From NCBI GenBank assembly GCA_963708135.1, contig OY970192.1, positions 4,992,001-5,056,000 of the forward strand: DNA of 64,000 nt. Direction: 5' to 3'. A program made the position numbers and the translations under genes. The notes under the pieces are model-generated. The model was not told the DNA's origin, made no database searches, and saw only the letters and a list, made by a program, of their open reading frames with translations. This stretch comes from an uncultured Gemmatimonadales bacterium (lineage in GTDB: Bacteria > Gemmatimonadota > Gemmatimonadetes > Longimicrobiales > RSA9). Position 1 is the first letter of the stretch; each line of letters begins with the position of its first letter. Shown here piece after piece: positions 1-64,000 of the stretch.

Positions 1-418
1 TGATCTGGCTCACGCCCTCGAGCGAGACGGACGTGATCCGCTTGACGCCCTGGATCGGGTTGAACGCCTCCTCCAGCGGCCGGGTCACGTCGCGCTCGAC
101 CGTCTCCGGGCTCGCGCCCTGGTAGACCGTCTGCACCACCGCCACCGGCAGGTCCACGTCCGGGAACTGGTCGATGGCCAGCCGCCGGAAGCTGAACACC
201 CCCAGCACGATCAGCCCCAGCATCACCATCGTGGTGAAGACCGGGCGCCGGATGGCGACACCGGAGAGCCCGCCACCGTGCGCGGCCGCACCCAGCCCGC
301 GGTGCAGCGATGCCGTGCCCAGCTCCTCCGGCTCCCGGGGCGCCCCGTCCCGCCCGGCGCCCGCGCCGTTCGGCCGCGCGCCGTCCGCGCCGCCGCCGTC
401 GTATCCGTTCGTCGCCAT
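1..418 (-). CDS. RND efflux transporter permease subunit (AcrB family), N-terminal part; continues beyond window start
   Basis: Manual translation from ATG at 418 gives ...AIRRPVFTTMVMLGLIVLGVFSFRRLAIDQFPDVDLPVAVVQTVYQGASPETVERDVTRPLEEA..., a typical AcrB-family N-terminus; lies downstream of the adaptor gene. Confidence 0.9.
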   Translation of the reverse strand, partial: MATNGYDGGGADGARPNGAGAGRDGAPREPEELGTASLHRGLGAAAHGGGLSGVAIRRPVFTTMVMLGLIVLGVFSFRRLAIDQFPDVDLPVAVVQTVYQGASPETVERDVTRPLEEAFNPIQGVKRITSVSLEGVSQI

Positions 419-422
419 GGCC

Positions 423-1577
423 TCAGCTCCCCCGCACGTCCGGCCCGGCCGCCGCGGGCGCCGCGGCGTTGATCCGAACCTGCTGTCCCTCCGTCAGATC
501 GCCCGGCGCGGCCACCACCCGGTCGCCGGCGGAGATCCCCGAGAGCACCTGCACCACGCCGCGCGCCTCATCGCGCGCGCCCAGATTCACGGCCCGGCGC
601 TCGGCCCGGCCTCCGCTAATGCGCCAGACGTACGCGCCCGCGCCCTCGCCGCGCACGGCCGCGGCCGGCAGCACGACACTCTCGCTGGCGGTACCCGTCA
701 GGATCCGGCCCGTGGCGAAGAGCCCGCCCACGAGCGCGCCGGCCGGGTTCGGCAGACGGACGTAGACGCCGACCTGGCGCGTGTCCGGGTCCGCCGTCGG
801 CTCGACGCGCGCCACGCTGCCCCGCAGCGTGCGGCCCGGGTAGGCGTCCACCGTGAACTCTACAGGCATGCCGGGCCGGATGCGCACCGCGTCATCCGCC
901 GGCACCTGGCCCGCCAGCTCGAGGATCCCCGAGTTCACGAGCGTGAGCAGCAGCTGCCCCGGACTCACCGCCTCGCCGTCACTGACGGCGCGCGCGCTGA
1001 CCCGGCCAGCCAGCGGCGCGGTCACTTTGGCCCGGCTCGCCGCCTCCTGCGCGCCCGCGGACTGCGCCTGCGCCGCCGCGAGCTGCGCCTCGGCCGCCTC
1101 GTCCGCGGCCTTCGCCTGCTGGAACTCGATGTCGGACATGGCGCCCGCGTCGTGGAGCTTGCGCGCCGACTCGAGCTGGCGGGCGGCGAGCGCCAGGGCC
1201 GCCCTCGCCGAGGCCACGGCCGCCCGCGCGCCCGCCGCCTGCCCCTGGATCCCCGCCGCCTGGATCACCGCCACGACCTCGCCCGCGCCCACGGCCGTGC
1301 CGCGATCGACCCGCAGGCCCGTGAGCACGCCCGGCACCTGCGCGCGCACATCCACCACGCGGTAGGGCTGGAGCGTGCCGCTCACCACCACGCCCGCGCG
1401 CAGGCTGTCGCGCGCGGCCGTCACCACGTCCGTCGGCGAGAGCACGAGCGCCGTCGTGGACAGCGCCCCCGCCGCCGGCGCCGCGTCCGCCGCGCCCGCG
1501 CCGTCCTTGCCTCCGCATCCCGCCGCGGCGAGGACGGCCAGGGCCAGCGCGCACCGGACTGCATCTATGTATTTCAT
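423..1577 (-). CDS. RND efflux periplasmic adaptor (membrane fusion protein), probable lipoprotein
   Basis: C-terminal part of ORF 423..3239, from MKYIDAVRCALALAVLAAAGC (lipobox-like); lipoyl-like half motifs, coiled-coil hairpin, APLAGRVS; ATG overlaps the TolC stop. Confidence 0.9.
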   Translation of the reverse strand: MKYIDAVRCALALAVLAAAGCGGKDGAGAADAAPAAGALSTTALVLSPTDVVTAARDSLRAGVVVSGTLQPYRVVDVRAQVPGVLTGLRVDRGTAVGAGEVVAVIQAAGIQGQAAGARAAVASARAALALAARQLESARKLHDAGAMSDIEFQQAKAADEAAEAQLAAAQAQSAGAQEAASRAKVTAPLAGRVSARAVSDGEAVSPGQLLLTLVNSGILELAGQVPADDAVRIRPGMPVEFTVDAYPGRTLRGSVARVEPTADPDTRQVGVYVRLPNPAGALVGGLFATGRILTGTASESVVLPAAAVRGEGAGAYVWRISGGRAERRAVNLGARDEARGVVQVLSGISAGDRVVAAPGDLTEGQQVRINAAAPAAAGPDVRGS

Positions 1578-3130
1578 GGCAATGTCGTCTCCTCGGCGCG
1601 CACGCCCAGCGCGCGCTCCGCGGCGGCCAGCGCCGCATAGGCATCGTGGTAGGCCTGCACCTCGTTGATCCGGGCCTGCTGCAGCGAGAGGCGGGCGGTC
1701 GAGACATCGAGCTGCGTGGCCTGCCCCTCCTGGTAGCGGAGCTCCGTCAGCTCGTAGACCTTCTGCGCCTGCGCCGACGTGCGCGCCGCGGCCGCGATCT
1801 GGGCCTGGGCGCGCGCGAACTCGCCGCGCGCGCGGTCGTACTCGATCCTCACGCCCTCGATGAGCTGGTCGTGCTGCAGCTCCGCCAGGTCGAGCTGCGC
1901 GTGCGCCGCGTCCATCTCGGCGCCGCGCCGAAAGCCCTGGAAGAGCGGCCACTGCACCAGGAACCCGACGTTCCAGTCGTCGCGCCACTCGCCGCCGGAC
2001 GGGAAGCTGAACGTGGCCGCCGGGTACGCCTGCCGGTTGAGGTTCCCCGTGAGCGCCACCGTCGGCAGGTAGGCCGCGCGCGCGATCGAGACCTGCGCCC
2101 GCCGCACCGAGATCTGCTTCTCGGCCGCCACGACCGTGGCCCGGCGCGCGAGGCGGGGAGAGGCGGCCTGCAGGGTCGGGAGCTCGAGCGAGGCGACGGA
2201 GGTGCCGTCCGCCGTCGTCGCCTGGAGCTCGGTCGTCAGCCGCAGCTGCCCGTCCGCCGGCAGGTTCACCAGCCGCTTCAGGTTCAGCAGCGCCAGGTCG
2301 CGCGCGTTGCGCGCCTGCACCAGCTGCGGGACCAGGTTCTCGAGGTCCACCGCGGCGCGCAGCGTGTCCAGCTCGGACGCGCGCCCCGCGTCCTCCCGCA
2401 GCTTGACCTCCGCCAGGTGACGACGCGCCAGCTCGACGCTCTCCTCCATGATCGTCGCGCTGCGCCCCGCCAGCACCGCGTCGTAGTACGCCTGCTTGAC
2501 CTGCTGGGCGACGTCGCCGCGCGCCTCCTCCAGCGACGCCCGCGCCGCGTCCGCCGCATCCTCCGCCATGTCGATCCCCGCCCGGATCCTGCCGCCCGCG
2601 AAGATCGGCTGCGCCACCGTCAGCCCCGCCACCCACGTGTTCGGTCGCCCGAACGGCAGGTTGCCGAAGATGTCGCCCAGCGCGCCCAGCGCCGCGTTCG
2701 GCGTCTTGTCCTCCAGGTACTTCACCCGCTCCGCCAGCGACGCGTCCGGGTTCGGCTCGAACTTCAGCGAGTCCGGCAGCGTGAAGCCCACCCCCTGGTA
2801 GACCGACCGCAGCAGCCGCGTGAACGCCAGCTGCGTGTTCACCTGCGGCAGCGCCGACGCCCGCGCCGTGCCCACCTGCGCGCTCGCGTACTTCACCTGC
2901 GCCCGCGCGCCGCGCACCTCCTCGCTCCGGTCCAGCGCCCGCGCCAGCGCCGCCTCGAGCGACAGCGGCTGCCCCGCCGTGTCCGCCGCGGCTCCGGCCG
3001 GCGACCCCACGGCCGCCCGCGCTGTCCCCGCCGCTCCCCGCGCCCCCGCCTGCGCCAGTACGGGCCGCGCCATCATCAGCAGGACGGCCACCGTCATGGT
3101 CGCCGCCCCCGTCCCTCTCGCTCTCATCAC
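1574..3130 (-). CDS. TolC-family outer membrane efflux protein
   Basis: Signal peptide, LSLEAALARAL, two helical repeats, YQEGQATQLDV motif; in the RND operon. Confidence 0.9.
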   Translation of the reverse strand: MMRARGTGAATMTVAVLLMMARPVLAQAGARGAAGTARAAVGSPAGAAADTAGQPLSLEAALARALDRSEEVRGARAQVKYASAQVGTARASALPQVNTQLAFTRLLRSVYQGVGFTLPDSLKFEPNPDASLAERVKYLEDKTPNAALGALGDIFGNLPFGRPNTWVAGLTVAQPIFAGGRIRAGIDMAEDAADAARASLEEARGDVAQQVKQAYYDAVLAGRSATIMEESVELARRHLAEVKLREDAGRASELDTLRAAVDLENLVPQLVQARNARDLALLNLKRLVNLPADGQLRLTTELQATTADGTSVASLELPTLQAASPRLARRATVVAAEKQISVRRAQVSIARAAYLPTVALTGNLNRQAYPAATFSFPSGGEWRDDWNVGFLVQWPLFQGFRRGAEMDAAHAQLDLAELQHDQLIEGVRIEYDRARGEFARAQAQIAAAARTSAQAQKVYELTELRYQEGQATQLDVSTARLSLQQARINEVQAYHDAYAALAAAERALGVRAEETTLP

Positions 3131-3615
3131 TCCATCTCCCCGATCCGGCCGCCGCTCCCCGCCTCGCCCTCCAGCCAGCGCGCCTGCGCCCCCTGGATGA
3201 CCTCCAGCATATGCGCGAAGAACGAAGCAAAAGTTTCAAGCCGCTCCCGCACCTCCGCGTCCCCCGCCAGCCCTCCCGACAACGCCCACTCGAGCAGCGC
3301 CCCCGTCTCCCGAAACCCCGACACCCACATCGACAGCATCCGCGTGTGCAGGTCCGGCGCGATCCGGTAGAAGTCGCGCCGATCCCCCCGCCGCGTCACC
3401 CGTTCCACCGATCCCATCCGCCCCAGCATGCGCGTGTTGCTGCTCACGCTCGCCTTGCTCACCCGCAGCGCGTCCGCGATCTCGTCCAGCGTCCTCGGTT
3501 CCGGGCTCAGCAGCAGGTAGCCCAGGATCCTCCCGCCGATCCGCGGCAGCCCGTCCTGCTCGAAGCGCAGCCCCACCTTCTCGATGAACCGCTCGACGCT
3601 CGGCTCGGTCTCCAT
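3127..3615 (-). CDS. GbsR/MarR-family winged-helix transcriptional regulator
   Basis: METEPSVERFIEKVG...GLPRIGGRILGYLLLSPEPRTLDEIADALRVSKASVSSNTRML...GDRRDFY; first gene of the efflux operon. Confidence 0.85.
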   Translation of the reverse strand: METEPSVERFIEKVGLRFEQDGLPRIGGRILGYLLLSPEPRTLDEIADALRVSKASVSSNTRMLGRMGSVERVTRRGDRRDFYRIAPDLHTRMLSMWVSGFRETGALLEWALSGGLAGDAEVRERLETFASFFAHMLEVIQGAQARWLEGEAGSGGRIGEME

Positions 3616-3700
3616 CAATTCGCCACCGCCTCCCGAAGTTCTCGGCTCGGCCTCGCCCGCCGTTGCGGCGCGCGTCCGGCTGGGGCGGCTGAGTCTATAT

Positions 3701-3729
3701 CGTTCAGTACGTTCAGTCAATACTGTACG
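3701..3729. promoter_or_regulatory. Candidate operator for the GbsR/MarR regulator
   Basis: AT-richer patch CGTTCAGTA CGTTCAGT CAAT ACTGTACG: a direct repeat plus an imperfect inverted repeat ~90 bp upstream of the regulator start. Confidence 0.5.
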
Positions 3730-3966
3730 ACGCCGCGGACACGGGTCTCGCTCCAGGCCCGCCGCGCCGGGGCAGCCGCTGTCCTCGCCGGCAGGCACGG
3801 GTCCGGGCTCTCTACCCTATGCGTCGAACGAGCGGGAGCGAAATCGACAGGGACCGGCGTGCTTCGGATCGCCGGCGTGCTTCTCTCTCGCCGAGACGCG
3901 GAGGGGCATTCCGCGGATCACCGGCGCGAGTCTCTCTCGGGCGAGGCGTCCCGGAGACGCGCCGGC

Positions 3967-5913
3967 TCAGCCGGCCTCCGTCTCCAGCGCCCTCCCCGCC
4001 TCCGCCCAGCGCTCGATCGCGCTCTCGAGCGCGGCGTGCGCGGCGGCGAGCTCGCCCTGCAGCCCCGCGGCCTGGCGGGAGCCTTCGCCGGTGGCGTAGA
4101 GCGCCTCGTCCGCGAGCCGCTCCTCGAGCTCGGCCACGCGCGCCTCGAGGCGGTTCACCTCGTGCTCGGCTTCCTCGAGGGCCTGGCGCAGCGCGCGCGT
4201 GCGTGCGCGTTCGTCCTTCTCCCGGGCCAGGCGGCCGCGGGCGGCGCGGCGCTCCTCGTCGCGGCTGCGCTGCGTCTCGGCGGCCGCGACGCGCGCAGCC
4301 TCCCGTGACTGGCGCTCGCGCTGCTCCTCCCATTCGCCGAAGGTGCCGGGGTAGTCCGCGATGCGCGCGTCCTCGAGCGCCCACACGCGGCCGGCGAGGG
4401 CGCCGAGGAGAGCCCGGTCGTGGCTGACGAGGATGACGGTGCCGTCGAATGCCGAGACGGCGTCCTCGAGCGCCTCGATCGACTCGATGTCCAGGTGGTT
4501 GGTCGGCTCGTCGAGGAGCAGCAGGTTGGCGTGGGCGAGGACGAGCATCGCCAGGGCGACGCGGGCTCTCTCCCCGCCGGACAGCGTCTCCGCCTTTCGG
4601 AGCACCTCCTCGCCCGAGAAGCCGAAGCGCCCGAGGTGGCCCTGCACCTTGCCGCGGTCCCAGAGGGGGCGCAGGTCGTGGACGATGTCGAAGAGCGCGC
4701 GGTCGGTCGGCACCTGGGCCATGTCCTGCCTGTACCAGGCGACGTCGATCGACTCACCGACCTCGAGCCGTCCGCCCTCGATGCCGCGCAGTCCCGCGAT
4801 GGCGCGGAGCAGCGTGGACTTGCCCGCTCCGTTCGGCCCCACCATGCCGACCACCTCGCCGCGGGTGACGCGGGCGGAGAAGTCCTCGATGAGGGTGCGC
4901 TCGCCGACGGCGATGTGGACGTGGTCGGCCACGAGCACCTGGTTCCCGCCGCGGGTCCGCGCCTCGAGGGCGATCGCCATGGCGCCCTCCTCGCCCGGCG
5001 GCGGGCTGAGCCGGGCCAGGCGGGCGAGGCGGGTGCGTCGCCCTTTGGCCTGCCGGGAGTTCTGGCCCGCGATGTTCCTGCGGATGTAGTCCTCCTGGGC
5101 AGCGATCGTCTTCCGCTGCGCGTCGTAGGCGCGCTGCTGCGAGAGGCGGCGCTCGGCGCGCTGGCGCACGAAGTCATCCCAGCCGCCGGCGTAGGCGAAG
5201 GCGGTGCCGGCCTCGAGGTGGAGCACGTGGTCCACGACGGCGTCGAGGAAGGCGCGGTCATGGCTGATGAGGAGGACGGTGGCGTCCAGGCCGCGCAGGT
5301 AGTCCTCGAGCCAGCGGGTGGTCTCGAGGTCGAGGTGATTGGTGGGCTCGTCGAGGAGCAGCACGTCGGAGTCGGCCAGCAGCTGGCGGGCGAGGCCGAC
5401 CCGGCCGAGCTCGCCGCCGGAGAGCCGATCGAGCGGCGTCGTGCGGGCCGCGACGGGATCGAAGCCGATGCCGTGCAGCACCGCGTCCACGCGCGCATCC
5501 ATCTGGTAGCCGCCCTCGCGGCGGAATCGCTCGAGGTCGTGGTCGTAGCGGGCGAGCTGCTCGGGCGTGGCGGCCTCGCCCGCCTCGCCGATGGCGTGGG
5601 CCTGGCGCTCGAGCGCGTGCTCGAGGGCGGCGAGCTCGGCGAACGGGCTCGCGGCCGCGTCCCACACGGTGGTGGCGCCGGGGAACTCGCGGTGCTGGTC
5701 GAGCAGCGTGAGCCGGAGCCCGGGCGCGCGGGCCACCGACCCGCGTGTCGGCTCGAGCCGACCCGCGATCACGTTCAGCAGGGAGGTCTTGCCGGAGCCG
5801 TTCCGGCCGATGATGCCCCACCGCTCGCCGCGCGAGACGGTGAAAGTGACCTCCCTCAGGATCGGCGTGGCGCCGAACTCGACGGCAACGCCGGACAGCG
5901 CGATCTCGCTCAC
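3967..5913 (-). CDS. ABC-F family ATP-binding protein
   Basis: Two ABC cassettes (GRNGSGKT/LSGGE/LLLDEPTNHLD and GPNGAGKS/LSGGE/LLLDEPTNHLD), no TM segments, C-terminal coiled coil. Confidence 0.95.
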   Translation of the reverse strand: MSEIALSGVAVEFGATPILREVTFTVSRGERWGIIGRNGSGKTSLLNVIAGRLEPTRGSVARAPGLRLTLLDQHREFPGATTVWDAAASPFAELAALEHALERQAHAIGEAGEAATPEQLARYDHDLERFRREGGYQMDARVDAVLHGIGFDPVAARTTPLDRLSGGELGRVGLARQLLADSDVLLLDEPTNHLDLETTRWLEDYLRGLDATVLLISHDRAFLDAVVDHVLHLEAGTAFAYAGGWDDFVRQRAERRLSQQRAYDAQRKTIAAQEDYIRRNIAGQNSRQAKGRRTRLARLARLSPPPGEEGAMAIALEARTRGGNQVLVADHVHIAVGERTLIEDFSARVTRGEVVGMVGPNGAGKSTLLRAIAGLRGIEGGRLEVGESIDVAWYRQDMAQVPTDRALFDIVHDLRPLWDRGKVQGHLGRFGFSGEEVLRKAETLSGGERARVALAMLVLAHANLLLLDEPTNHLDIESIEALEDAVSAFDGTVILVSHDRALLGALAGRVWALEDARIADYPGTFGEWEEQRERQSREAARVAAAETQRSRDEERRAARGRLAREKDERARTRALRQALEEAEHEVNRLEARVAELEERLADEALYATGEGSRQAAGLQGELAAAHAALESAIERWAEAGRALETEAG

Positions 5914-6250
5914 TTCCTTGCGGCTCCCCTTTCCATGCGACGTCTCCCCGCGGCCTCCGCGCCGCGCGGCCCGCCTGCCCCGGGCCGAGGCGTCGTGGTG
6001 ACGGACCGCGGTGCGGTCCGCGCGAGAAGACTACCGTCCGCGGGCGCGTTCGCATACCCCGCGGCGCCAATCGGCGCGCGGCCGATCCGTGCCGGCTGCA
6101 GCGGGGGCGCGAGCGGGCCAGGGGGGCCGGCGGACTGGACCCGAACCTGCGGTGATGGAAGGCGGAGGCGGCGCCGTCGTCGCCTCGGGCGGGAGCGGGC
6201 CAGCGGTGGCCGAACCGCCGCGGGTGGAGCCGAATCGAGGAGTTCTCATC

Positions 6251-7108
6251 ATGAGGGGAATGGAGCAGGTGACCGCCGAGTCGAGCGGCACCTTCATGCT
6301 GGGCGGCGAGCTGCCGGTGCACCGGCTGGGCTTCGGCGCCATGCGGATCACGGGGGAAGGGATCTGGGGCGAGCCGCGCGACGCCGCGGCGGCGAGGCGG
6401 GTGCTGCGGCGGGCGGTAGACCTCGGCGTGACGCTGATCGACACGGCGGAGGCGTACGGTCCGCACGTGAGCGAGCGGCTGATCGCGGAGGCGCTCTACC
6501 CGTATCCGGAGGACCTGGTCATCGCGACGAAGGGCGGCCTCGACCGTCCCGGCCCCGGGCAATGGAAGCCGGACGGGCGGCCGGAGCGGCTGCGCGAGGA
6601 GCTGGAGGGCAGCCTGCGTCGCCTGAGGGTGGACTGCATCGACCTGTGGCAGCTGCACCGGATCGACCCGGACGTGCCGGAGGACGAGCAGTTCGGGATC
6701 ATGCAGGAGTTCCAGCGCGAGGGCTCGGTCCGGCTGCTCGGGCTGTCCGAGGCCGACGTGGACCAGATCCAGCGGGCGCGGCACTTCTTCACGGTGGCGG
6801 CGGTGCAGAACCGCTTCAACCTGGAGGATCGGGAGTGGGAGCCGGTGCTGGACTACTGCGGCGGGTCGGGCATCGCGTTCCTGCCGTGGTTCCCGCTGAA
6901 GATGGGCGAGCTCCCGGGTCAGGGCGGCCGCCTGGCGGCGCTGGCGGCGCGCCACGGGGCGACGCCGGCGCAGGTCGCGCTCGCCTGGCTGCTGGCCCGT
7001 TCGCCGGTGCTGCTGCCGATCCCGGGTACATCGAGCGAGGAGCACCTCGAGGAGAACGTGGAGGCGGCGGGGGTCGAGCTGAGCGAGGAGGAGGTGGAGG
7101 CGCTCTAG
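6251..7108 (+). CDS. Aldo/keto reductase
   Basis: [54 protein letters not shown] at 6237-6242. Confidence 0.93.
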
Positions 7109-7248
7109 TCGCTCGCGGCGCTCGGGAGTGTGCGATCGTGCTCGCTCGCGCGCGTCTCTCTCGAGAGGCGCGAGAGACGGCCGCGTGGACCGGCGCCCGG
7201 CCACCCCCTAGATTGGAGCGGTTCCCCTCTGCCCGGAGCGAGCGCATC

Positions 7249-8568
7249 GTGCAACGAACCCTCACCGTGAGACCGCCGGCGCCCGGCGCGGCGCCGCGCC
7301 GCGCGAGCCGGGTGTCCGCCATGGCCGACGGCCTCGTCGGCTCCGCGATCCTGAAGGTCGCGGCGGAGATCCGGGGGCTCCTCGCCCGCGGGATCGACGT
7401 CTGCAACCTGACGGTCGGCGACTTCAAGCCGGCGGAGTTCCCGATCCCGGAGGTGCTGGAGCGCCGGGTGGAGGCGGCGCTGCGCGGCGGCGAGACGAAC
7501 TACCCGCCGTCCAACGGCATGCCGGTGCTGCGCGAGAGCGTGTGCGGGTTCTACCGCCGGGCGTTGGGGCTCGACTACCCGGTCGAGTCCGTGCTCATCA
7601 CGGCGGGCGCCCGGCCCGCGATCTATGCGACGTTCCGCGTCCTCGTCGATCCCGGCGACCGCGTCGTCTTCGCGGTCCCGTCCTGGAACAACGACTACTA
7701 CTGCCAGATGGTCGGCGCGGAGCCGGTCGCCGTGGCATGCGACGCCGCCACCGCGTTCCTGCCCCACCGCTCGATGCTCGAGGAGGCGGTGCGCGGCGCC
7801 CGGCTGCTCGCGCTCAACTCGCCGCTGAATCCGACCGGCACGGTGATGGACGCGGAGGTGCTGCGCGGGATCACGGAGCTGGTCGTCGAGGAGAACGCGC
7901 GAAGGGGCCCGGACGAGCGGCCGCTCTACCTGATGTACGACCAGATCTACTGGATGCTCACCTACGGCGCCGCCCGCCACGCGAACCCGGTGACGCTCGT
8001 GCCGGAGGCGGCGCCCTGGGTCATTCAGATCGACGGCATCTCGAAGGCCTTCGCGGCCACCGGGCTCCGCGTCGGCTGGGCGCTCGGCCCGGCCGACGTC
8101 ATCCAGAGCATGTCGGACTTCAACGGCCACACCGGCGCGTGGGCGCCGCGCCCCGAGCAGGTGGCGACCGCCGAGCTGCTGGCCGCGCCCGCCGAGATCG
8201 AGGCCTACCACGCGGTCATGAAGACGTCGGTCCAGGCGCGGCTGGACGCGCTCTACCGCGGCATCGTCGCCATGCGCGACGCGGGCCTCCCCGTGGACGC
8301 CTTCGCCCCCGCGGGCGCGATCTACCTCAGCGCCCGCTTCGCGCTGAACGGGATGCGCGCGCCGGACGGCCGCACGCTCGAGACCAACGATGACGTGCGC
8401 GCCTACCTGCTCCGTGAGGCCGGCTTCGCCGTGGTGCCGTTCCAGGCCTTCGGCGTCCAGGAGGACAGCGGCTGGTTCCGCCTCTCCGCCGGCGCCGTCT
8501 CCACCGCCTCCATCGAGGCGACCCTGCCGCGGCTGGAAGCCGCCGTGCGCGCTGCCGCGACGGGCTGA
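7249..8568 (+). CDS. PLP-dependent aminotransferase class I/II (aspartate aminotransferase-like)
   Basis: C-terminal part of ORF 4420..8568: YPPSNG, NSPLNPTG, YDQIY, GISKAFAATGLRVGW; start codon uncertain (GTG 7249 or ATG 7321). Confidence 0.9.
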   Translation: MQRTLTVRPPAPGAAPRRASRVSAMADGLVGSAILKVAAEIRGLLARGIDVCNLTVGDFKPAEFPIPEVLERRVEAALRGGETNYPPSNGMPVLRESVCGFYRRALGLDYPVESVLITAGARPAIYATFRVLVDPGDRVVFAVPSWNNDYYCQMVGAEPVAVACDAATAFLPHRSMLEEAVRGARLLALNSPLNPTGTVMDAEVLRGITELVVEENARRGPDERPLYLMYDQIYWMLTYGAARHANPVTLVPEAAPWVIQIDGISKAFAATGLRVGWALGPADVIQSMSDFNGHTGAWAPRPEQVATAELLAAPAEIEAYHAVMKTSVQARLDALYRGIVAMRDAGLPVDAFAPAGAIYLSARFALNGMRAPDGRTLETNDDVRAYLLREAGFAVVPFQAFGVQEDSGWFRLSAGAVSTASIEATLPRLEAAVRAAATG

Positions 8569-8696
8569 CGCCCCGCCCCCCCGGCCCCGCACGACCCGGG
8601 GGGGGCAACTTCACGAGGGTGAAGCGCGCGCGAGCCCCTCGCCCCGTTTTTGCAACCCCTTGCGGCGCAAATCGATGACTCCGGGGAGGGGTGGGC

Positions 8697-10311
8697 ATGG
8701 GCGGTATGGAGGGGGGGCGCTACGATGCGATCATCATCGGGAGCGGGGTCGGCGGGGGGATGGCGGCGCACGGGCTTGTGGAGGCGGGCCTGCGGGTGCT
8801 GGTCATCGAGCGCGGCGACTGGGTCCGGCGAGGTCCGCACAACTGGGAGGAGGACGGGGCGGTCAACCTGACGCCGCAGTACAGCATGGAGACGCCGTAC
8901 GAGCGGGCGGGGCGGCGGCGGGACGCGGTCGGGTCCGTGCACTGCGTGGGCGGCCCGTCCGTCTTCTACGGGGCCGTGTCGATGCGGCTGCGGGAGCGCG
9001 ATTTCCATCCCGACCGTCGGCTGCACGGGGAGCTGGGCGGGTGGCCGCTCGGCTACGAGGCGCTGGAGCCGTACTATGCGCGGGCGGAGCGCCTGCTCGG
9101 AGTGGCGGGGCGGCGGGGGGCGGACCCGACGGAGCCGCTCCGGAGCAGTCCCTATCCGGCGTCGCCAGCGGAGCTCTCTCCGATCTCCGCACCCGCATCG
9201 CGGCGGCGGCCCGGCGGCTCGGTTGCGATCCCTTTCCGCTGCCGCTCGCGATTCGCTTCGAGGGCGAGCGGCGCGAGTGCATCCGGTGCGCGACGTGCGA
9301 CTGCTTCGCCTGCGCGGTGAGCGCGAAGAACGACATCGCGACGGCGGTGCTGCCGCGGCTGCTGGAGCGCGGGCTCTCGCTCGCCACGCGGACCGTGGCG
9401 GTACGGCTGCTCGAGTCCGGCGGGCGGGCGAGGGGTGTCGAGTGCGTGGACCGGCGCGACGGCTCGCGGCGCCGCTACCGCGCCGACCGGATCCTGCTCG
9501 CGGCGGGCGCGCTCGCCTCGGCGCACCTGGTCCTGGCGTCGGGGCTCGATCGGCTGAGCCCCGCCCCGGCGCTGGTCGGCGGCACGCTGATGCGGCACTG
9601 CAGCGCGATCGTCTACGGCATCTTCCCGCGCGGGCTCGAGGGCAGGGGTCTCTTCCACAAGCAGGTGGGCGTGCACGACTTCTACTTCGGGCATCCGGCG
9701 ATCGGCGCGGCGCGCGGGCGGCTCGGCTCGATCCAGCAGGTCCACACGCCGCCGCTCGGGCTCGTGCGCGCGCGGCTGCCGCGGCCGCTGCACCGGTTCG
9801 TGCCCCCCGTCGTGGATCGGATGACGGGACTGCTCGTCATGGCGGAGGACCAGCCCTGCCCGGAGAACCGCGTGGCGCTGGAAGCCCCGTCGCCTCGATC
9901 CGCCACCGCCACACGAAGCGGGACCGGATGGCGCGCCGCGCCCTCGCGCGCGAGGCGCGGCGGATCCTCCGTGAGGCGGGCGCGTGGCTCACCTACACGC
10001 ACCGGATCGACACCTTCTCGCACGCCGTCGGCACGCTGCGCATGGGCGCCGACCCGACCCGCTCGGTGGTGGACGCCGGGGGCCGGTTCCGCGGCGTCGA
10101 TGACCTCTACGTGGTGGACGGCAGCTTCATGCCCGCGGCCGGCGGCGTGAACCCGAGCCTGACCATCGCGGCGCACGCGCTGCGCGTGGCGGACATCATT
10201 GCAGGCGACGGCGGCGCGCGCCCGGCTCCCGGCGCCGGGCGGGTCTCGCGGGCACGGCGCGCGGCCTCGCCCCTCGCGGTCCTGCGGCGGACGGAAGATG
10301 AGCGTGTCTGA
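8697..10311 (+). pseudogene. GMC-family oxidoreductase split over three frames (frameshifts near 9192 and 9885)
   Basis: DAIIIGSGVGG FAD motif in ORF 8691..9320; CIRCATCDCFAC and MAEDQP in ORF 8390..10150; HAVGTLRMG...VVDGSFMPAAGGVNPSLTI in ORF 9076..10311. Confidence 0.8.
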
Positions 10312-11368
10312 GGCCGGCCGTGGCGGCGCGGCGCCGGAGTCGCCGCCGGGCGGCGCGCGGGCCTCGGCGGCGGGCGGCGTGCGCGGGCCGGCGGGAGCGC
10401 CGGCGCTCGTGCTGCTCGGCTGCGGGGATGCGGCCCGCATGCACAGCCGGACCCTGGCCCGCGTGGCGCCGGACGCGCCGCGCTTCTACGCCAGCCGCTC
10501 ACCGCAGCGGGCGGCGGCGGCGAGCGAGCGCTGGGGCGGCGCCGGCGCGTTCGGCTCCTACGCCGAGGCGCTGGCGGACCCCCGGCCGGACGTGGCGCTG
10601 GTGCTCACGCCGCCCGCCACGCACCTGGAGCTCGCGCTGGCGGCGCTCGGGGCGGGGAAGCACGTGATCGTGGAGAAGCCGCCGTTCCTCGGGGTGGCGG
10701 AGCTCGACCGCGCGGAGGCCGCGGCGCGCCGCGCGGGGCGGCGGCTGCTCGTCGCCGAGAACTACTTCTACAAGCCGCTGGCGGAGCGGCTGCGAGCGCT
10801 GGTCGGCTCGGGCGCGCTGGGCGAGATCCGGTTCGTGCAGCTGAACGCGCTCAAGTGGCAGGGCGCGGACGGGTGGCGCCGCGATGCGGCCATGGCGGGT
10901 GGGGGCGCGCTGTTCGAGGGCGGCATCCACTGGATCGACCTGCTGGCCAACCTGGGGCTGACGGTGGCGAGGATCCGGGGGGTGCGCGCGGGGCCGCCGG
11001 ACGGGCCGGCGCGGAGCGCGCTGGTCGTGGCGGACTACGAGGAGGGGGCGGTCGGCACGCTGCTCTACTCCTGGGAGATGCGCTCGCCGCTGCGGGGGCT
11101 CCGGCTCTCGCGCATCTACGGCACGGAGGGCGCCGCCGCCTTCGAGTCGAACGGCCTCGTGCTCGCCACCTCCGGCCGACGCCGCGCCCTGCGCTTCCCC
11201 GGGCTCCGCGACATTGCCGGCTACCGCGCGATGTTCACCGACTTCCTCCGCGCGCTGGCCGGCGGCCCGCCCGCCCGCTATACGAGCGCCCTGGCCCGGC
11301 GGGACCTCGAGCTCACCGAGCAGGCGGAGCGCGGGCTGGCCCAGGCGCTCGCCACGCCCGGACGGTAG
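10298..11368 (+). CDS. Gfo/Idh/MocA-family oxidoreductase
   Basis: GKHVIVEKP motif, TPPATH, GGGALFEGGIHWID. Confidence 0.9.
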   Translation: MSVSEAGRGGAAPESPPGGARASAAGGVRGPAGAPALVLLGCGDAARMHSRTLARVAPDAPRFYASRSPQRAAAASERWGGAGAFGSYAEALADPRPDVALVLTPPATHLELALAALGAGKHVIVEKPPFLGVAELDRAEAAARRAGRRLLVAENYFYKPLAERLRALVGSGALGEIRFVQLNALKWQGADGWRRDAAMAGGGALFEGGIHWIDLLANLGLTVARIRGVRAGPPDGPARSALVVADYEEGAVGTLLYSWEMRSPLRGLRLSRIYGTEGAAAFESNGLVLATSGRRRALRFPGLRDIAGYRAMFTDFLRALAGGPPARYTSALARRDLELTEQAERGLAQALATPGR

Positions 11369-11459
11369 CGCGCGGGCACCGGCCGGGTCCGCACGGGGCG
11401 GGCCGGCCCCTCCGGGCCCGCAGCATCGCTCGTGCTCGGGCCACGTGCCGATGGCCGCC

Positions 11460-12359
11460 TCAGCCGCATCCGTCCAGCGCCGCCCGGAACGCCGCGATGT
11501 GCGCGGGACCGGTGCCGCAACAGCCGCCGATGATGGCGGCGCCGGCCTCTCGCAGGGCGCCGAGGCCCGCGGCCATCTCCCGTGGACCGGCGTCATAGGC
11601 CGCGATGCCGTCCACCAGCCGCGGGGTCCCGGCGTTCGGCTGGACCATCACCGGGACGCCGGGCGCCGCCGCGCGGTAGCGCCGCACCACCTCGGCGTGC
11701 CCCGCCAGCTCGAGGCCCGCGCCGCAGTTCACGCCCAGCACATCGGCGCCCGCGGTGAGCAGGGCGCGGGCGGCCGCCTCGGGCGCGACTCCCATCATCG
11801 TGCGCGGGCCGACCCTCGTGGCGTCGAAGGCCATGGAGGCGACGATGGCGGGCGCGCCCGCCTCGCGCGCGGCCCGCACCGCGAGCAGCGCCTCGTCCAG
11901 CGCGGACATGGTCTCGATGATGATGCCGTCCACGCCCGCCTCGACCAGCGCCCGCGCCTGCTCGAGGAAGGCGGCCAGCGCCTCCTCGGGCGCGTCCTCG
12001 CCCACCGGCGCGAGCACGCCGCCGAACGGGCCGATGTCGCCGAGCACGAGCGCGCGCTCACCGGCGGCTCGCCTCGCGAGCGCGACCGCCGCGCGGTTCA
12101 GCTCCGCGACACGGCCGGCGGCGCCGTGGCGCTCCAGGCGCGGCCGGCTCGCCCCGAACGTGTTCGTCAGCAGCAGCTCGGCTCCCGCCTCGACGTAGCG
12201 CCGGTGCACCGCCTCGACCAGCTCGGGGTGCTCCACGCACCACGGCTCGCCGGGCGCGCCGGCGGCGAGGCCGGCGGCCTGGAGCTCGGTGCCGAGCGCG
12301 CCGTCGGCGAGGAGCGGGCCCCGCCGCTCCACGATGCGGGCCAGCAGCCCGTCCCTCAC
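11460..12359 (-). CDS. Homocysteine S-methyltransferase family protein (stand-alone MetH Hcy-binding domain)
   Basis: LLADGALGTEL, TNTFGAS, IIIETM, GVNCG, QPNAG, IIGGCCGTGPAHI (Zn ligands); GTG start overlaps the upstream stop. Confidence 0.9.
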   Translation of the reverse strand: MRDGLLARIVERRGPLLADGALGTELQAAGLAAGAPGEPWCVEHPELVEAVHRRYVEAGAELLLTNTFGASRPRLERHGAAGRVAELNRAAVALARRAAGERALVLGDIGPFGGVLAPVGEDAPEEALAAFLEQARALVEAGVDGIIIETMSALDEALLAVRAAREAGAPAIVASMAFDATRVGPRTMMGVAPEAAARALLTAGADVLGVNCGAGLELAGHAEVVRRYRAAAPGVPVMVQPNAGTPRLVDGIAAYDAGPREMAAGLGALREAGAAIIGGCCGTGPAHIAAFRAALDGCG

Positions 12360-13546
12360 CCGAGCGCCTCCGGGTACGGCCCGAGGTCCGCCGCGGCGCG
12401 GATCTGCAGGATGTTCTCGGGCGGGGTGTGCGGCGAGACGGAGCATGCGGTGGAGAGGATGTAGCCGCCGCCGGGTCCGGCGGCGGCAACGCGTCGCCTG
12501 GCATCGGCCAGCACGGCGGCCGGCGCGCCGTGGAGCACCGTGTTCACGGGATCGACGTTGCCCTTGATGAAGAGCCGGTCGCCGACGCGACGCCTGGCCT
12601 CGGCGAGCCGGACATCGCCGAGCGGCGGCGGGTCGAGCGCGTCGATCCCGTCCGTCCCCGTCGCCTCCATCAGGTCCAGCCGGTCGCTGATACGGCCGCA
12701 CGTGTGGGTGTAGACGGGCACGTCAGGGAAGCCGGCGTGGAACGCCTCGATGGCGCGCCGCTCGAAGGGGAGCACGAACTCCACGTAGTGTGCGCGCGAG
12801 ATGAAGCCGGCTCCCGCGAAGGCGCTCGAGATGAGGATGGCGTCCGCGCCGGCGCGGGCGTGCCCGGTCATGAGCTCGATCGTGCCGTCGGTGAGCGCCT
12901 CCAGGCACGCTCCCACCTTGCCCGGATCATCGAGCAGCGCCATGAGCGCGGGCGCGTAGTCGAGGAGCTCGAGCAGCTGGGTGAACGGCGAGAACACCTC
13001 GGCGTGCACGCTCACGTCGGGCGCCGCCTTGCGGACGAGCCGCAGGGTGTCCCAGTGCCACGGCGGGAAGAAATCGTCCAGAGGCGCCGGTTCCGTGCCA
13101 AAGCCCCAGGCCGTGGGGTAGCTCGGCCCCGCGATGTCGTGCGGCTCCACGTAGCGGAGCCGCTCCGGGTCGAGCTCCTCGAACGCGGGATGCGGCCGGG
13201 TGACGCGGTCGGTCGCGTAGACGTGCGGATTGTCGTCCGGCGGCACGACGGTCACGCGGCCGTCCCGCCACACGACGTGGCGGTCGGCGCCCACGGCCTC
13301 GACCCGCACGACCTGGCGCCGCCACTCGGGGTCGCGGCCTGGCAGGTTCACCAGGATGCCGTCGAAGCCGTAGCGGTGGCGCAGCCGGACGAGCGCGCTC
13401 GCGAACGCCTCGCTGTCGTGCCAGACGTCGAGCGGGTCCAGCCCCGCGTTCAGGAAGTAGTGCCCGAGCGAGAGCTGGCACATCACGGGCGGGCGGCTCG
13501 TGACGCGGTGGCGCATGGCCGCGGCCATCCTGTCGCGGGAGGTCAT
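12356..13546 (-). CDS. Uroporphyrinogen decarboxylase-like (MtaA/CmuA-type) corrinoid methyltransferase
   Basis: MTSRDRM start, EVFSPFT, YTHTCG (HxC Zn motif), IKGNVDPV, GYILSTACS. Confidence 0.85.
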   Translation of the reverse strand: MTSRDRMAAAMRHRVTSRPPVMCQLSLGHYFLNAGLDPLDVWHDSEAFASALVRLRHRYGFDGILVNLPGRDPEWRRQVVRVEAVGADRHVVWRDGRVTVVPPDDNPHVYATDRVTRPHPAFEELDPERLRYVEPHDIAGPSYPTAWGFGTEPAPLDDFFPPWHWDTLRLVRKAAPDVSVHAEVFSPFTQLLELLDYAPALMALLDDPGKVGACLEALTDGTIELMTGHARAGADAILISSAFAGAGFISRAHYVEFVLPFERRAIEAFHAGFPDVPVYTHTCGRISDRLDLMEATGTDGIDALDPPPLGDVRLAEARRRVGDRLFIKGNVDPVNTVLHGAPAAVLADARRRVAAAGPGGGYILSTACSVSPHTPPENILQIRAAADLGPYPEALG

Positions 13547-13782
13547 GGCGCGCTCGCGGCGGCCCGCCGCGGGTCGAGCGGACCGCCCGCGCAGCGGCTC
13601 GGCTGCCCCGGCGCACGCAGCCGGTTGGCGCAGGGCCCGCGGTGCGTGCAACGGTCCTCGCGGTCGCGGTAGGGGCAGCGCACGAGCGACTGCGCGTCCA
13701 CCGCCTCGCCGAGGCCGCCGAGCAGGGTCACGAGAGCCGCGCGGGCGGCGCGGAGCCGGATGGCCTCGCCTGTGGCGGCCAT
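13543..13782 (-). CDS. Small 79-aa four-cysteine protein in the corrinoid operon
   Basis: MAATGEAIRL...RCPYRDREDRCTHRGPCANRLRAPGQPSRC...; ATG overlaps the upstream TGA and its TGA overlaps the downstream ATG. Confidence 0.7.
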   Translation of the reverse strand: MAATGEAIRLRAARAALVTLLGGLGEAVDAQSLVRCPYRDREDRCTHRGPCANRLRAPGQPSRCAGGPLDPRRAAASAP

Positions 13783-15464
13783 CAGGAGGCCACCGCGCGG
13801 CGGGGCTCGGGCAACGGAGCGGGAAAGTCGAGCGCGGCCAGGAACGCGGCCTCGTAAGCGGGCAGCCCGGCGAGCTCCACGCCGGTCGCGGTGGATGCCA
13901 CGCGCTCGATGCGGGCGCGCGCGCCCCGGTCCACGAGGGCCATGCGTGCCCCGGCCCCGGCGGCGTTGCCGACGAAGCGAACCCGCTCGGGGTCCACGGG
14001 TGGAAGCAGCCCGATCGCCTGCGCGCTCTCCTTGCGCAGGTAGTTGCCGAAGGCGCCGGCGAGGAGCACCGCATCGAGGTCGTCCGCGGCGATCCCGGCG
14101 CTTTCGATTAGCAGCGCGATGCCGGCGGCGATGCTGCCCTTGGCGAGCTGGAGCTGCCGCACGTCGCGCGCGGTCAGCAGGACCTCGCCGCCGGGCGTGC
14201 CCGCGAGCACGAACGCGCGCCCGAGCCTCTCCTGCTCGACCACCCGCGCGGCCAGCAGCGGAGGCACGATGCCGTCGAGCTCGGCGGCGCCGCGCATCCG
14301 CCCGCTCGGCTCGAGCACCCCGGCGGCGAGCAGCTCCGCCACGGCATCGACCAGCCCGGAGCCGCACACGCCGCGCGGCTCGCCGCCGCCCGCGACGCGC
14401 ACCCAGACGCGGCCGCAGCCGCGGATGCGCACCTGCTCGATGGCGCCGGCGGCCGCGCGCATGCCGTGGTGGACGGTCGCGCCCTCGAAGGCCGGCCCGG
14501 CCGCCGTGGAGGCGCACAGCACCCGGCCGCCACAGGCCAGCGCGGCCTCCGAGTTCGTGCCCAGGTCCACCAGCAGCGTCGGCCGCTCGGCGCGGTCCAG
14601 CCCCGTGGCCACGATGGCCGCCACCATGTCCGCGCCGACGTGCCCGCGCAGCGCCGGCACCAGGTACGCCGGGGTGGAGGGTGGCAGCTGCAGGTCGAGG
14701 TCGCGGGCCGTGCCCCGCCACGGGCCCAGGATCGTGCCGGCGAACGGCGCGTGCCCGAGCGGCGTCACGTCCGCGTCGAGCAGCGTGTGCAGCATGGTCG
14801 GGTTGCCCACGAACGCGCAGGCGACGACGGCGTCGCGCGCGACCCCGGCCCCATCCGCGCAGCGCGCGATCAGCGCGTCCAGCGCGCCCACCAGCGCGGC
14901 GTGCAACTGGGCCGTGCCGCCCGTGTGCTCCTGCGCCCAGGCGATGCGGCTGACCACGTCGGCGCCGTAGCGCACCTGCGGGTTGAGCGAGGAGGCCGTC
15001 GCCGCGACCCGCCCCGTGGCCATCTCCACGAGCGCCACGGCCAGCGTGGTGGAGCCCACGTCCACGGCCACGCCGTACATCCCGCGGCCGCGCTCCAGCG
15101 GCTCGAAGCCGTGCGCGAACAGGTCCTCGTCGCCGAAGGCCTTGTGCGCGAGGGCGCGCGCCGCGGTCGGGACCTGGATGGCCGCGTCGCCTTCCAGAGT
15201 GAGCGTGCAGCCGAGCCGCCAGCCATCCGCCGCCGCGGCCCCGCCCAGTACCCGCACGTCCGCCTCGCCCGCGGCCGAGGCGCCCTTCAGCACGCGTACG
15301 CGGCAGCGGCCGCACGAGGCGCGCGCGCCGCACGCCCGCTCGACCAGGATCCCGGCCGCCGCCGCCGCGACCAGCAGCTCGACCGGCGCCTCGCCGCGCC
15401 AGCGGACGTCGTCGGGGACGAAGCGGATGGTCGCGCTCACCGGGGCCGCTCCTGCGTCAGGCAC
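13782..15464 (-). CDS. ASKHA-domain reductive activator of corrinoid proteins (RACE/RamA-like) with N-terminal 2Fe-2S domain
   Basis: ACGARASCGRC...RLGC ferredoxin motif; AVDVGSTT, NPQVRYGADVVSRI, VDLGTNSE, STAAGPAFEG, GVCGSG, AGAFG; alternative start GTG 15440. Confidence 0.92.
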   Translation of the reverse strand: MPDAGAAPVSATIRFVPDDVRWRGEAPVELLVAAAAAGILVERACGARASCGRCRVRVLKGASAAGEADVRVLGGAAAADGWRLGCTLTLEGDAAIQVPTAARALAHKAFGDEDLFAHGFEPLERGRGMYGVAVDVGSTTLAVALVEMATGRVAATASSLNPQVRYGADVVSRIAWAQEHTGGTAQLHAALVGALDALIARCADGAGVARDAVVACAFVGNPTMLHTLLDADVTPLGHAPFAGTILGPWRGTARDLDLQLPPSTPAYLVPALRGHVGADMVAAIVATGLDRAERPTLLVDLGTNSEAALACGGRVLCASTAAGPAFEGATVHHGMRAAAGAIEQVRIRGCGRVWVRVAGGGEPRGVCGSGLVDAVAELLAAGVLEPSGRMRGAAELDGIVPPLLAARVVEQERLGRAFVLAGTPGGEVLLTARDVRQLQLAKGSIAAGIALLIESAGIAADDLDAVLLAGAFGNYLRKESAQAIGLLPPVDPERVRFVGNAAGAGARMALVDRGARARIERVASTATGVELAGLPAYEAAFLAALDFPAPLPEPRRAVAS

Positions 15465-16101
15465 GGACCGACGAGGCGCCGGTCAGGCGCAGTGCCTCGT
15501 CCACGGCATCCGCCGCGTTCGCGGCCCAGCCGTGCGCACCGATGCTCGAGGCGTACTCCCGCGAGACCGGCGCACCGCCGACCATCACCCGCACCTCGGG
15601 CAGAGCCTGCCGCAGCGCCGCGATCGTCTCCGGCATCCGCGACATGGTCGTGGTCAGCAGCGCGCTCAGGCCGACCAGCTGCGCGCCGTGCGCGGCCGCC
15701 GCCTCCACGAACGCCTGCGACGCCACGTCCACGCCCGCGTCCACCACGCGGAATCCCGCGCCCCGAAGCATCATTGCCACCAGGTTCTTGCCGATGTCGT
15801 GGATGTCGCCCTTCACCGTGCCGAGCACGACCGTGCCCACCGGCGGGATGCCCGCCGCCGCGAAGATCGGCTCCAGGTGCGCCAGCCCCGCCTTCATCGC
15901 CCGCGCCGCCACCAGCACCTCGGGCACGAAGATCTCGTTGTCCCGGAACCGCCGCCCGACCACCGCCATCCCGGGGATCAGCCCGTCCTCCAGGATCCGG
16001 CGGGCGTCCACGCCGGCATCGAGCACCTCCGCGACCAGCGCTCCGACCGCCGCCGCGTGGCCCTCCGCGAGATGCATCGCGATGCGCTCCAGCTCGGTCA
16101 T
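15457..16101 (-). CDS. Corrinoid (cobalamin-binding) methyltransferase partner protein
   Basis: Cap domain GLIPGM...EIFVPEVL and B12 motif GTVKGDIHDIGKNLV...GLSALLTTTM...VGGAP. Confidence 0.95.
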   Translation of the reverse strand: MTELERIAMHLAEGHAAAVGALVAEVLDAGVDARRILEDGLIPGMAVVGRRFRDNEIFVPEVLVAARAMKAGLAHLEPIFAAAGIPPVGTVVLGTVKGDIHDIGKNLVAMMLRGAGFRVVDAGVDVASQAFVEAAAAHGAQLVGLSALLTTTMSRMPETIAALRQALPEVRVMVGGAPVSREYASSIGAHGWAANAADAVDEALRLTGASSVRA

Positions 16102-16354
16102 GGAGTGCCGTAGGGTCGGGAGAGAGGAAATGGCGGACGGCGGGCGCGTAAGAGGAGGGACACGCGCCGCCGCCGCCGGACTGCATACCCAACCTACGCT
16201 CCGCGCCGCCGCGCGCGTGTCGGGAGAATCCCGATCCCGTGTGGGAGATGCTTTGCTGAGAAACGGCGCCCAGGGCGGGTGGGGGTGCGGGGGGCGGGGG
16301 GGCATCCCCCCCCGCGGTTGCTCTTGCAGCTAGCCCGGGGAGGCCGGAACGCCG

Positions 16355-16879
16355 TCAGCTCTTTTCGTACGTCCCGATCAGCTGCCCGCGGGCGAGGATC
16401 TTGCCCTTCATCGCCTGCTCGACCTGCTCCGCGTTGGCGCCGTCGGGGAGCTGGAGCATGTCCTTCAGGGCGTAGAGCGTGAACAGGTAGTGGTGGTTGC
16501 CGCTCGGCGGGCAGGGGCCGCGGTAGCCGGCCTTTCCGAAGCCGTTCGTGCCCTGCGTGCCGCCTTCGGGCGAGCCCTGCTCGGCGCTCCCGGTGACGGC
16601 GGGCGGGATGTTGTAGACCACCCAGTGGGCGAAGCCCTTCGCATCCCGGTCGGTCACCAGCAGGGCGAGGCTCTTCGTGCCCTGGGGCAGGTTCGACCAG
16701 GAGAGCGCCGGCGAGTCGTTCTCGGCCTGGCAGGTATAGGTGGCCGGGATCGCGCCGCCGGAGGAGAATGCTGTGCTGGCCATGCGGATGCTGAGGGGCG
16801 CCTGACCTCCGGCGCCGCATCCCGCGGACGCGAGGATCACGAGACCGACGGTGATCCGTCCGAGCAGCTTCGGGCGCAT
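16355..16879 (-). CDS. YbhB/YbcL (PEBP) family lipoprotein
   Basis: Lipobox SAGC; SPALSW, TDRDA, HWVVYNIP, YRGPCPP, HHYLFTLYAL. Confidence 0.9.
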   Translation of the reverse strand: MRPKLLGRITVGLVILASAGCGAGGQAPLSIRMASTAFSSGGAIPATYTCQAENDSPALSWSNLPQGTKSLALLVTDRDAKGFAHWVVYNIPPAVTGSAEQGSPEGGTQGTNGFGKAGYRGPCPPSGNHHYLFTLYALKDMLQLPDGANAEQVEQAMKGKILARGQLIGTYEKS

Positions 16880-16978
16880 GCGTCACCTCCGAGACGGGCT
16901 TGTTGTGCGTTGGCGCGGGCGCCGCGCGGAACGCCCACCGCCGCCAACCTACGCACGCCCCGCCGCGCTCCGCAAATC

Positions 16979-17899
16979 TCAGCCGGTCGCGAGCTCGGCC
17001 ACCTCCGCTCGCTCCTCCTCGCTCAGGCGCCATGCCGCGGCCTCGGCGTTCGAGCGCACCTGCGCCGGCTTCGTGGCCCCCGCGATCACCGAGGCGACGC
17101 TCCCGTGCGCCAGCAGCCACCCGACCGCGAGCTCCAGCAGCGTGTGGCCGCGCGCCTCCGCGAACTCGCGGAGCCGCTCGACCGCGTCCAGGTTCGACTC
17201 CGTCAGGAAGCGCTCGCCCAGCCGCGGCGTCGTCGCCAGCCTCGTCCCCTCCGGCGCCGGCCGGCCGCGCCGGTACTTCCCCGTCAGCACGCCGCTCGCC
17301 AGCGGGAAGTAGGGCAGGAACGCCAGCCCCAGCCGCTCGCACTCCTGGAGCACGCCCTCCTCCGGCGCGCGGTGCAGCAGGCTGTACTCGCTCTGCACGC
17401 TCACGAAGCGAGCCCCCGTGCCCGCAGCCGCCTCGGCCTCGCGCAGCCCTTCCGGCGTGAAGTTCGAGCAGCCGATCTCGCGCACCTTCCCCTCCCGCAC
17501 CAGCGCGTCGAGCGCCCCCAGCGTGTCGGCGATCGGCGTCTCGGGATCCGGCCTGTGCAGCTGGTACAGGTCGATCCGGTCCGTCCCCAGGCGACGCAGG
17601 CTGGCCTCCACCGCCCGGCGCACGTACGCGGGCCGGGCGCCCTTCCGATCCGGGCCCATCTCCGACCCGAACTTCGTCGCCAGCACCACACGCTCCCGGC
17701 GCCCCTCGAGCGCCCGCCCGAGGAACCGCTCGCTGTCCCCGCCGCCATAGGTGTCCGCCGTGTCGAAGAAGTCGACGCCAGCGTCCAGCGCCGCGTCCAC
17801 CACCGCCCGCGTCCCCTCGTAGTCCAGTCGCCCCCCGAAGTTGTTGCACCCCAGCCCGACCACCGAGACCGAGAGGGAGCCGATCGTTCGTCTGTCCAT
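16979..17899 (-). CDS. Aldo/keto reductase
   Basis: VGLGCNNFG, FDTADTYG, LATKFG, DLYQLHRPD, YFPLASGVLTGKY. Confidence 0.93.
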   Translation of the reverse strand: MDRRTIGSLSVSVVGLGCNNFGGRLDYEGTRAVVDAALDAGVDFFDTADTYGGGDSERFLGRALEGRRERVVLATKFGSEMGPDRKGARPAYVRRAVEASLRRLGTDRIDLYQLHRPDPETPIADTLGALDALVREGKVREIGCSNFTPEGLREAEAAAGTGARFVSVQSEYSLLHRAPEEGVLQECERLGLAFLPYFPLASGVLTGKYRRGRPAPEGTRLATTPRLGERFLTESNLDAVERLREFAEARGHTLLELAVGWLLAHGSVASVIAGATKPAQVRSNAEAAAWRLSEEERAEVAELATG

Positions 17900-18181
17900 C
17901 CGCCTCTGACCCTCCATTGCAGCGAAGAAGCGCCCGGCGCGGGCCCGTCCCGATTCACCGCGGCGACGCGTCGCGCCAGCGGGAACCTTGCCCCGCAACG
18001 TCCGATCCAGGATCCGGGGACGGTTGACCCCGCCTCCGATCCGACTGCCGGCGGGCCTCTCTCTCACAGAGGGCGCGATGCCGAACGTGCCGGCGGGCTT
18101 CTCTCTCGCAGAGGCGCGGAGGTCCGCGGAGTCGCGGAGAATTCTCCTCGGACGGCGCTCGCCGGCCGAATCCTCCCGTTC

Positions 18182-19666
18182 CTACCGCCCCGGCAGCGGC
18201 CACGCGACCGGGCTCTCCTCCCCCGTCCGCGACACTGCGGCGACGCCGAAGAAGTAGTTGTCGACGGGGATGTCCTCGAGCACGAACCGGTCCGCCTTCC
18301 CCGCCCACCGCCAGTGATCCCACGTCGGCGAGGTGGTCTCGCGCCAGTAGACCTTGTAGCCGGCCAGGTCGGGGTCGCTTCCGAGCTTCCACGTCAGCGT
18401 CGTGGATGGCCGCACCGCCCCGGCCACGTGCGCGCTGTCGGGCGGCGCGGGCGCCCAGGCCAGCGCAGCGAGCGACGCCACGTTCAGCGCCGTGACCTTC
18501 GCGAGGTACGGGAAGTCCACGCCGGAGAGCACGTCGCCGTAGGCGATGCCGTTCTCGGTCCGGATATCCTGGTGCTGCCTCGTGTAGTTCTCGTTCGGCT
18601 CCGTGAAGCGCACGGCCGCGAAGCCGTCGTTGTTGAAGGCGCTGTGGTCGCCGCCGCGGCCGAAGCGGTCGAGCCGGTAGATCATGGTGACGTCGAGGTT
18701 GGTGAGGTACGCGTCGGCGACGCCATCGACGTAGCGCGCCACCTCCCGCGACGGGCTGTCCACCTCGCCTCCGAAGACCCGCATCCGGCGGAGCTCCTGG
18801 AGCGTGGTGTTCGCCGCCGGGCTCTCCGAGAAGACGCGCACGTGCGTGTTGTCCACCACGTCGTCCTGGCCGTGGATGTTGCCGATGATGTCGTTGTTCA
18901 GCACCGCCTCGAGCTGCCACCCCGCCTCCTTCGCGCGCTCCGACATCAGCTGCCCGCCGTACAGCCCCTGCTCCTCCCCAGCCAGCGCGCCGAACGCGAT
19001 CGAGGCGGGGAAGCGCTGGTGCGAGAGCACCCGCGCCGCCTCGACGACCGCCATGGCGCCGCTGCCGTCGTCGTTCGCGCCCGGCGCGTCCGACGTGTCG
19101 TTCATGACGTCCGTCACGCGCGAGTCGTAGTGGCCCGTGATGGCGACGTAGCGGTTCGGGTCCGTCGTGCCCTTCAGCACCGCGACCACGTTCACCACGT
19201 TCACCCCCTGCGGCGAGCGCCGGCCGGTGAACACCTTCTGCTCGTAGGTCACCTCGAGACAGCCGCCGCACGCCTTCGAGACGCTGTCGAGCTGCGCCTT
19301 GATCCAGTGCCTTGCCGCCCCGATCCCGCGCGTCGGGGAGGTGGTGTCGGAGAGCGTGTTGCGGGTGCCGAACGCGACGAGCCGCCGCAGGCTCGCCTCC
19401 AGCCGCGCCTCGCTGACGTCGTCCGCGAAGGCGCGGATGCGCGGGTCACGGGCGGGCGGGAGGGTCGCCGCCGGCGGCCCCGACGCCGCGGCGGCCGCTC
19501 CGGCCCCTCGTTTCGGCGCAGGCGACTGCGCCGCCAGCGGCGCGGCGAGGCAGACGAGCAGCGCGCCCGGAAGGGCGCGTGCGGCGAGGGAACGTGCGGC
19601 GCGGGCACGTGCGCCGTGCGCGATGCGGACACCATGGGCGAGGCGGGGGTGGCGGTACCCGGGCAC
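18182..19666 (-). CDS. Secreted M28-family metallopeptidase
   Basis: GHYDSR, APGANDDGSG, GEEQGL, NNDIIG, GGDH; GGAGG RBS before GTG 19666. Confidence 0.9.
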   Translation of the reverse strand: MPGYRHPRLAHGVRIAHGARARAARSLAARALPGALLVCLAAPLAAQSPAPKRGAGAAAAASGPPAATLPPARDPRIRAFADDVSEARLEASLRRLVAFGTRNTLSDTTSPTRGIGAARHWIKAQLDSVSKACGGCLEVTYEQKVFTGRRSPQGVNVVNVVAVLKGTTDPNRYVAITGHYDSRVTDVMNDTSDAPGANDDGSGAMAVVEAARVLSHQRFPASIAFGALAGEEQGLYGGQLMSERAKEAGWQLEAVLNNDIIGNIHGQDDVVDNTHVRVFSESPAANTTLQELRRMRVFGGEVDSPSREVARYVDGVADAYLTNLDVTMIYRLDRFGRGGDHSAFNNDGFAAVRFTEPNENYTRQHQDIRTENGIAYGDVLSGVDFPYLAKVTALNVASLAALAWAPAPPDSAHVAGAVRPSTTLTWKLGSDPDLAGYKVYWRETTSPTWDHWRWAGKADRFVLEDIPVDNYFFGVAAVSRTGEESPVAWPLPGR

Positions 19667-19843
19667 GAGGTCCTCCGGTGGCCTGTGGGTGATGGGATTT
19701 CGCGAAAGGCTACGGCCGAAAGGGGGGGAGGTCAATCGGAGACCCCGCCTTGCTCAGGCGCCGGGTCGCGACGCCATGGCTCCAGGCGGCGGCACGGCGT
19801 CTGCGCGATCTCCTCCGGCCGTGCACCAGCCGGGAGGAGACCG

Positions 19844-20494
19844 ATGCCGAAGCCGACGCAGAAGGAGATCGCCCGCGCGCTGCTCGAGCGCCATGGCAGG
19901 ACGTTCGCCGCGGAGCTCGGCATCCGCATCGAGCGGACCACCCCCTCGCCCCTGTTCCGCCTGCTCTGCGCCGCGCTCCTCTTCAGCGCGCGCATCGGCG
20001 CCGATCTGGCCCTCGCGGCCGCGCGGGCGCTGGCCGATGCCGGGTGGACCACGCCGCGCAAGATGGCGGATGCCACCTGGGCGAGGCGCACGAAGGTGCT
20101 CAACCGGGCCGGCTACGCGCGCTATGACGAGAGCACGTCGCGCATGCTCGAGGACACGTCCGAGCTGCTGCTCGAGAAGTACCGCGGCGACCTGCGGAAG
20201 CTGCGCGAGGCCGCCGCGCGCGACCCCGTCGAGGAGGCCCGGCTGCTCCAGGAGTTCAAGGGCATCGGCCCCGTGGGCGCGGCCATCTTCCTCAGGGAGG
20301 TGCAGGGCGCCTGGGACGAGGTCTACCCGTTCGTGGACGACCCTGCCCGCGACGGCGCCCGGGCGCTGGGCCTGCCCACCGACGCCGCGTCGCTGGCGAA
20401 GCTGGTCTCCCGCGCCGACTTTCCCCGCCTCGTGGCCGCCCTCGTGCGCACCCGCCTGGCCGGCGACGCCGATGAGGTGCTCGCCGCCGCCTGA
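19844..20494 (+). CDS. HhH-motif endonuclease/glycosylase-like hypothetical protein
   Basis: End of ORF 16490..20494 from MPKPTQKEIA; LFSARIGA, GYARYDE, FKGIGPVGAAIFLREVQ helix-hairpin-helix; GGAGGAG RBS. Confidence 0.75.
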   Translation: MPKPTQKEIARALLERHGRTFAAELGIRIERTTPSPLFRLLCAALLFSARIGADLALAAARALADAGWTTPRKMADATWARRTKVLNRAGYARYDESTSRMLEDTSELLLEKYRGDLRKLREAAARDPVEEARLLQEFKGIGPVGAAIFLREVQGAWDEVYPFVDDPARDGARALGLPTDAASLAKLVSRADFPRLVAALVRTRLAGDADEVLAAA

Positions 20495-20524
20495 GCCACC
20501 GCGCGTGAGGCTGAATGCGTCCTG

Positions 20525-20810
20525 TCCGCGCCGGATCGTCGCGCGCCGTCCGCGCCGCATCGGCCCGCGAGGGGAGGAAAGTCCCCACGCGTCGGCCCTT
20601 GAATCGACGATTGGGGACTTGACTGCGAATAGCGCGGCAAAGTCCCCAATCGTTCCCATGGTCCTGCGGCCCGTGGGGAGTTGACAACGAATAGCGCGGT
20701 CAACTCCCCAACCGTCGCCGAGCCGGGGCACGCGTGGGGAGTTCACGGCGGCCGGCGCACGCAGCGGCCGGGGCCCTGGCCGGCGCGACGCCGAACGGAT
20801 CCGCGACCCG
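20525..20810. repeat. Dispersed multi-palindrome intergenic element, copy 1
   Basis: Two 37-bp units TGGGGASTTGAC-N13-GKCAASTCCCCA at 20612 and 20674 plus flanking half units; homologous to 52122-52405. Confidence 0.8.
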
Positions 20811-20874
20811 GGGTGGGCGGGGCCGCGTGGGCCTGAATCCCGCCGCCGCGCGCGTGCTCCCACCCCGCAATCGC

Positions 20875-21927
20875 CTAGTCGTCCTGGTCAGCCGTGACGC
20901 CTTCGACGAGCGGAATCACCTCCTGCGCGAAGCGCTGCATCTCCTCCAGCTGTGGCGAGAACTGGAGGAGCAGCAGGTCGAGGCCGGCGTCCTCGAACGC
21001 GCGGATCCGCTCGGCGATCTGCTCGGGCGTGCCCACGAGCCCGCTGCGGAGCCCGCGGTTGGAGACCGAGTAGTCCTGGAGCGAGATGCGCTGCTCGAGC
21101 TTGGTGTTGCCGATCCAGTCCTGGTAGTTGGCGTAGCCGCGCGAGCTCTGGCGCACGTCGGTGATGCGCTCGACCTCGCGCGCGGCCTCCGCCTCCGTCG
21201 CCCGGCAGACCACGAAGCCGGCCGCGCCGAACGTGAGCGGCGCGAGGCCCTCGTGCACTGCCCGCCGCGCCCGCATGTCGGCGACCTTCGCCGCGATGCG
21301 CTCGGGCGGATCGCCGTGCATGACGTAGGCGTCGCAGGCCCGGGCGATGAGGGACTTGCCCGCTTCCGACTCGCCGCCGGCGTAGATGGTCGGGCGAGGT
21401 CGCCGCACCGGCTTCGGCTCGAGCGCCGTGTCCTCGACCGTATAGTACTTCCCCTCGTAGGAGAAGCGCGGCTGCTTCCACACGCCATCGACCACGTCGA
21501 GCCACTCGGCGGTGCGCGCGTAGCGATCGTCGTGCGGATCGAACTGTACGCCGTACTTGCGGGCCTCCGTTGCCCACCAGGCGGAGACGACGTTGAGCGC
21601 CAGCCGGCCGCCCGAGATGTGGTCGATGCAGGCCGCCTGCTTGGCGAGCAGCGCGGGCTGATGGAACGTGGGCCTCACGGCGACCATGAGCTCGAGCCGC
21701 TCCGTGACCGCCGCCAGCGCCGCGGCGGTCGTCCACGCGTCCAGCGAGGGCGCGTCCTCGCCCTTGATGTCGTTCAGGTTGAGCTCGGCGATGAGGGTCA
21801 GGTCGAAGCCGATCTGCTCGCTCGTACGGGCGAGGCGGGCGACGTAGTCCCACGTCGCCTGCATCCGCTCGTCCTCGACGTTCCGCAGCCAGCCGCCGAA
21901 TACCGGGAGCCAGTAGCCGTATCGCAT
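20875..21927 (-). CDS. Luciferase-like (LLM) flavin-dependent monooxygenase, SsuD/SfnG-like
   Basis: MRYGYWLPVFGG, GFDLTLIAE, LELMVAVRP, DHISGGRLALNVVSAW, IYAGGESE, GLVGTPEQIAERI. Confidence 0.9.
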   Translation of the reverse strand: MRYGYWLPVFGGWLRNVEDERMQATWDYVARLARTSEQIGFDLTLIAELNLNDIKGEDAPSLDAWTTAAALAAVTERLELMVAVRPTFHQPALLAKQAACIDHISGGRLALNVVSAWWATEARKYGVQFDPHDDRYARTAEWLDVVDGVWKQPRFSYEGKYYTVEDTALEPKPVRRPRPTIYAGGESEAGKSLIARACDAYVMHGDPPERIAAKVADMRARRAVHEGLAPLTFGAAGFVVCRATEAEAAREVERITDVRQSSRGYANYQDWIGNTKLEQRISLQDYSVSNRGLRSGLVGTPEQIAERIRAFEDAGLDLLLLQFSPQLEEMQRFAQEVIPLVEGVTADQDD

Positions 21928-22889
21928 CACGCCGCCTCCCGCTCGAGCCAGTCCACGAGCCGCGCGAACGGGTCGAAGCCGACGACGCGCGGCGCGTCCG
22001 CCACGAAGTTCGAGAGCGCGTTCACGTCGTAGTAGACGAGCCGGTCGTCGCGCGCATCGACCATGTACTCGACGCCGCCGATCTCGATGCCCGCCGCGTC
22101 CATGATCCGCTCGACCGCGGCCACGACCTCGGGCGGCGGCTCGTAGCCCTCGACGCGCAGCCCGTTCTTCGGCGCATCGACCGCGCAGGCGGCGCGGGCG
22201 AGCTCCGCGCCGCCCACGGTCTGGCAGACGTCCGCGGGGCAGAGGTTGAAGGAGTCGCCGTCGGTGTAGATGCGGATGGCATAGAGGTAGCGCCCGCCCA
22301 GCACCTCGACACGCACGATGCGGCCGTCCTTCGCCGGGACGTACTCCTGCACGAGCGCGGTCGAGTCGATGCCCAGGTCGATCGCCCCCGCGGCGGCCGC
22401 CGCGGCGAGCTGCGCGGGCGTGTCGAAGCGCACGATGCCCGCGCCGCTGCCGCCGATGTTCGGCTTGACGACCACGGGGAAGCGCAGTCCCTCGGCCGCC
22501 GCGGTCGCGCGGCGGGGATCGCTGATCACTCTCGCCTTCGGGAAGGGCAGCCCCAGCTCCGCCAGCAGGTCGAGCTGGCGCGCCTTCGACAGCTCCGTCG
22601 TGAACGCGCGGTGGCCGTTCACCACCCGCACGCCGTGCCGCTCCAGGTGCGCCAGGTAGTGCAGCGTGTAGAAGATCGCCCGGCCGCGGCCGCGCAGATA
22701 CGCGGACGGGCTCATGCGGTTGAACACCAGCGCGTACGGCGGCGGCCCGTCGGACGGCTCGAAGAGGTGCTCGTCCGTGTGCAGCCGGACGTGCGGAATG
22801 CCCCGCCGCTCCAGCTCCGCGAAGAGCGGCTTGAACCAGTCCGGGTGCTCGTAGTAGACCGCCAGCGGGCGGCTCTCGGTGATCGGCAT
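21927..22889 (-). CDS. ATP-grasp ligase (RimK/glutathione-synthase-like)
   Basis: FPVVVKPNIGGSGAGI, VQEY, GGVEY, YYDVNALSNF; AGGAG RBS; stop overlaps the LLM start. Confidence 0.85.
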   Translation of the reverse strand: MPITESRPLAVYYEHPDWFKPLFAELERRGIPHVRLHTDEHLFEPSDGPPPYALVFNRMSPSAYLRGRGRAIFYTLHYLAHLERHGVRVVNGHRAFTTELSKARQLDLLAELGLPFPKARVISDPRRATAAAEGLRFPVVVKPNIGGSGAGIVRFDTPAQLAAAAAAGAIDLGIDSTALVQEYVPAKDGRIVRVEVLGGRYLYAIRIYTDGDSFNLCPADVCQTVGGAELARAACAVDAPKNGLRVEGYEPPPEVVAAVERIMDAAGIEIGGVEYMVDARDDRLVYYDVNALSNFVADAPRVVGFDPFARLVDWLEREAA

Positions 22890-22946
22890 GGGCTCCTGGG
22901 GGCTCGGGTTCGGGACTCGGGACTCGGGATTCGGGACTCGGACACG

Positions 22947-22984
22947 AAAAAAAACCCGGCCCTCTCGCGGGGAGAGGGCCGGGT
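22947..22984 (-). terminator. Rho-independent terminator in the 5' leader of the ATP-grasp/LLM operon (attenuator)
   Basis: Minus strand ACCCGGCCCTCTC-CCCGC-GAGAGGGCCGGGT with an 8-U tail, ~60 nt upstream of the ATP-grasp start. Confidence 0.9.
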
Positions 22985-23006
22985 CGGTCCGCCGAGCTTC
23001 GCTCGG

Positions 23007-23120
23007 CTAGCGCATGCCACCCGCACGCGCGCCGCCCGTCTCTCCCACGGGAGAGCCGCGCATGCACATGCAACACGCGCACATGGGCAGGGCGTTCGGC
23101 GTTCGGTGGCTTCCGTTCAT
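23007..23120 (-). CDS. Putative Cys/Met-sensing leader peptide, 37 aa (MNGSHRTPNALPMCACCMCMRGSPVGETGGARAGGMR)
   Basis: 7 of 8 consecutive codons (23061-23084) are Cys/Met; stop lies ~22 nt before the terminator stem; the ORF overlaps the alternative pairing segments. Confidence 0.75.
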   Translation of the reverse strand: MNGSHRTPNALPMCACCMCMRGSPVGETGGARAGGMR

Positions 23121-23160
23121 GATCGCTCGGGTTCGATGGACACCACGGGCACGGCCGACC

Positions 23161-23189
23161 ATTCTCGCGAATCCTGGTCGCCGGCGCAA
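23161..23189 (-). promoter_or_regulatory. Sigma70-like promoter for the leader transcript
   Basis: Minus strand TTGCGC-17 nt-GAGAAT, 40 nt upstream of the leader ATG. Confidence 0.6.
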
Positions 23190-23221
23190 GGTTCCGCGAG
23201 GCGACGTCGCCTCGTGGCCGT

Positions 23222-24877
23222 CTACTTCTCGAGTGTTCCGACCGCGCCACCGCCCGCGACGGGGGGGGCGCTCCGGGGCACCGCGCGCATTGCGGCGCTC
23301 GTCGTGGTCGCGTTCTGCTGCGTGGTCAACGCGCCGAGCGTGCCGTCGTTCGCGAGGTTGAAGACCACCGACGCGAAGGCCCTGGACACGGTCTCGAGCA
23401 CGTCTGGATCGTTGTCGTCGAGGTTGTCGCACCACAGGAAGGGCCGATCCACGCACCCGCCATCGGTGCTCGGGATGTTGCCCTCGTAGTTGCCCGTGGA
23501 GCCGCCGAACAGGTCGACATCCGCTTGCGGCTTGCAGCAGTCCTGCCCGGTCAGGATGCCGGTGTTGGGCACGCCGACGAGGCCGAAGGAATAGGAGTCG
23601 GTGCCGATGCTGCTCCGGTACTCGAAGGGCAGCCCCATCCGGGTGAAGTAGCTCGCGAAGTAGTCGTTGCCGACCTTCGACCCCGGAATCACGTTGGGCG
23701 GGAACTTGGTCTGGGAGTTTGCGGGATCCGCAATGGCGTACACGTAGTTCGGCGTCGCGGTGACGTCGGCATCGACATCGAAGGCGATCCTGGCGAGCTC
23801 GTCCGCCGGGAGGTGCCTCGTGTAGTATACGGATCCGAACAATCCCAGCTCCTCGCCGCCGAACCAGATGTAGCGCAGCTGATTGCGGGTCCTCGTGTTC
23901 GCCATCCTGAGCGCGATCTCGAGGATCGTGGCCGACCCGGAGGCGTTGTCGAGCATCCCCGCCCCGTAGATGGCGTCGAGGTGCGCATCGACCACGACCA
24001 CGTGACTCGAATCGCCGTACGGCGAGTCGGCGATCAGGTTGTAGTCCTCCCGATTGGGATCGATGATCGACTTGACCTCCAGGTGTACCGTGACCGGGCC
24101 CGATTTCGCCTGTGAATCGAGGCTGTCCCCAACGGCGTAGGAGGCCAGGCAGACGACGGGTACGCCGTGATCCTGGAGTCCACACCAGGTGCCTGCCGCG
24201 GTGCGCCCGGTCTGGCCCTCGTTGAAGATGATCACGCCGGATGCCTTCGCCGCGACCGCCAGCGTCACCTTCTGATCGAAGGTGCAGGTCCCCCGCTGTA
24301 CGAGGGCGATGTTGCCCGGCGGGAAACCCGTGAAATCCGACGCGCTGCACCCGCTGGCCGAGCTCGGGCTCGCCGTCGCGGGTATGACAATGCCCCCGGC
24401 CGGCGTGATCGCGGCCGTCACATCGCCATCGCCGGAGCCGGCCTGCACGGCGAAATCCGACGGCAGCCTGAAGTCCCGTGCAGTCGGCGAGACCTCGGCG
24501 AAGGCCGGCGTGCCGTCCAGCGCCGTGTACGGGAAGGTGTAGCTCTGGATCGTCACCCTGTAGCCGGCGTCGCGCATCAGGCCGGCGACGTAGTTGACGG
24601 ACGCCAGGTACCCCGGCTCGCCGGAATTGCGCGAGGCGTGCCCGTCGGGGCCGGGGTTGGCATCCGCGATCTGCTGGAACGTCACCATGTGCGCCCAGAG
24701 CTCGTCCTTGTTGATGGATGCGAGGAGCCTGGACTCCGCGCTGTCGCGAGCGGCGCTCGTGGTGTCCACGACCGTGGTGTCGCCGCCCGGGGGCTGCGCC
24801 GTGTCCGTAATCGTGGGCGCGCGGTCGCAGCCGACGAGAGCGAGCACCGCCACGGCGGTCAGGAATCTATTCGACAT
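23222..24877 (-). CDS. M28-family aminopeptidase with PA domain, probable lipoprotein
   Basis: LALVGC lipobox; IALVQRGTCTFDQK (PA domain); DAHLD, DNASGS, GGEELGLFGS. Confidence 0.9.
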   Translation of the reverse strand: MSNRFLTAVAVLALVGCDRAPTITDTAQPPGGDTTVVDTTSAARDSAESRLLASINKDELWAHMVTFQQIADANPGPDGHASRNSGEPGYLASVNYVAGLMRDAGYRVTIQSYTFPYTALDGTPAFAEVSPTARDFRLPSDFAVQAGSGDGDVTAAITPAGGIVIPATASPSSASGCSASDFTGFPPGNIALVQRGTCTFDQKVTLAVAAKASGVIIFNEGQTGRTAAGTWCGLQDHGVPVVCLASYAVGDSLDSQAKSGPVTVHLEVKSIIDPNREDYNLIADSPYGDSSHVVVVDAHLDAIYGAGMLDNASGSATILEIALRMANTRTRNQLRYIWFGGEELGLFGSVYYTRHLPADELARIAFDVDADVTATPNYVYAIADPANSQTKFPPNVIPGSKVGNDYFASYFTRMGLPFEYRSSIGTDSYSFGLVGVPNTGILTGQDCCKPQADVDLFGGSTGNYEGNIPSTDGGCVDRPFLWCDNLDDNDPDVLETVSRAFASVVFNLANDGTLGALTTQQNATTTSAAMRAVPRSAPPVAGGGAVGTLEK

Positions 24878-25030
24878 GAAGCTCACTTGAAGAGGATCGA
24901 CGACCGCACGCCTGTCCCGTGGAGTGGGCGCCCCGAGGACGCTTGAATCTACGGCCGGGGTGGGCACATTGTTCCGCACGCGGCCCGTCCGCCGCGGCGC
25001 TGGGGATGGAGTAGCGAAGCGGCGCCGTGT

Positions 25031-26473
25031 TCAGCCGAGCGAGGCTTCGCACGCGCGCGCGAGTGCCCGGACGAACCCCGCGCTGTGATCCGTGCCCATC
25101 CGCGTGGCCGTGCCCGAGTCCGAGGACCCCGATCCCGACGCCGCGCCCCCCGAGCCCCGACCCCCGAGTCCCGCATCCCGCTCCGCAGCCAGGAACGGAT
25201 CCATCACCGTGGACCGGAGCACCACCAGCCCCTCCGGCCCGCTGGCCTTCCACTCCTCGGGCGTGCACACGCCGAGCCGCTCGAGCACCGGGTCCACCGC
25301 GCCGTCGTACATCGGCGTCTGGAACCGGGTGCGGGTGATGATGTAGTCGGGCGCCGCGCCCGGCCGGCCGAGCGACATCTGCGCGTAGATCCGCTCGTTG
25401 AGCCCGTTCAGCTCCTCGAGCGAGTTGAGCGAGGGGTGCGCCACCACCCAGCAGACGATGTTGATGTCGGGCTCGGGCAGCAGCACGAGGTGGAACTCGC
25501 CGAGATCCTCGTCCGCCAGCGCGCCGTAGAGCAGTCGCGCCCCGGGGTCGATGGCCACGAGCTGGCGCGCGCGCCGCTCCTTCAGCAGGAACGCGCCGGC
25601 CGGGTAGGGGATGTAGCCGAGCTTGTGCGGGTCGATCGTCACGCTGTCCGCCTCGCCCAGCGCCGCCACGCCGGCCACCCACTCGTCGCTCGGCCAGTCG
25701 GTGCCCATCTCGGCGCGGATCTCTTCCGCAGGGCGACGTCGCCCTTCCGCGTTACGCGTGACCGCCGCCGCGTAGCCGCCGTACGCCGCGTCCGAGTGGA
25801 TATGGTAGCTGACGCCGAGCTCGCGCTCCGCGCGGCGGCGCACCTCGAGCACGAGGTCGAGCCGGTCCACGGCGCTCTCCTCCGTCGTGCCGCACACGCT
25901 CACGCACGCCTGGATCGGCACGCGCCGCTCCGTCAGGCGGAGCACCGTCCGCCACAGAGCGTCCGGGTCCATGCGGTAGCGCACGTCCACGGGGACGTAG
26001 ACGAGCTGGTTCGAGCCGATGCCGAGGGCGCGCACGATCTTCTCCCAGGAGTAGTGCGCGGTGGCGGCGACGAGCACGACGCCCGCGGGCAGCGGGTCCC
26101 CGAAGGCGGCGGTGAGACGTCGCATGTACTCCTGGTAGCCGAGGGCGTTCAGCGAGTGCTCGTGCAGGGCGCGCTTCACGTCGGCCGGCGGCGCGGAGGC
26201 CCACAGCGCGCCCCACAGGTCGAGCGTGGCCGCGTTGGAGATGTTGAGCAGCTCCCAGAGCCCGAGCCGGTCCAGCCGTTCGCGGCCGCCGCCCGGCACG
26301 TCCACCTCGAGCGTGACGCCGAGTGCCTGCGCCGCGCCGGAGGCGGCTACCGGCAGGTAGGCGAGGTTGCGCGCGATCCAGAGCGCCTCGAGGTGACGGG
26401 CGAGGCCTCGATGGCCACGTTGCGGTCCCAGGAACCACGCGTAGAGCGCCTCGCGGGTGTCGTCCGTCGTCAT
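25031..26473 (-). pseudogene. Group II PLP-dependent (tyrosine-decarboxylase-like) decarboxylase with internal deletions
   Basis: HYSWEK, GTTEESAVD, HSDAAYGGY, DSVTIDPHKLGY (PLP Lys) are present; an out-of-frame NVAIEASPVT remnant near 26395-26425 and the missing EGS..G segment indicate lost blocks. Confidence 0.7.
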
Positions 26474-26648
26474 GGCCGTCCGTCCTCTCGCGGCATCGGG
26501 TTGCTCGCCGGAATGTCGGCGGGGCGGCGGAAGCCAGCAAGGCGACGTCGCCGCATGGCGGGGACCGGCGCGGCCCGGTTATCTTCGGTGCGGAGTCATC
26601 GCCCGAGGAAGCCGACCGCGAAGCGCGCTTCCCAGCCGAGGAGCCCCC

Positions 26649-27233
26649 ATGGCGACGCCGCCGCCGACACCGCCCGCCCTCCCGTCCGAGTCCGACGGCC
26701 CCCGTCCGATCGCCGTGCTTCACGGCTTCGTGCTGCTGCTCTTCTGGACGCAGGCGCTATGGCTGTGGGCACGGCTGCCGGCGCGGATCCCCGTCCACTT
26801 CGGCGGGGACGGGCTGCCGGACCGGTGGCTCCACGCGACGCCGCTGGCGTGGCTCGCCCTGCCGCTGACGGGGACGGCCCTCTCGGGGCTGGTCTGGGGC
26901 ATCGGCCGGTGGGCCGCGACGGTGCCGCGACTCTGGAACGTCCCCGAGAAGGAGCGGTTCCTCGCGCTCTCGCCGCAGGCCCGTGCCCCGATCGTCGGTA
27001 CCGTCCGCGGCTTCCTGGATGGCGTGGGCATCCTGACGATCGTCTTCTTCGACCTGATCCAGTGGTGGACCTATCGCACCGCCGTCGGCGCGGTCGCGGG
27101 GCTGCCTCGGCTGTTCTCCCTCTTCATCGGGCTCGTCGTGGTGGCCGCCGTCCTTGCCAGCGCCCTCCTCTACGTCCGCCTGCAGCGCCAGATCCTCGAA
27201 GCCTCGGCGGCCACGTGGCCGAGGCGCGCGTGA
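26649..27233 (+). CDS. DUF1648-like membrane protein
   Basis: LPARIPVHFGGDGLPDRW motif; four hydrophobic segments. Confidence 0.8.
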   Translation: MATPPPTPPALPSESDGPRPIAVLHGFVLLLFWTQALWLWARLPARIPVHFGGDGLPDRWLHATPLAWLALPLTGTALSGLVWGIGRWAATVPRLWNVPEKERFLALSPQARAPIVGTVRGFLDGVGILTIVFFDLIQWWTYRTAVGAVAGLPRLFSLFIGLVVVAAVLASALLYVRLQRQILEASAATWPRRA

Positions 27234-27298
27234 GCGTCCCGGGCGGGCTCTCCGCGCGCGCGCCGGAGCCGCTCCGGCGGCGGGGCCGGCCGAAACGG

Positions 27299-27805
27299 AT
27301 GCCCGCCCTCGTCCGGGCCGTCCTGGCGGTCGCGCTGCTCGCCGCCCTCGCCCCGACGGCCCGCGGCCAGGACGCACCCCCCGCCGGGGTGGACAGCGCG
27401 CTCCACGCCGCGCTCCAGGCGGTCCGCCCGGGCAGCGTCGTGCGCGTCGAGCTGGCCGGCGACGGCAGCCTGGCCGGGCCGCTTCTCGCCGTGTCCGCCG
27501 ACACGCTCCGCCTCGGCGGGACGGGAGCGCTGCCGCTCGACCGCCTGCGAACCGTCTGGGTGCGCGGCCGCCACACCCGCCGCGGCGCGACGATCGGCGC
27601 CATTGCCGGGGGCGCGGGCGGGCTCGCGGCGGGCGTCTTCTTCGGGGCCGTCGTGGCGGCGGTCTGCGAGTACGACTGCCCCCGCCCGGGCCACGCCATG
27701 GTCGTGGGCGGGCTGCTGGGCGGCGTCGGCGGGGCGCTCGGCGGGGGCGTGCTCGGCGCGATCATCGGGGCGGCCGTCCCGCGCTGGGAGCGGCGCTGGC
27801 CATGA
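27299..27805 (+). CDS. Exported hypothetical protein with glycine-zipper-like C-terminus
   Basis: Signal peptide MPALVRAVLAVALLAALAPTARG; GAIAGG...GGLLGGVGGALGG...W; alternative GTG start at 27230. Confidence 0.65.
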   Translation: MPALVRAVLAVALLAALAPTARGQDAPPAGVDSALHAALQAVRPGSVVRVELAGDGSLAGPLLAVSADTLRLGGTGALPLDRLRTVWVRGRHTRRGATIGAIAGGAGGLAAGVFFGAVVAAVCEYDCPRPGHAMVVGGLLGGVGGALGGGVLGAIIGAAVPRWERRWP

Positions 27806-28473
27806 GCGGGGCTCGGGGTTCGGCGGCTCGGGACTCGGAGGCCGGGAGCGGAGCGCACGGGTGGCTCTGGCGGGTCGCTGTCGCGGCGCTCGCCCTGGCG
27901 GCGCTCATCCCCGACAGGCCGGCGGCGGCCCAGCTGCCCCGCCTGCTCCAGCTCGGCGCGGTCCGGATCGGGCCGGCCTATGGCCGCTTCTCGGACGCGG
28001 ACGAAGGCGGCCTCGGCGGGAACGCCGCGTTTACCGCGGTGTTTGCGAACGGCCGCCTGTCCGTGGGCCCCGAGGTCGGCTGGTACGGGCTCGGCCGCAA
28101 CGCCCGCCAGGTCCCGGCGTTCTGTCCCGCGGGCCAGGCCGTCACCGGCCCCTGCATCGTCACGGAGAAGGTGAGCGAGAGCGCGTTCGAGCTCGGCGCC
28201 ATCGCCGTCGCGGAGCCCTGGCCGGGGCGCCCCGTGTCGCCGTACGCGCTGGGCGCGGTGGTCCTCGATTCGTGGCGCAGCAGGACGTCCGGCAATCCGG
28301 CCGGCTCCCTCGAGCTCCTCGGCTACGGGCTCGGTGCCGGCCTCCGCATCGGCCCCGAGCCCGGCCCGGCCGCCCTCCTGGAGGCGCGCTGGCACGGCCG
28401 CGCGTCGAACGCCGCCGACACGAACCTCGCCGGCTTCTTCACGCTGGGAGTGAGCCTGCGCTACGGGTGGTGA
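27802..28473 (+). CDS. Exported hypothetical protein, possible small outer-membrane beta-barrel
   Basis: ATGA overlap with the upstream gene, signal-like hydrophobic stretch, alternating beta strands, ends ...TLGVSLRYGW. Confidence 0.6.
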   Translation: MSGARGSAARDSEAGSGAHGWLWRVAVAALALAALIPDRPAAAQLPRLLQLGAVRIGPAYGRFSDADEGGLGGNAAFTAVFANGRLSVGPEVGWYGLGRNARQVPAFCPAGQAVTGPCIVTEKVSESAFELGAIAVAEPWPGRPVSPYALGAVVLDSWRSRTSGNPAGSLELLGYGLGAGLRIGPEPGPAALLEARWHGRASNAADTNLAGFFTLGVSLRYGW

Positions 28474-28555
28474 GGCCATCCGGCCCGCCCTTGACAGCCG
28501 CCCGCCCACCCGCGGAATTGACCGGACCCGACGACACGCCATCCGCGAGGCCGCC

Positions 28556-29452
28556 ATGCGTTTCCCTGCGCTCCGCCATGCCCCCGCCCTCCTGCTCCTC
28601 GGGCTGGCGGGCGCGGCTCCGCCCGGTGCCGGCGGCGGGGCGTGGCCCGCCGCCGCGCCCCCCGTCGCCTACCAGAAGCCCGGCGACGCCTATGCCATCT
28701 ACGCCGTGCGCTACGGCACCGTGGCCAGCTTCCCGCTGCGCGGGCTGATCCCCGGCTCGCCGCGCGGCGAGACGCTGCCGATCGCGATGGTGGTGTGGGT
28801 GGTGAAGGGCAACGGGCACACGATCCTCTTCGACTCCGGGTTCCACCACCCCGACTGGATCGAGCGATTCCACGTGACCGACTACATGCGGCCCGACTCC
28901 GCGGTGCGCGAGGCGGGCATCGATCCCGATTCCGTGACCGACATCGTGATCAGCCACGCGCACTGGGACCACATGGGCGGGCTTGACCTGTTCCCGAAGG
29001 CCGAGGTGTGGATCCAGAAGGCCGAGTACCAGTACTACACGGGCGCGGCCTGGCAGCCGGGCGGCCGCCACGGCGGCATCGACCCGCGCGACCTCGCCGT
29101 GCTCCTCCAGCGCAACACCCAGGGGAAGGTGCACTGGATCGATGGCGACGACGTCGAGATCTTCCCCGGCATCCGGGCCTTCACCGGCGGCCGCCACACC
29201 TTCGCCTCGGAGTACCTGCTCGTGCAGAGCGATCCGCCCTACATCCTGGCCTCCGACAACTGCTACCTCTACAAGAACCTGGATGAGCACCGCCCCGTGG
29301 CCACCTTCGAACCCGAGGACAGCACGGCCAACCTGAAGGCGCAGGCGCGCATGCTCGAGCTGGCCGGCGCGGAGGAGCGCATCGTCCCCGGCCACGATCC
29401 GCTCCAGTTCGAGCGCTTCCCCACCCACGGCCGCGTGGCGAGGATCCGCTGA
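28556..29452 (+). CDS. Secreted metallo-beta-lactamase-fold hydrolase (N-acyl homoserine lactonase family)
   Basis: ILFDSG, SHAHWDHMGG, GRHT, LASD, PGHD; signal peptide. Confidence 0.88.
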   Translation: MRFPALRHAPALLLLGLAGAAPPGAGGGAWPAAAPPVAYQKPGDAYAIYAVRYGTVASFPLRGLIPGSPRGETLPIAMVVWVVKGNGHTILFDSGFHHPDWIERFHVTDYMRPDSAVREAGIDPDSVTDIVISHAHWDHMGGLDLFPKAEVWIQKAEYQYYTGAAWQPGGRHGGIDPRDLAVLLQRNTQGKVHWIDGDDVEIFPGIRAFTGGRHTFASEYLLVQSDPPYILASDNCYLYKNLDEHRPVATFEPEDSTANLKAQARMLELAGAEERIVPGHDPLQFERFPTHGRVARIR

Positions 29453-30843
29453 TGGCCGATCCCATCGAGGCACCGCCGCAGGCGCACCTCGCCCGGCGCT
29501 TCGGGCTGCTGCCGGCCACCGCGCTCAACATGACCAACATGATCGGGATCGGGCCGTTCATCACGATCCCGCTGCTCATGTCGGCGCTGGGCGGACCGCA
29601 GGCCATGGTGGGCTGGCTCGTCGCCCTCATCATCGTCATCTGCGACGGCATGGTCTGGAGCGAGCTCGGCGCCGCCATGCCGGGCTCCGGCGGCTCGTTC
29701 GTCTACCTGCGCGAGGCGTTCGGCCGCGAGAGGTTCGGCCGCCTCATGGCCTTCCTCTTCGTCTGGCAGTTCGTGCTCAGCGGGCCGCTCGAGATCGCCT
29801 CCGGCTACATCGGCTTCGCCGACTACGCGCGCTACATCTGGAAGGGCCTCGGCGAGGGTGGCACCCTCGCCCTGATCGTCGCCGTGGGGGTGCTGAACAT
29901 CGTGCTCCTCTACCGGCGCATCCACTCCATCGCGAAGATCACCGTCAGCCTCTGGGTCGGCACGCTGATCACCGTCGCGGCGGTGGTGGCCACGGGCGCC
30001 GCGCACTTCGATCCCCGCGTCGCCTTCGACTTCCCGGCCGGCGCGTTCCACTTTTCGCTCGGCTTCTTCTTCGGCCTCGGCGCCGCGTCCCGCATCGGCG
30101 TCTACGACTACCTCGGCTACTACGACATCTGCTACATCGGCGACGAGGTGCGCGACCCCGGCCGCGTGATTCCGCGTTCCATCCTCATCAGCACCGCCGC
30201 CGTGGCCGTCATCTACCTCGCCATCAACCTCTCCATCATCGGCGTCGTGCCGTGGCGCGACTTCGTGCCCGCGGCCACGCACCCCGCGGCCAACTTCGTC
30301 GTCTCCATCTTTATGGAGCGGATCTGGGGCACGCGCGTGGCCACCGTCTTCACGCTCATGATCCTGTGGACCGCGTTCGGCTCCGTCTTCGCGCTGCTGC
30401 TCGGCTACTCGCGCATCCCCTTCGCCGCCGCCGAGAGCGGCTACTTCTTCAAGGCGTTCGGCCGGCTGCACCCGACCAAGGGATTCCCCTACGTCTCGCT
30501 CCTCGTGCTCGGGATCATCTCCATCCTGGCCGGCTTCATCTCCCTCGGCACCGTCATCGACGCGCTCATCGTCACCCGCATCCTCGTCCAGTTCATCGGA
30601 CAGGTCTTCGGCGTCATCGCGCTCCGCCGCCGCGCGCCCGACCTGCCCCGGCCCTACCGCATGTGGCTCTATCCCGTGCCCGCGCTGGTGGCGCTCCTCG
30701 GCTGGACCTTCATCTTCATCACCACCGACATCCGCGTCATCCTCTTCGGCCTCGCCGTGCTCGCGCTCGGCGTGCTCGCCTTCATGGCCTGGTCCTGGCA
30801 GACCCGGCGCTGGCCCTTCACTCTGGAGCAGGCGACACCGTGA
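29452..30843 (+). CDS. APC-family amino acid/amine permease
   Basis: MIGIGPF, ELGAAMPGSGG, GDEVRDP; ~12 TM segments. Confidence 0.92.
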   Translation: MADPIEAPPQAHLARRFGLLPATALNMTNMIGIGPFITIPLLMSALGGPQAMVGWLVALIIVICDGMVWSELGAAMPGSGGSFVYLREAFGRERFGRLMAFLFVWQFVLSGPLEIASGYIGFADYARYIWKGLGEGGTLALIVAVGVLNIVLLYRRIHSIAKITVSLWVGTLITVAAVVATGAAHFDPRVAFDFPAGAFHFSLGFFFGLGAASRIGVYDYLGYYDICYIGDEVRDPGRVIPRSILISTAAVAVIYLAINLSIIGVVPWRDFVPAATHPAANFVVSIFMERIWGTRVATVFTLMILWTAFGSVFALLLGYSRIPFAAAESGYFFKAFGRLHPTKGFPYVSLLVLGIISILAGFISLGTVIDALIVTRILVQFIGQVFGVIALRRRAPDLPRPYRMWLYPVPALVALLGWTFIFITTDIRVILFGLAVLALGVLAFMAWSWQTRRWPFTLEQATP

Positions 30844-33842
30844 CCTCCATCTTCCCCGCCCGCCGCACCCTCGTCCTCGCCACCAGCCTCACGCTGGCCC
30901 TGGCCGCCGCGCTGGCCGCGCAGCGAACCGAATCCGGCGGAAACGTCGATGCATCCGGCGCGGTGCCCATGCGCATCGGCCGAGGCCGGGAGAAACCGGA
31001 TTCGGATTCCGCTTCGCTGGATTCGGATTCGGATTCGTTCGGCCGCATCCCTCGGCCGCCCGCTCCTTCGGCATCCCGCCTCTCTCTGAACGCCGGCTGG
31101 CGCATCCAGTCCTCCGCGAAGGTCCGCGCAGCCGGCGGCGTCATCTCGCGCGCCGGCTCCCCGGTCGCCGGCTGGCGCGCCGCCACCCTCCCCGCCACCG
31201 TCCTCGCCGCGCTCGTGGCCGACGGCGTCTATCCGGACCCGTACCACGGCATGAACCTGCGGCGCATACCGGGAACGACATACCCGGTCGGCTACAACTT
31301 CTCCCACATCGAGATGCCGGACTCGAGCCCCTTCGCCGTGCCGTGGTGGTACCGGAAGACGTTTCGCGTGCCGGCATCCATGGCAGGCAAGCACCTCGCG
31401 CTGCACTTCGACGGCATCAACTACCGCGCGAACATCTGGCTGAACGGCAGGCGCATCGCGGACTCGACCGAGGTGGCCGGCGCGTACCGGCGCTACGACC
31501 TGGACATCACGGACGCCGTGCGGCCAGGCGTGGTCAACGTGCTGGCGGTCGAGGTCTTCCCGCCCACGCCGCACGACCTGGCCATCACGTGGGTGGACTG
31601 GAACCCGGCTCCTCCCGACAAGGACATGGGGCTCTGGCACGGCGTGTATCTCACGGCCAGCGGGCCGGTGCAGATCCGCTATCCGTACGTGATCACGAAG
31701 GTCGCACCGTCGCTCGACACGGCGGAGCTCACCGTCGTCGCCGAGCTACGGAACCTGAGCGGGAGCGCGGTCAAGGGGGTGCTGCGCGGGACGATCGCGG
31801 CACCGGCGCGGGAGGGCAGTGGACGGGATGGAGGCGGCGAGGAGCCGGGCGGTTCCGGCGGTTCCCCGGTCCGGCCCGCCGCCGGGCGCGCGCCCCGCGC
31901 CGGCGGCGCAGAACGCGCCGGCAACGGTGCGCGCGGGAGCGTCGCCTTCGAGAAGCCGGTCGAGCTCGGCCCCCACGACAGCGTGACGGTGCGCCTCACG
32001 CCCGCGGAAGTCCCCGCGCTGCGCATGGCCGACCCGCGGCTGTGGTGGCCCGCGGCCATGGGCAAGCCCGAGCTCTACTCGCTCGACCTCCGCTTCGAGG
32101 CCGGCACCGGCACCTCGGACGCCGCCACTCTCCCCTTCGGCATCCGCCAGATCACCGCGGAGCGAACGGCGGACAGCACGCGCCTCTTCCTCGTGAACGG
32201 GAAGCGGCTCCTCATCCGCGGCGGCGGCTGGGCGCCGGACATGATGCTGCGCGCGCAACCGGACAAGCAGCTGGCAGAGCTGCGCTACGTGCTGGACCTC
32301 GGCCTCAACACCATCCGCCTCGAGGGCAAGCTCGAGGACGACCGCTTCTGGGCCCGCGCCGACAGCATGGGCATCCTCGTCATGGCCGGCTGGTGCTGCT
32401 GCAGCGGCTGGGAGGAGTGGGACAAGTGGACGGACGCGGAGCGGGCGGACGCGGCCGCGTCGCAGAAGAGCCAGATCCTCCGGCTGCGCGCCCACGCCAG
32501 CGCGCTCATGTGGCTGAACGGCAGCGACGGTCATCCGCCGCCCGACGTCGAGAAGATGTACATCGACATCCTGAATCGGTACGACTGGCAGAACCCCTAC
32601 CTCTCCTCGGCCAGCGGCAAGCCGAGCGAGGTCACGGGGAAGAACGGCGTCAAGATGAGCGGCCCCTACGACTGGGTGCCGCCGCGCTACTGGTCCGTGG
32701 ACACCGCCCACGGCGGCGCCTTCGGCTTCAACACCGAGACCAGCCCCGGCGCCGCGCCGCCGCCCCTGGCGAGCATGCGCCGCATGCTGCCGCCCGCGCA
32801 CCTCTCGCCCGACGACAGCGTCTGGCGGTTCCACGCCGCGGGCGGCCAGTTCCGCCACTCGGACCGCTTCGACCGGGCGCTGGCCGAGCGCTACGGGAAG
32901 CCGACGAGCGCGCTCGACTACACGCGCAGGGCGCAGGCGCTGGCGTACGAGGGCGAGCGCGCCATGTTCGACGCCTACACCCGCGCCATGTACCGCTCCA
33001 CCGGCATCATCCAGTGGATGCTGAACGACGCCTGGCCGTCCACCTGGTGGCACCTCTACGACTACTACCTGCGCCCGGGCGGCGCCTACTTCGGCGCGAA
33101 GAAGGCGCTCGAGCCCGTGCACGCCATTTACGCCTACGACGACCGCGGCGTCGTGCTCGTGAACACCACCCACGAGGCGCGGCCCGGCCTCACCGTGAGC
33201 GCCCGCATCGTGAACCTCGACGGCGCCGAGCCTTTCCACCGCGACACCACCGTGGACCTGCCGCCGGACACCGCCCTGCGCCTCTTCACGCTGCCCACGC
33301 CGGGCGACGTCTCCCCCGCCTACTTCGTCTCGCTGCGCGTGACCCGCGCCGAGACGGCGCCGGCGCGGGGCGTCCGCGCGGAGCGTCCCGGGGCGGCGGC
33401 CGCCGCGGCCGCCAGTGCGCCCGGGCTCGCCGCCGCGAACGTCTACTGGCTCTCCACCCATCACGATGTCCTCGACGAGGACAGCGCGACCTGGTACGTC
33501 ACGCCCGTCAGGCAGTACGCCGACCTCACGTCGCTCGCCGCCATGCCCTCCGGCCGGGTGACCGCCACCGTCGCCTACACCCGTGACGGCCCCTGGCGGC
33601 AGGCGACGGTGCACCTCGTGAACGCCGGCCGTGCCCCCGCCTTCTTCATCCGCCTGATGCTCACCCGCGGCGCCGGGGGCGAGGAGGTGCTGCCGGTGCT
33701 GTGGTCGGACAACTACGTCACGCTCATGCCCGGCGAGCCACGCACGCTGACCGCCCGCGTGCGCGCCGCCGACCTGCGCGGCGCGGCGCCCGCCGTGGCC
33801 GTGGAGGGGTGGAACGTCGCGCCCGCGGCGGTCCACCGTTGA
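30840..33842 (+). CDS. csxA: GH2 exo-beta-D-glucosaminidase-like glycoside hydrolase, secreted
   Basis: FDGINYRANIWLNG, IRGGGW, LGLNTIRLEGK, GWCCCSGWE, KMSGPYDWVPP, GFNTETSPG, WSDNYVTL; GTG start overlaps the permease stop. Confidence 0.85.
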   Translation: MTSIFPARRTLVLATSLTLALAAALAAQRTESGGNVDASGAVPMRIGRGREKPDSDSASLDSDSDSFGRIPRPPAPSASRLSLNAGWRIQSSAKVRAAGGVISRAGSPVAGWRAATLPATVLAALVADGVYPDPYHGMNLRRIPGTTYPVGYNFSHIEMPDSSPFAVPWWYRKTFRVPASMAGKHLALHFDGINYRANIWLNGRRIADSTEVAGAYRRYDLDITDAVRPGVVNVLAVEVFPPTPHDLAITWVDWNPAPPDKDMGLWHGVYLTASGPVQIRYPYVITKVAPSLDTAELTVVAELRNLSGSAVKGVLRGTIAAPAREGSGRDGGGEEPGGSGGSPVRPAAGRAPRAGGAERAGNGARGSVAFEKPVELGPHDSVTVRLTPAEVPALRMADPRLWWPAAMGKPELYSLDLRFEAGTGTSDAATLPFGIRQITAERTADSTRLFLVNGKRLLIRGGGWAPDMMLRAQPDKQLAELRYVLDLGLNTIRLEGKLEDDRFWARADSMGILVMAGWCCCSGWEEWDKWTDAERADAAASQKSQILRLRAHASALMWLNGSDGHPPPDVEKMYIDILNRYDWQNPYLSSASGKPSEVTGKNGVKMSGPYDWVPPRYWSVDTAHGGAFGFNTETSPGAAPPPLASMRRMLPPAHLSPDDSVWRFHAAGGQFRHSDRFDRALAERYGKPTSALDYTRRAQALAYEGERAMFDAYTRAMYRSTGIIQWMLNDAWPSTWWHLYDYYLRPGGAYFGAKKALEPVHAIYAYDDRGVVLVNTTHEARPGLTVSARIVNLDGAEPFHRDTTVDLPPDTALRLFTLPTPGDVSPAYFVSLRVTRAETAPARGVRAERPGAAAAAAASAPGLAAANVYWLSTHHDVLDEDSATWYVTPVRQYADLTSLAAMPSGRVTATVAYTRDGPWRQATVHLVNAGRAPAFFIRLMLTRGAGGEEVLPVLWSDNYVTLMPGEPRTLTARVRAADLRGAAPAVAVEGWNVAPAAVHR

Positions 33843-34002
33843 GCGAGGGCCGCGAGCTGCGGGACTCGCTCCTGGCGCCGCCGACGGATCTCGTGGACTC
33901 CTGCCTCGCCGCGCTCTGCCATGCCAGGCGCGCGATCCATTCCTTCGACCGCCAGCTTGCCGGGCTCCGAGTCCGGCTGCTCCCGGCCGACTGAGCGCCG
34001 CC

Positions 34003-34449
34003 GTGTCCGACAGCTCGCGCCCGACGGAAGCTCCCGCCCCGCGCGTCCCCCGCTGGCGCGTCGCGCTCTGGCTCGGGCTGCTCGCGAGCTGGCTGGTGAT
34101 CCTGCCGCTCATGACATCGGCCGTCGTCCACCCGCCCTCGCCCGAGCGGCTGAGGAGCATGCCGACGCTGCGCATCCCGACGCCCGCCACGCTGCTCGTG
34201 CGCATCGCGACGAGCGGGCTGGAGCTCCGGGTGGTGCTCGTCCTGCTATGGCCCTGGCGCGTTCGCGCATGGCGACTCCGCCTGGCCGGCACCGCCCTCG
34301 CCGTTACGCTGTGGTTCCTGCTCACGCCCCCGCTCGGCCTGAGCATCATGGAGTGGTACCACCGCCGCTGGCTGGCCGCGGTCGCCGCCGTGCTGCTCGT
34401 GGCGGCCGCCCTGTCCGGCATCGGGGCGGTGGTGCGGCGAGGGGCCTAG
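34003..34449 (+). CDS. Hypothetical membrane protein
   Basis: Four hydrophobic segments; no family recognised. Confidence 0.55.
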   Translation: MSDSSRPTEAPAPRVPRWRVALWLGLLASWLVILPLMTSAVVHPPSPERLRSMPTLRIPTPATLLVRIATSGLELRVVLVLLWPWRVRAWRLRLAGTALAVTLWFLLTPPLGLSIMEWYHRRWLAAVAAVLLVAAALSGIGAVVRRGA

Positions 34450-34744
34450 ACCAACCCGCGGAGTGCACGCGCGAAGAAGCCGAGCATCTGGCGAGCATTG
34501 TCCCGCTCACCCATCGCCTGACAGGCGTGGCCCCAGGTAAGACGCGGCCAGCGGATCGGGCCGCCACGTCGTGAGCGACTCGAGGTAGCGGACAGCGACG
34601 GCGGGCCGGCCGACCTTGAGCTCCAGTCGCCGATGCCCTGCCCGTGGATCGCGAACTGCAGCACCGCGATGCCGTCGGGCGCGGCCTCGGCCGCCGCCTT
34701 CCGCGGACCCAGGCCCCGACCGCGTCAGCGAGACAGATCCCGAA

Positions 34745-36268
34745 TCAGCTCACGGTTCGGAGCAGGTCGGACGCCTTCTCACCGATCATCACCGACGGCG
34801 CATTGGTGTTGCCGGTGGTGACGCGCGGCATGATCGACGCATCGGCGACTCGCAGGCCGTCGATGCCGTAGACGTGCAGCTCGGGATCGACCACGCACAT
34901 CGCGTCCACACCCATGCGGCAGCTGCCGGCGGGATGGAAGTAGGTCGTCACGGCCTGCCGCACGAACTCGATCATCTCCTTCCGGCCGAGCTTGCCCGGC
35001 ATCACCTCGCGCTTGCGCAGCGACCTGAACGCTTTCGACGCGCCGATCTCGCGGCAGAGATCGATGCCGAAGAGGAGCGCTTCGACGTCCGCATCGCGCT
35101 GGAGATACGCCATGTCGATGGCGGGCGGCTTCGCGGCATCCTTTGAATGCAGCGTGACGCTGCCGCGGCTGGCCGGCCGCACCACGCTCGGCGCAATGGC
35201 GTAGCACTCCGGCGGTAGCCGGCCCGCCAGCTCCGGCGTGGCGAACGGAAATTCGATGATCACCGGCTGGATGTCGGGCGAGTACAGCGCCGGATTCGAC
35301 TTCCACCAGAAGGTCGATTCGGCGCCGTTGTTGGCCACCGGCGGCAACGCGCCCTTCGTCTCGTAGATGATCCCGCCCAGCAGCGGGTGATCCTGCAGGT
35401 TCTTGCCCACACCCGGCAGGTTGACGCGCGTCCGGATGCCAAGCTTCTTCAATTCCGCCGCCGGCCCGATACCGGAGAGCAGCAGCAGGCGCGGCGAGCC
35501 GATGGCCCCGGCCGAGAGCACCGTCTCCCGGGCGGCACGGGCGCGCCGTGTCCCGCCTTCGTGCCGGTAGGTGACACCGGTGCAGCGCTTCCCGACAAAG
35601 TGGAGTGCGACCGTTTCGGCATTGGTGAGCACCGTCAGGTTGGGCCGGCTCATCGCGGGACGGAGATAGGCCGTGGCCACGCTGAAGCGCTGGCCGTTCT
35701 TGATGGTGAGGTTGAAGTAGCCGATGCCCTCCATCGAGGGACCGTTGATGTCGTCGAGCACCGGAAGTCCCACTTCGCGGCCGCCTTCGATGAAGGCCGC
35801 GGCAATCGGACCCGGCAGGTTCGGCGGTTCGATCCACATCGGTCCGCCACGGCCGCGCAGCGGGGTCCGCGGTCCCTGCCAGTTCTCGATCCGCTTGTAG
35901 ATCGGGAGCACGCTGGCCCAGTCCCACCCGGCGTTGCCATCGTAGGCCCAGTGGTCGAAGTCCGCCGGATGCCCGCGCACCCATGCATTCGCGTTGTGGC
36001 TGTGACAGCCGCCCAGCATCCTGGCGCGCGGACAGTGCACGACGCGATTCGCCGCGTGCCGCTGCGGCACCGTGTTGTAACACCAGTCCACGTCGCCGTA
36101 GAACAGGGTGGGCCACTTGCCGGGGTCACGCACGTCATCACGCAGGTCGGTGCCGCCGGCCTCCAGCAGGAGCACCTTCACGTCCGGTCTCTCGGAGAGG
36201 CGCGCGGCAACGACACACCCGGCAGACCCGCCGCCGACGATGATGTAGTCAGCCTGCTCCGATTTCAT
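34745..36268 (-). CDS. GMC oxidoreductase (choline dehydrogenase-like)
   Basis: YIIVGGGSAGCVVA, VGKNLQDH, YFHPAGSCRMG, LRVADASIMP...GNTNAP. Confidence 0.93.
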   Translation of the reverse strand: MKSEQADYIIVGGGSAGCVVAARLSERPDVKVLLLEAGGTDLRDDVRDPGKWPTLFYGDVDWCYNTVPQRHAANRVVHCPRARMLGGCHSHNANAWVRGHPADFDHWAYDGNAGWDWASVLPIYKRIENWQGPRTPLRGRGGPMWIEPPNLPGPIAAAFIEGGREVGLPVLDDINGPSMEGIGYFNLTIKNGQRFSVATAYLRPAMSRPNLTVLTNAETVALHFVGKRCTGVTYRHEGGTRRARAARETVLSAGAIGSPRLLLLSGIGPAAELKKLGIRTRVNLPGVGKNLQDHPLLGGIIYETKGALPPVANNGAESTFWWKSNPALYSPDIQPVIIEFPFATPELAGRLPPECYAIAPSVVRPASRGSVTLHSKDAAKPPAIDMAYLQRDADVEALLFGIDLCREIGASKAFRSLRKREVMPGKLGRKEMIEFVRQAVTTYFHPAGSCRMGVDAMCVVDPELHVYGIDGLRVADASIMPRVTTGNTNAPSVMIGEKASDLLRTVS

Positions 36269-36350
36269 AATCGTTCTCCCGAGCGGCGATCGGTATGTCG
36301 ACGAGCTGTTGCGCGAGGCGGCCGCGCCGGCCGAACCGGTGATCGACGAG

Positions 36351-37162
36351 CTACGTGGTGCCGAACGCGACGCGGAGCGCCGTGGCGGCCTCGGCGAGGG
36401 CGTGGCGCCCCTGATCGAGCGCGCCGGGGAGGCCGAGGAATCCATGAATCATTCCATCGTAGCGCTTGAGCGTGACGGGTACGCCGGCCTTGCGCAATCG
36501 CGCCGCGTAAGCCTCGCCTTCGTCCCGGAGCGGATCGAATCCGGCTGTAATGACGAAGGCTGCCGGCAGTCCGGCGAGTGATTGCGCGCGCATCGGCGAC
36601 GCCCTGGAAGATGCTCCGTCGGACGGGTCGCGGAGGTAATGCGACCAGAACCAGGCCATGAGCGGTTTCGTCAGCAGATAGCCGTCGGCGTTGGCCTGGT
36701 AGGACGGTGTGTCGAACCAGTGGCGTCGCCGTCAAAGCTGTCCGCATTGGCCGCCACCCACCGGAATGCGGCGTAGCAGTCGTCGGGTGCCGCGGGGAAC
36801 TTGTGCTCCGGAGCCGACCGGAAGTGTACCGACACGACGATGCATCCAGCGGCGTTCGTCAGCGCCCGGCAGGTCGGGTCATAGGCATCGAGATCGCCGA
36901 GCACCCAACCGCCACCGTGGAAGTGAACCAGCACGGGGAATGGTCCGGTTCCGGTCGGCGTATAGATCCGCAGCGCAATCGGTTCGTCTGCCGACGGTAT
37001 GTTCACGTCCTTCACCCCGGCGACGGGCTCCGGTTCTCCGGTGCCACCAAAGAGCTGCCGGTAGAGCGCCCGCGCCTGATCCAGCGGGAGTTGTTCGAGT
37101 GGCGGCAACCCGGCGGCCGCCAGCTGGTCGAGGAACAGTCGGGCCTGCGGGTCGAGCGGCAT
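36351..37162 (-). pseudogene. HSL-family alpha/beta hydrolase with internal deletion and frameshift
   Basis: N-part MPLDPQ...HFHGGGWV...APEHKFPAA ends near 36725; C-part DPLRDEGEAYA...IHGF is in another frame; the GDSAGG nucleophile motif is absent. Confidence 0.8.
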
Positions 37163-37407
37163 GGCATCCCCTCGCGTTGCCGGGCGGCGATGGCACCATC
37201 TCCACGCGCCGTCGTCGGCCTGGCTACGGTGTGAGCTGTTTCGCTGCAATATACGCGGATCGCCTTTGTACCGCGCGCCGCTCGTGCGGCAAATGGCCGC
37301 GTTCACGCCGCCCGCAGCCGGAGCGGGTGGCCGGCGAAACCTGCGGCTTCCCGGCTGATCGGGCGGTCGGAGCGTCGAGGAACTCCGGCGCGAAAGAAGT
37401 CCGCTTC

Positions 37408-39546
37408 CTACCTCCCCAGCCGCTTCCAGAAGTAGGTGTAGATCAGCGCCTCCTCCCGTGCCCGCTGCTTGCCCGTGACGCCCGGGCCGTGGCCGCCCTC
37501 CGTGTTCTCGAAGAACCACACCGGATCGCCCATGGCCTCCATCCTCGCCGCGAACTTGCGCGCGTGGCCGGGGTGCACGCGGTCGTCGCGCGTGGTGGTG
37601 GTGATGAGCGGGCGGGGATAGTGGACCCCGGACTTCAGGTTCTGGTACGGCGAGTACTTCGAGATGTAGGCCCAGTCGGCGGGGACGTCGGGGTTGCCGT
37701 ACTCGGCCATCCAGCTCGCGCCGGCCAGCAGGTGGCTGTAGCGCTTCATGTCGAGCAGCGGGTTGAGGATCGCGACGGCGCCCCAGAGGTCCGGCCGCTC
37801 CGTGAGCATGACGCCCATGAGCAGCCCGCCGTTCGAGCCGCCCATGATCCCGAGGTGCGCCGGGCTCGTCACCTTGCGGGCGATCAGGTCCTCCGCCACG
37901 GCGATGAAGTCGTCGTAGGCGCGCTGCCGGTGCTCCCTCATGGCCGAGCGGTGCCAGCTCGGGCCGAACTCGCCGCCGCCGCGGATGTTGGCCAGCACGT
38001 ACACCCCGCCGCGCGCGAGCCAGTCGGCGCCGATCACCGGATTGTAGGTCGGCGTCATGGAGATCTCGAAGCCGCCGTAGCCGTACTGCAGCGTGGGGTT
38101 CGTGCCGTCCGGCTTCATGTCCTTCCTGTGGACGATGAAGTAGGGGATGCGGGTGCCGTCCTTCGACGTCGCCTCGTGCTGCTCCGCGACGAGCCCGCTC
38201 GCGTCGAACTGTGCGGGCAGCCGCTTCACCTCGCGGGCGCTCCCGTCCGCCTCGCCCAGCTCGAGCGTGGTCGGTTGCGTGAACGAGGCGAAGGTGAAGA
38301 AGAAGCGGTCCGTGGTGGGCGACGTCGCCCGCACATCCACGCTCCCGAAGTCCGGCAGCCGCACCGTGTCCGCGCTCCAGGCGCCGGCATCGCGATGGAA
38401 GCGGAGCAGCTTCGGGCGCACCTCGTCGAGCATGGAGACGAGGAGGCGGTCCTTCGTCGCGTTCACATCCGTTACGGTCGCGCGCGGGCCGGGGACGAGC
38501 ACGCTCTGGAAGTCGCGGCCGCCGCCGAGGAACGCCTCGAAGTCCGTGCCGACGAGTGAGCCGGCCGGGTACGTCGCCCCGCCCACGGTCCACGGCGAGC
38601 GCAGGTACACCACGAGCTGGCCGCCCACCAGGTGCGGATCCGCGTCGAGCGGCAGGTCGAGCCGCACGAGCGAGTCGCCGCGCAGCACGTACGTCTCCGA
38701 CTCGAAGAAGCTCGGCGAATGCTCCACGATGGCGTAGCTCCGGTCGCCGGTCCGCCAGGTGGCGACGCGCACCGAGACGTCCGTCGGCTTGCCCTCGTAG
38801 AGCGTCCTCGCCGAGGAGAGCGGCGTGCCCCGCCGCCACAGCTTCGCCACGCGCGCGTAGCCGGAGGTGGTCATGGTGCCGGGCCCGAAGTTCGTCGCCA
38901 CCAGCAGCGCGTCCGGCCCGCGCCACGCCACCGACAGCTTCGACTCCGGCAGCCGGAACCCGTCCTCGACGAAGCGCCCGCTCCCGGTGTCCAGCTCCCG
39001 GACCTCGACCGCATCCGCGCCGCCGCGCGAGAGACGCACCAGGCACAGCCGGTCCTCCGGGGCCAGGCAGGTGGCGCCCTTCCACGCCCACGCCTGCTTC
39101 TCCGCCGCCGCCAGCGAGTCCACGTCCAGCACCGTCCGCCATTGCGGCGAGCCGGACAGGTAGGACTCCCACGAGGCGGTCCGCCACACCCCGCGCGGGT
39201 GCTTGGCGTCCTGCCAGTAGTTGGCGACCCGCTCACCCAGGATCGACGGCATGGCCAGCCGGTCCCGCGAGTCGAGCACCTCGAGCGTCCGCTGCGCCAG
39301 CGTGTCGTAGAGCGGCAGCGACCCGAGCCCCGCCATTGTCTTCGCGTCCTGCGCCTTCACCCACGCCATCGAGCGCGCCGCGGTGACATCCTCCAGCCAC
39401 TGGAACGCCGCAGGCGACGTTGCCGTCGCGCGCGCCGCCCCGGGCGCCTGCTTCTGCGCGGCCGCGGGTGCCGGCGCGGCGAGGCCCGCGAGGATCGAGA
39501 GGACGAACACCGTGGCGGAAGACGCTGCGGGGCGGGACATGGGCAC
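37408..39546 (-). CDS. Prolyl oligopeptidase (S9A), secreted
   Basis: YGYGGF, ANIRGGGEFG, GGSNGGLL, DDRVHP, GGHG catalytic triad motifs. Confidence 0.95.
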   Translation of the reverse strand: MPMSRPAASSATVFVLSILAGLAAPAPAAAQKQAPGAARATATSPAAFQWLEDVTAARSMAWVKAQDAKTMAGLGSLPLYDTLAQRTLEVLDSRDRLAMPSILGERVANYWQDAKHPRGVWRTASWESYLSGSPQWRTVLDVDSLAAAEKQAWAWKGATCLAPEDRLCLVRLSRGGADAVEVRELDTGSGRFVEDGFRLPESKLSVAWRGPDALLVATNFGPGTMTTSGYARVAKLWRRGTPLSSARTLYEGKPTDVSVRVATWRTGDRSYAIVEHSPSFFESETYVLRGDSLVRLDLPLDADPHLVGGQLVVYLRSPWTVGGATYPAGSLVGTDFEAFLGGGRDFQSVLVPGPRATVTDVNATKDRLLVSMLDEVRPKLLRFHRDAGAWSADTVRLPDFGSVDVRATSPTTDRFFFTFASFTQPTTLELGEADGSAREVKRLPAQFDASGLVAEQHEATSKDGTRIPYFIVHRKDMKPDGTNPTLQYGYGGFEISMTPTYNPVIGADWLARGGVYVLANIRGGGEFGPSWHRSAMREHRQRAYDDFIAVAEDLIARKVTSPAHLGIMGGSNGGLLMGVMLTERPDLWGAVAILNPLLDMKRYSHLLAGASWMAEYGNPDVPADWAYISKYSPYQNLKSGVHYPRPLITTTTRDDRVHPGHARKFAARMEAMGDPVWFFENTEGGHGPGVTGKQRAREEALIYTYFWKRLGR

Positions 39547-39726
39547 CTCCGGGGTGGGTTCTGGTCCGGGCTGTCACAGTAGATTGGCGCCCCGGCGGGC
39601 GCAACGATTCGTACGGTCTCCGCACCTGCGACGCAGAATTGTGCAGAATGGTCGCAGCGGGAGAGCGGCTTGACCCACGGGCGCGTGCGCCCCATCTTCC
39701 TGCAGAACATCTGAAGGAGACCGCCC

Positions 39727-40074
39727 ATGCCGCCCGCCGAACGCTCCGACCTGTTGCAGGGGACCCTCGAGCTGCTGGTGCTGAAGACGCTCTCGCTGGA
39801 GCCGATGCACGGCTGGGGGATCAGCCAGCGGATCCGGCAGATGTCGCGCGAGGTGCTGGACGTGCCGCAGGGGTCGCTCTACCCGGCGCTCGTGCGCATG
39901 AAGCGGAAGGGGTGGGTCCGCTCCGAGTGGCGGACCACGGAGAACAACCGGCGCGCGCGCTACTACAGCTTGACGCCGGCGGGCGAGCGGCAGCTCGGGG
40001 CGGAACACCGGGCCTGGGAGCGTTCCTCGTCCGCGGTGAACTGGGTGCTGGGTTGGGAAGGAGGCGCGCCGTGA
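39727..40074 (+). CDS. PadR-family transcriptional regulator
   Basis: LLQGTLELLVLK, MHGWGI, GSLYPAL, NNRRARYY. Confidence 0.93.
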   Translation: MPPAERSDLLQGTLELLVLKTLSLEPMHGWGISQRIRQMSREVLDVPQGSLYPALVRMKRKGWVRSEWRTTENNRRARYYSLTPAGERQLGAEHRAWERSSSAVNWVLGWEGGAP

Positions 40075-42791
40075 GCGGCGTCTCGCGGGTGGCGGGGACG
40101 ATCGCGGACCTCGGCGAGCGGCTGCGGTCGCTGGTCTTCCGCTCGCGGGAGGAGCGCGAGCTGGCGGAGGAGTTGGCCTTCCACATCGAGATGGAGACGG
40201 CGCGGAACCTCCGCGAGGGGATGAGCCCCGCGGAGGCGAGGCGGCGGGCGCTCGTGGCGTTCGGCGGCGTCGAGCAGGTGCGGGAGTCGGTGCGGGACGC
40301 GTGGGGCACGCGGGCGCTCGACAGCCTGGCGCGGGATGTCCGCTACGCCTTCCGCCAGGTGGCGCGGAGCCCGGGGTTCACGGCGGCGGTGGTGCTCACG
40401 CTGGCGCTCGGGATCGGCGCGAACGGGGTCGTCTTCGGCGTGCTGGACCGGCTGCTGGTGCGGCCACCGTCGGGCGTGGTGGCGCCGGAGCGGCTGAGCC
40501 GGCTCTACTTCGAGCTGCCGCGACCCGGCAGGGCGGGAGGATCGCCGACGCCGGTCACGCCGACGTCCTACCCGGCCCTGGAGGCCCTGCGCGCGAACGT
40601 GCCGGCGTTCGAGGCCGTGGCGGGCGTGTTCCGGGGCGGCAAGGGCACCTTCGGCCGGGGCGCCGACGCGCGCGCGGTGAACCTCACGCTGGTCACGGGG
40701 GACTTCTTCCGCATGCTCGGCACGCGACCCGTGCTGGGGCGCTTCTTCGGCCCGGAGGAGGACCGGTTGCCCTCCGGCTCTCCGGTGGCCGTCGTGAGCT
40801 GGGGTTTCTGGCGGCGTGTCCTGGGCGGCGACGTCTCCGTGGTGGGGCGTCGGATCGTGCTGGACGAGCGGCCGTTCACGATCGTGGGCGTGGCGCCGCG
40901 CGGCTTCACGGGCGTGGATCTGGAGCCGGTGGACGTCTGGGCGCCCGTGAGCGCGCTGGCGCTGAAGCAGTTCTTCCCGAGCTGGGCGACGAGCGCCGGC
41001 TCGCTTTGGATCCGGGCCATCGCGCGCCTGCGCCCGGGCGCCGCCCGCGCCGTGGCATCCGCGCAGGCGACTGCGGCGGTCCGCCCCGTTTTCGCGGACG
41101 CGCACGACGGCGCCGAGCGGGAACCGCCGCGCGTGATCGCCGCCTCGATCCTGGCCGCGCGCGGTCCGGGCGGGATGTCGCGCGAGGCGCGGACGTCGCT
41201 CTGGGTGGGCATCGTGGCCGCGCTCGTGCTGCTCATCGCGTGCGCCAACGTTGCGGGGTTGCTGCTCTCGCGCGCGGTGCGGCGGCGCCACGAGATCGCG
41301 GTCCGGCTGGCGCTCGGGGTGGGCCGGGGCCGCCTCGTGCGCCAGCTCCTGACGGAGACGCTCGTGCTGGCCGCGCTCGCCGGCGGCATCGCGCTCGTCC
41401 TCACCTACGCGGGCGGTCGGCTCGTGCGGACGCTGCTGCTCCCGAGCATGGCGCTGGGCGATGTGCCCGTGGACGCGCGTGTGCTCGCGTTCATGGCCGG
41501 CGTGACGCTCCTGACCGTCCTGCTGGCCGGCCTGGTGCCCGCCCTCGGCTCCACGCGGACCGACTTCACGGCATGGCTCAAGGCGGGCGCGCGCGAGGCT
41601 GGCGGCCGGCGCGCGGCCGGGCAGCGCGCGCTGCTGGTCGTGCAGACGTCGCTTTGCGTGGTGCTGCTCGTGGGCGCCGGGCTCTTCCTCCAGAGCCTGC
41701 GCCGCCTGCACGCGCTGGACGTCGGCATCGACCTCAGCCACGTGCTGCTCGTGCGCCCCGACCTCGGCCGCGCGGGCTTCGATTCCGCGCGCGTCCAGGC
41801 GACGTACCGCGAGGCGCTCCGCCGCGTCCGTCACCTTCCGGGCATCGAGGCCGTCTCGCTCACCAAGGTCTCCGTCCCCATGGGGGGCATCTCGGCCATC
41901 CGCCTGCACGTGCCCGGCAACGACTTCCCGCCCGATCTCCCCGGTGGCGGACCCTACTACAGCGGCGTCGATGCCGGCTTCTTCCGGACCCTCGGCGCCC
42001 GCGTGCGCGCCGGCCGCGCCTTTAGCCCGGCCGAGGAGTCCACGGGCGAGCGGGTCGTCGTCGTGAACGAGACCGTGGCGCGCGCCTTCTGGCCCGGAAA
42101 GAGCCCGCTCGGCGCCTGCGTCACCCTCGGGGATGACCCCGCCTGCAACCGGGTGGTCGGGGTGGTGCAGGATATCCTGACGTTCAGGATGGAAGGCGAC
42201 GAGCGCGCCCTCCTCTATCTGCCGCTCCGTCACCCCGTCGTGAGCGACCGCCCACCGGTGGCCATGCTCGTCCGCACGGCCGGCGACGCACGCTCCGCCG
42301 CCAGCCCCGTGCAGCGCACCATCCAGGGAATCGCGCCCGACATGCCCTTCGTGAGCGTGCAGCCCTTCGAGGCGCTGGTCGCCCCCGAGTTCGAGCCGTG
42401 GCGCCTCGGCGCCACCATGTTCGCCATCTTCGGCGCCCTCGCCCTGCTCCTCGCCGCCACCGGGCTCTACGGCGTCCTCGCCTATCTCGTGGGCCAGCGG
42501 ACCCGCGAGATCGGGATCCGCGTCGCGCTCGGCGCCCGCCCCGTCGACGTGATCGGGCTGGTCGTGGGGCAGGGCATCGGCGTGGTGGCCGCCGGACTCG
42601 TGATCGGCACCGCCGCCGCACTCGCCGGCGGCCGGCTGCTCGCGCCGCTCCTCTACGACACCTCGCCGCGTGACCCGCAGGTCCTCACCGCCGTCGCTGC
42701 CGCACTGCTCCTCGCCGCGGCCGCCGCCACCCTCCTCCCCGCCCGCCGTGCGGCGCGGGTGGACCCGACCCGCGCGCTGGCGGCGGAGTGA
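40071..42791 (+). CDS. Duplicated orphan ABC permease (MacB/FtsX-like, ADOP type)
   Basis: ELAEELAFH N-terminus, LTLALGIGAN, LLIACANVA, RTREIGIRVALGA, PARRAARVDP. Confidence 0.92.
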   Translation: MSGVSRVAGTIADLGERLRSLVFRSREERELAEELAFHIEMETARNLREGMSPAEARRRALVAFGGVEQVRESVRDAWGTRALDSLARDVRYAFRQVARSPGFTAAVVLTLALGIGANGVVFGVLDRLLVRPPSGVVAPERLSRLYFELPRPGRAGGSPTPVTPTSYPALEALRANVPAFEAVAGVFRGGKGTFGRGADARAVNLTLVTGDFFRMLGTRPVLGRFFGPEEDRLPSGSPVAVVSWGFWRRVLGGDVSVVGRRIVLDERPFTIVGVAPRGFTGVDLEPVDVWAPVSALALKQFFPSWATSAGSLWIRAIARLRPGAARAVASAQATAAVRPVFADAHDGAEREPPRVIAASILAARGPGGMSREARTSLWVGIVAALVLLIACANVAGLLLSRAVRRRHEIAVRLALGVGRGRLVRQLLTETLVLAALAGGIALVLTYAGGRLVRTLLLPSMALGDVPVDARVLAFMAGVTLLTVLLAGLVPALGSTRTDFTAWLKAGAREAGGRRAAGQRALLVVQTSLCVVLLVGAGLFLQSLRRLHALDVGIDLSHVLLVRPDLGRAGFDSARVQATYREALRRVRHLPGIEAVSLTKVSVPMGGISAIRLHVPGNDFPPDLPGGGPYYSGVDAGFFRTLGARVRAGRAFSPAEESTGERVVVVNETVARAFWPGKSPLGACVTLGDDPACNRVVGVVQDILTFRMEGDERALLYLPLRHPVVSDRPPVAMLVRTAGDARSAASPVQRTIQGIAPDMPFVSVQPFEALVAPEFEPWRLGATMFAIFGALALLLAATGLYGVLAYLVGQRTREIGIRVALGARPVDVIGLVVGQGIGVVAAGLVIGTAAALAGGRLLAPLLYDTSPRDPQVLTAVAAALLLAAAAATLLPARRAARVDPTRALAAE

Positions 42792-42835
42792 AAGGCGCCG
42801 CCGCTCCCGGTTTCGCCAGGAGATCAGATCGGTTA

Positions 42836-42856
42836 GGTTTTCGTTGAACGGAAACC
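42836..42856. promoter_or_regulatory. Inverted repeat, candidate vapBC autoregulatory operator
   Basis: GGTTTTCGTT-G-AACGGAAACC immediately upstream of the antitoxin start. Confidence 0.5.
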
Positions 42857-42873
42857 AGATCGATGGAGAAATC

Positions 42874-43080
42874 ATGGAAACCGTCAGGGTCAGCTCGAAG
42901 TATCAGGTCGTGATCCCGCGAGCGGTTCGCGAGCGGCTCGGGATCCAGGCGGGGCAGGAGGTGCAGGTCATTCCGTACGTAGACCGCATCGAGGTGATCC
43001 CGCAGCGTCCCGCACGTGAGCTTCGCGGCTTCCTCTCGGGGCTGGAGAACACGTTCGTCCGCGAAGGCGATCGGCTGTGA
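42874..43080 (+). CDS. AbrB/MazE-type antitoxin
   Basis: METVRVSSKYQVVIPRAVRERLGIQAGQEV. Confidence 0.9.
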   Translation: METVRVSSKYQVVIPRAVRERLGIQAGQEVQVIPYVDRIEVIPQRPARELRGFLSGLENTFVREGDRL

Positions 43081-43490
43081 GCCCGCCGTCCGAGGCGGAG
43101 CTGCACGTGGTCGACTCGTCGGGCTGGATCGAGTACTTCACGGACTCCGTGAACGCCGACCGCTTCGCGGGGGTGATCGAGCGCCCGCGCGAGCTGCTGG
43201 TTCCGAGCCTGAGCGTGCTGGAGGTGTTCCGCTGGGTGCTGCGGGAGCGGGGCGAGGACGCCGCGCTCCAGGCGACGGCGGTGATGCAGCAGTCCCCGCT
43301 GGTCGACCTCGACGCGGCGCTCGCGTTGCGTGCGGCCAAGGTTGGGATCGAGCACAAGCTCCCCCTGGCCGACAGCGTCATCTATGCGACGGCGCAGTCG
43401 CGCGGTGCGTTGCTGTGGACGCAGGACGCGGATTTCCGCGAGCTTCCGCGGGTTCGCTACTTCCCGAAGGCGGCGCGCGGCAAAGGCTGA
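43077..43490 (+). CDS. vapC: VapC PIN-domain toxin
   Basis: VVDSSGWIEY, LEV, LADSVIYATA, WTQDADF; GTGA overlap with the antitoxin. Confidence 0.9.
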   Translation: MSPPSEAELHVVDSSGWIEYFTDSVNADRFAGVIERPRELLVPSLSVLEVFRWVLRERGEDAALQATAVMQQSPLVDLDAALALRAAKVGIEHKLPLADSVIYATAQSRGALLWTQDADFRELPRVRYFPKAARGKG

Positions 43491-43503
43491 GCGGGCTGCT
43501 CCT

Positions 43504-43539
43504 GTCCGGCCGCGGCGGTCTCGACCGCCGCGGCCGGAC
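43504..43539. terminator. Long GC hairpin between convergent vapC and M1 peptidase genes
   Basis: GTCCGGCCGCGGCGGTC-TC-GACCGCCGCGGCCGGAC perfect inverted repeat; no U tail. Confidence 0.55.
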
Positions 43540-43549
43540 GCTCACCGCC

Positions 43550-45574
43550 TCAGCGCGTCTCGCCGGCCGCCGCCGCTTCCCTCGGCCAGACGTTGTCGCT
43601 CGGGTCCTTGTCCGGGAACCGCTTCTCCGGGTCGAGCACGATCTTCTCGATCTTGCGGCCGCCGAAGTCGAGCCTCGCCGCGAAGGTGCGGCTGCCGGTG
43701 AACCAGACGTCCACGGGGAAGGTGACGCGCGCCGTCGCCTGGTCGAGCATGGTGCTGTTCGGCATCGGCTTCACGGCCGGCCCGGTGCCCGCGAAGTGCA
43801 CGTCGAGCACGACGGGCGCGGGCATCTGCCCGTCCTGGCGCACGGTGACCGTGGTGCGCGCACCGTTGGTGGCGACGTTCTGGATCGACTCGTCCACGGC
43901 GTCGGTCGTGAAGAGCCAGTAGTACCAGAACCAGTCGAGGTCGCGGCCGAGCGCATGGTCCATGTAGAAGGCGTAGTCCCACGGCGTGGGGTGCTTGAAG
44001 CGCCATGCGTGGGCGTAGCCGCTCATGGCGCGCCAGACGGCGGTGTCGCCGACGATGCCGCCGAGCATGGAGAGCATCATGGGCGCCTTGCCGTAGGCCT
44101 GGAAGGAGTACATCGGGCCGCCATAATTGGCGTCCCACATGAGCGGCGCCTCGCGCTCGTTGCCGCTCACGCGGCCGTACGCCTGCCCGAAGCCGTCGAG
44201 GCTCGAGTCCGGCGCCTGCCCCGTGCGGTCGTCGCGCGAGAGGATGTTCATGTACTGGTTGAAGCCCTCGTCCATGAAGCCGTACCACGTCTCGTTGGTG
44301 CCGACCATCATCGGCCACCACTGGTGCCCGGTCTCGTGGTCGGCGGCGCCGGTGCTGGACATGATGAAGCTGGGGTACTCCATGCCGAGCTCGGGGCCGT
44401 CCACGTCGGTCATGATCGGGAAGGCGTAGGGCATCCAGAGCCTGGAGTAGAACCCGAGGGCGTGGCGGATGACCTGGCCGTCCGTGGCGTAGCGCTCGGC
44501 GTGGCCGGGCAGGTACATGCTGTAGACGGGGATCTGCCCCTTGCCCGGGATTTCGGCGCGGGTGGCGTCCCAGACGAAGCGGCTCGAGGTGGCCCACGCG
44601 AAGTCGGCCACGCTGTCCGCCTGGAAGTGCCAGGTCAGCGGGCCGCCGCCGGCCGTCAGCTTGCCGGCGCCCTGCTCGTCCGCCCCCGCGATGGTGCGCT
44701 GCTCGTCGGAGTCGAGCACGTGCGTGAGGCGCTCGCGCTCGGTGGCGGTGAGCACCTGGTCCGGGTTCTGGAGGAGTCCCGTCGCGCCCACCAGCCATCC
44801 CGCCGGCAGCGTGAGCTTCACGTCGAAGCTGCCGAAGTTGTTGTAGAACTCGGACGGCCCGAGGTAGGGGTCGGTGTCCCAGCCGCGCAGGTCGTCGTAG
44901 ACGGCCACGCGCGGGTACCACTGCCCGACCTGGTAGAGCGTGTCGCCCCAGCTGCCCATGCGCAGCCCGCGCTCGTGGCCGGCGTGCGGCACGCGAAAGC
45001 TCCACTCGGCGCGCATCGTGGTCTGGCCGTGCGCGGCGAGCGGCGCCGGCAGCGGAATCGACGCCGTCGTCAGCTTGATGGCCTCGGCCATGGGCGTGCC
45101 GAAGCGGCGGCCGTTGCGCGCGCGGATCGGCGGCACCGTGTCCGCGAGGTCCACCGCCTGCCCGTCGAAGCTGAGCGAGGTGAGGTCCAGCCCGCCCGTG
45201 ATCTCCGTGACCGCCTCCGCCTTCGGCACGTTGGCGCGGAAGATGTTCTGGTCCAGGCGCAGCTGCACGTGGTCGAGCGTCGAATCGCTGTTGTTGTGGA
45301 TGACGACGCTCTCGCTCCCCGAGAGCTTCCCCGTGACCGGGTCGAAGCGGGCGTCGATCGTGTAGTCGGTGCGCATCTGCCAGTAGCTCGGGCCGGGCGT
45401 GCCGGCCGAGTCGCGCGTGCCGGCGGCGAGGGCGCGGCGGATCATGTCCGTCATCGGCAGGTCGCGCCGGACGGCGCGCTCCGGGAGCTGCGCCGCATTC
45501 TGCGCCATGGCGGTCGCGGGGACGAGCAGGAGCGCGGCGGCGAGCGCCAGCGCGGCGGGGGTTCGCGTGTGCAT
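43550..45574 (-). CDS. Secreted M1-family metallopeptidase
   Basis: GMEYP, HETGHQWW...MDEG zinc motif, YGK; signal peptide. Confidence 0.92.
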   Translation of the reverse strand: MHTRTPAALALAAALLLVPATAMAQNAAQLPERAVRRDLPMTDMIRRALAAGTRDSAGTPGPSYWQMRTDYTIDARFDPVTGKLSGSESVVIHNNSDSTLDHVQLRLDQNIFRANVPKAEAVTEITGGLDLTSLSFDGQAVDLADTVPPIRARNGRRFGTPMAEAIKLTTASIPLPAPLAAHGQTTMRAEWSFRVPHAGHERGLRMGSWGDTLYQVGQWYPRVAVYDDLRGWDTDPYLGPSEFYNNFGSFDVKLTLPAGWLVGATGLLQNPDQVLTATERERLTHVLDSDEQRTIAGADEQGAGKLTAGGGPLTWHFQADSVADFAWATSSRFVWDATRAEIPGKGQIPVYSMYLPGHAERYATDGQVIRHALGFYSRLWMPYAFPIMTDVDGPELGMEYPSFIMSSTGAADHETGHQWWPMMVGTNETWYGFMDEGFNQYMNILSRDDRTGQAPDSSLDGFGQAYGRVSGNEREAPLMWDANYGGPMYSFQAYGKAPMMLSMLGGIVGDTAVWRAMSGYAHAWRFKHPTPWDYAFYMDHALGRDLDWFWYYWLFTTDAVDESIQNVATNGARTTVTVRQDGQMPAPVVLDVHFAGTGPAVKPMPNSTMLDQATARVTFPVDVWFTGSRTFAARLDFGGRKIEKIVLDPEKRFPDKDPSDNVWPREAAAAGETR

Positions 45575-46129
45575 GAGGTCTCCGGTGCCGGGGTCGCGTC
45601 GTGCGCCGGGTTGCCCGCCGGCGCAGACGTCACAAATACAACGATCCGACGGGCCGGGCGAGGGGCGGAGGTGCCGAGCATGCCTCAGGCGACGTTTCCC
45701 GCCGCCAGCGCCTCGCCCAGCTCGGCCGGCGCGTCGACCCGCAGAGGACGTGGGGGAGCGCGCCGCGGGAGAGTAGCCGGGACAGCTCGCGGCGGATCCG
45801 CTCCGCCGCGTCCTCCGCCGGTGGCGCCGCTATGCCGTGCGGCCGGTGGGTCAGCCGCCAGAGCAGCCAGCCGGTCACGGCCAGCTCGGCCGCGACGAGG
45901 CCATAGCCGGCCAGGGTGCCGGCGTGGTCGGCTGTGGGCATGGCGGCCTCCGCTGTGCGCGGGGATGCGGGCGGCACGGGGCCACCAAGCTACGGCCCGG
46001 CCCCGACATCCGCCACGCACCGCCGCCGCCCGCCCCCCCCGGCCATGCCCTCTCCCTCGCGCGTGGCACGCCGTGTGATACCTTAGAGTTCCGCGCAGCC
46101 TCCAACGCTCCTCGCACAGCGATGGACCC

Positions 46130-49100
46130 ATGGCCGACGGAACGCACACCGACGCCGCGGACCGCTCCCGCTCTCGCGCCTCGGCTCCGGCAGCCCGCGC
46201 GTCCGGGCAGGGAGACGCCTCCCGCTCCCCAGCCGCCGGCGCCGCTGCCGCCCCCGGTCGCGCCGCCGCCGCGCTCTCCCGCTGGCGCGGCCTCGACGTG
46301 GAGGCGGAGGGGACCGGGATCTCCGGCCCGCTCTCGGAGCAGGTGAACCTGCTCGGCGCGATGCTCGGGCAGGCGGTGGCGGAGCAGGGCGGCCAGGAGC
46401 GGCTCGAGCGGGTCGAGCACCTGCGGCTGCTGTGCAAGCGCGCGGCGGCCGAGGGGCGGCCGGAGCTGCGCGAGCAGGCGGCGGCGCTGATCGCCTCGCT
46501 GGATGGCGAGGAGATGGTCTGGCTGCTGCGCGCCTACACCGCCTTCTTCCACCTGGTCAACAAGGCGGAGCAGCTCGAGATCATCCGCATCAACCGGGAG
46601 CGCGCCCGCGCTCGCGGCGAGCGGCTGGCGCCCGACAGCATCGCCGAGGCGGTCGCGGCGTTGAAGGACGCGGGCCGCACGCTGGACGAGGTGCGGGTGC
46701 TCACCGGGCGGCTCGACATCCAGCCCACGCTGACGGCGCACCCCACGGAGGCGCGGCGCCGGAGCATCCTCTCGAAGCAGCGTCGCATCGCCGAGCTGCT
46801 CGTCGAGCGGGCGCGACCGGATGCCACGCCCGACGAGTGCGACCGGGCGCTGGACGGCATCTACAACCAGATCGCGCTGCTGCTCGCCACGGACGAGGTG
46901 CGTGCCGAGCGGCCGACCGTGCGCGACGAGGTCGAGCAGGGGCTCTACTTCCTGGCCGGTCCGATCTGGGAGATGGTGCCGCGCGTGCACGACGACCTGC
47001 GCCGCGCCATCCGCCGCGCCTGGGGCGAGGACATCGAGCTGCCCGCGTTCCTGCGCTACCGCTCCTGGATCGGCAGCGACCGGGATGGCAACCCCAACGT
47101 CACCCCGGGCGTCACGCGCTGGACTCTCGAGCGCCAGCGCCGCGCCGCGCTCGAGCTGTGGCGCCGCGAGCTCCGCGACCTGCTGCGCGAGCTCAGCGTC
47201 TCCGACCGCCGCGCCCGCGTGCCGCGCGATCTCTACGAGTCCCTCGAGCACGACGCCGCCGACGGCGTGCTCGAGGACGGCGGCATGGCCTCGCGGCACG
47301 AGCCCTACCGCGCCAAGGTCGGCGCCATGCTGACGCGCGTGGAGCGCCTGCTCGCGGCCGTTCTCGCAGGCGACGACGCCCCGCGCGCTCCCGGCGGCGA
47401 CCGCCCGCTCTACGACGCCGCCGGCCTCACTGCCGACCTCGCGCTGCTCCGCCGCTGCCTGCGCGCGTCCGGGTTCGCCGAGGTGGGAGACAACGGCATC
47501 CTGCCGCGGCTCCTCGTGCTCGCCCGCACCTTCGGCTTCCACATGGCCGCGCTCGACGTGCGCCAGCACTCCCGCGTCAGCGAGGCCGCCGTGGCCGCGC
47601 TGCTCGCCGCGGCCGGCGTCGAGGCCGACTACCCCTCGCTTTCCGAGGAGCGGAAGCTGGCCGTGCTCGAGGCCGAGCTCGCCAATCCCCGCCCGCTGCT
47701 CCCGCCCGGCGTCGCGCTGCCCGACCCGGCCGCCGACCTGCTGGCGGTGTTCCGCCTGATCCGCGACGCCGTGGCGGCGGAGCCCGCCTCCATCGGCGCC
47801 TACATCGTGAGCATGACCCACACGGTCTCCGACCTGCTCGAGCCGATGCTGCTCGCGCGCGAGGTCGGTCTCTGGCGCCGGGATCCGGCGGACGGAAGCG
47901 TCGCCTGCGGCATCGATTTCGTGCCGCTCTTCGAGACGATCGAGGACCTCAATGCCGCGGCCGAGCGGATGCGCGCCCTCTTCACGCACCCGATCTACCG
48001 CGCCCAGCTGGAGGCGCGGGACGGGCTCCAGGAGATCATGCTCGGCTACTCGGACAGCAACAAGGATGGCGGCTACTGGATGGCCAACTGGGCGCTGCAC
48101 CGCGCCCAGGAGAGCCTCGCCCTCGTCTGCCGCGAGCACGGTATCGAGGTCCGCCTCTTCCACGGCCGCGGCGGCACCGTCGGCCGCGGCGGCGGCCGCG
48201 CCAACCAGGCCATCCTCGCCATGCCGCCCGCCGTCCACAACGGCCGCATCCGCTACACGGAGCAGGGCGAGGTCATCTCGTTCCGCTACGCGCTGCCGGA
48301 GATGGCCCGGCGGCACACCGAGCAGATCGTGAACGCGATGCTGAGGGCCGGGGAACTGCCGGAGGCGAGGGAACCCCAACCCCAAACCCAAACCCAAACC
48401 AAAACCAAAACCAAAACCAAAACCAAAACCAAAACCAAAACCAAAACCGACCCGGACACGGACTCCATCGCTGGGGCGATGGACACCATCGCCGCCGCCT
48501 CCATGCGCGCCTACCGGGGGCTGATCGAGGCGCCGGACCTGTGGGCGTGGTACGCGGCGGCGACGCCGATCGAGTGGATCAGCCGGCTGCCGATCGCGTC
48601 GCGGCCGGTGTCGCGGGCCTCGGGGCCGGAGGTGACCTTCGAGGACCTGCGCGCGATTCCGTGGGTGTTCGCGTGGACGCAGCCGCGCTGGATCGTGCCG
48701 GGGTGGTATGGCGTGGGCGCGGGGCTCTCGGCGTACCTGCAGGCGGCGGGCGACGAGGGGCTGGCGCTGCTGCGTCGCCTTTACGGGTCGTGGCCGTTCT
48801 TCCAGGCGGTGGTGAACAACGCGCAGCGCGAGATGGCGCGGGCGCGGCTCGAGATCGCGGCGCACTACGCGGCGCTCGCGCGCGAGGTCCGGGAGTGGCC
48901 GGAGGACTTCCACGCGCGCATCGGCGAGGACTTCGACCGGGCGCGGCGCGCGATCCTGGCGATCACGGGGCAGCGCGAGCTGCTGGACAACAGCCCCGTC
49001 ATCCAGAAGTCGATCCGGCTGCGCAACCCCTACACCGACGTGCTCAACCTGCTGCAGGTCGAGCTGCTGCGCCGGTGGCGCGCGGCGGCCGAGCGGGCGG

Positions 49101-49195
49101 AGGTGGACGGGCCGGACGCGGCCCGCGACCCGCTGCGGCAGACGCTCTTCCTCAGCGTGAACGGCATCGCGGCGGCCATGCAGAGCACGGGGTGA
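46130..49195 (+). CDS. ppc: Phosphoenolpyruvate carboxylase
   Basis: LTAHPTE, SWIGSDRDGNP, VPLFETIEDL, QEIMLGYSDSNKDGG, FHGRGGTVGRGG, LRAIPWVFAWTQ, GIAAAMQSTG. Confidence 0.97.
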   Translation: MADGTHTDAADRSRSRASAPAARASGQGDASRSPAAGAAAAPGRAAAALSRWRGLDVEAEGTGISGPLSEQVNLLGAMLGQAVAEQGGQERLERVEHLRLLCKRAAAEGRPELREQAAALIASLDGEEMVWLLRAYTAFFHLVNKAEQLEIIRINRERARARGERLAPDSIAEAVAALKDAGRTLDEVRVLTGRLDIQPTLTAHPTEARRRSILSKQRRIAELLVERARPDATPDECDRALDGIYNQIALLLATDEVRAERPTVRDEVEQGLYFLAGPIWEMVPRVHDDLRRAIRRAWGEDIELPAFLRYRSWIGSDRDGNPNVTPGVTRWTLERQRRAALELWRRELRDLLRELSVSDRRARVPRDLYESLEHDAADGVLEDGGMASRHEPYRAKVGAMLTRVERLLAAVLAGDDAPRAPGGDRPLYDAAGLTADLALLRRCLRASGFAEVGDNGILPRLLVLARTFGFHMAALDVRQHSRVSEAAVAALLAAAGVEADYPSLSEERKLAVLEAELANPRPLLPPGVALPDPAADLLAVFRLIRDAVAAEPASIGAYIVSMTHTVSDLLEPMLLAREVGLWRRDPADGSVACGIDFVPLFETIEDLNAAAERMRALFTHPIYRAQLEARDGLQEIMLGYSDSNKDGGYWMANWALHRAQESLALVCREHGIEVRLFHGRGGTVGRGGGRANQAILAMPPAVHNGRIRYTEQGEVISFRYALPEMARRHTEQIVNAMLRAGELPEAREPQPQTQTQTKTKTKTKTKTKTKTKTDPDTDSIAGAMDTIAAASMRAYRGLIEAPDLWAWYAAATPIEWISRLPIASRPVSRASGPEVTFEDLRAIPWVFAWTQPRWIVPGWYGVGAGLSAYLQAAGDEGLALLRRLYGSWPFFQAVVNNAQREMARARLEIAAHYAALAREVREWPEDFHARIGEDFDRARRAILAITGQRELLDNSPVIQKSIRLRNPYTDVLNLLQVELLRRWRAAAERAEVDGPDAARDPLRQTLFLSVNGIAAAMQSTG
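48374..48448 (+). repeat. In-frame hexamer microsatellite inside ppc
   Basis: CCCCAA/ACCCAA/ACCAAA units encoding PQPQTQTQ(TK)8T. Confidence 0.95.
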
Positions 49196-49196
49196 G

Positions 49197-50138
49197 GTGG
49201 AGGACGCGCCCGCGGCTCCCGTGGCCGTGCTCCTCAATCGCGCCGCCGGGTCGCACATCCGGCTGGCGCTGCGGGCGCGCGTCGAGTCGGCGCTCGAGGC
49301 AGCGGAGCTGGCCGCCGTCGTCCACGAGCTGGATGGCGACGCCCTCGCCGCCGAGCTCCAGCGCCGCGCCCACAATGGCGGCCGCCTCCTGGCCGTCGCC
49401 GGCGGCGATGGCACCATCCGCGCCGCGGCCGAGGCGCTCGCCGGCGGGCCCACGGCGCTGGCCGTGATCCCGACCGGCACCCTCAACCACTTCGCCCGCC
49501 GGATCGGCGTGCCGGACGTCGGTGCCGCCGCCCGGGCGCTCGCCCTCGGGACCGTGCGGGCGGTGCCGGCCGGCTACGTCGGGCGGCACCTGTTCCTCAA
49601 CACCGCCACCCTCGGCCTCTACGCCGACGTGGTCCGCCGCCGGGAACGGATGCGGCCGTGGATCGGGAAGTGGCCCGCCGCCGCCATCTCTCTCGCCATC
49701 GCCCTGCTGCGCTTCCGGCGCATGGAGGTCACGCTCGAGGCCGGCGGCCGCACCCTGCGCCGCCGGACCCCGCTCGTATGGATCGGCGTCGGCAGCGGCG
49801 CGTTCGGCCCGCCGCAACCCCCGGCCCGCCCGTACGAGGACGAAGGCGACCTCGAGGTCGTCGTGCTGCGCCCCGCCGGCCGCCTGGCCATGCTCGGCCT
49901 CGCCCCCCGCCTGCTCCTCCGCTGGCTGCGCCGAAGCCCGCCCGTCGGCGACCCGGCGCTCGATGTGTTTCGCGCGCGCGAGCTCGTCGTCTCCGGCCGC
50001 AAGCCGATCGGCGTCACGCTCGACGGCGAGCCGGTGCGCTGCGCGCCGCCGCTCTACGTGTGCCTCGAGGACGAGGCCGTGCGGGTGGTCGTGCCGCCCG
50101 GCAGCGCCCCCGCGGACCCCGCGGGAGTCTCGTCCTAG
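49197..50138 (+). CDS. Diacylglycerol/lipid kinase family protein
   Basis: LLNRAAG, AGGDGTI, IPTGTLNHFAR, FLN, LDGE. Confidence 0.9.
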   Translation: MEDAPAAPVAVLLNRAAGSHIRLALRARVESALEAAELAAVVHELDGDALAAELQRRAHNGGRLLAVAGGDGTIRAAAEALAGGPTALAVIPTGTLNHFARRIGVPDVGAAARALALGTVRAVPAGYVGRHLFLNTATLGLYADVVRRRERMRPWIGKWPAAAISLAIALLRFRRMEVTLEAGGRTLRRRTPLVWIGVGSGAFGPPQPPARPYEDEGDLEVVVLRPAGRLAMLGLAPRLLLRWLRRSPPVGDPALDVFRARELVVSGRKPIGVTLDGEPVRCAPPLYVCLEDEAVRVVVPPGSAPADPAGVSS

Positions 50139-51772
50139 GAGCCCGTCTCCGTAATGGCCGCGAACCATCGCTGGGCCGGTCGCGGCCGGGGTAGGCGGGG
50201 ACCGGGACGGCCCCAATCGATGTGCGCCCGGGTCCCACGCCCCGTGTTCGGCGCCTCTCCGGCTCTGTACCGGGCGCATTACGCCCGATCGGGGCGCTCA
50301 GGCGGGGGCCACTACCACATGGAGCCCCGCTTTCGCCGCGGCGAGCACCTCGTCGATGGAGGTCACCCCCGCACGGCACGCCCGGAAGAGCTTGAGCAGG
50401 TTGTGTGCGGTGCAGCCGAGGCGCCATTCACCGCGCACGTTCTCGTGACCGCGCAGGAGGAAGTGCCTCAGTCCGATCACATCCTTCATCTGCCCGCACA
50501 CCGGCTCGACGGTGACCTTGCGGCGGTCGTACTGCGCGCGGCCTTCGGCGGTCCGCAGCTTGTGCCGCATGCGCTCCTTCGTGCTCGCGTCCGCCGGCGG
50601 CGGCCCCTCGCTCCGCGGCCCCTCACGCCACTCGCGGTGACGCACCTTCTCCGGCGCCACGTAGACGTCGATCTCGTACCACTCGAGCCGCTCGATGTCC
50701 GCCTCCGTCCAGTAGCCCGCGTCCGCGCTCACCGCCTCCGGCGTCTCGCCTACAGTATCACAAACGGCTTCCACCATCGGCACCAGCAAGTTCTTATCGT
50801 TGCTCTGCTGCACCACGTCCTCGGCCACGACGATCTGGTGCTCGGCGTCCACGGCGAGTTGGGCGTTATAGCCCTGCACGAAGGTCTTCTCGCTGTTCAG
50901 CATAATCCGGCTCTCCGGATCGGTGAAGTTGCGCTGCGCCTTGCCCTCCGGCTTCGCCTCCTCGGGCTTCTCCATGCCCGCCGCCTTGGCCTGGCCCCGG
51001 ACCTGGGCTTCCAGCGCCGCCTTCGCTTCCTGGATCTTCTTCAGCCGGCTCTCACGGCGCCGCAGCTCTTCCGGAAGCTCCTCGCCGGCCGAGTCCTTGC
51101 CGTAGCGCCGGTCCTCTTCCGCGTCCTCCGCCGCGGCTTGCGCCAACAGACGGTTCACCTCAGCCCTCAGCCGCTTCTCCTCCTCCACCATGCGCGAGTA
51201 GCTCATCGCCTTGTGCTTGCTCGCGTTCCCCTTGACCTTCGTGCCGTCGATCGCCACGTGCCCCAGCTTGACCAGCCCCGCCGCTTTGCACAGCTGGAGC
51301 ACCTGCGTGAACAGGTCCGCCAGCGCCTTGAGGTGCCGCTTGCGGAAATCCGCGACCGTACGGAAGTCCGGGCTCGCCCCGGCGCACACGACCCGGAACG
51401 CCACGTCTTCCAGGCACGCCCGCTGCATCTTCCGCGAGCTGCGCACGCCCACCACCTGCCCATAGAGGATGAGCTTCGTCATCAGCAGCGGGTGGTAGGG
51501 CGGATAGCCCCGCTCCTCGTCGTAGCTGTCGTAGATCCGCGAGAGATCCAGGGTGTCCACCAGGTCGCTCACGAAGTAGACCAGGTGCTCGGGCGGCAGC
51601 CACTCCCGAAGCGAGGGTGGCAGCACCAGAAGCTGATCCGGATCGTACGGACGAAACGTTTTCGCCACGCGGCAGACTCCTCGAAAAGGGCTGCCGCCAA
51701 ACTACATCACCGAAGGCGGCGTGTACATCCCCGCGTGCGCACACGCGCGCGCGTGCTTACTCGGACACGCTC
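50139..51772 (-). mobile_element. IS1182-family insertion sequence
   Basis: Imperfect terminal IRs (GAGCCCGTCTCCGTAA / GAGCGTGTCCGAGTAA) flanked by CTAG at 50135-50138 and 51773-51776. Confidence 0.85.
50298..51668 (-). CDS. IS1182-family transposase
   Basis: LPPSLREWLP, PPYHP, SSRK, PDFRT, IDGTK, TDPESR, ADAGY, VEPVCG. Confidence 0.95.
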   Translation of the reverse strand: MAKTFRPYDPDQLLVLPPSLREWLPPEHLVYFVSDLVDTLDLSRIYDSYDEERGYPPYHPLLMTKLILYGQVVGVRSSRKMQRACLEDVAFRVVCAGASPDFRTVADFRKRHLKALADLFTQVLQLCKAAGLVKLGHVAIDGTKVKGNASKHKAMSYSRMVEEEKRLRAEVNRLLAQAAAEDAEEDRRYGKDSAGEELPEELRRRESRLKKIQEAKAALEAQVRGQAKAAGMEKPEEAKPEGKAQRNFTDPESRIMLNSEKTFVQGYNAQLAVDAEHQIVVAEDVVQQSNDKNLLVPMVEAVCDTVGETPEAVSADAGYWTEADIERLEWYEIDVYVAPEKVRHREWREGPRSEGPPPADASTKERMRHKLRTAEGRAQYDRRKVTVEPVCGQMKDVIGLRHFLLRGHENVRGEWRLGCTAHNLLKLFRACRAGVTSIDEVLAAAKAGLHVVVAPA

Positions 51773-52121
51773 CTAGCGCGTGGAAAGCCGTCGCCGCCGC
51801 CGGGAGCCATTGCTGCATTGTGTACGCAGTCGGCAGGAGTGGGGGAGTGGGGGAGTGGGCGCTATCTTAAGCCCGTATGTGTAGAAGCGACAAATGGATG
51901 CGGAGCTGGCGACGGCGGGATCGCTCACGCAAGAGGGAGCCGAGCCGACTGCCTTCGCGCAAGAGTTCGCTGGGGGGCAGGGGAGCGAAACGACGGCGAT
52001 GAGCGCGTCGCGGGCTTCAGGGCGGGCGCGCCTGGGGGCCCATCCCGCCATGGCGGCGCGCGCGGGGGCGAGGCGATCATGCGCGGGCCAGACAAGGCGG
52101 GGGGCAATGCCGGTCGGGCAT

Positions 52122-52405
52122 TGTCCGCCTCGAATCCGTCGGGCGCTGCCCGCGCCGACGCATCGGGCCCGCGAGCATAGGAAAGTCCCCACGCATCGGT
52201 CGTGGAATGGACGCTTGGGGACTTGACTGCGAATAGCGCGGTAAACTCCCCAAGCGCTCCCATCCACCGACGACCCGTGGGGAGTTGACAACGAATAGAG
52301 CGGTCAACTCCCCGACCGTCTCTACGCCGGGGTACGCGTGGGGAGTTGACGGGCGCCGCACGCAAGGAGAGCGCGGAGGCGGATCGGCGCCCCCGAAGGA
52401 TCCGC
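52122..52405. repeat. Dispersed multi-palindrome intergenic element, copy 2
   Basis: Same architecture and orientation as 20525-20810; conserved arms and loops, diverged spacers. Confidence 0.8.
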
Positions 52406-52496
52406 CCGCCCGCCGGAGCCGCGCCACGCCGCCGACCGGGCAATACTCCGCCCGCCGGAGCCGCGCAGGTTGCACGAGATCCTGAGGTTCGAGGCT

Positions 52497-52709
52497 TCAG
52501 CGGCCCGGGCTCGACCCATCCACCGCCGCGCTCCGGTGGCAGGACGTGCAGATCAGCCAGACCCGCCGCCGGACGTACGGCAGCTGCCGGCTCGGCGGTA
52601 CCTCCCGCCGCGCCAGCACGCCCCCGCATGCGGGGCAGGCAGGCGACTCGCCCCGTGCCAGCGCCTCCGCCAGCATCCGCCGCTCGCTCGCCGCGTAGTT
52701 TTCCGCCAT
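52497..52709 (-). CDS. Small zinc-ribbon-like protein (70 aa)
   Basis: CPACGG...WLICTSC, two CxxC pairs. Confidence 0.6.
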   Translation of the reverse strand: MAENYAASERRMLAEALARGESPACPACGGVLARREVPPSRQLPYVRRRVWLICTSCHRSAAVDGSSPGR

Positions 52710-52959
52710 GCAGGCAAGCTACCCGGGGAGGGCGCGGGCGACCAGCAGGCGGCGCGGCTCCCGCCGGGCGCGATCCGCGAGTGGACGAGTCGGAGAGTGG
52801 GGGAGTGGGGGAGTGGGGGAGTGGGTGCTGTGCCGGGCAGAGCATCCTTCCGGCCCCGCGGCCCTCGTAGCCCGCCGGAGCCGTTCGGAATCGGAGTCGG
52901 GCGCCCGGACCGGAGGAAGGCCGGTGCACGCGCGGCACCCGGCACCGTGCGAGGCCCGG

Positions 52960-53206
52960 TCCCCGTCGTCCGCCGCGAGCGTCACCCGGTGCAGCGCGAG
53001 CTGAACATCGAGGAAGAAGGAAGCTACATCCTCACGGTCAAGAACCGCGAGAAGCCGGCTCCGCCCGGCGCCGGCCTGCCGCGGATCTCGACATCCGCCT
53101 CGACCCGCAGAAGGAGATGATCGAGCGGGCCGAGATCTTCAACGACCTCCGGCTCGAGCGCTCCGAGCACCCCCTCGAGCCCCTGTTCAAGGGCAGCTGG
53201 CAGTAG
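52960..53206 (+). pseudogene. C-terminal remnant of a hypothetical protein, split over two frames
   Basis: PVQRELNIEEEGSYILTVKN...PPGAGL, then in another frame DLDIRLDPQKEMIERAEIFNDLRLERSEHPLEPLFKGSWQ*; protein-like codon usage but no start. Confidence 0.45.
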
Positions 53207-53230
53207 TCCGGGCGGACGGCTCGCCCGCGG

Positions 53231-53833
53231 TCATCCGTTCCGGCGCTCGAGTGCTCGCGCCCTCCTCCGCCACAGCCTGGCCGAGGGCCTGCACCCCTCC
53301 GCCTCCGCCCGCGCGAGCAGCGCGCGCGCCGCCGCGGCGCCTTCGGCCGGCCAGTCGAACCGCACCGCCGTGTCGTACGCCGCGCGGAAGCACGAGCGCG
53401 CTCCGGACGTGTGGCCTCGTGCCCCCGCCGCCTCGCCCGCACCGAGCAGCGCCGCGCACAGCTCCGGGGGCGGCATGGGCGAGGCGAGCGCGAGGACGCG
53501 CGCGAGCGCCGTCGCCTCCGGCGAGGTGGCCGACGGGTAGAGCACGTACTCGGCCGCCGCCCGCCGCGACGTGTCCAGGTCGCCGGGCGTGAGCCGCGCC
53601 CTCTGCGCGAGCAGCGCGAGCCGGACGGCCGCGTAGCGGCCCAGAACGCGCGTGAGCTCCGCCTCGTCCCGCGCGGCCGTGCGCAGGTCCCCCAGCGCGG
53701 TCTCGCCGTCGTATCGCTCCGGTCGGTCGGCCGCCGGCATCTCCCGCCCCGGCGGCTCCATCCCGATATCCTCCCGCCACCGCGGCATCCCCGCCATGCC
53801 TGGCGGGATCCGGTCCGTCCACCGCTTGCTCAT
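53231..53833 (-). CDS. Hypothetical helical protein
   Basis: MSKRWTDRIPP...; AAGG RBS-like sequence; Ala-rich, TPR-like C-terminal helices. Confidence 0.55.
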   Translation of the reverse strand: MSKRWTDRIPPGMAGMPRWREDIGMEPPGREMPAADRPERYDGETALGDLRTAARDEAELTRVLGRYAAVRLALLAQRARLTPGDLDTSRRAAAEYVLYPSATSPEATALARVLALASPMPPPELCAALLGAGEAAGARGHTSGARSCFRAAYDTAVRFDWPAEGAAAARALLARAEAEGCRPSARLWRRRARALERRNG

Positions 53834-54177
53834 GGATACCTTTCGCCCGGGTCGCCCCCAAGATGCCGCGCTCGCCCGGGGATAGCCATGGCAGGATGGG
53901 ACGAATTGCAGAGTGGGCGAGTGGGCGAGTGGGGGACCCCGGGCCGGCTGCGCGGCGCCTGGCAGGATGCCGGGCCTCGCGACCCTGCCGCGCCCGTCCC
54001 GCACCTCGCCCGGGCCCGCCGCAATTGGTCGGTTCCCCCACCCCGCAGCTCCGCCACCCCCACACTCACGCCCACCCGGAGCCCGCCCCTGGGGCCCCCG
54101 GCCTTGCGGTGGTCCGGCGTGGCCGCTATATCGTGGCCCGTTCCGGGTGTTGGCCGCGCGTGGAGGAATTGCCGCAC

Positions 54178-54447
54178 ATGAACTACTTCGTCGGGTTTCT
54201 GGTCTGGATCGGGATCGGGCTGGTGGCCGCGATCGTGGCGCGCTTCGCGATCCGGGCGGCGGCGACGGCGCCGATCATGACCTTCGTCTTCGGGATCTTC
54301 GGCGCATTCGTCGGCGGGATGCTGGGCGTGAGCGCGTACGTCTTCCACGATCCGGAGCCGCTGCGCTTCGGCGGCTGGCTGGGCGCCATCATCGGCTCGC
54401 TGTTCTTCACGTCGCTCTACCACGTGATGGCGCGCAAGGCGATCTAG
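54178..54447 (+). CDS. Small membrane protein, GlsB/YeaQ/YmgE (transglycosylase-associated)-like
   Basis: WIGIGLVAAIVA, GIFGAFVGGMLG, GAIIGS; GGAGG RBS. Confidence 0.75.
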   Translation: MNYFVGFLVWIGIGLVAAIVARFAIRAAATAPIMTFVFGIFGAFVGGMLGVSAYVFHDPEPLRFGGWLGAIIGSLFFTSLYHVMARKAI

Positions 54448-54961
54448 TGTAGTGTCTGCCAATTGAGTTGATTTAACAAGACTCCGAGCGTACTGCGGTG
54501 AGCGCCTCGCGTGCACGCTGGATCTTGCGCAAGATGTCCTCGCCTTTGGCTCGCCACCGGTACGGCTTGGGATGGAGCTTTCGTTCGGCCAAGTAGCTCT
54601 CGATGTCACTCACCAGCTCGCGTACGCTGGAGAAGCTGCCCTCCCGAATCACGTCCTGCGTCAGCTCTCCGAAGAAGCGCTCGACGAGATTCAACCAGGA
54701 CGAGCTGGTCGGCGTGAAGTGAAGGTGGAAGCGCGGATGCTTCGCAAGCCACTGGGTTACGCTCTCTTGCTTGTGCGTGCAGTAATTGTCCACGACGAGG
54801 TGTAGATCGAGATCCTTGGGCGTCTCCCGATCGATCTGCTTGAGGAAGCGAAGCCACTCGACGTGCGTGTGACGCTCTTCCGTGCGCGCGATCAATTTGC
54901 CGTCGAGGTAGTTCAGTGCAGCAAACAGCGTGATGGTGCCGTGGCGGGTGTAGTCGTGGGT

Positions 54962-56283
54962 CAGTACTGTCCGGTTAAGCTGAGATGATGATGCCGTAAC
55001 GGATTGCTACGTGGTGCGTTACGACGTTTTGGTTGCCGCACCGATTTGAACTTCGCTGCTGCGCCGCTATCCTGCCCGGACCCCCCGGCCGGAGTGGCGC
55101 ATGAATCCCGGAAGCACGGTTTTCTCACAGGTGATGGCCCACGCATCTCGCTTCGCGCTCGATCGGTGCATCCGCCGCTACCACGGCAACCGGAGGGTCC
55201 GACGTTTCTCGTGTCGGGACCAGTTCCTCGCCATGGCCTTTGCCCAGCTCACCTACCGGGAGAGCCTGCGGGACCTCGAGGCCACCCTCGGGGCGGCCCC
55301 CGAGAAGCTGTACCATCTTGGCTTCCGTTCGCCGCTCTCTCGCAGCACGCTCGCCGATGCGAACGAGAATCGCGACTGGCGCATCTACGCCGATTTCGCT
55401 CAACGCCTGATCGCAGACGCGCGTCGGCTCTACGCCGACGACACGTTGGGGATCGAGCTCACGAACACCGTCTACGCGCTGGATTCCACCACGATCGACC
55501 TGTGTTTGTCGCTGTTCCCCTGGGCCTCGTTTCGTACGAGCAAAGGCGGCGTGAAGCTGCATACACTGCTCGACTTGGCAGGCAGGATCCCCGCCTACGC
55601 CTGGATCACGGACGCGAGCACCCACGATGTGCGCATCCTCGATGCGCTCATCCCGGAGCCCGGATCGATCTACGTCCTGGACCGCGGCTACGTCAACTTC
55701 GCCCGCCTCTACCGACTCGATCAGCACCGGGCCACCTTCGTCGTTCGCGCCAAGGCAAACCTCAAGTTCAACCGGCTCTCCTCAGGACCCGTCGATCGCA
55801 CCACCGGCGTCTTCTGTGATCAGATCATCCGCCTTGCGCTGCCCCCGTCTGCCAGGGCCTATCCCGACCGGCTTCGCCGCGTGCGTTTCAAGGACGCAGG
55901 GTCCGGGCAGGACCTCGTCCTTCTGACCAACGACGTCGCGCTGCCCGCCGTTACCGTGGCCGAGCTCTACCGCCTGCGGTGGCAGATCGAGCTCTTCTTC
56001 AAATGGATCAAGCAGCACCTCAGGATCAAGCGCTTCTTCGGCACGAGCGCGAACGCTGTGCGCACGCAGATCTGGATCGCGATCAGCGTTTACGTCCTCG
56101 TCGCGATCGTCCGCAAGCGGCTCCGGATCGAGCGCGAACTCTACACAATTCTACAGATCCTGAGCGTCTATGCGTTCGAGAAAGCCCCTCTCGCACAAGT
56201 ACTTACGCGTTCGGCCTACACCCCCGAAGTCCCCTCCGATCGTAACCAGTTGTCGCTCTTCAACTTATAACCGGACACTACTG
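54962..56283 (+). mobile_element. IS4-family insertion sequence
   Basis: 16-bp IRs CAGTACTGTCCGGTTA / CAGTAGTGTCCGGTTA; 9-bp target duplication GTCGTGGGT at 54953-54961 and 56284-56292. Confidence 0.95.
55101..56270 (+). CDS. IS4-family transposase
   Basis: AQLTYRESLRD, ALDSTTIDL, VKLH, LDRGY, YRLRWQIELFFKWIKQ (YREK motif). Confidence 0.95.
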   Translation: MNPGSTVFSQVMAHASRFALDRCIRRYHGNRRVRRFSCRDQFLAMAFAQLTYRESLRDLEATLGAAPEKLYHLGFRSPLSRSTLADANENRDWRIYADFAQRLIADARRLYADDTLGIELTNTVYALDSTTIDLCLSLFPWASFRTSKGGVKLHTLLDLAGRIPAYAWITDASTHDVRILDALIPEPGSIYVLDRGYVNFARLYRLDQHRATFVVRAKANLKFNRLSSGPVDRTTGVFCDQIIRLALPPSARAYPDRLRRVRFKDAGSGQDLVLLTNDVALPAVTVAELYRLRWQIELFFKWIKQHLRIKRFFGTSANAVRTQIWIAISVYVLVAIVRKRLRIERELYTILQILSVYAFEKAPLAQVLTRSAYTPEVPSDRNQLSLFNL

Positions 56284-57155
56284 GTCGTGGGTCTTGGTGC
56301 GAATCTCCCCGACGCCGAGGGGTAAGCCCGGTTGGGTGCGCTCCAAGGCCTGGCACTGGCTCTTCTCGTCACAACACAGGACCAGCGCCCTCTCGGGCGG
56401 ATCGAGATACAGCCCGATCACGTCCCAGAACTTCTCCTCGAAGCGCGGATCGTTCGACAGCTTGAACGTCTGCGTCAGGTGCGGCTTGATCTCGTTTGCC
56501 CGCCAGATCCGGTGCACGCTGTCCGGCGAGATCCCGACCTCACGGGCCATTGTGCGCACACTCCAACGCGTGCACGGCTTGGGCGGCCGAGTCGCCCGCG
56601 TGATGACCTGCTCCACCTTGTGCGCCGGGATCGAGGGGCGCCGGCCCCGTCCTTTTCGATCCTTCAGGCCGTCCAGGCCTTCGCGCTCGAAGCGTTGGGA
56701 CCACTTGTTGACGCACGCGGCGCTCACGCCCAGCTCCCGCGCCACCTGCACCTGGCCGAGACCGCGCCCGCGCCGCAGCACGATGGCGGCACGAAGGCTG
56801 TCGCGCTTGGACACGCTGGGCGCCTTCACACGCCGCTCAAGCTCTTGCCGTTCGGCGTCGGTGATCTCGATCTTGGACACAGGTCGCGCCATGGCGCAAG
56901 GATACGCCCGGCGCCTCCTTGTGTCAAGCTATTTGTCGGACGCTACACTAGTGGACCGTATCTGAAGTTCGGTGAGCACCGAGCCGGCGGAGCGGGCGCG
57001 AAGCGCAAGGCGCGAGGAGGAAGGAATAGCAGCGCTATTTCGACGACGAGCAACGCGGCGGGTCGCGTCCGATCCGCCGGCGAATGCCATCGCTACTTCG
57101 GATACGGTCCACTAGCCCCGCGTCGCCGCCTCTCCTCCCTCGCAGGGACGCGCCC

Positions 57156-58136
57156 ATGCGCGCCATCGTCATCACCAGGCCCGGACCGCCGGAGGTGCTG
57201 GCGGTAGGCGACGTTGCCACGCCCGAGCCCGGCGCGCGGCAGGTGCGCATCCGCGTCCACGCCGCCGGCGTTAACCGCGCCGATCTGATGCAGCGCCGCG
57301 GAAGCTATCCCGCCCCGCCGGGTTGGCCGGCGGACATCCCGGGCCTCGAGTACGCGGGCGTGGTGGATGCGCTGGGCCCCGAGGCCTCGCGCTGGAGCGT
57401 CGGCACGCGCGTGATGGGGCTCGTGGGCGGCGGCGCCTACGCCGAGCAGGTGGTGGCGCACGAGGACGAGGTGCTGCCGCTGCCCGACCGACTCTCCTTC
57501 GCGGCGGGCGCGGCCATCCCCGAGGTCTTCATCACGGCGCACGACGCCGTCTTCACGCAGATGCGGCTCGCGGCGGGCGAGGTGCTGCTGATCCATGCCG
57601 TGGGCGGCGGCGTCGGCACCGCGGCGCTCCAGCTCGCGCGCGCCCGCGGCGCCCGGGTGCTCGGCACCGGCCGCACGCCCTGGAAGCTCGGGCGCGCCGG
57701 CGAGCTCGGGCTCGACGTCGCCATCAACGTGGCCGAGGAGGACTTCGCGGAGGCGGCGCTGCGCGAGACCGGCGGCCGCGGCGTGGACGGCGTGCTGGAC
57801 CTGGTCGGCGGCGGCTACCTGGCCGGGAACCTCCGCGCCATGGCGACGCTCGGCCGGCTGCTCGTGGTCGGCCTGGTGGCGGGCCGCAGCGCCGAGCTCG
57901 ACATGGGCACGCTGCTCCGCAAGCGGCTCCGCATCTTCGGCACCGCGCTCCGCTCCCGGCCGCAGGAGGAGAAGATCGCGGCCGCGCGCGCTTTCGAGCG
58001 CGACGCGCTCCCGCTGCTCGCCGACGGCACGGTGCGCCCGATCCTCGACCGCACGCTGCCGCTGACCGAGGCCGCCGCGGCGCACGAGGCGCTCGAGTCC
58101 AACGAGACGTTCGGGAAGGTGGTGCTGCTAATCTGA
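57156..58136 (+). CDS. NAD(P)H-quinone oxidoreductase (PIG3/zeta-crystallin family)
   Basis: AAGVNRADLMQRRG, PGLEYAG, HAVGGGVGTAA, FGKVVL. Confidence 0.93.
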   Translation: MRAIVITRPGPPEVLAVGDVATPEPGARQVRIRVHAAGVNRADLMQRRGSYPAPPGWPADIPGLEYAGVVDALGPEASRWSVGTRVMGLVGGGAYAEQVVAHEDEVLPLPDRLSFAAGAAIPEVFITAHDAVFTQMRLAAGEVLLIHAVGGGVGTAALQLARARGARVLGTGRTPWKLGRAGELGLDVAINVAEEDFAEAALRETGGRGVDGVLDLVGGGYLAGNLRAMATLGRLLVVGLVAGRSAELDMGTLLRKRLRIFGTALRSRPQEEKIAAARAFERDALPLLADGTVRPILDRTLPLTEAAAAHEALESNETFGKVVLLI

Positions 58137-58143
58137 CATGGCA

Positions 58144-58405
58144 ACTGCTTGAGGCGGCACTGCTTGAGGCGGCACTGCTTGAGGCGGCACTGCTTGAGGC
58201 GGCACTGCTTGAGGCGGCACGACCTGAGGCGGCACGACCTGAGGCGGCACGACCTGAGGCGGCACGACCTGAGGCGGCACGACCTGAGGCGGCACGACCT
58301 GAGGCGGCACGACCTGAGGCGGACTACCGAGGCGGCACGCTGAGGCGGCACTACCTGAGGCGGCACCACCGAGGCGGCACTACTCGAGGCGGCACTACCG
58401 AGGCG
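58144..58405 (+). repeat. 15-bp tandem repeat array A
   Basis: GAGGCGGCACTGCTT x4, GAGGCGGCACGACCT x7, then ~6 degenerate units. Confidence 0.95.
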
Positions 58406-58427
58406 CGCTGCTCGAGCTGGGATGCGC

Positions 58428-58662
58428 AGCCGTGCCGCGGTCAGTCGTGCCGCAGTCGGTCGTGCCGAAGTCAGCCGCAGTCAGTCGTGCCGCGGTCAGC
58501 CGTGCCGCAGCTGGTCGTGCCGCAGTCAGCCGTGCCGCAGCTGGTCGTGCCGCAGTCAGCCGCAGTCAGTCGTGCCGCAGTCCGTCGTGCCGCAGTCAGT
58601 CGTGCCGCAGTCCGTCGTGCCGCAGTCCGTCGTGCCGCAGTCGGTCGTGCCGCAGTCCGTCG
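58428..58662 (-). repeat. 15-bp tandem repeat array B, inverted relative to array A
   Basis: About 14 units of GTCGTGCCGCAGTCM, the reverse complement of the GCGGCACGAC core of array A. Confidence 0.9.
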
Positions 58663-58673
58663 TTTTCCGCGGC

Positions 58674-60131
58674 TCATCCCCCCTCCGCCCATTTTCGCAG
58701 CCCTCCGGCTCCGCCCTTGAAGGAGTAGGCTTCGTACCCCGCCCGCTGCATGCGCTCGGCGAGGTAGGCGCTCTGGATCCCGTGGGCGCAGTAGAGGATG
58801 TACTTCGGGTCCCGGTCCAGCCGCTGGAAACGCTGTAGCAGGTCCCACTCGTCCACCCGCTCGGCGCCCGGCAGGTGCCAGGCGCGGTACTGCGGCTCGG
58901 GGCGGCAGTCGAGCACGACGGCGCCCTCGGGGACCTCGGTGGCGAAGAGGTAGGGGGCCACGAGGTCGGTCGGCGTGAGCCGTCGCAGATCGAGGACCTT
59001 GCGCCCGGCGATGGCCGCATCGAGCACGGAGAGGTCGACCTTCGACTCCTCCTCGGCCACGCGCGCGACGCTCGCGGCGGTGACCGGGTGGCCGGGCGCG
59101 ATGGCGCAGTACTCCTTCACCTGCTCGGAGAGCGCGGCGGTGCCGATGCGGCGGGCGCGCGCGATGATCTCCTCCTTGTCGAAGCCGAGCAGCGGGCGGA
59201 ATACGGGCAGGTCGGCGGCCGGCTCGATGGCGCGCAGGTTGTGCAGCGTCTGCGACGACACCTGCCCGACCGCCTCGCCCGTGATGATCGCCTGCGCGTC
59301 GAGCTCCGCGCCGACCCGCGACGCCGTGCGGTACATCAGTCGCTTGAGCACCACCTGCCAGTAGCTCTCGCGCGCGCCCTCGCGGAGCGCGCCGAGCGGG
59401 CCCGCGAAGTCGACCACGTGGAGGCGGGGGCGCGTGCCGTAGCTCCAGTCGTCGGCCAGCACCTTGGCCACCTGCACGACGGCGCGCTCGTAGGCGTCGC
59501 CGCCCAGGTTGCAGAACACGTAGTCGAGGCCGATGCCGCGCTTCAGCATGAGCCAGGCGGAGACGGCGGAGTCGAAGCCGCCGCTGATCAGCGCGAGCGC
59601 CCGCCCCTCGACGCCGACGGGGAGCCCGCCCCCGGCCTCCACGCGGCTGGTGTAGAAGTAGGCATCGCGCTCGCGCACGTCGACGCGCACCGTCGCCTCG
59701 GGGGCGCCCAGGTCCACGCCGGCGGCGTGCGGGAAGAGCGCCGCGCCGAGCGCGACCTCGACGTCCTTCGACGTGAAGTCGTGCCGCCCCGCGCGCCGGG
59801 CCCGCACCGCGAACCGCTTCCCGGCGACGTAGTCCGCGTAGCGCCGCCCGCCCTCCTCCACGATCGCGTCCAGCCGCGCCGGGACCGCCGCATCCACGGG
59901 CGAGAGCGAGCTCAGCCCGAAGACCCGCGCCAGCACCGCCGGCGCCTCGGGCGCCGCCGTGCGCACGTAGATTCGCGCCCACTCGCCCTCGAGCTGGTAC
60001 GGCGCGCCCGTCGATTCCAGCGCGTCGCGCAGGTTGCGGCGGAGCGTGCGCAGGAAGCTGCCGCGCGTGCGCTTGGATTTGATGGCCAGCTCCGCGCCGA
60101 GGCGCAGCAGGTAGAGCGTGTCCTGATGCAT
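58674..60131 (-). CDS. thiI: tRNA 4-thiouridine synthase (THUMP + PP-loop + rhodanese)
   Basis: AELAIKS, GGLPVG, LISGGFDSAV, TGEAVGQVSSQT, RPLLGFDKEEI, EYC, C-terminal rhodanese YCAHG. Confidence 0.95.
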   Translation of the reverse strand: MHQDTLYLLRLGAELAIKSKRTRGSFLRTLRRNLRDALESTGAPYQLEGEWARIYVRTAAPEAPAVLARVFGLSSLSPVDAAVPARLDAIVEEGGRRYADYVAGKRFAVRARRAGRHDFTSKDVEVALGAALFPHAAGVDLGAPEATVRVDVRERDAYFYTSRVEAGGGLPVGVEGRALALISGGFDSAVSAWLMLKRGIGLDYVFCNLGGDAYERAVVQVAKVLADDWSYGTRPRLHVVDFAGPLGALREGARESYWQVVLKRLMYRTASRVGAELDAQAIITGEAVGQVSSQTLHNLRAIEPAADLPVFRPLLGFDKEEIIARARRIGTAALSEQVKEYCAIAPGHPVTAASVARVAEEESKVDLSVLDAAIAGRKVLDLRRLTPTDLVAPYLFATEVPEGAVVLDCRPEPQYRAWHLPGAERVDEWDLLQRFQRLDRDPKYILYCAHGIQSAYLAERMQRAGYEAYSFKGGAGGLRKWAEGG

Positions 60132-60185
60132 GGCGGAAGGTAGATCCGCCCCGCCCGGACGCAAAGGGGAGCTGCCCTCCACTTC

Positions 60186-60212
60186 CCCTTACCCTTACCC
60201 TTACCCTTACCC
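60186..60212 (+). repeat. (CCCTTA)n short hexamer repeat in a divergent intergenic region
   Basis: CCCTTA x4 followed by a C-rich tract. Confidence 0.7.
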
Positions 60213-60369
60213 CCATCCTCCCCCCCACCCTCCCCCTCACCCCCCGCCCCGAGGTGGGGCGCGCGGGGCGCCGGAGGGACTTCCGCCGCCGCCGCGGCTC
60301 CGGTTAGATTCTCCGGACGCGGCCCGCGCCGGGCCGCACCGGTCACCCTTTCACGGGCCCCCATCCATC

Positions 60370-61143
60370 ATGGCCGATCCTGCCGGGACCCACGCGCGCG
60401 GCCATCGCGCGCCGGGCCGCGCCGCCGCGGCGTCCGCCGCCGAGCGCGCGATCGGCGTCGCCCTGCGGCCGGCCATCGCCGCGGGGCTCCCGGCCGCCGT
60501 GCTGGCCTTCCTTTCGGCCGCCGTCCTCGTGCTGCTGCCCGCCGCGGCGCGCGCGCAGCGCCCCGTCGCCCTCATCGGCTCGCGCGACCGGCTGGCGGAA
60601 CAGAACCGGATGGCGGACGCGCTCGCGCTCACGCGCATGCCGAACGCCGCGGCGGTGCGCCGCATGGCGGACAGCGGCCTGCTGGTGCGCGTCCCCGGCG
60701 ATGGCGAGGGCTACGTCCTCGATGAATACCTGGGCGGGCGCTACCGTCACCGCAATGTGCTCCACTACGCCCGCCCCTGGGTGCGCGGCTTCCTCGCCCG
60801 CGAGGGGGAGCGCTTCGCCGAGGCCTTTCCCGGCGCCCGCTTCAAGGTCAGCTCGCTCATCCGCACGCTCGACTACCAGGAGCTGCTCAAGCGACGCAAC
60901 GTGAACGCCGCTCGCGGCGACGACGACGACACCCGCTCCCCGCACCTCACCGGCGCCGCGCTCGACATCTCGAAGAAGGGCCTCTCGCGCGCCCAGCTCG
61001 CTTGGTGGCGCGCCCAGCTCGTCGCGCTCCAGGACGACGGCTGGATCATCGCCGAGGAGGAGGTCCGCACCAACGCGTTCCACATCTTCGTGCACCCCGG
61101 CTACGCCCGCGTCGCGGATCCCGCCCGCGCCGGCCAGGACTAG
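60370..61143 (+). CDS. Exported peptidase-fold hypothetical protein (DUF5715-like)
   Basis: VSSLIRT...Q..L..RNVNAA...SPHLTGAALDIS...FHIFV (SxHxxGxAxD...H, LAS-type Zn site). Confidence 0.7.
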   Translation: MADPAGTHARGHRAPGRAAAASAAERAIGVALRPAIAAGLPAAVLAFLSAAVLVLLPAAARAQRPVALIGSRDRLAEQNRMADALALTRMPNAAAVRRMADSGLLVRVPGDGEGYVLDEYLGGRYRHRNVLHYARPWVRGFLAREGERFAEAFPGARFKVSSLIRTLDYQELLKRRNVNAARGDDDDTRSPHLTGAALDISKKGLSRAQLAWWRAQLVALQDDGWIIAEEEVRTNAFHIFVHPGYARVADPARAGQD

Positions 61144-61164
61144 CCCCACACCCGCCCCGTCCCG

Positions 61165-61494
61165 CTGGCCGCCGCTCCCCGCCCGCCCTCCGACTTCACC
61201 CGCCGCGTCTGGCGCCTCGTGCGCCGGATCCCGCGCGGCAGGGCCGTGAGCTATGGCGGCGTCGCCGCGCTCCTCGGCCGCCCCCGCGCCGCCCGCGCCG
61301 TCGGCCACGCCCTCTCCGTCCTGCCCGACGACAGCGACGTTCCCTGGTGGCGCGTCGTGAACGCGCGCGGCGCCATCGCGCCCCGCCCCACTCCCCATGC
61401 CGCCGCCCTCCAGCGCGCACTCCTCGAGTCCGAGGGCATCACCTTCTCCCACGACGGCCGCCTCGACTGGGACCTCCACGGCTGGAGCGGCTGA
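61165..61494 (+). CDS. Alkyltransferase-like (ATL/MGMT-family) DNA-binding protein
   Basis: IPRGRAVSYG...ARAVG...PWWRVVN (Trp replaces the catalytic Cys); start codon uncertain (CTG 61165 or GTG 61219). Confidence 0.85.
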   Translation: MAAAPRPPSDFTRRVWRLVRRIPRGRAVSYGGVAALLGRPRAARAVGHALSVLPDDSDVPWWRVVNARGAIAPRPTPHAAALQRALLESEGITFSHDGRLDWDLHGWSG

Positions 61495-62036
61495 GCCGCC
61501 CCACGCTCTCTCTCTTCGCGCAACATTCGCCTTCTACTCCGGCACGCTCATTGCAACCCTCCGCACGCGTCGTTCGCGGCGCTCCAGGCTCCCGTCGGGG
61601 CAGGGGCGCCGCGCTGCTGGACAGTGCCGCGCAGTCTTCCACGCTGTCCGAAGGCGCCGGCTACGGGGGCCATGATCGAAGGCCCCGACCGTAGCTCGAT
61701 CGCCGGCCCGAAGTCCGGGCCGACCTCCCGGGCGAAGTAGTCCGAACAAGAAAACAACTCCAGAGCTGCGCGGGACCGCCGCAGGAGATGGGTCCCGCGC
61801 CGCAAGGCGGTGCAGGCGGCGGAACGCTACGGCGTCCCGCCCGTTGCGACCGCCGGGGGGGATTCCCGCGTGCCGGCGGGGGATGCCGGAGTCGCGGCAT
61901 CGCCCGGACAGGGTGGGGTGGGCGCGTTGGGGTGGCCGCGGGCACGCGGTCGAGGGGACCGAAGGGTCCCCGGCAGGTGGTGGCGGTCGGAGCCGCGGAA
62001 ACGCGGCACGGGGCAGGCCTCTTGACGGGAGCGCGC

Positions 62037-63155
62037 ATGAGCAGGACGGTGTTGATCACGGGCGGGGCGGGGTTCATCGGTTCCCACCTGGCGGACGAGC
62101 TGCTGGAGCACGGTTACGCCGTGCGGGCGCTTGACTGCCTCTCCCCGCAGGTACACGGGCCGGGCCGCGATCGCCCGGCTTATCTGCATCCGGACGTCGA
62201 GCTGGTGGTGGGGGATGTGCGCGATGCGGCCGCCGTGGACCGGGCGCTCGAGGGGGTGGACGTCGTCTACCACTTCGCCGCCCGCGTCGGCGTCGGCCAG
62301 AGCATGTACGAGGTGGCGGACTACACGGACGTCAACAACCGCGGCACCGCGGTGCTGCTCGAGCGGGTGATGGAGCGGTCGGTGGAGCGGCTGATCGTCG
62401 CCTCGAGCATGAGCCTGTACGGCGAGGGGCTGTATCGCGATGTCGGCGGCGGCGCGCACGAGCATGTCGAGCGCCCCCTGGCCCGGCTGAGGCGGGGCGA
62501 GTGGGAGCCGGTCGATCGCGCGGGCCGTCCGCTCATGCCGCTGCCGACGCCGGAGTCGAAGCCGCCCTCGCTCGCCTCGGTGTACGCGCTGTCGAAGTAC
62601 GACCAGGAGCGGCTCTGCATGATCCTGGGCCGCGCGTATGGCATCCCGACCGTGGCGCTCCGCTTCTTCAACGTGTACGGCCCGCGCCAGGCGCTGTCGA
62701 ACCCCTACACCGGCGTGCTCGCGATCTTCGCGTCCCGGCTCCTGAACGGCAGGCCGCCGCTGATCTTCGAGGATGGGCTGCAGCGCCGCGATTTCGTGAG
62801 CGTTCACGACGTCGCGACCGCCTGCCGGCTGGCGCTGGAGGTGCCCGGGGCGGCGGGCCAGGTGCTGAACGTGGGCAGCGGCGAATCGCACAGCGTGCGC
62901 GACATTGCCCGCCGCATGGGGGCGGCCATGGGGCGCCCGTTCATCGACGCCATCCGCACGGGGAAGTACCGCGCGGGCGACATCCGCCACTGCTTCGCCG
63001 ACATCGCCCGTGCCCGCGAGGTGCTCGGCTTCGAGCCGGCCGTCACGCTGGAGGACGGGCTGACGGAGCTGGCCTCGTGGCTGGAGGGGCAGGTGGCGGA
63101 GGACAGGGTCGAGCAGGCGAGCGCCGAGCTGGCGGTGAGGGGGCTCGCCGTATGA
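62037..63155 (+). CDS. NAD-dependent epimerase/dehydratase
   Basis: ITGGAGFIGSH, YALSK, LRFFNVYGP, RDFVSV, GDIRHC. Confidence 0.93.
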   Translation: MSRTVLITGGAGFIGSHLADELLEHGYAVRALDCLSPQVHGPGRDRPAYLHPDVELVVGDVRDAAAVDRALEGVDVVYHFAARVGVGQSMYEVADYTDVNNRGTAVLLERVMERSVERLIVASSMSLYGEGLYRDVGGGAHEHVERPLARLRRGEWEPVDRAGRPLMPLPTPESKPPSLASVYALSKYDQERLCMILGRAYGIPTVALRFFNVYGPRQALSNPYTGVLAIFASRLLNGRPPLIFEDGLQRRDFVSVHDVATACRLALEVPGAAGQVLNVGSGESHSVRDIARRMGAAMGRPFIDAIRTGKYRAGDIRHCFADIARAREVLGFEPAVTLEDGLTELASWLEGQVAEDRVEQASAELAVRGLAV

Positions 63156-64000
63156 GGACGACGAAACCGAAGCTCCTGGTCCACGAGGGCGCCGCTCCGC
63201 CCGGGCGCCCTCGCCCGCCGGCGCTGGTCACGGGCGGCGCGGGCTTCATCGGCTGCAACGTCGCCCACCGGCTGCTCTCGGAGGGCGTGAGCGTGGTGGT
63301 GCTCGACAACCTCTCACGCCCCGGCGTGGAGCGGAACCTCGAGTGGCTGCGCCACGAGCACGGCGACGCCGTGACCCTCGAGCTCGCCGACATCCGCGAT
63401 CCCGCGGCCGTGGCGCGCGCCGCCCGCCGCGCGGGGCAGGTGTTCCACTTCGCGGCGCAGGTCGCGGTGACCACGAGCCTGGAGGAGCCCGCGGAGGACT
63501 TCGAAGTCAACGCGCGCGGCACGCTCAACCTGCTCGAGGCGCTGCGCCGCCGCCCCGACCCGCCGCCGCTCGTCTTCACCTCGACCAATAAGGTCTATGG
63601 CGGGCTGGCCGACGTGCCCATCGTCCGCCGCGAGGGGCGCTATGCGCCCCGCTCCGAGGCGCTCGCCGCCACCGGCATCGGCGAGGACCGGCCGCTCGAC
63701 TTCCACAGCCCGTACGGCTGCTCGAAGGGCGCCGCCGACCAGTACGTGCTGGACTACGCGCGCACGTTCTCGCTGCCTGCGGTGGTCTTCCGCATGAGCT
63801 GCATCTACGGCCCCCACCAGTTCGGCACGGAGGACCAGGGCTGGGTCGCCCACTTCCTCATCCGCGCCATGGAGGACGAGCCGCTCGTGCTCTACGGCGA
63901 CGGCCGCCAGGTGCGCGATGTTCTCTTCGTGGACGACCTGGTCGATGCCTTCCTGCTGGCCCGGGCCAACATCGACGCGTTGAGCGGGCAAGCCTTCAAC
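63152..64000 (+). CDS. NAD-dependent epimerase (CDP-paratose 2-epimerase-like), runs off the window end
   Basis: Manual translation from ATG 63152: VTGGAGFIG, AAQVAVTTS, TSTNKVYG, SPYGCSKG, RMSCIYGP, QVRD. Confidence 0.9.
   Translation, partial: MRTTKPKLLVHEGAAPPGRPRPPALVTGGAGFIGCNVAHRLLSEGVSVVVLDNLSRPGVERNLEWLRHEHGDAVTLELADIRDPAAVARAARRAGQVFHFAAQVAVTTSLEEPAEDFEVNARGTLNLLEALRRRPDPPPLVFTSTNKVYGGLADVPIVRREGRYAPRSEALAATGIGEDRPLDFHSPYGCSKGAADQYVLDYARTFSLPAVVFRMSCIYGPHQFGTEDQGWVAHFLIRAMEDEPLVLYGDGRQVRDVLFVDDLVDAFLLARANIDALSGQAFN

Follow-up and report, generated by a model that had tools for sequence, protein, structure and literature searches.

What controls transcription of the two-gene operon for an ATP-grasp protein and a luciferase-like monooxygenase in this Gemmatimonadales genome, and does the short open reading frame ahead of it take part in that control? 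A sequence-only reading of the window, the whole stretch of 64,000 nucleotides that was analysed, had proposed an attenuator sensing both cysteine and methionine. The follow-up argues for a real ribosome-mediated (leader-peptide) transcription attenuator of the ATP-grasp and SsuD/SfnG-like monooxygenase operon, with a probability of roughly 0.85; most likely, it switches on this sulfur-related operon when Cys or Met is in short supply. The features on which the argument rests are the following.

23161..23189, minus strand: candidate promoter, TTGCGC (23189-23184), 17-nt spacer, GAGAAT (23166-23161); from the sequence
23007..23120, minus strand: leader-peptide uORF MNGSHRTPNALPMCACCMCMRGSPVGETGGARAGGMR, ATG at 23120, 37 codons plus TAG (23009-23007); from the sequence and homologous uORFs
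23061..23084, minus strand: regulatory run ATG TGC GCG TGT TGC ATG TGC ATG (MCACCMCM); from the sequence
23040..23055, minus strand: hairpin 1:2 (anti-antiterminator), CUCUCC 23055-23050 with GGAGAG 23045-23040, 4-nt loop; fold of -9.0 kcal/mol
23031..23046, minus strand: segment 2 with its G-rich extension (GGGAGAG ACGGGCGGC), predicted antiterminator strand; from the duplex and from stalled/truncated folds
23010..23030, minus strand: middle hairpin within the 3' part of the uORF, 8 bp, 5-nt loop; fold of -15.6 kcal/mol
22991..23007, minus strand: stop-codon hairpin beginning at the last base of TAG, 7 bp, GAA loop; fold of -13.0 kcal/mol
22947..22985, minus strand: intrinsic terminator, 14-pair stem 22985-22953, loop CCCGC, U8 22954-22947; fold of -30.3 kcal/mol
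21927..22889, minus strand: RimK-like ATP-grasp ligase, 320 aa, AGGAG 5 nt ahead of the ATG; Pfam RimK 7.7e-09
20875..21930, minus strand: luciferase-like monooxygenase of the SsuD/SfnG/MsuD group, 351 aa; Pfam Bac_luciferase 6.2e-66

The uORF lies entirely upstream of the ATP-grasp ATG at 22889, and its regulatory run (23084-23061) holds 4 Cys and 3 Met codons within 8 codons, against a background use of 0.68% Cys and 1.67% Met codons in 1325 long ORFs with high GC3. Both the 37-aa uORF at 23120-23007 with its MCACCMCM run and the remark that it is annotated only as the tail of a 447-aa ORF (23007..24350) are borne out, the former by the sequence and the latter by the ORF list. Homologous uORFs in relatives have the same build, with an N-terminal part of 5-12 residues followed by the Cys/Met run. 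Segments 1 (23055-23049) and 2 (23046-23040) have the sequences first read, but they were credited with a 7-bp pairing, while the helix has 6 bp, because only 2 nt separate the two segments. The intrinsic terminator comes after the leader ORF and ahead of the ATP-grasp gene; its stem and U8 agree with the first description, except that the stem has 14 pairs (10 of them G-C, around a loop of 5 nt) and not 13. A hairpin at the stop codon had been correctly noted and lies at 23007-22991; the repeat CUCUCCC (segment 3) is likewise present at 22976-22970, inside the terminator region. The middle hairpin at 23030-23010 was absent from the earlier description.

The promoter fares less well: TTGCGC-N17-GAGAAT is present as it was written, but it matches only 7 of 12 consensus positions, and a consensus promoter scan of 20000-26000 returned 0 promoter-like sites. 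In relatives, TTGAC(A/G)-N17-TAxxxT is found at comparable places, as judged by eye. The uORF ATG follows the candidate -10 element by about 40 nt, and inspection of the sequence ahead of the uORF found no clear Shine-Dalgarno sequence.

Of the two structural genes, the first codes for an ATP-grasp protein whose best NCBIfam model is rimK_fam (73 bits, under the cut-off of 143) and which has weak PDB matches to GshF, RimK and LysX. The start of the monooxygenase gene overlaps the ATP-grasp stop codon, and its product matches the PDB entries 3rao (455 bits), 8vw6, an alkanesulfonate monooxygenase (377), and SfnG 8t0u (190). It scores 259.3 bits with TIGR04021, the SfnG dimethylsulfone monooxygenase equivalog, below the cut-off of 382.95; the "SsuD/SfnG-type" label that it had been given is therefore correct at the family level, but not as an SfnG identity (259 vs 383 bits). 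The monooxygenase gene directly follows the ATP-grasp gene at 87 of 105 loci, and a search of the literature outside subscription journals found no paper on an ATP-grasp and SfnG-like pair.

The arrangement of Cys/Met leader and terminator is not due to chance. Folding of the 181-nt leader yields -99.3 kcal/mol (z = -4.0), and none of 200 shuffles was equally stable. When the 5.45 Mb genome was screened in six frames for stop-free 8-codon windows with at least 5 Cys and Met codons, including at least 2 Cys, 112 Cys/Met-rich windows were obtained; a T-run (at least 5 T within 260 nt downstream) lies behind only 2 of them, namely the leader described here and a second copy ahead of a MetY-like gene.

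The sequence-only reading had suggested looking for conserved Cys/Met uORFs upstream of homologous ATP-grasp/LLM operons, and for covariation of the leader stems. Conservation is indeed found: in the orthologous set of 25 loci with homologous ATP-grasp genes (L002-L026), a Cys-containing uORF followed by a hairpin-plus-T-run terminator occurs at 22, the exceptions being one locus cut by a contig end (L007), one masked (L021), and one where none was seen (L014). MAFFT alignments of the leaders (A1, A2) left the terminators out of register, and therefore covariance-model alignments, seeded with the window's own sequence, were used instead. In the resulting alignment of 42 leaders (A7), which was fitted to the proposed structure, 92.6% of the cells are paired and compensatory changes occur at 31 of 33 pairs; controls slid along the alignment reached 40-53%, and none of 500 shuffles was as high, although such counts, like Wilcoxon values, overstate significance because the aligned sequences are kin. 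Each of the four helices contributes: hairpin 1:2 is paired in 93.1% of cells, with compensatory changes at 5 of 6 pairs, the middle hairpin in 86.4% (6 of 6), the stop-codon hairpin in 86.0% (7 of 7) and the terminator in 97.4% (13 of 14). Hairpin 1:2, the stop-codon hairpin and the terminator, all listed in the first reading, are conserved and covarying.

The geometry is kept as well. The last Cys/Met codon lies 2-13 nt ahead of segment 1 in 40 of the 42 leaders, the distance being 6 nt in the window; in 39 of those 40, the stop codon comes 9-45 nt past segment 2 and 21-47 nt ahead of the terminator arm, and in the remaining one (L062) the wrong reading frame had been taken. Given the usual size of a ribosome footprint, the regulatory codons are positioned such that a stalled ribosome would mask the anti-antiterminator strand.

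Attenuation also calls for an alternative pairing between segment 2 and the 5' arm of the terminator. When segment 1 was masked, as suggested at the outset, and the 3' arm was also left out, 40 of 41 leaders showed pairing of the 5' arm with the segment-2 region over at least 6 nt (10.8 nt on average); in the window, folding gives the duplex of segment 2 with 22987-22967 an energy of -26.2 kcal/mol. In a fixed register, 86.3% of the 2:3 cells pair, against 83.4 +/- 0.8 in shuffles (0 of 500 as high) and 58.6-74.9% when slid, with a covariation score of 0.158 against 0.123. Compared with mononucleotide shuffles, the duplex has z < 0 at 18 of 23 loci, and p <= 0.05 at only 4 of the 23. With segment 2 reversed, 39 of 41 leaders still show pairing over at least 6 nt, which is a weak control because GGAGAG reversed remains complementary to CCUCUC. 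Naturally occurring variants preserve the pairing: L004 has CUCUCGC as both segment 1 and segment 3, with GCGGGAG as segment 2, and in L076 and L078 GGGGAG is found with GCUCCCC. Much of the pairing is explained by composition, a G-rich strand facing a C-rich arm, and for this reason the support for 2:3 is only moderate; with that same moderate confidence, the terminator 5' arm is taken to provide the predicted antiterminator, for which folding is the main evidence. Folded to equilibrium with no ribosome present and the 3' arm still missing, the leader already adopts the antiterminator, and thus the off state would rest on kinetics or on ribosome occupancy; hairpin 1:2 is much weaker than the antiterminator, so that its role would be kinetic only. 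On the whole, the comparative data support the trp/his-type logic first proposed, in which a stall masks segment 1, 2:3 forms and the operon is read through, the statistics of 2:3 being moderate.

From this anatomy we infer the following course of events. Transcription would begin somewhere upstream of 23120, and a ribosome would translate the 37-codon leader. When Cys-tRNA, or probably Met-tRNA, is scarce, the ribosome would stall within MCACCMCM; since 6-9 nt separate the final regulatory codons from segment 1, it would cover CUCUCC (23055-23050) and block hairpin 1:2. The freed GGGAGAG, together with its G-rich extension, could then pair with the 5' arm and loop of the terminator (CCCGGCCCUCUCCC) once these are transcribed; the terminator stem would be too late to form, and RNA polymerase would read into the operon. 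When both amino acids are plentiful, the ribosome would proceed to the TAG at 23009-23007, hairpin 1:2 would close behind it, or the ribosome itself would sit on segment 2, and the 14-pair stem with U8 would form and stop transcription. Stalling at a Cys codon and stalling at a Met codon would have the same outcome, so that the leader would behave as an OR gate, responding to a shortage of Cys or of Met.

The identity of the regulatory codons tracks that of the genes downstream. Leaders with Cys and Met codons precede ATP-grasp genes (22 rows of the 42-leader alignment) and MetY-like PF01053 genes (13 rows by N-terminal likeness, 4 of them checked in Pfam), including the second copy in the same genome (L032); they are also found ahead of sulfite reductase, aspartokinase, a MetN-type ABC protein and a ThrC-like PALP enzyme. 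Leaders with Met codons only are followed by homoserine dehydrogenase or a MetX-like hydrolase, a Met/Thr leader by aspartokinase, a Met/Thr/Ile leader by homoserine kinase, and a Leu-rich leader by a LeuA-like gene; in the window's own genome, a leader with six Thr codons (L034) precedes ThrRS. The order of C and M is permuted within one genus while the composition is kept, and Cys codons in the leaders are TGC and TGT at 86:48 (36% TGT), compared with 8% TGT in the likely genes of the window's genome; this third-position variation points to selection at the codon level. The same RNA design fitted with other codons most likely controls many amino-acid genes in this bacterial group.

That Met is sensed alongside Cys is probable. 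Were the attenuator to respond to Cys only, the interleaved ATGs would be alternative in-frame starts or a by-product of other constraints, such as self-complementary CAUG/UGCA words. Orthologous leaders without Met among the 14 codons before segment 1 do exist (L002/L068 and L018), four others have a single Met there (L004, L026, L048, L070), the distant ATP-grasp loci L022-L024 carry Cys/Thr/Pro runs without Met and L025, like L026, has one Met; moreover, the Cys run itself forms a hairpin in the minimum-energy structure. However, among 21 distinct leaders linked to ATP-grasp genes, 15 have at least 2 Met in those 14 codons, the expectation being about 0.23, and Met codons are also found downstream of the Cys codons, as in L015. 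On this chassis, genes of the methionine branch have leaders that lack Cys and hold 4-6 Met (homoserine dehydrogenase, L049 and L056; a MetX-like hydrolase, L043), and at a further homoserine dehydrogenase gene (L175) the leader holds 7 Met. Thus weighed, a Cys-only attenuator appears unlikely.

A covariance model (R2) seeded from 11 such leaders finds the chassis, at E <= 1e-3, in 69 out of 151 genomes from the order, and in 9 of 151 genomes drawn from the phylum, Gemmatimonadota, at E <= 1e-4. Ahead of the ATP-grasp ortholog, uORFs rich in Cys and Met are found in Acidobacteriota, Limnocylindrales and Methylomirabilota as well, and by our own reading 23 of 79 loci have one; these leaders use a different chassis, in which the uORF contains a copy of the terminator 3' arm, GAGCGGCC. 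In 4 of 6 relatives scanned (L002, L003, L012, L020), a SAM-II riboswitch (RF00521; 38.9-45.2 bits, gathering score 36) stands in tandem upstream of the leader and is an independent sulfur signal. In the window, the Rfam scan of 20000-26000 at E <= 10 gave noise only, with no RF00521 match, and no Rfam family was found for the other copies in the same genome or for the acidobacterial leaders.

A riboregulator acting without translation, in which a metabolite or protein bound by the conserved hairpin and the GGAGAGGCGG element would choose between terminator and antiterminator, with the ORF there by coincidence, is suggested by an RNA core (CGGCUCUCC...GGAGAGGCGGACGG and CCCGGCCCUCUCC) that is conserved more than the peptide, and by the want of an evident Shine-Dalgarno sequence; however, one core serves different pathways and only the upstream codon run changes with the pathway, the reading frame, ATG and stop position are all kept, the TGC/TGT variation speaks for selection on codons, and no Rfam family is matched, so that we reject this explanation as very improbable. 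Rejected as still less probable is the view that the small ORF codes for a Cys-rich peptide with a function of its own, such as the precursor of a ribosomal peptide that the neighbouring ATP-grasp ligase and monooxygenase would mature, with the terminator setting the ratio of precursor to enzyme: a small peptide gene, a terminator and an ATP-grasp enzyme are a familiar layout of ribosomal peptide clusters, and the ATP-grasp protein weakly matches the peptide maturase model TIGR04187 (E = 6.9e-08), but at 32 bits against a cut-off of 350, while chassis and peptide type also precede MetY, sulfite reductase, aspartokinase and homoserine dehydrogenase without an ATP-grasp partner, and, with other codons, the chassis precedes ThrRS and LeuA, the residues conserved outside the run, (S/L)PxGE, are encoded where hairpin 1 and the G-rich strand lie, the C-terminal parts of the uORFs vary in length and sequence, and SAM-II stands in tandem in relatives.

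Leader-peptide attenuation by a stalled ribosome is therefore kept for the window, and a broader proposal may be put forward, towards which we lean slightly: a lineage-wide attenuator system in this Gemmatimonadota order, with one conserved RNA chassis on which the regulatory codons are swapped, spanning the Cys, Met, Thr, Ile and Leu pathways. Among its members would be leader peptides that are maybe the first to sense Met and the first to mix two inputs as OR gates (Cys/Met and Met/Thr), with codon mixtures that mirror branch points (Met and Thr for aspartokinase, Cys and Met for MetY). The leader would also mark the ATP-grasp and SsuD/SfnG-like pair as an unrecognised salvage module for sulfur amino acids, controlled in three or more phyla by Cys/Met leaders that are built on different chassis.

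The textbook cases of leader-peptide attenuation are mainly proteobacterial ones for Trp, His, Leu, Thr, Phe and Ile/Val, and the control of methionine and cysteine genes has been attributed to SAM riboswitches, T-boxes and protein regulators. A Cys/Met leader working by ribosome stalling and a classical terminator would fill a missing attenuator specificity, as a simple two-input sensor. One scaffold with varied codon runs ahead of varied genes, in a little-studied phylum, amounts to a natural mutagenesis series, which allows testing how the number, order and distance of codons set the sensitivity of an attenuator. In addition, the leader would tag the widespread, uncharacterised two-gene module as induced by sulfur amino acid shortage, a concrete lead to its substrate.

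The classical leader-peptide systems are the enterobacterial attenuators trpL, hisL, thrL, leuL and pheL. The window's leader shares with them a short leader ORF in which codons for the regulated amino acid are clustered, mutually exclusive 1:2, 2:3 and 3:4 pairings whose outcome would be decided by the position of the stalled ribosome, and an intrinsic terminator with a U-run ahead of the first structural gene. It differs in its Cys and Met codons and in its phylum, Gemmatimonadota; furthermore, a stretch of about 55 nt with two conserved hairpins separates segments 2 and 3, the uORF extends 30 nt beyond segment 2, and many operons share a single RNA chassis that is fitted with different codons. 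SAM-II (RF00521), which stands in tandem with the Cys leader in four relatives, likewise controls termination ahead of methionine and sulfur genes; unlike the leader, it senses its metabolite directly, requires no translation, and has no match at E <= 10 in 20000-26000 of the window.

In the literature outside subscription journals, our search found no Met or mixed Cys/Met leader, no ribosome-mediated attenuation with Met codons, and no paper joining Gemmatimonadetes, leader peptide and attenuation; the accessible part of PMC2965389, which came up for leader peptide, cysteine, methionine, attenuator and Acidobacteria, describes no such leader. Closer to the present case, the available portions of two reports describe in Actinobacteria short ORFs with runs of Cys codons ahead of sulfur and cysteine genes, as here, with a response to cysteine proposed or shown (Seliverstov et al. 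2005, PMC1262725; Canestrari et al. 2020, bioRxiv 10.1101/834739). The mycobacterial regions lack a conserved terminator hairpin, as far as the accessible text of PMC1262725 (Seliverstov et al. 2005) goes, whereas the window has a 14-pair stem with U8; and the mycobacterial sORFs, in the sections available, are leaderless and poly-Cys, whereas Cys and Met are interleaved here and the uORF starts about 40 nt past the candidate -10. With that ATG position and a strong intrinsic terminator, the window's leader would fall outside the mycobacterial class of leaderless, terminator-free sORFs. The uORFC-8-2 motif, upstream of cysS in Rhodobacterales, also has a uORF in which Cys codons are conserved and behind which come a stem and a U-run, and in the accessible part of its description has been read as ribosome-mediated attenuation (Brewer et al. 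2021, PMC8632094); it differs, according to the same text, in having two tandem Cys codons inside the first stem, no Met and another structure, and in being confined to cysS and to a single alphaproteobacterial order.

On the minus strand of the window, the leader of the ATP-grasp operon, whose second gene codes for a luciferase-like monooxygenase (LLM), contains a short upstream ORF (uORF) and a segment 2 (GGGAGAG) that could pair with either of two CUCUCC(C) copies, segments 1 and 3. Its parts and neighbours are the following.

Features of the leader region in the window
24979-23222, minus: M28/PA-domain peptidase gene, upstream neighbour of the leader, TAG stop at 23224-23222
23189-23184 and 23166-23161, minus: candidate promoter, TTGCGC and GAGAAT with a 17-nt spacer, 7 of 12 consensus positions
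23120 (ATG) to 23009-23007 (TAG), minus: uORF of 37 codons, by sequence reading
uORF codons 13-20, minus: regulatory run ATG TGC GCG TGT TGC ATG TGC ATG, by sequence reading
23055-23050 with 23045-23040, minus: hairpin 1:2, CUCUCC with GGAGAG, 6 bp, 4-nt loop, 5-6 nt past the codon run
23030-23010, minus: middle hairpin, 8 bp
23007-22991, minus: stop-codon hairpin, 7 bp, its first base being the last base of TAG
22985-22953, minus: terminator, 14 pairs (10 G-C), 5-nt loop, followed by T8
22976-22970, minus: segment 3, second occurrence of CUCUCCC, straddling the end of the 5' arm and the loop of the terminator
22889, minus: start of the ATP-grasp gene, preceded by AGGAG
21930, minus: start of the LLM gene, overlapping the ATP-grasp stop codon

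The 37-codon uORF with its Cys/Met run and the stop-codon hairpin are present as the sequence-only reading had described them. Segments 1 and 2 do pair, but the seven pairs it proposed would leave a 2-nt loop, and the helix therefore has 6 bp; its terminator, with U8 and the recurrence of CUCUCCC, was recovered with 14 pairs, not 13, while the hairpin at 23030-23010 was absent from its description. A consensus scan of 20000-26000 returned no promoter-like site. Imperfect 8-nt repeats (GTCCCGA-type units) occupy 22901-22942 (minus), in the stretch that separates the terminator from the ATP-grasp gene, and relatives carry other short tandem repeats near their leaders; a perfect 18-nt palindrome without a U-run (CGAGGCGAC/GTCGCCTCG, 23197-23214, minus) lies 8 nt past the M28 peptidase stop and may be the terminator of that gene or a protein-binding site.

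The fold of the leader (-99.3 kcal/mol, z = -4.0) was equalled in stability by none of 200 shuffles. Scanning of the 5.45-Mb genome (72% G+C) in six frames for stop-free windows of 8 codons with at least 5 Cys+Met, including at least 2 Cys, returned 112 windows, only two of which have a run of at least 5 T within 260 nt downstream: the leader under study and contig position 4417891. The codon background is 0.68% for Cys and 1.67% for Met (1325 long ORFs, GC3 > 0.9).

Homologues of the ATP-grasp protein in related genomes are close at 20 loci (50-78% identity) and distant at 5 (30-34%). The named relatives recovered by protein alignment belong to Gemmatimonadetes, Gemmatimonadales and Longimicrobiales records, which assigns the window to Gemmatimonadota. 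Conservation of the uORF upstream of such genes, proposed earlier as a check, was found: inspection of 450 nt upstream revealed a Cys-containing uORF, then a hairpin and T-run terminator, at 22 of the 25 loci, the exceptions being L007, cut by the contig end, L021, which is N-masked, and L014, where no such uORF with terminator was seen in those 450 nt. The L019 leader combines a single Cys codon with three Met codons. Three loci (L014, L017, L018) come from genomes flagged unpublished; they are consistent with the rest, and no claim depends on them alone. By eye, 6-8 nt separate an upstream -10-like hexamer (TAxxxT) from the uORF ATG at L008-L011, L013, L015 and L019, and these leaders may for this reason be leaderless transcripts.

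The shared RNA layout, here called the chassis (uORF, hairpin 1:2, middle hairpin, stop-codon hairpin and terminator), was captured in a covariance model, R2: a first model, with the leader in the window as its seed, aligned 11 orthologous leaders, from which R2 was built. Of 151 genomes from the order, 69 contain R2 matches (E <= 1e-3), often two or three each, versus 9 of 151 sampled across the whole phylum (E <= 1e-4), which indicates that the chassis is mainly a feature of this order. Four full-length copies were found in the genome itself, the leader under study scoring 135 bits.

Further chassis copies in the same genome, contig OY970192.1
4417736-4417890, minus: copy 2 (L032), 88.7 bits, Cys/Met uORF MFARQAMVMCTCMCGSPVGEADG..., 21 nt upstream of a MetY-like Cys/Met-metabolism PLP enzyme (PF01053)
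5250098-5250241, minus: copy 3 (L033), 33.6 bits, upstream of tRNA-Asn(GTT)
1416210-1416323, plus: copy 4 (L034), 27.7 bits, six consecutive Thr codons (MRAKRIRTTTTTTRPP...), upstream of threonyl-tRNA synthetase

The uORF of copy 3 has an Asn codon two codons ahead of segment 1; a leader-peptide attenuator preceding a tRNA gene would be unusual. The protein downstream of copy 4 contains TGS, tRNA_SAD and class II core domains. Codons and genes were compared over an alignment of 42 leaders (A7) and 48 further loci with 52 full-length chassis hits.

Regulatory codons of chassis leaders and the genes downstream
Mixed Cys/Met: ATP-grasp gene, 22 A7 rows
Mixed Cys/Met: MetY-like enzymes, 13 rows by N-terminal likeness, 4 checked in Pfam
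Mixed Cys/Met: sulfite reductase (L063); aspartokinase (L060)
Mixed Cys/Met: MetN-type ABC ATPase with NIL domain (L185, L186)
Mixed Cys/Met: ThrC-like PALP enzymes (L148, L176)
Met only (4-7 Met, 0 Cys): homoserine dehydrogenase (L049, L056, and L175 with seven Met)
Met only: MetX-like hydrolase (L043)
Met/Thr: aspartokinase (L153)
Thr/Cys/Met: aspartokinase (L167)
Met/Thr/Ile: homoserine kinase-like GHMP kinases (L152, L183, L184)
Leu-rich: LeuA-like synthases (L190, L192)
Chassis variant: acetolactate-synthase-like enzyme (L191)
Cys only, tandem pairs: sodium:dicarboxylate-family symporters (L168, 101-242 and 297-451; L174, 1301-1425 and 1115-1257, minus)
Cys only, single hit: sodium:dicarboxylate-family symporter (L162)

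Nothing argues more strongly for the uORFs being amino-acid sensors than the agreement between codon type and downstream gene, and the variants at L152, L153, L167, L175, L183, L184 and L190-L192 point to an order-wide modular attenuator family. Two Cys-only chassis attenuators in tandem likewise occur at L166 and L181; the symporter downstream of the pairs at L168 and L174 is possibly a cystine or cysteine transporter. Among the MetY leaders of one genus the order of C and M is permuted and their composition constant, with freely variable N-terminal residues. The rare codon TGT accounts for 48 of the 134 leader Cys codons in A7 (36%) versus 8% in the likely genes of the window's genome, an excess that speaks for selection on codons and not on the RNA sequence.

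In A7, whose 42 rows were fitted to the structure of the model so that the counts are biased in its favour, 92.6% of the cells of all helices are paired, a value reached in none of 500 shuffles, with slid controls at 40-53%.

Pairing and compensatory changes in A7
Helix 1 (hairpin 1:2): 93.1% of cells paired, compensatory changes in 5 of 6 pairs
Helix 2 (middle hairpin): 86.4%, 6 of 6 pairs
Helix 3 (stop-codon hairpin): 86.0%, 7 of 7 pairs
Helix 4 (terminator): 97.4%, 13 of 14 pairs

The earlier proposal of covarying stems was thus borne out for 1:2 and the terminator; for antiterminator 2:3, which the model does not include, the covariation score of 0.158 (versus 0.123) was matched in 4 of 500 shuffles, but only 4 of 23 loci give p <= 0.05 against mononucleotide shuffles. 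In a fixed 6-bp register, 86.3% of its cells pair versus 83.4 +/- 0.8 when shuffled (0 of 500) and 58.6-74.9% when slid. Register-free folds were computed with segment 1 masked, as had been suggested, and with the transcript ended before the 3' arm; in 40 of 41 distinct leaders the segment-2 region then pairs with at least 6 nt of the terminator 5' arm, 10.8 nt on average. When the segment-2 region is reversed, the mean falls to 8.4 nt at an average cost of 6.9 kcal/mol, and at least 6 nt still pair in 39 of 41. A G-rich strand facing a C-rich arm accounts for much of the antiterminator signal. Pairing is kept at L004, where segments 1 and 3 both read CUCUCGC opposite a segment 2 of GCGGGAG, so that a loop base of the terminator changes along with segment 2, and at L076 and L078 (GGGGAG with GCUCCCC).

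In 40 of the 42 rows, 2-13 nt separate segment 1 from the last Cys or Met codon ahead of it (6 nt in the window); L033 has no Cys/Met run. The uORF stop falls 9-45 nt past segment 2 and 21-47 nt ahead of the terminator arm in 39 of those 40, L062 having been read in the wrong frame. Segment 1 would be covered by a ribosome paused on the final Cys/Met codons, given a footprint that reaches some 12-15 nt downstream of the A site. The trp/his attenuation logic put forward by the sequence-only reading is most likely the mechanism, but hairpin 1:2 is worth only -9.0 kcal/mol in the window against -26.2 for the antiterminator duplex (middle hairpin -15.6, stop-codon hairpin -13.0, terminator -30.3). 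Because 1:2 is weak, equilibrium folds without a ribosome and without the 3' arm already contain the antiterminator; the off state would therefore have to rest either on fast closure of the local hairpin 1:2 behind the moving ribosome, or on the ribosome itself sitting on segment 2 and the stop region. Under tight coupling, arrival of the ribosome at the stop codon would coincide with the polymerase nearing the terminator loop, some 34 nt further on.

Among 21 distinct ATP-grasp-linked leaders, 15 have two or more Met codons in the 14 codons ahead of segment 1, with about 0.23 expected; four have one and two have none. These counts, together with the Met-only leaders at methionine-branch genes, make Met sensing likely, though not universal. 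SAM-II riboswitches (RF00521, 38.9-45.2 bits, gathering score 36) immediately precede the Cys or Cys/Met leader at 4 of 6 loci scanned (L002, 1094-1165; L003, 2690-2765, minus; L012, 1190-1266; L020, 1193-1267), each trailed by its own hairpin and, in L003, also by a T-run (by eye). The tandem is an independent sign that the operon answers to sulfur amino-acid status, and would place two sulfur sensors in series on one ATP-grasp/LLM operon.

The LLM gene lies directly downstream of the ATP-grasp gene at 87 of 105 loci from several phyla (L002-L144; LLM identity 63-81%), and the pair, found in Acidobacteriota, Chloroflexota, Armatimonadota, Verrucomicrobiota and others, is a conserved two-gene module of ATP-grasp and SsuD/SfnG-like LLM genes. 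The "organosulfur operon" of the sequence-only reading is a reasonable family-level label: the LLM belongs to the SsuD/SfnG/MsuD group (closest PDB entries 3rao, 455 bits; 8vw6, alkanesulfonate monooxygenase, 377; SfnG 8t0u, 190), but its score against the SfnG equivalog model, 259 bits, falls short of the cut-off (383 bits), and the ATP-grasp protein is weakly RimK/LysX/GshF-like. By reading, a clear Cys or Cys/Met run precedes 23 of 79 such loci and none of the other 56, an example being M(A/V)MCCCMCMC...GERPV, which several Acidobacteriota share with one Limnocylindrales record. In the leaders of these groups (L079, L080, L081, L083, L084, L086, L100; 300 nt upstream of the ATP-grasp gene), which no Rfam family covers, the RNA differs from the chassis: the uORF holds GAGCGGCC, identical to the terminator 3' arm (GGCCGCUC...GAGCGGCC plus U-run), a copy that would give a direct antiterminator, and a fourth related repeat, GGCUGCUC, stands past the terminator just ahead of the ribosome-binding site of the gene.

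The sequence-only reading knew of no mixed Cys/Met leader; a literature search, with most subscription journals outside its coverage, likewise found no Met or mixed Cys/Met leader, nor any attenuator in Gemmatimonadota. Actinobacteria are reported to possess Cys leaders without terminators (PMC1262725; bioRxiv 10.1101/834739), whereas the window leader has a 14-pair terminator and T8; the motif reported before cysS in Rhodobacterales shares a terminator with the window leader, but its uORF has two Cys in place of the Cys/Met run (PMC8632094).
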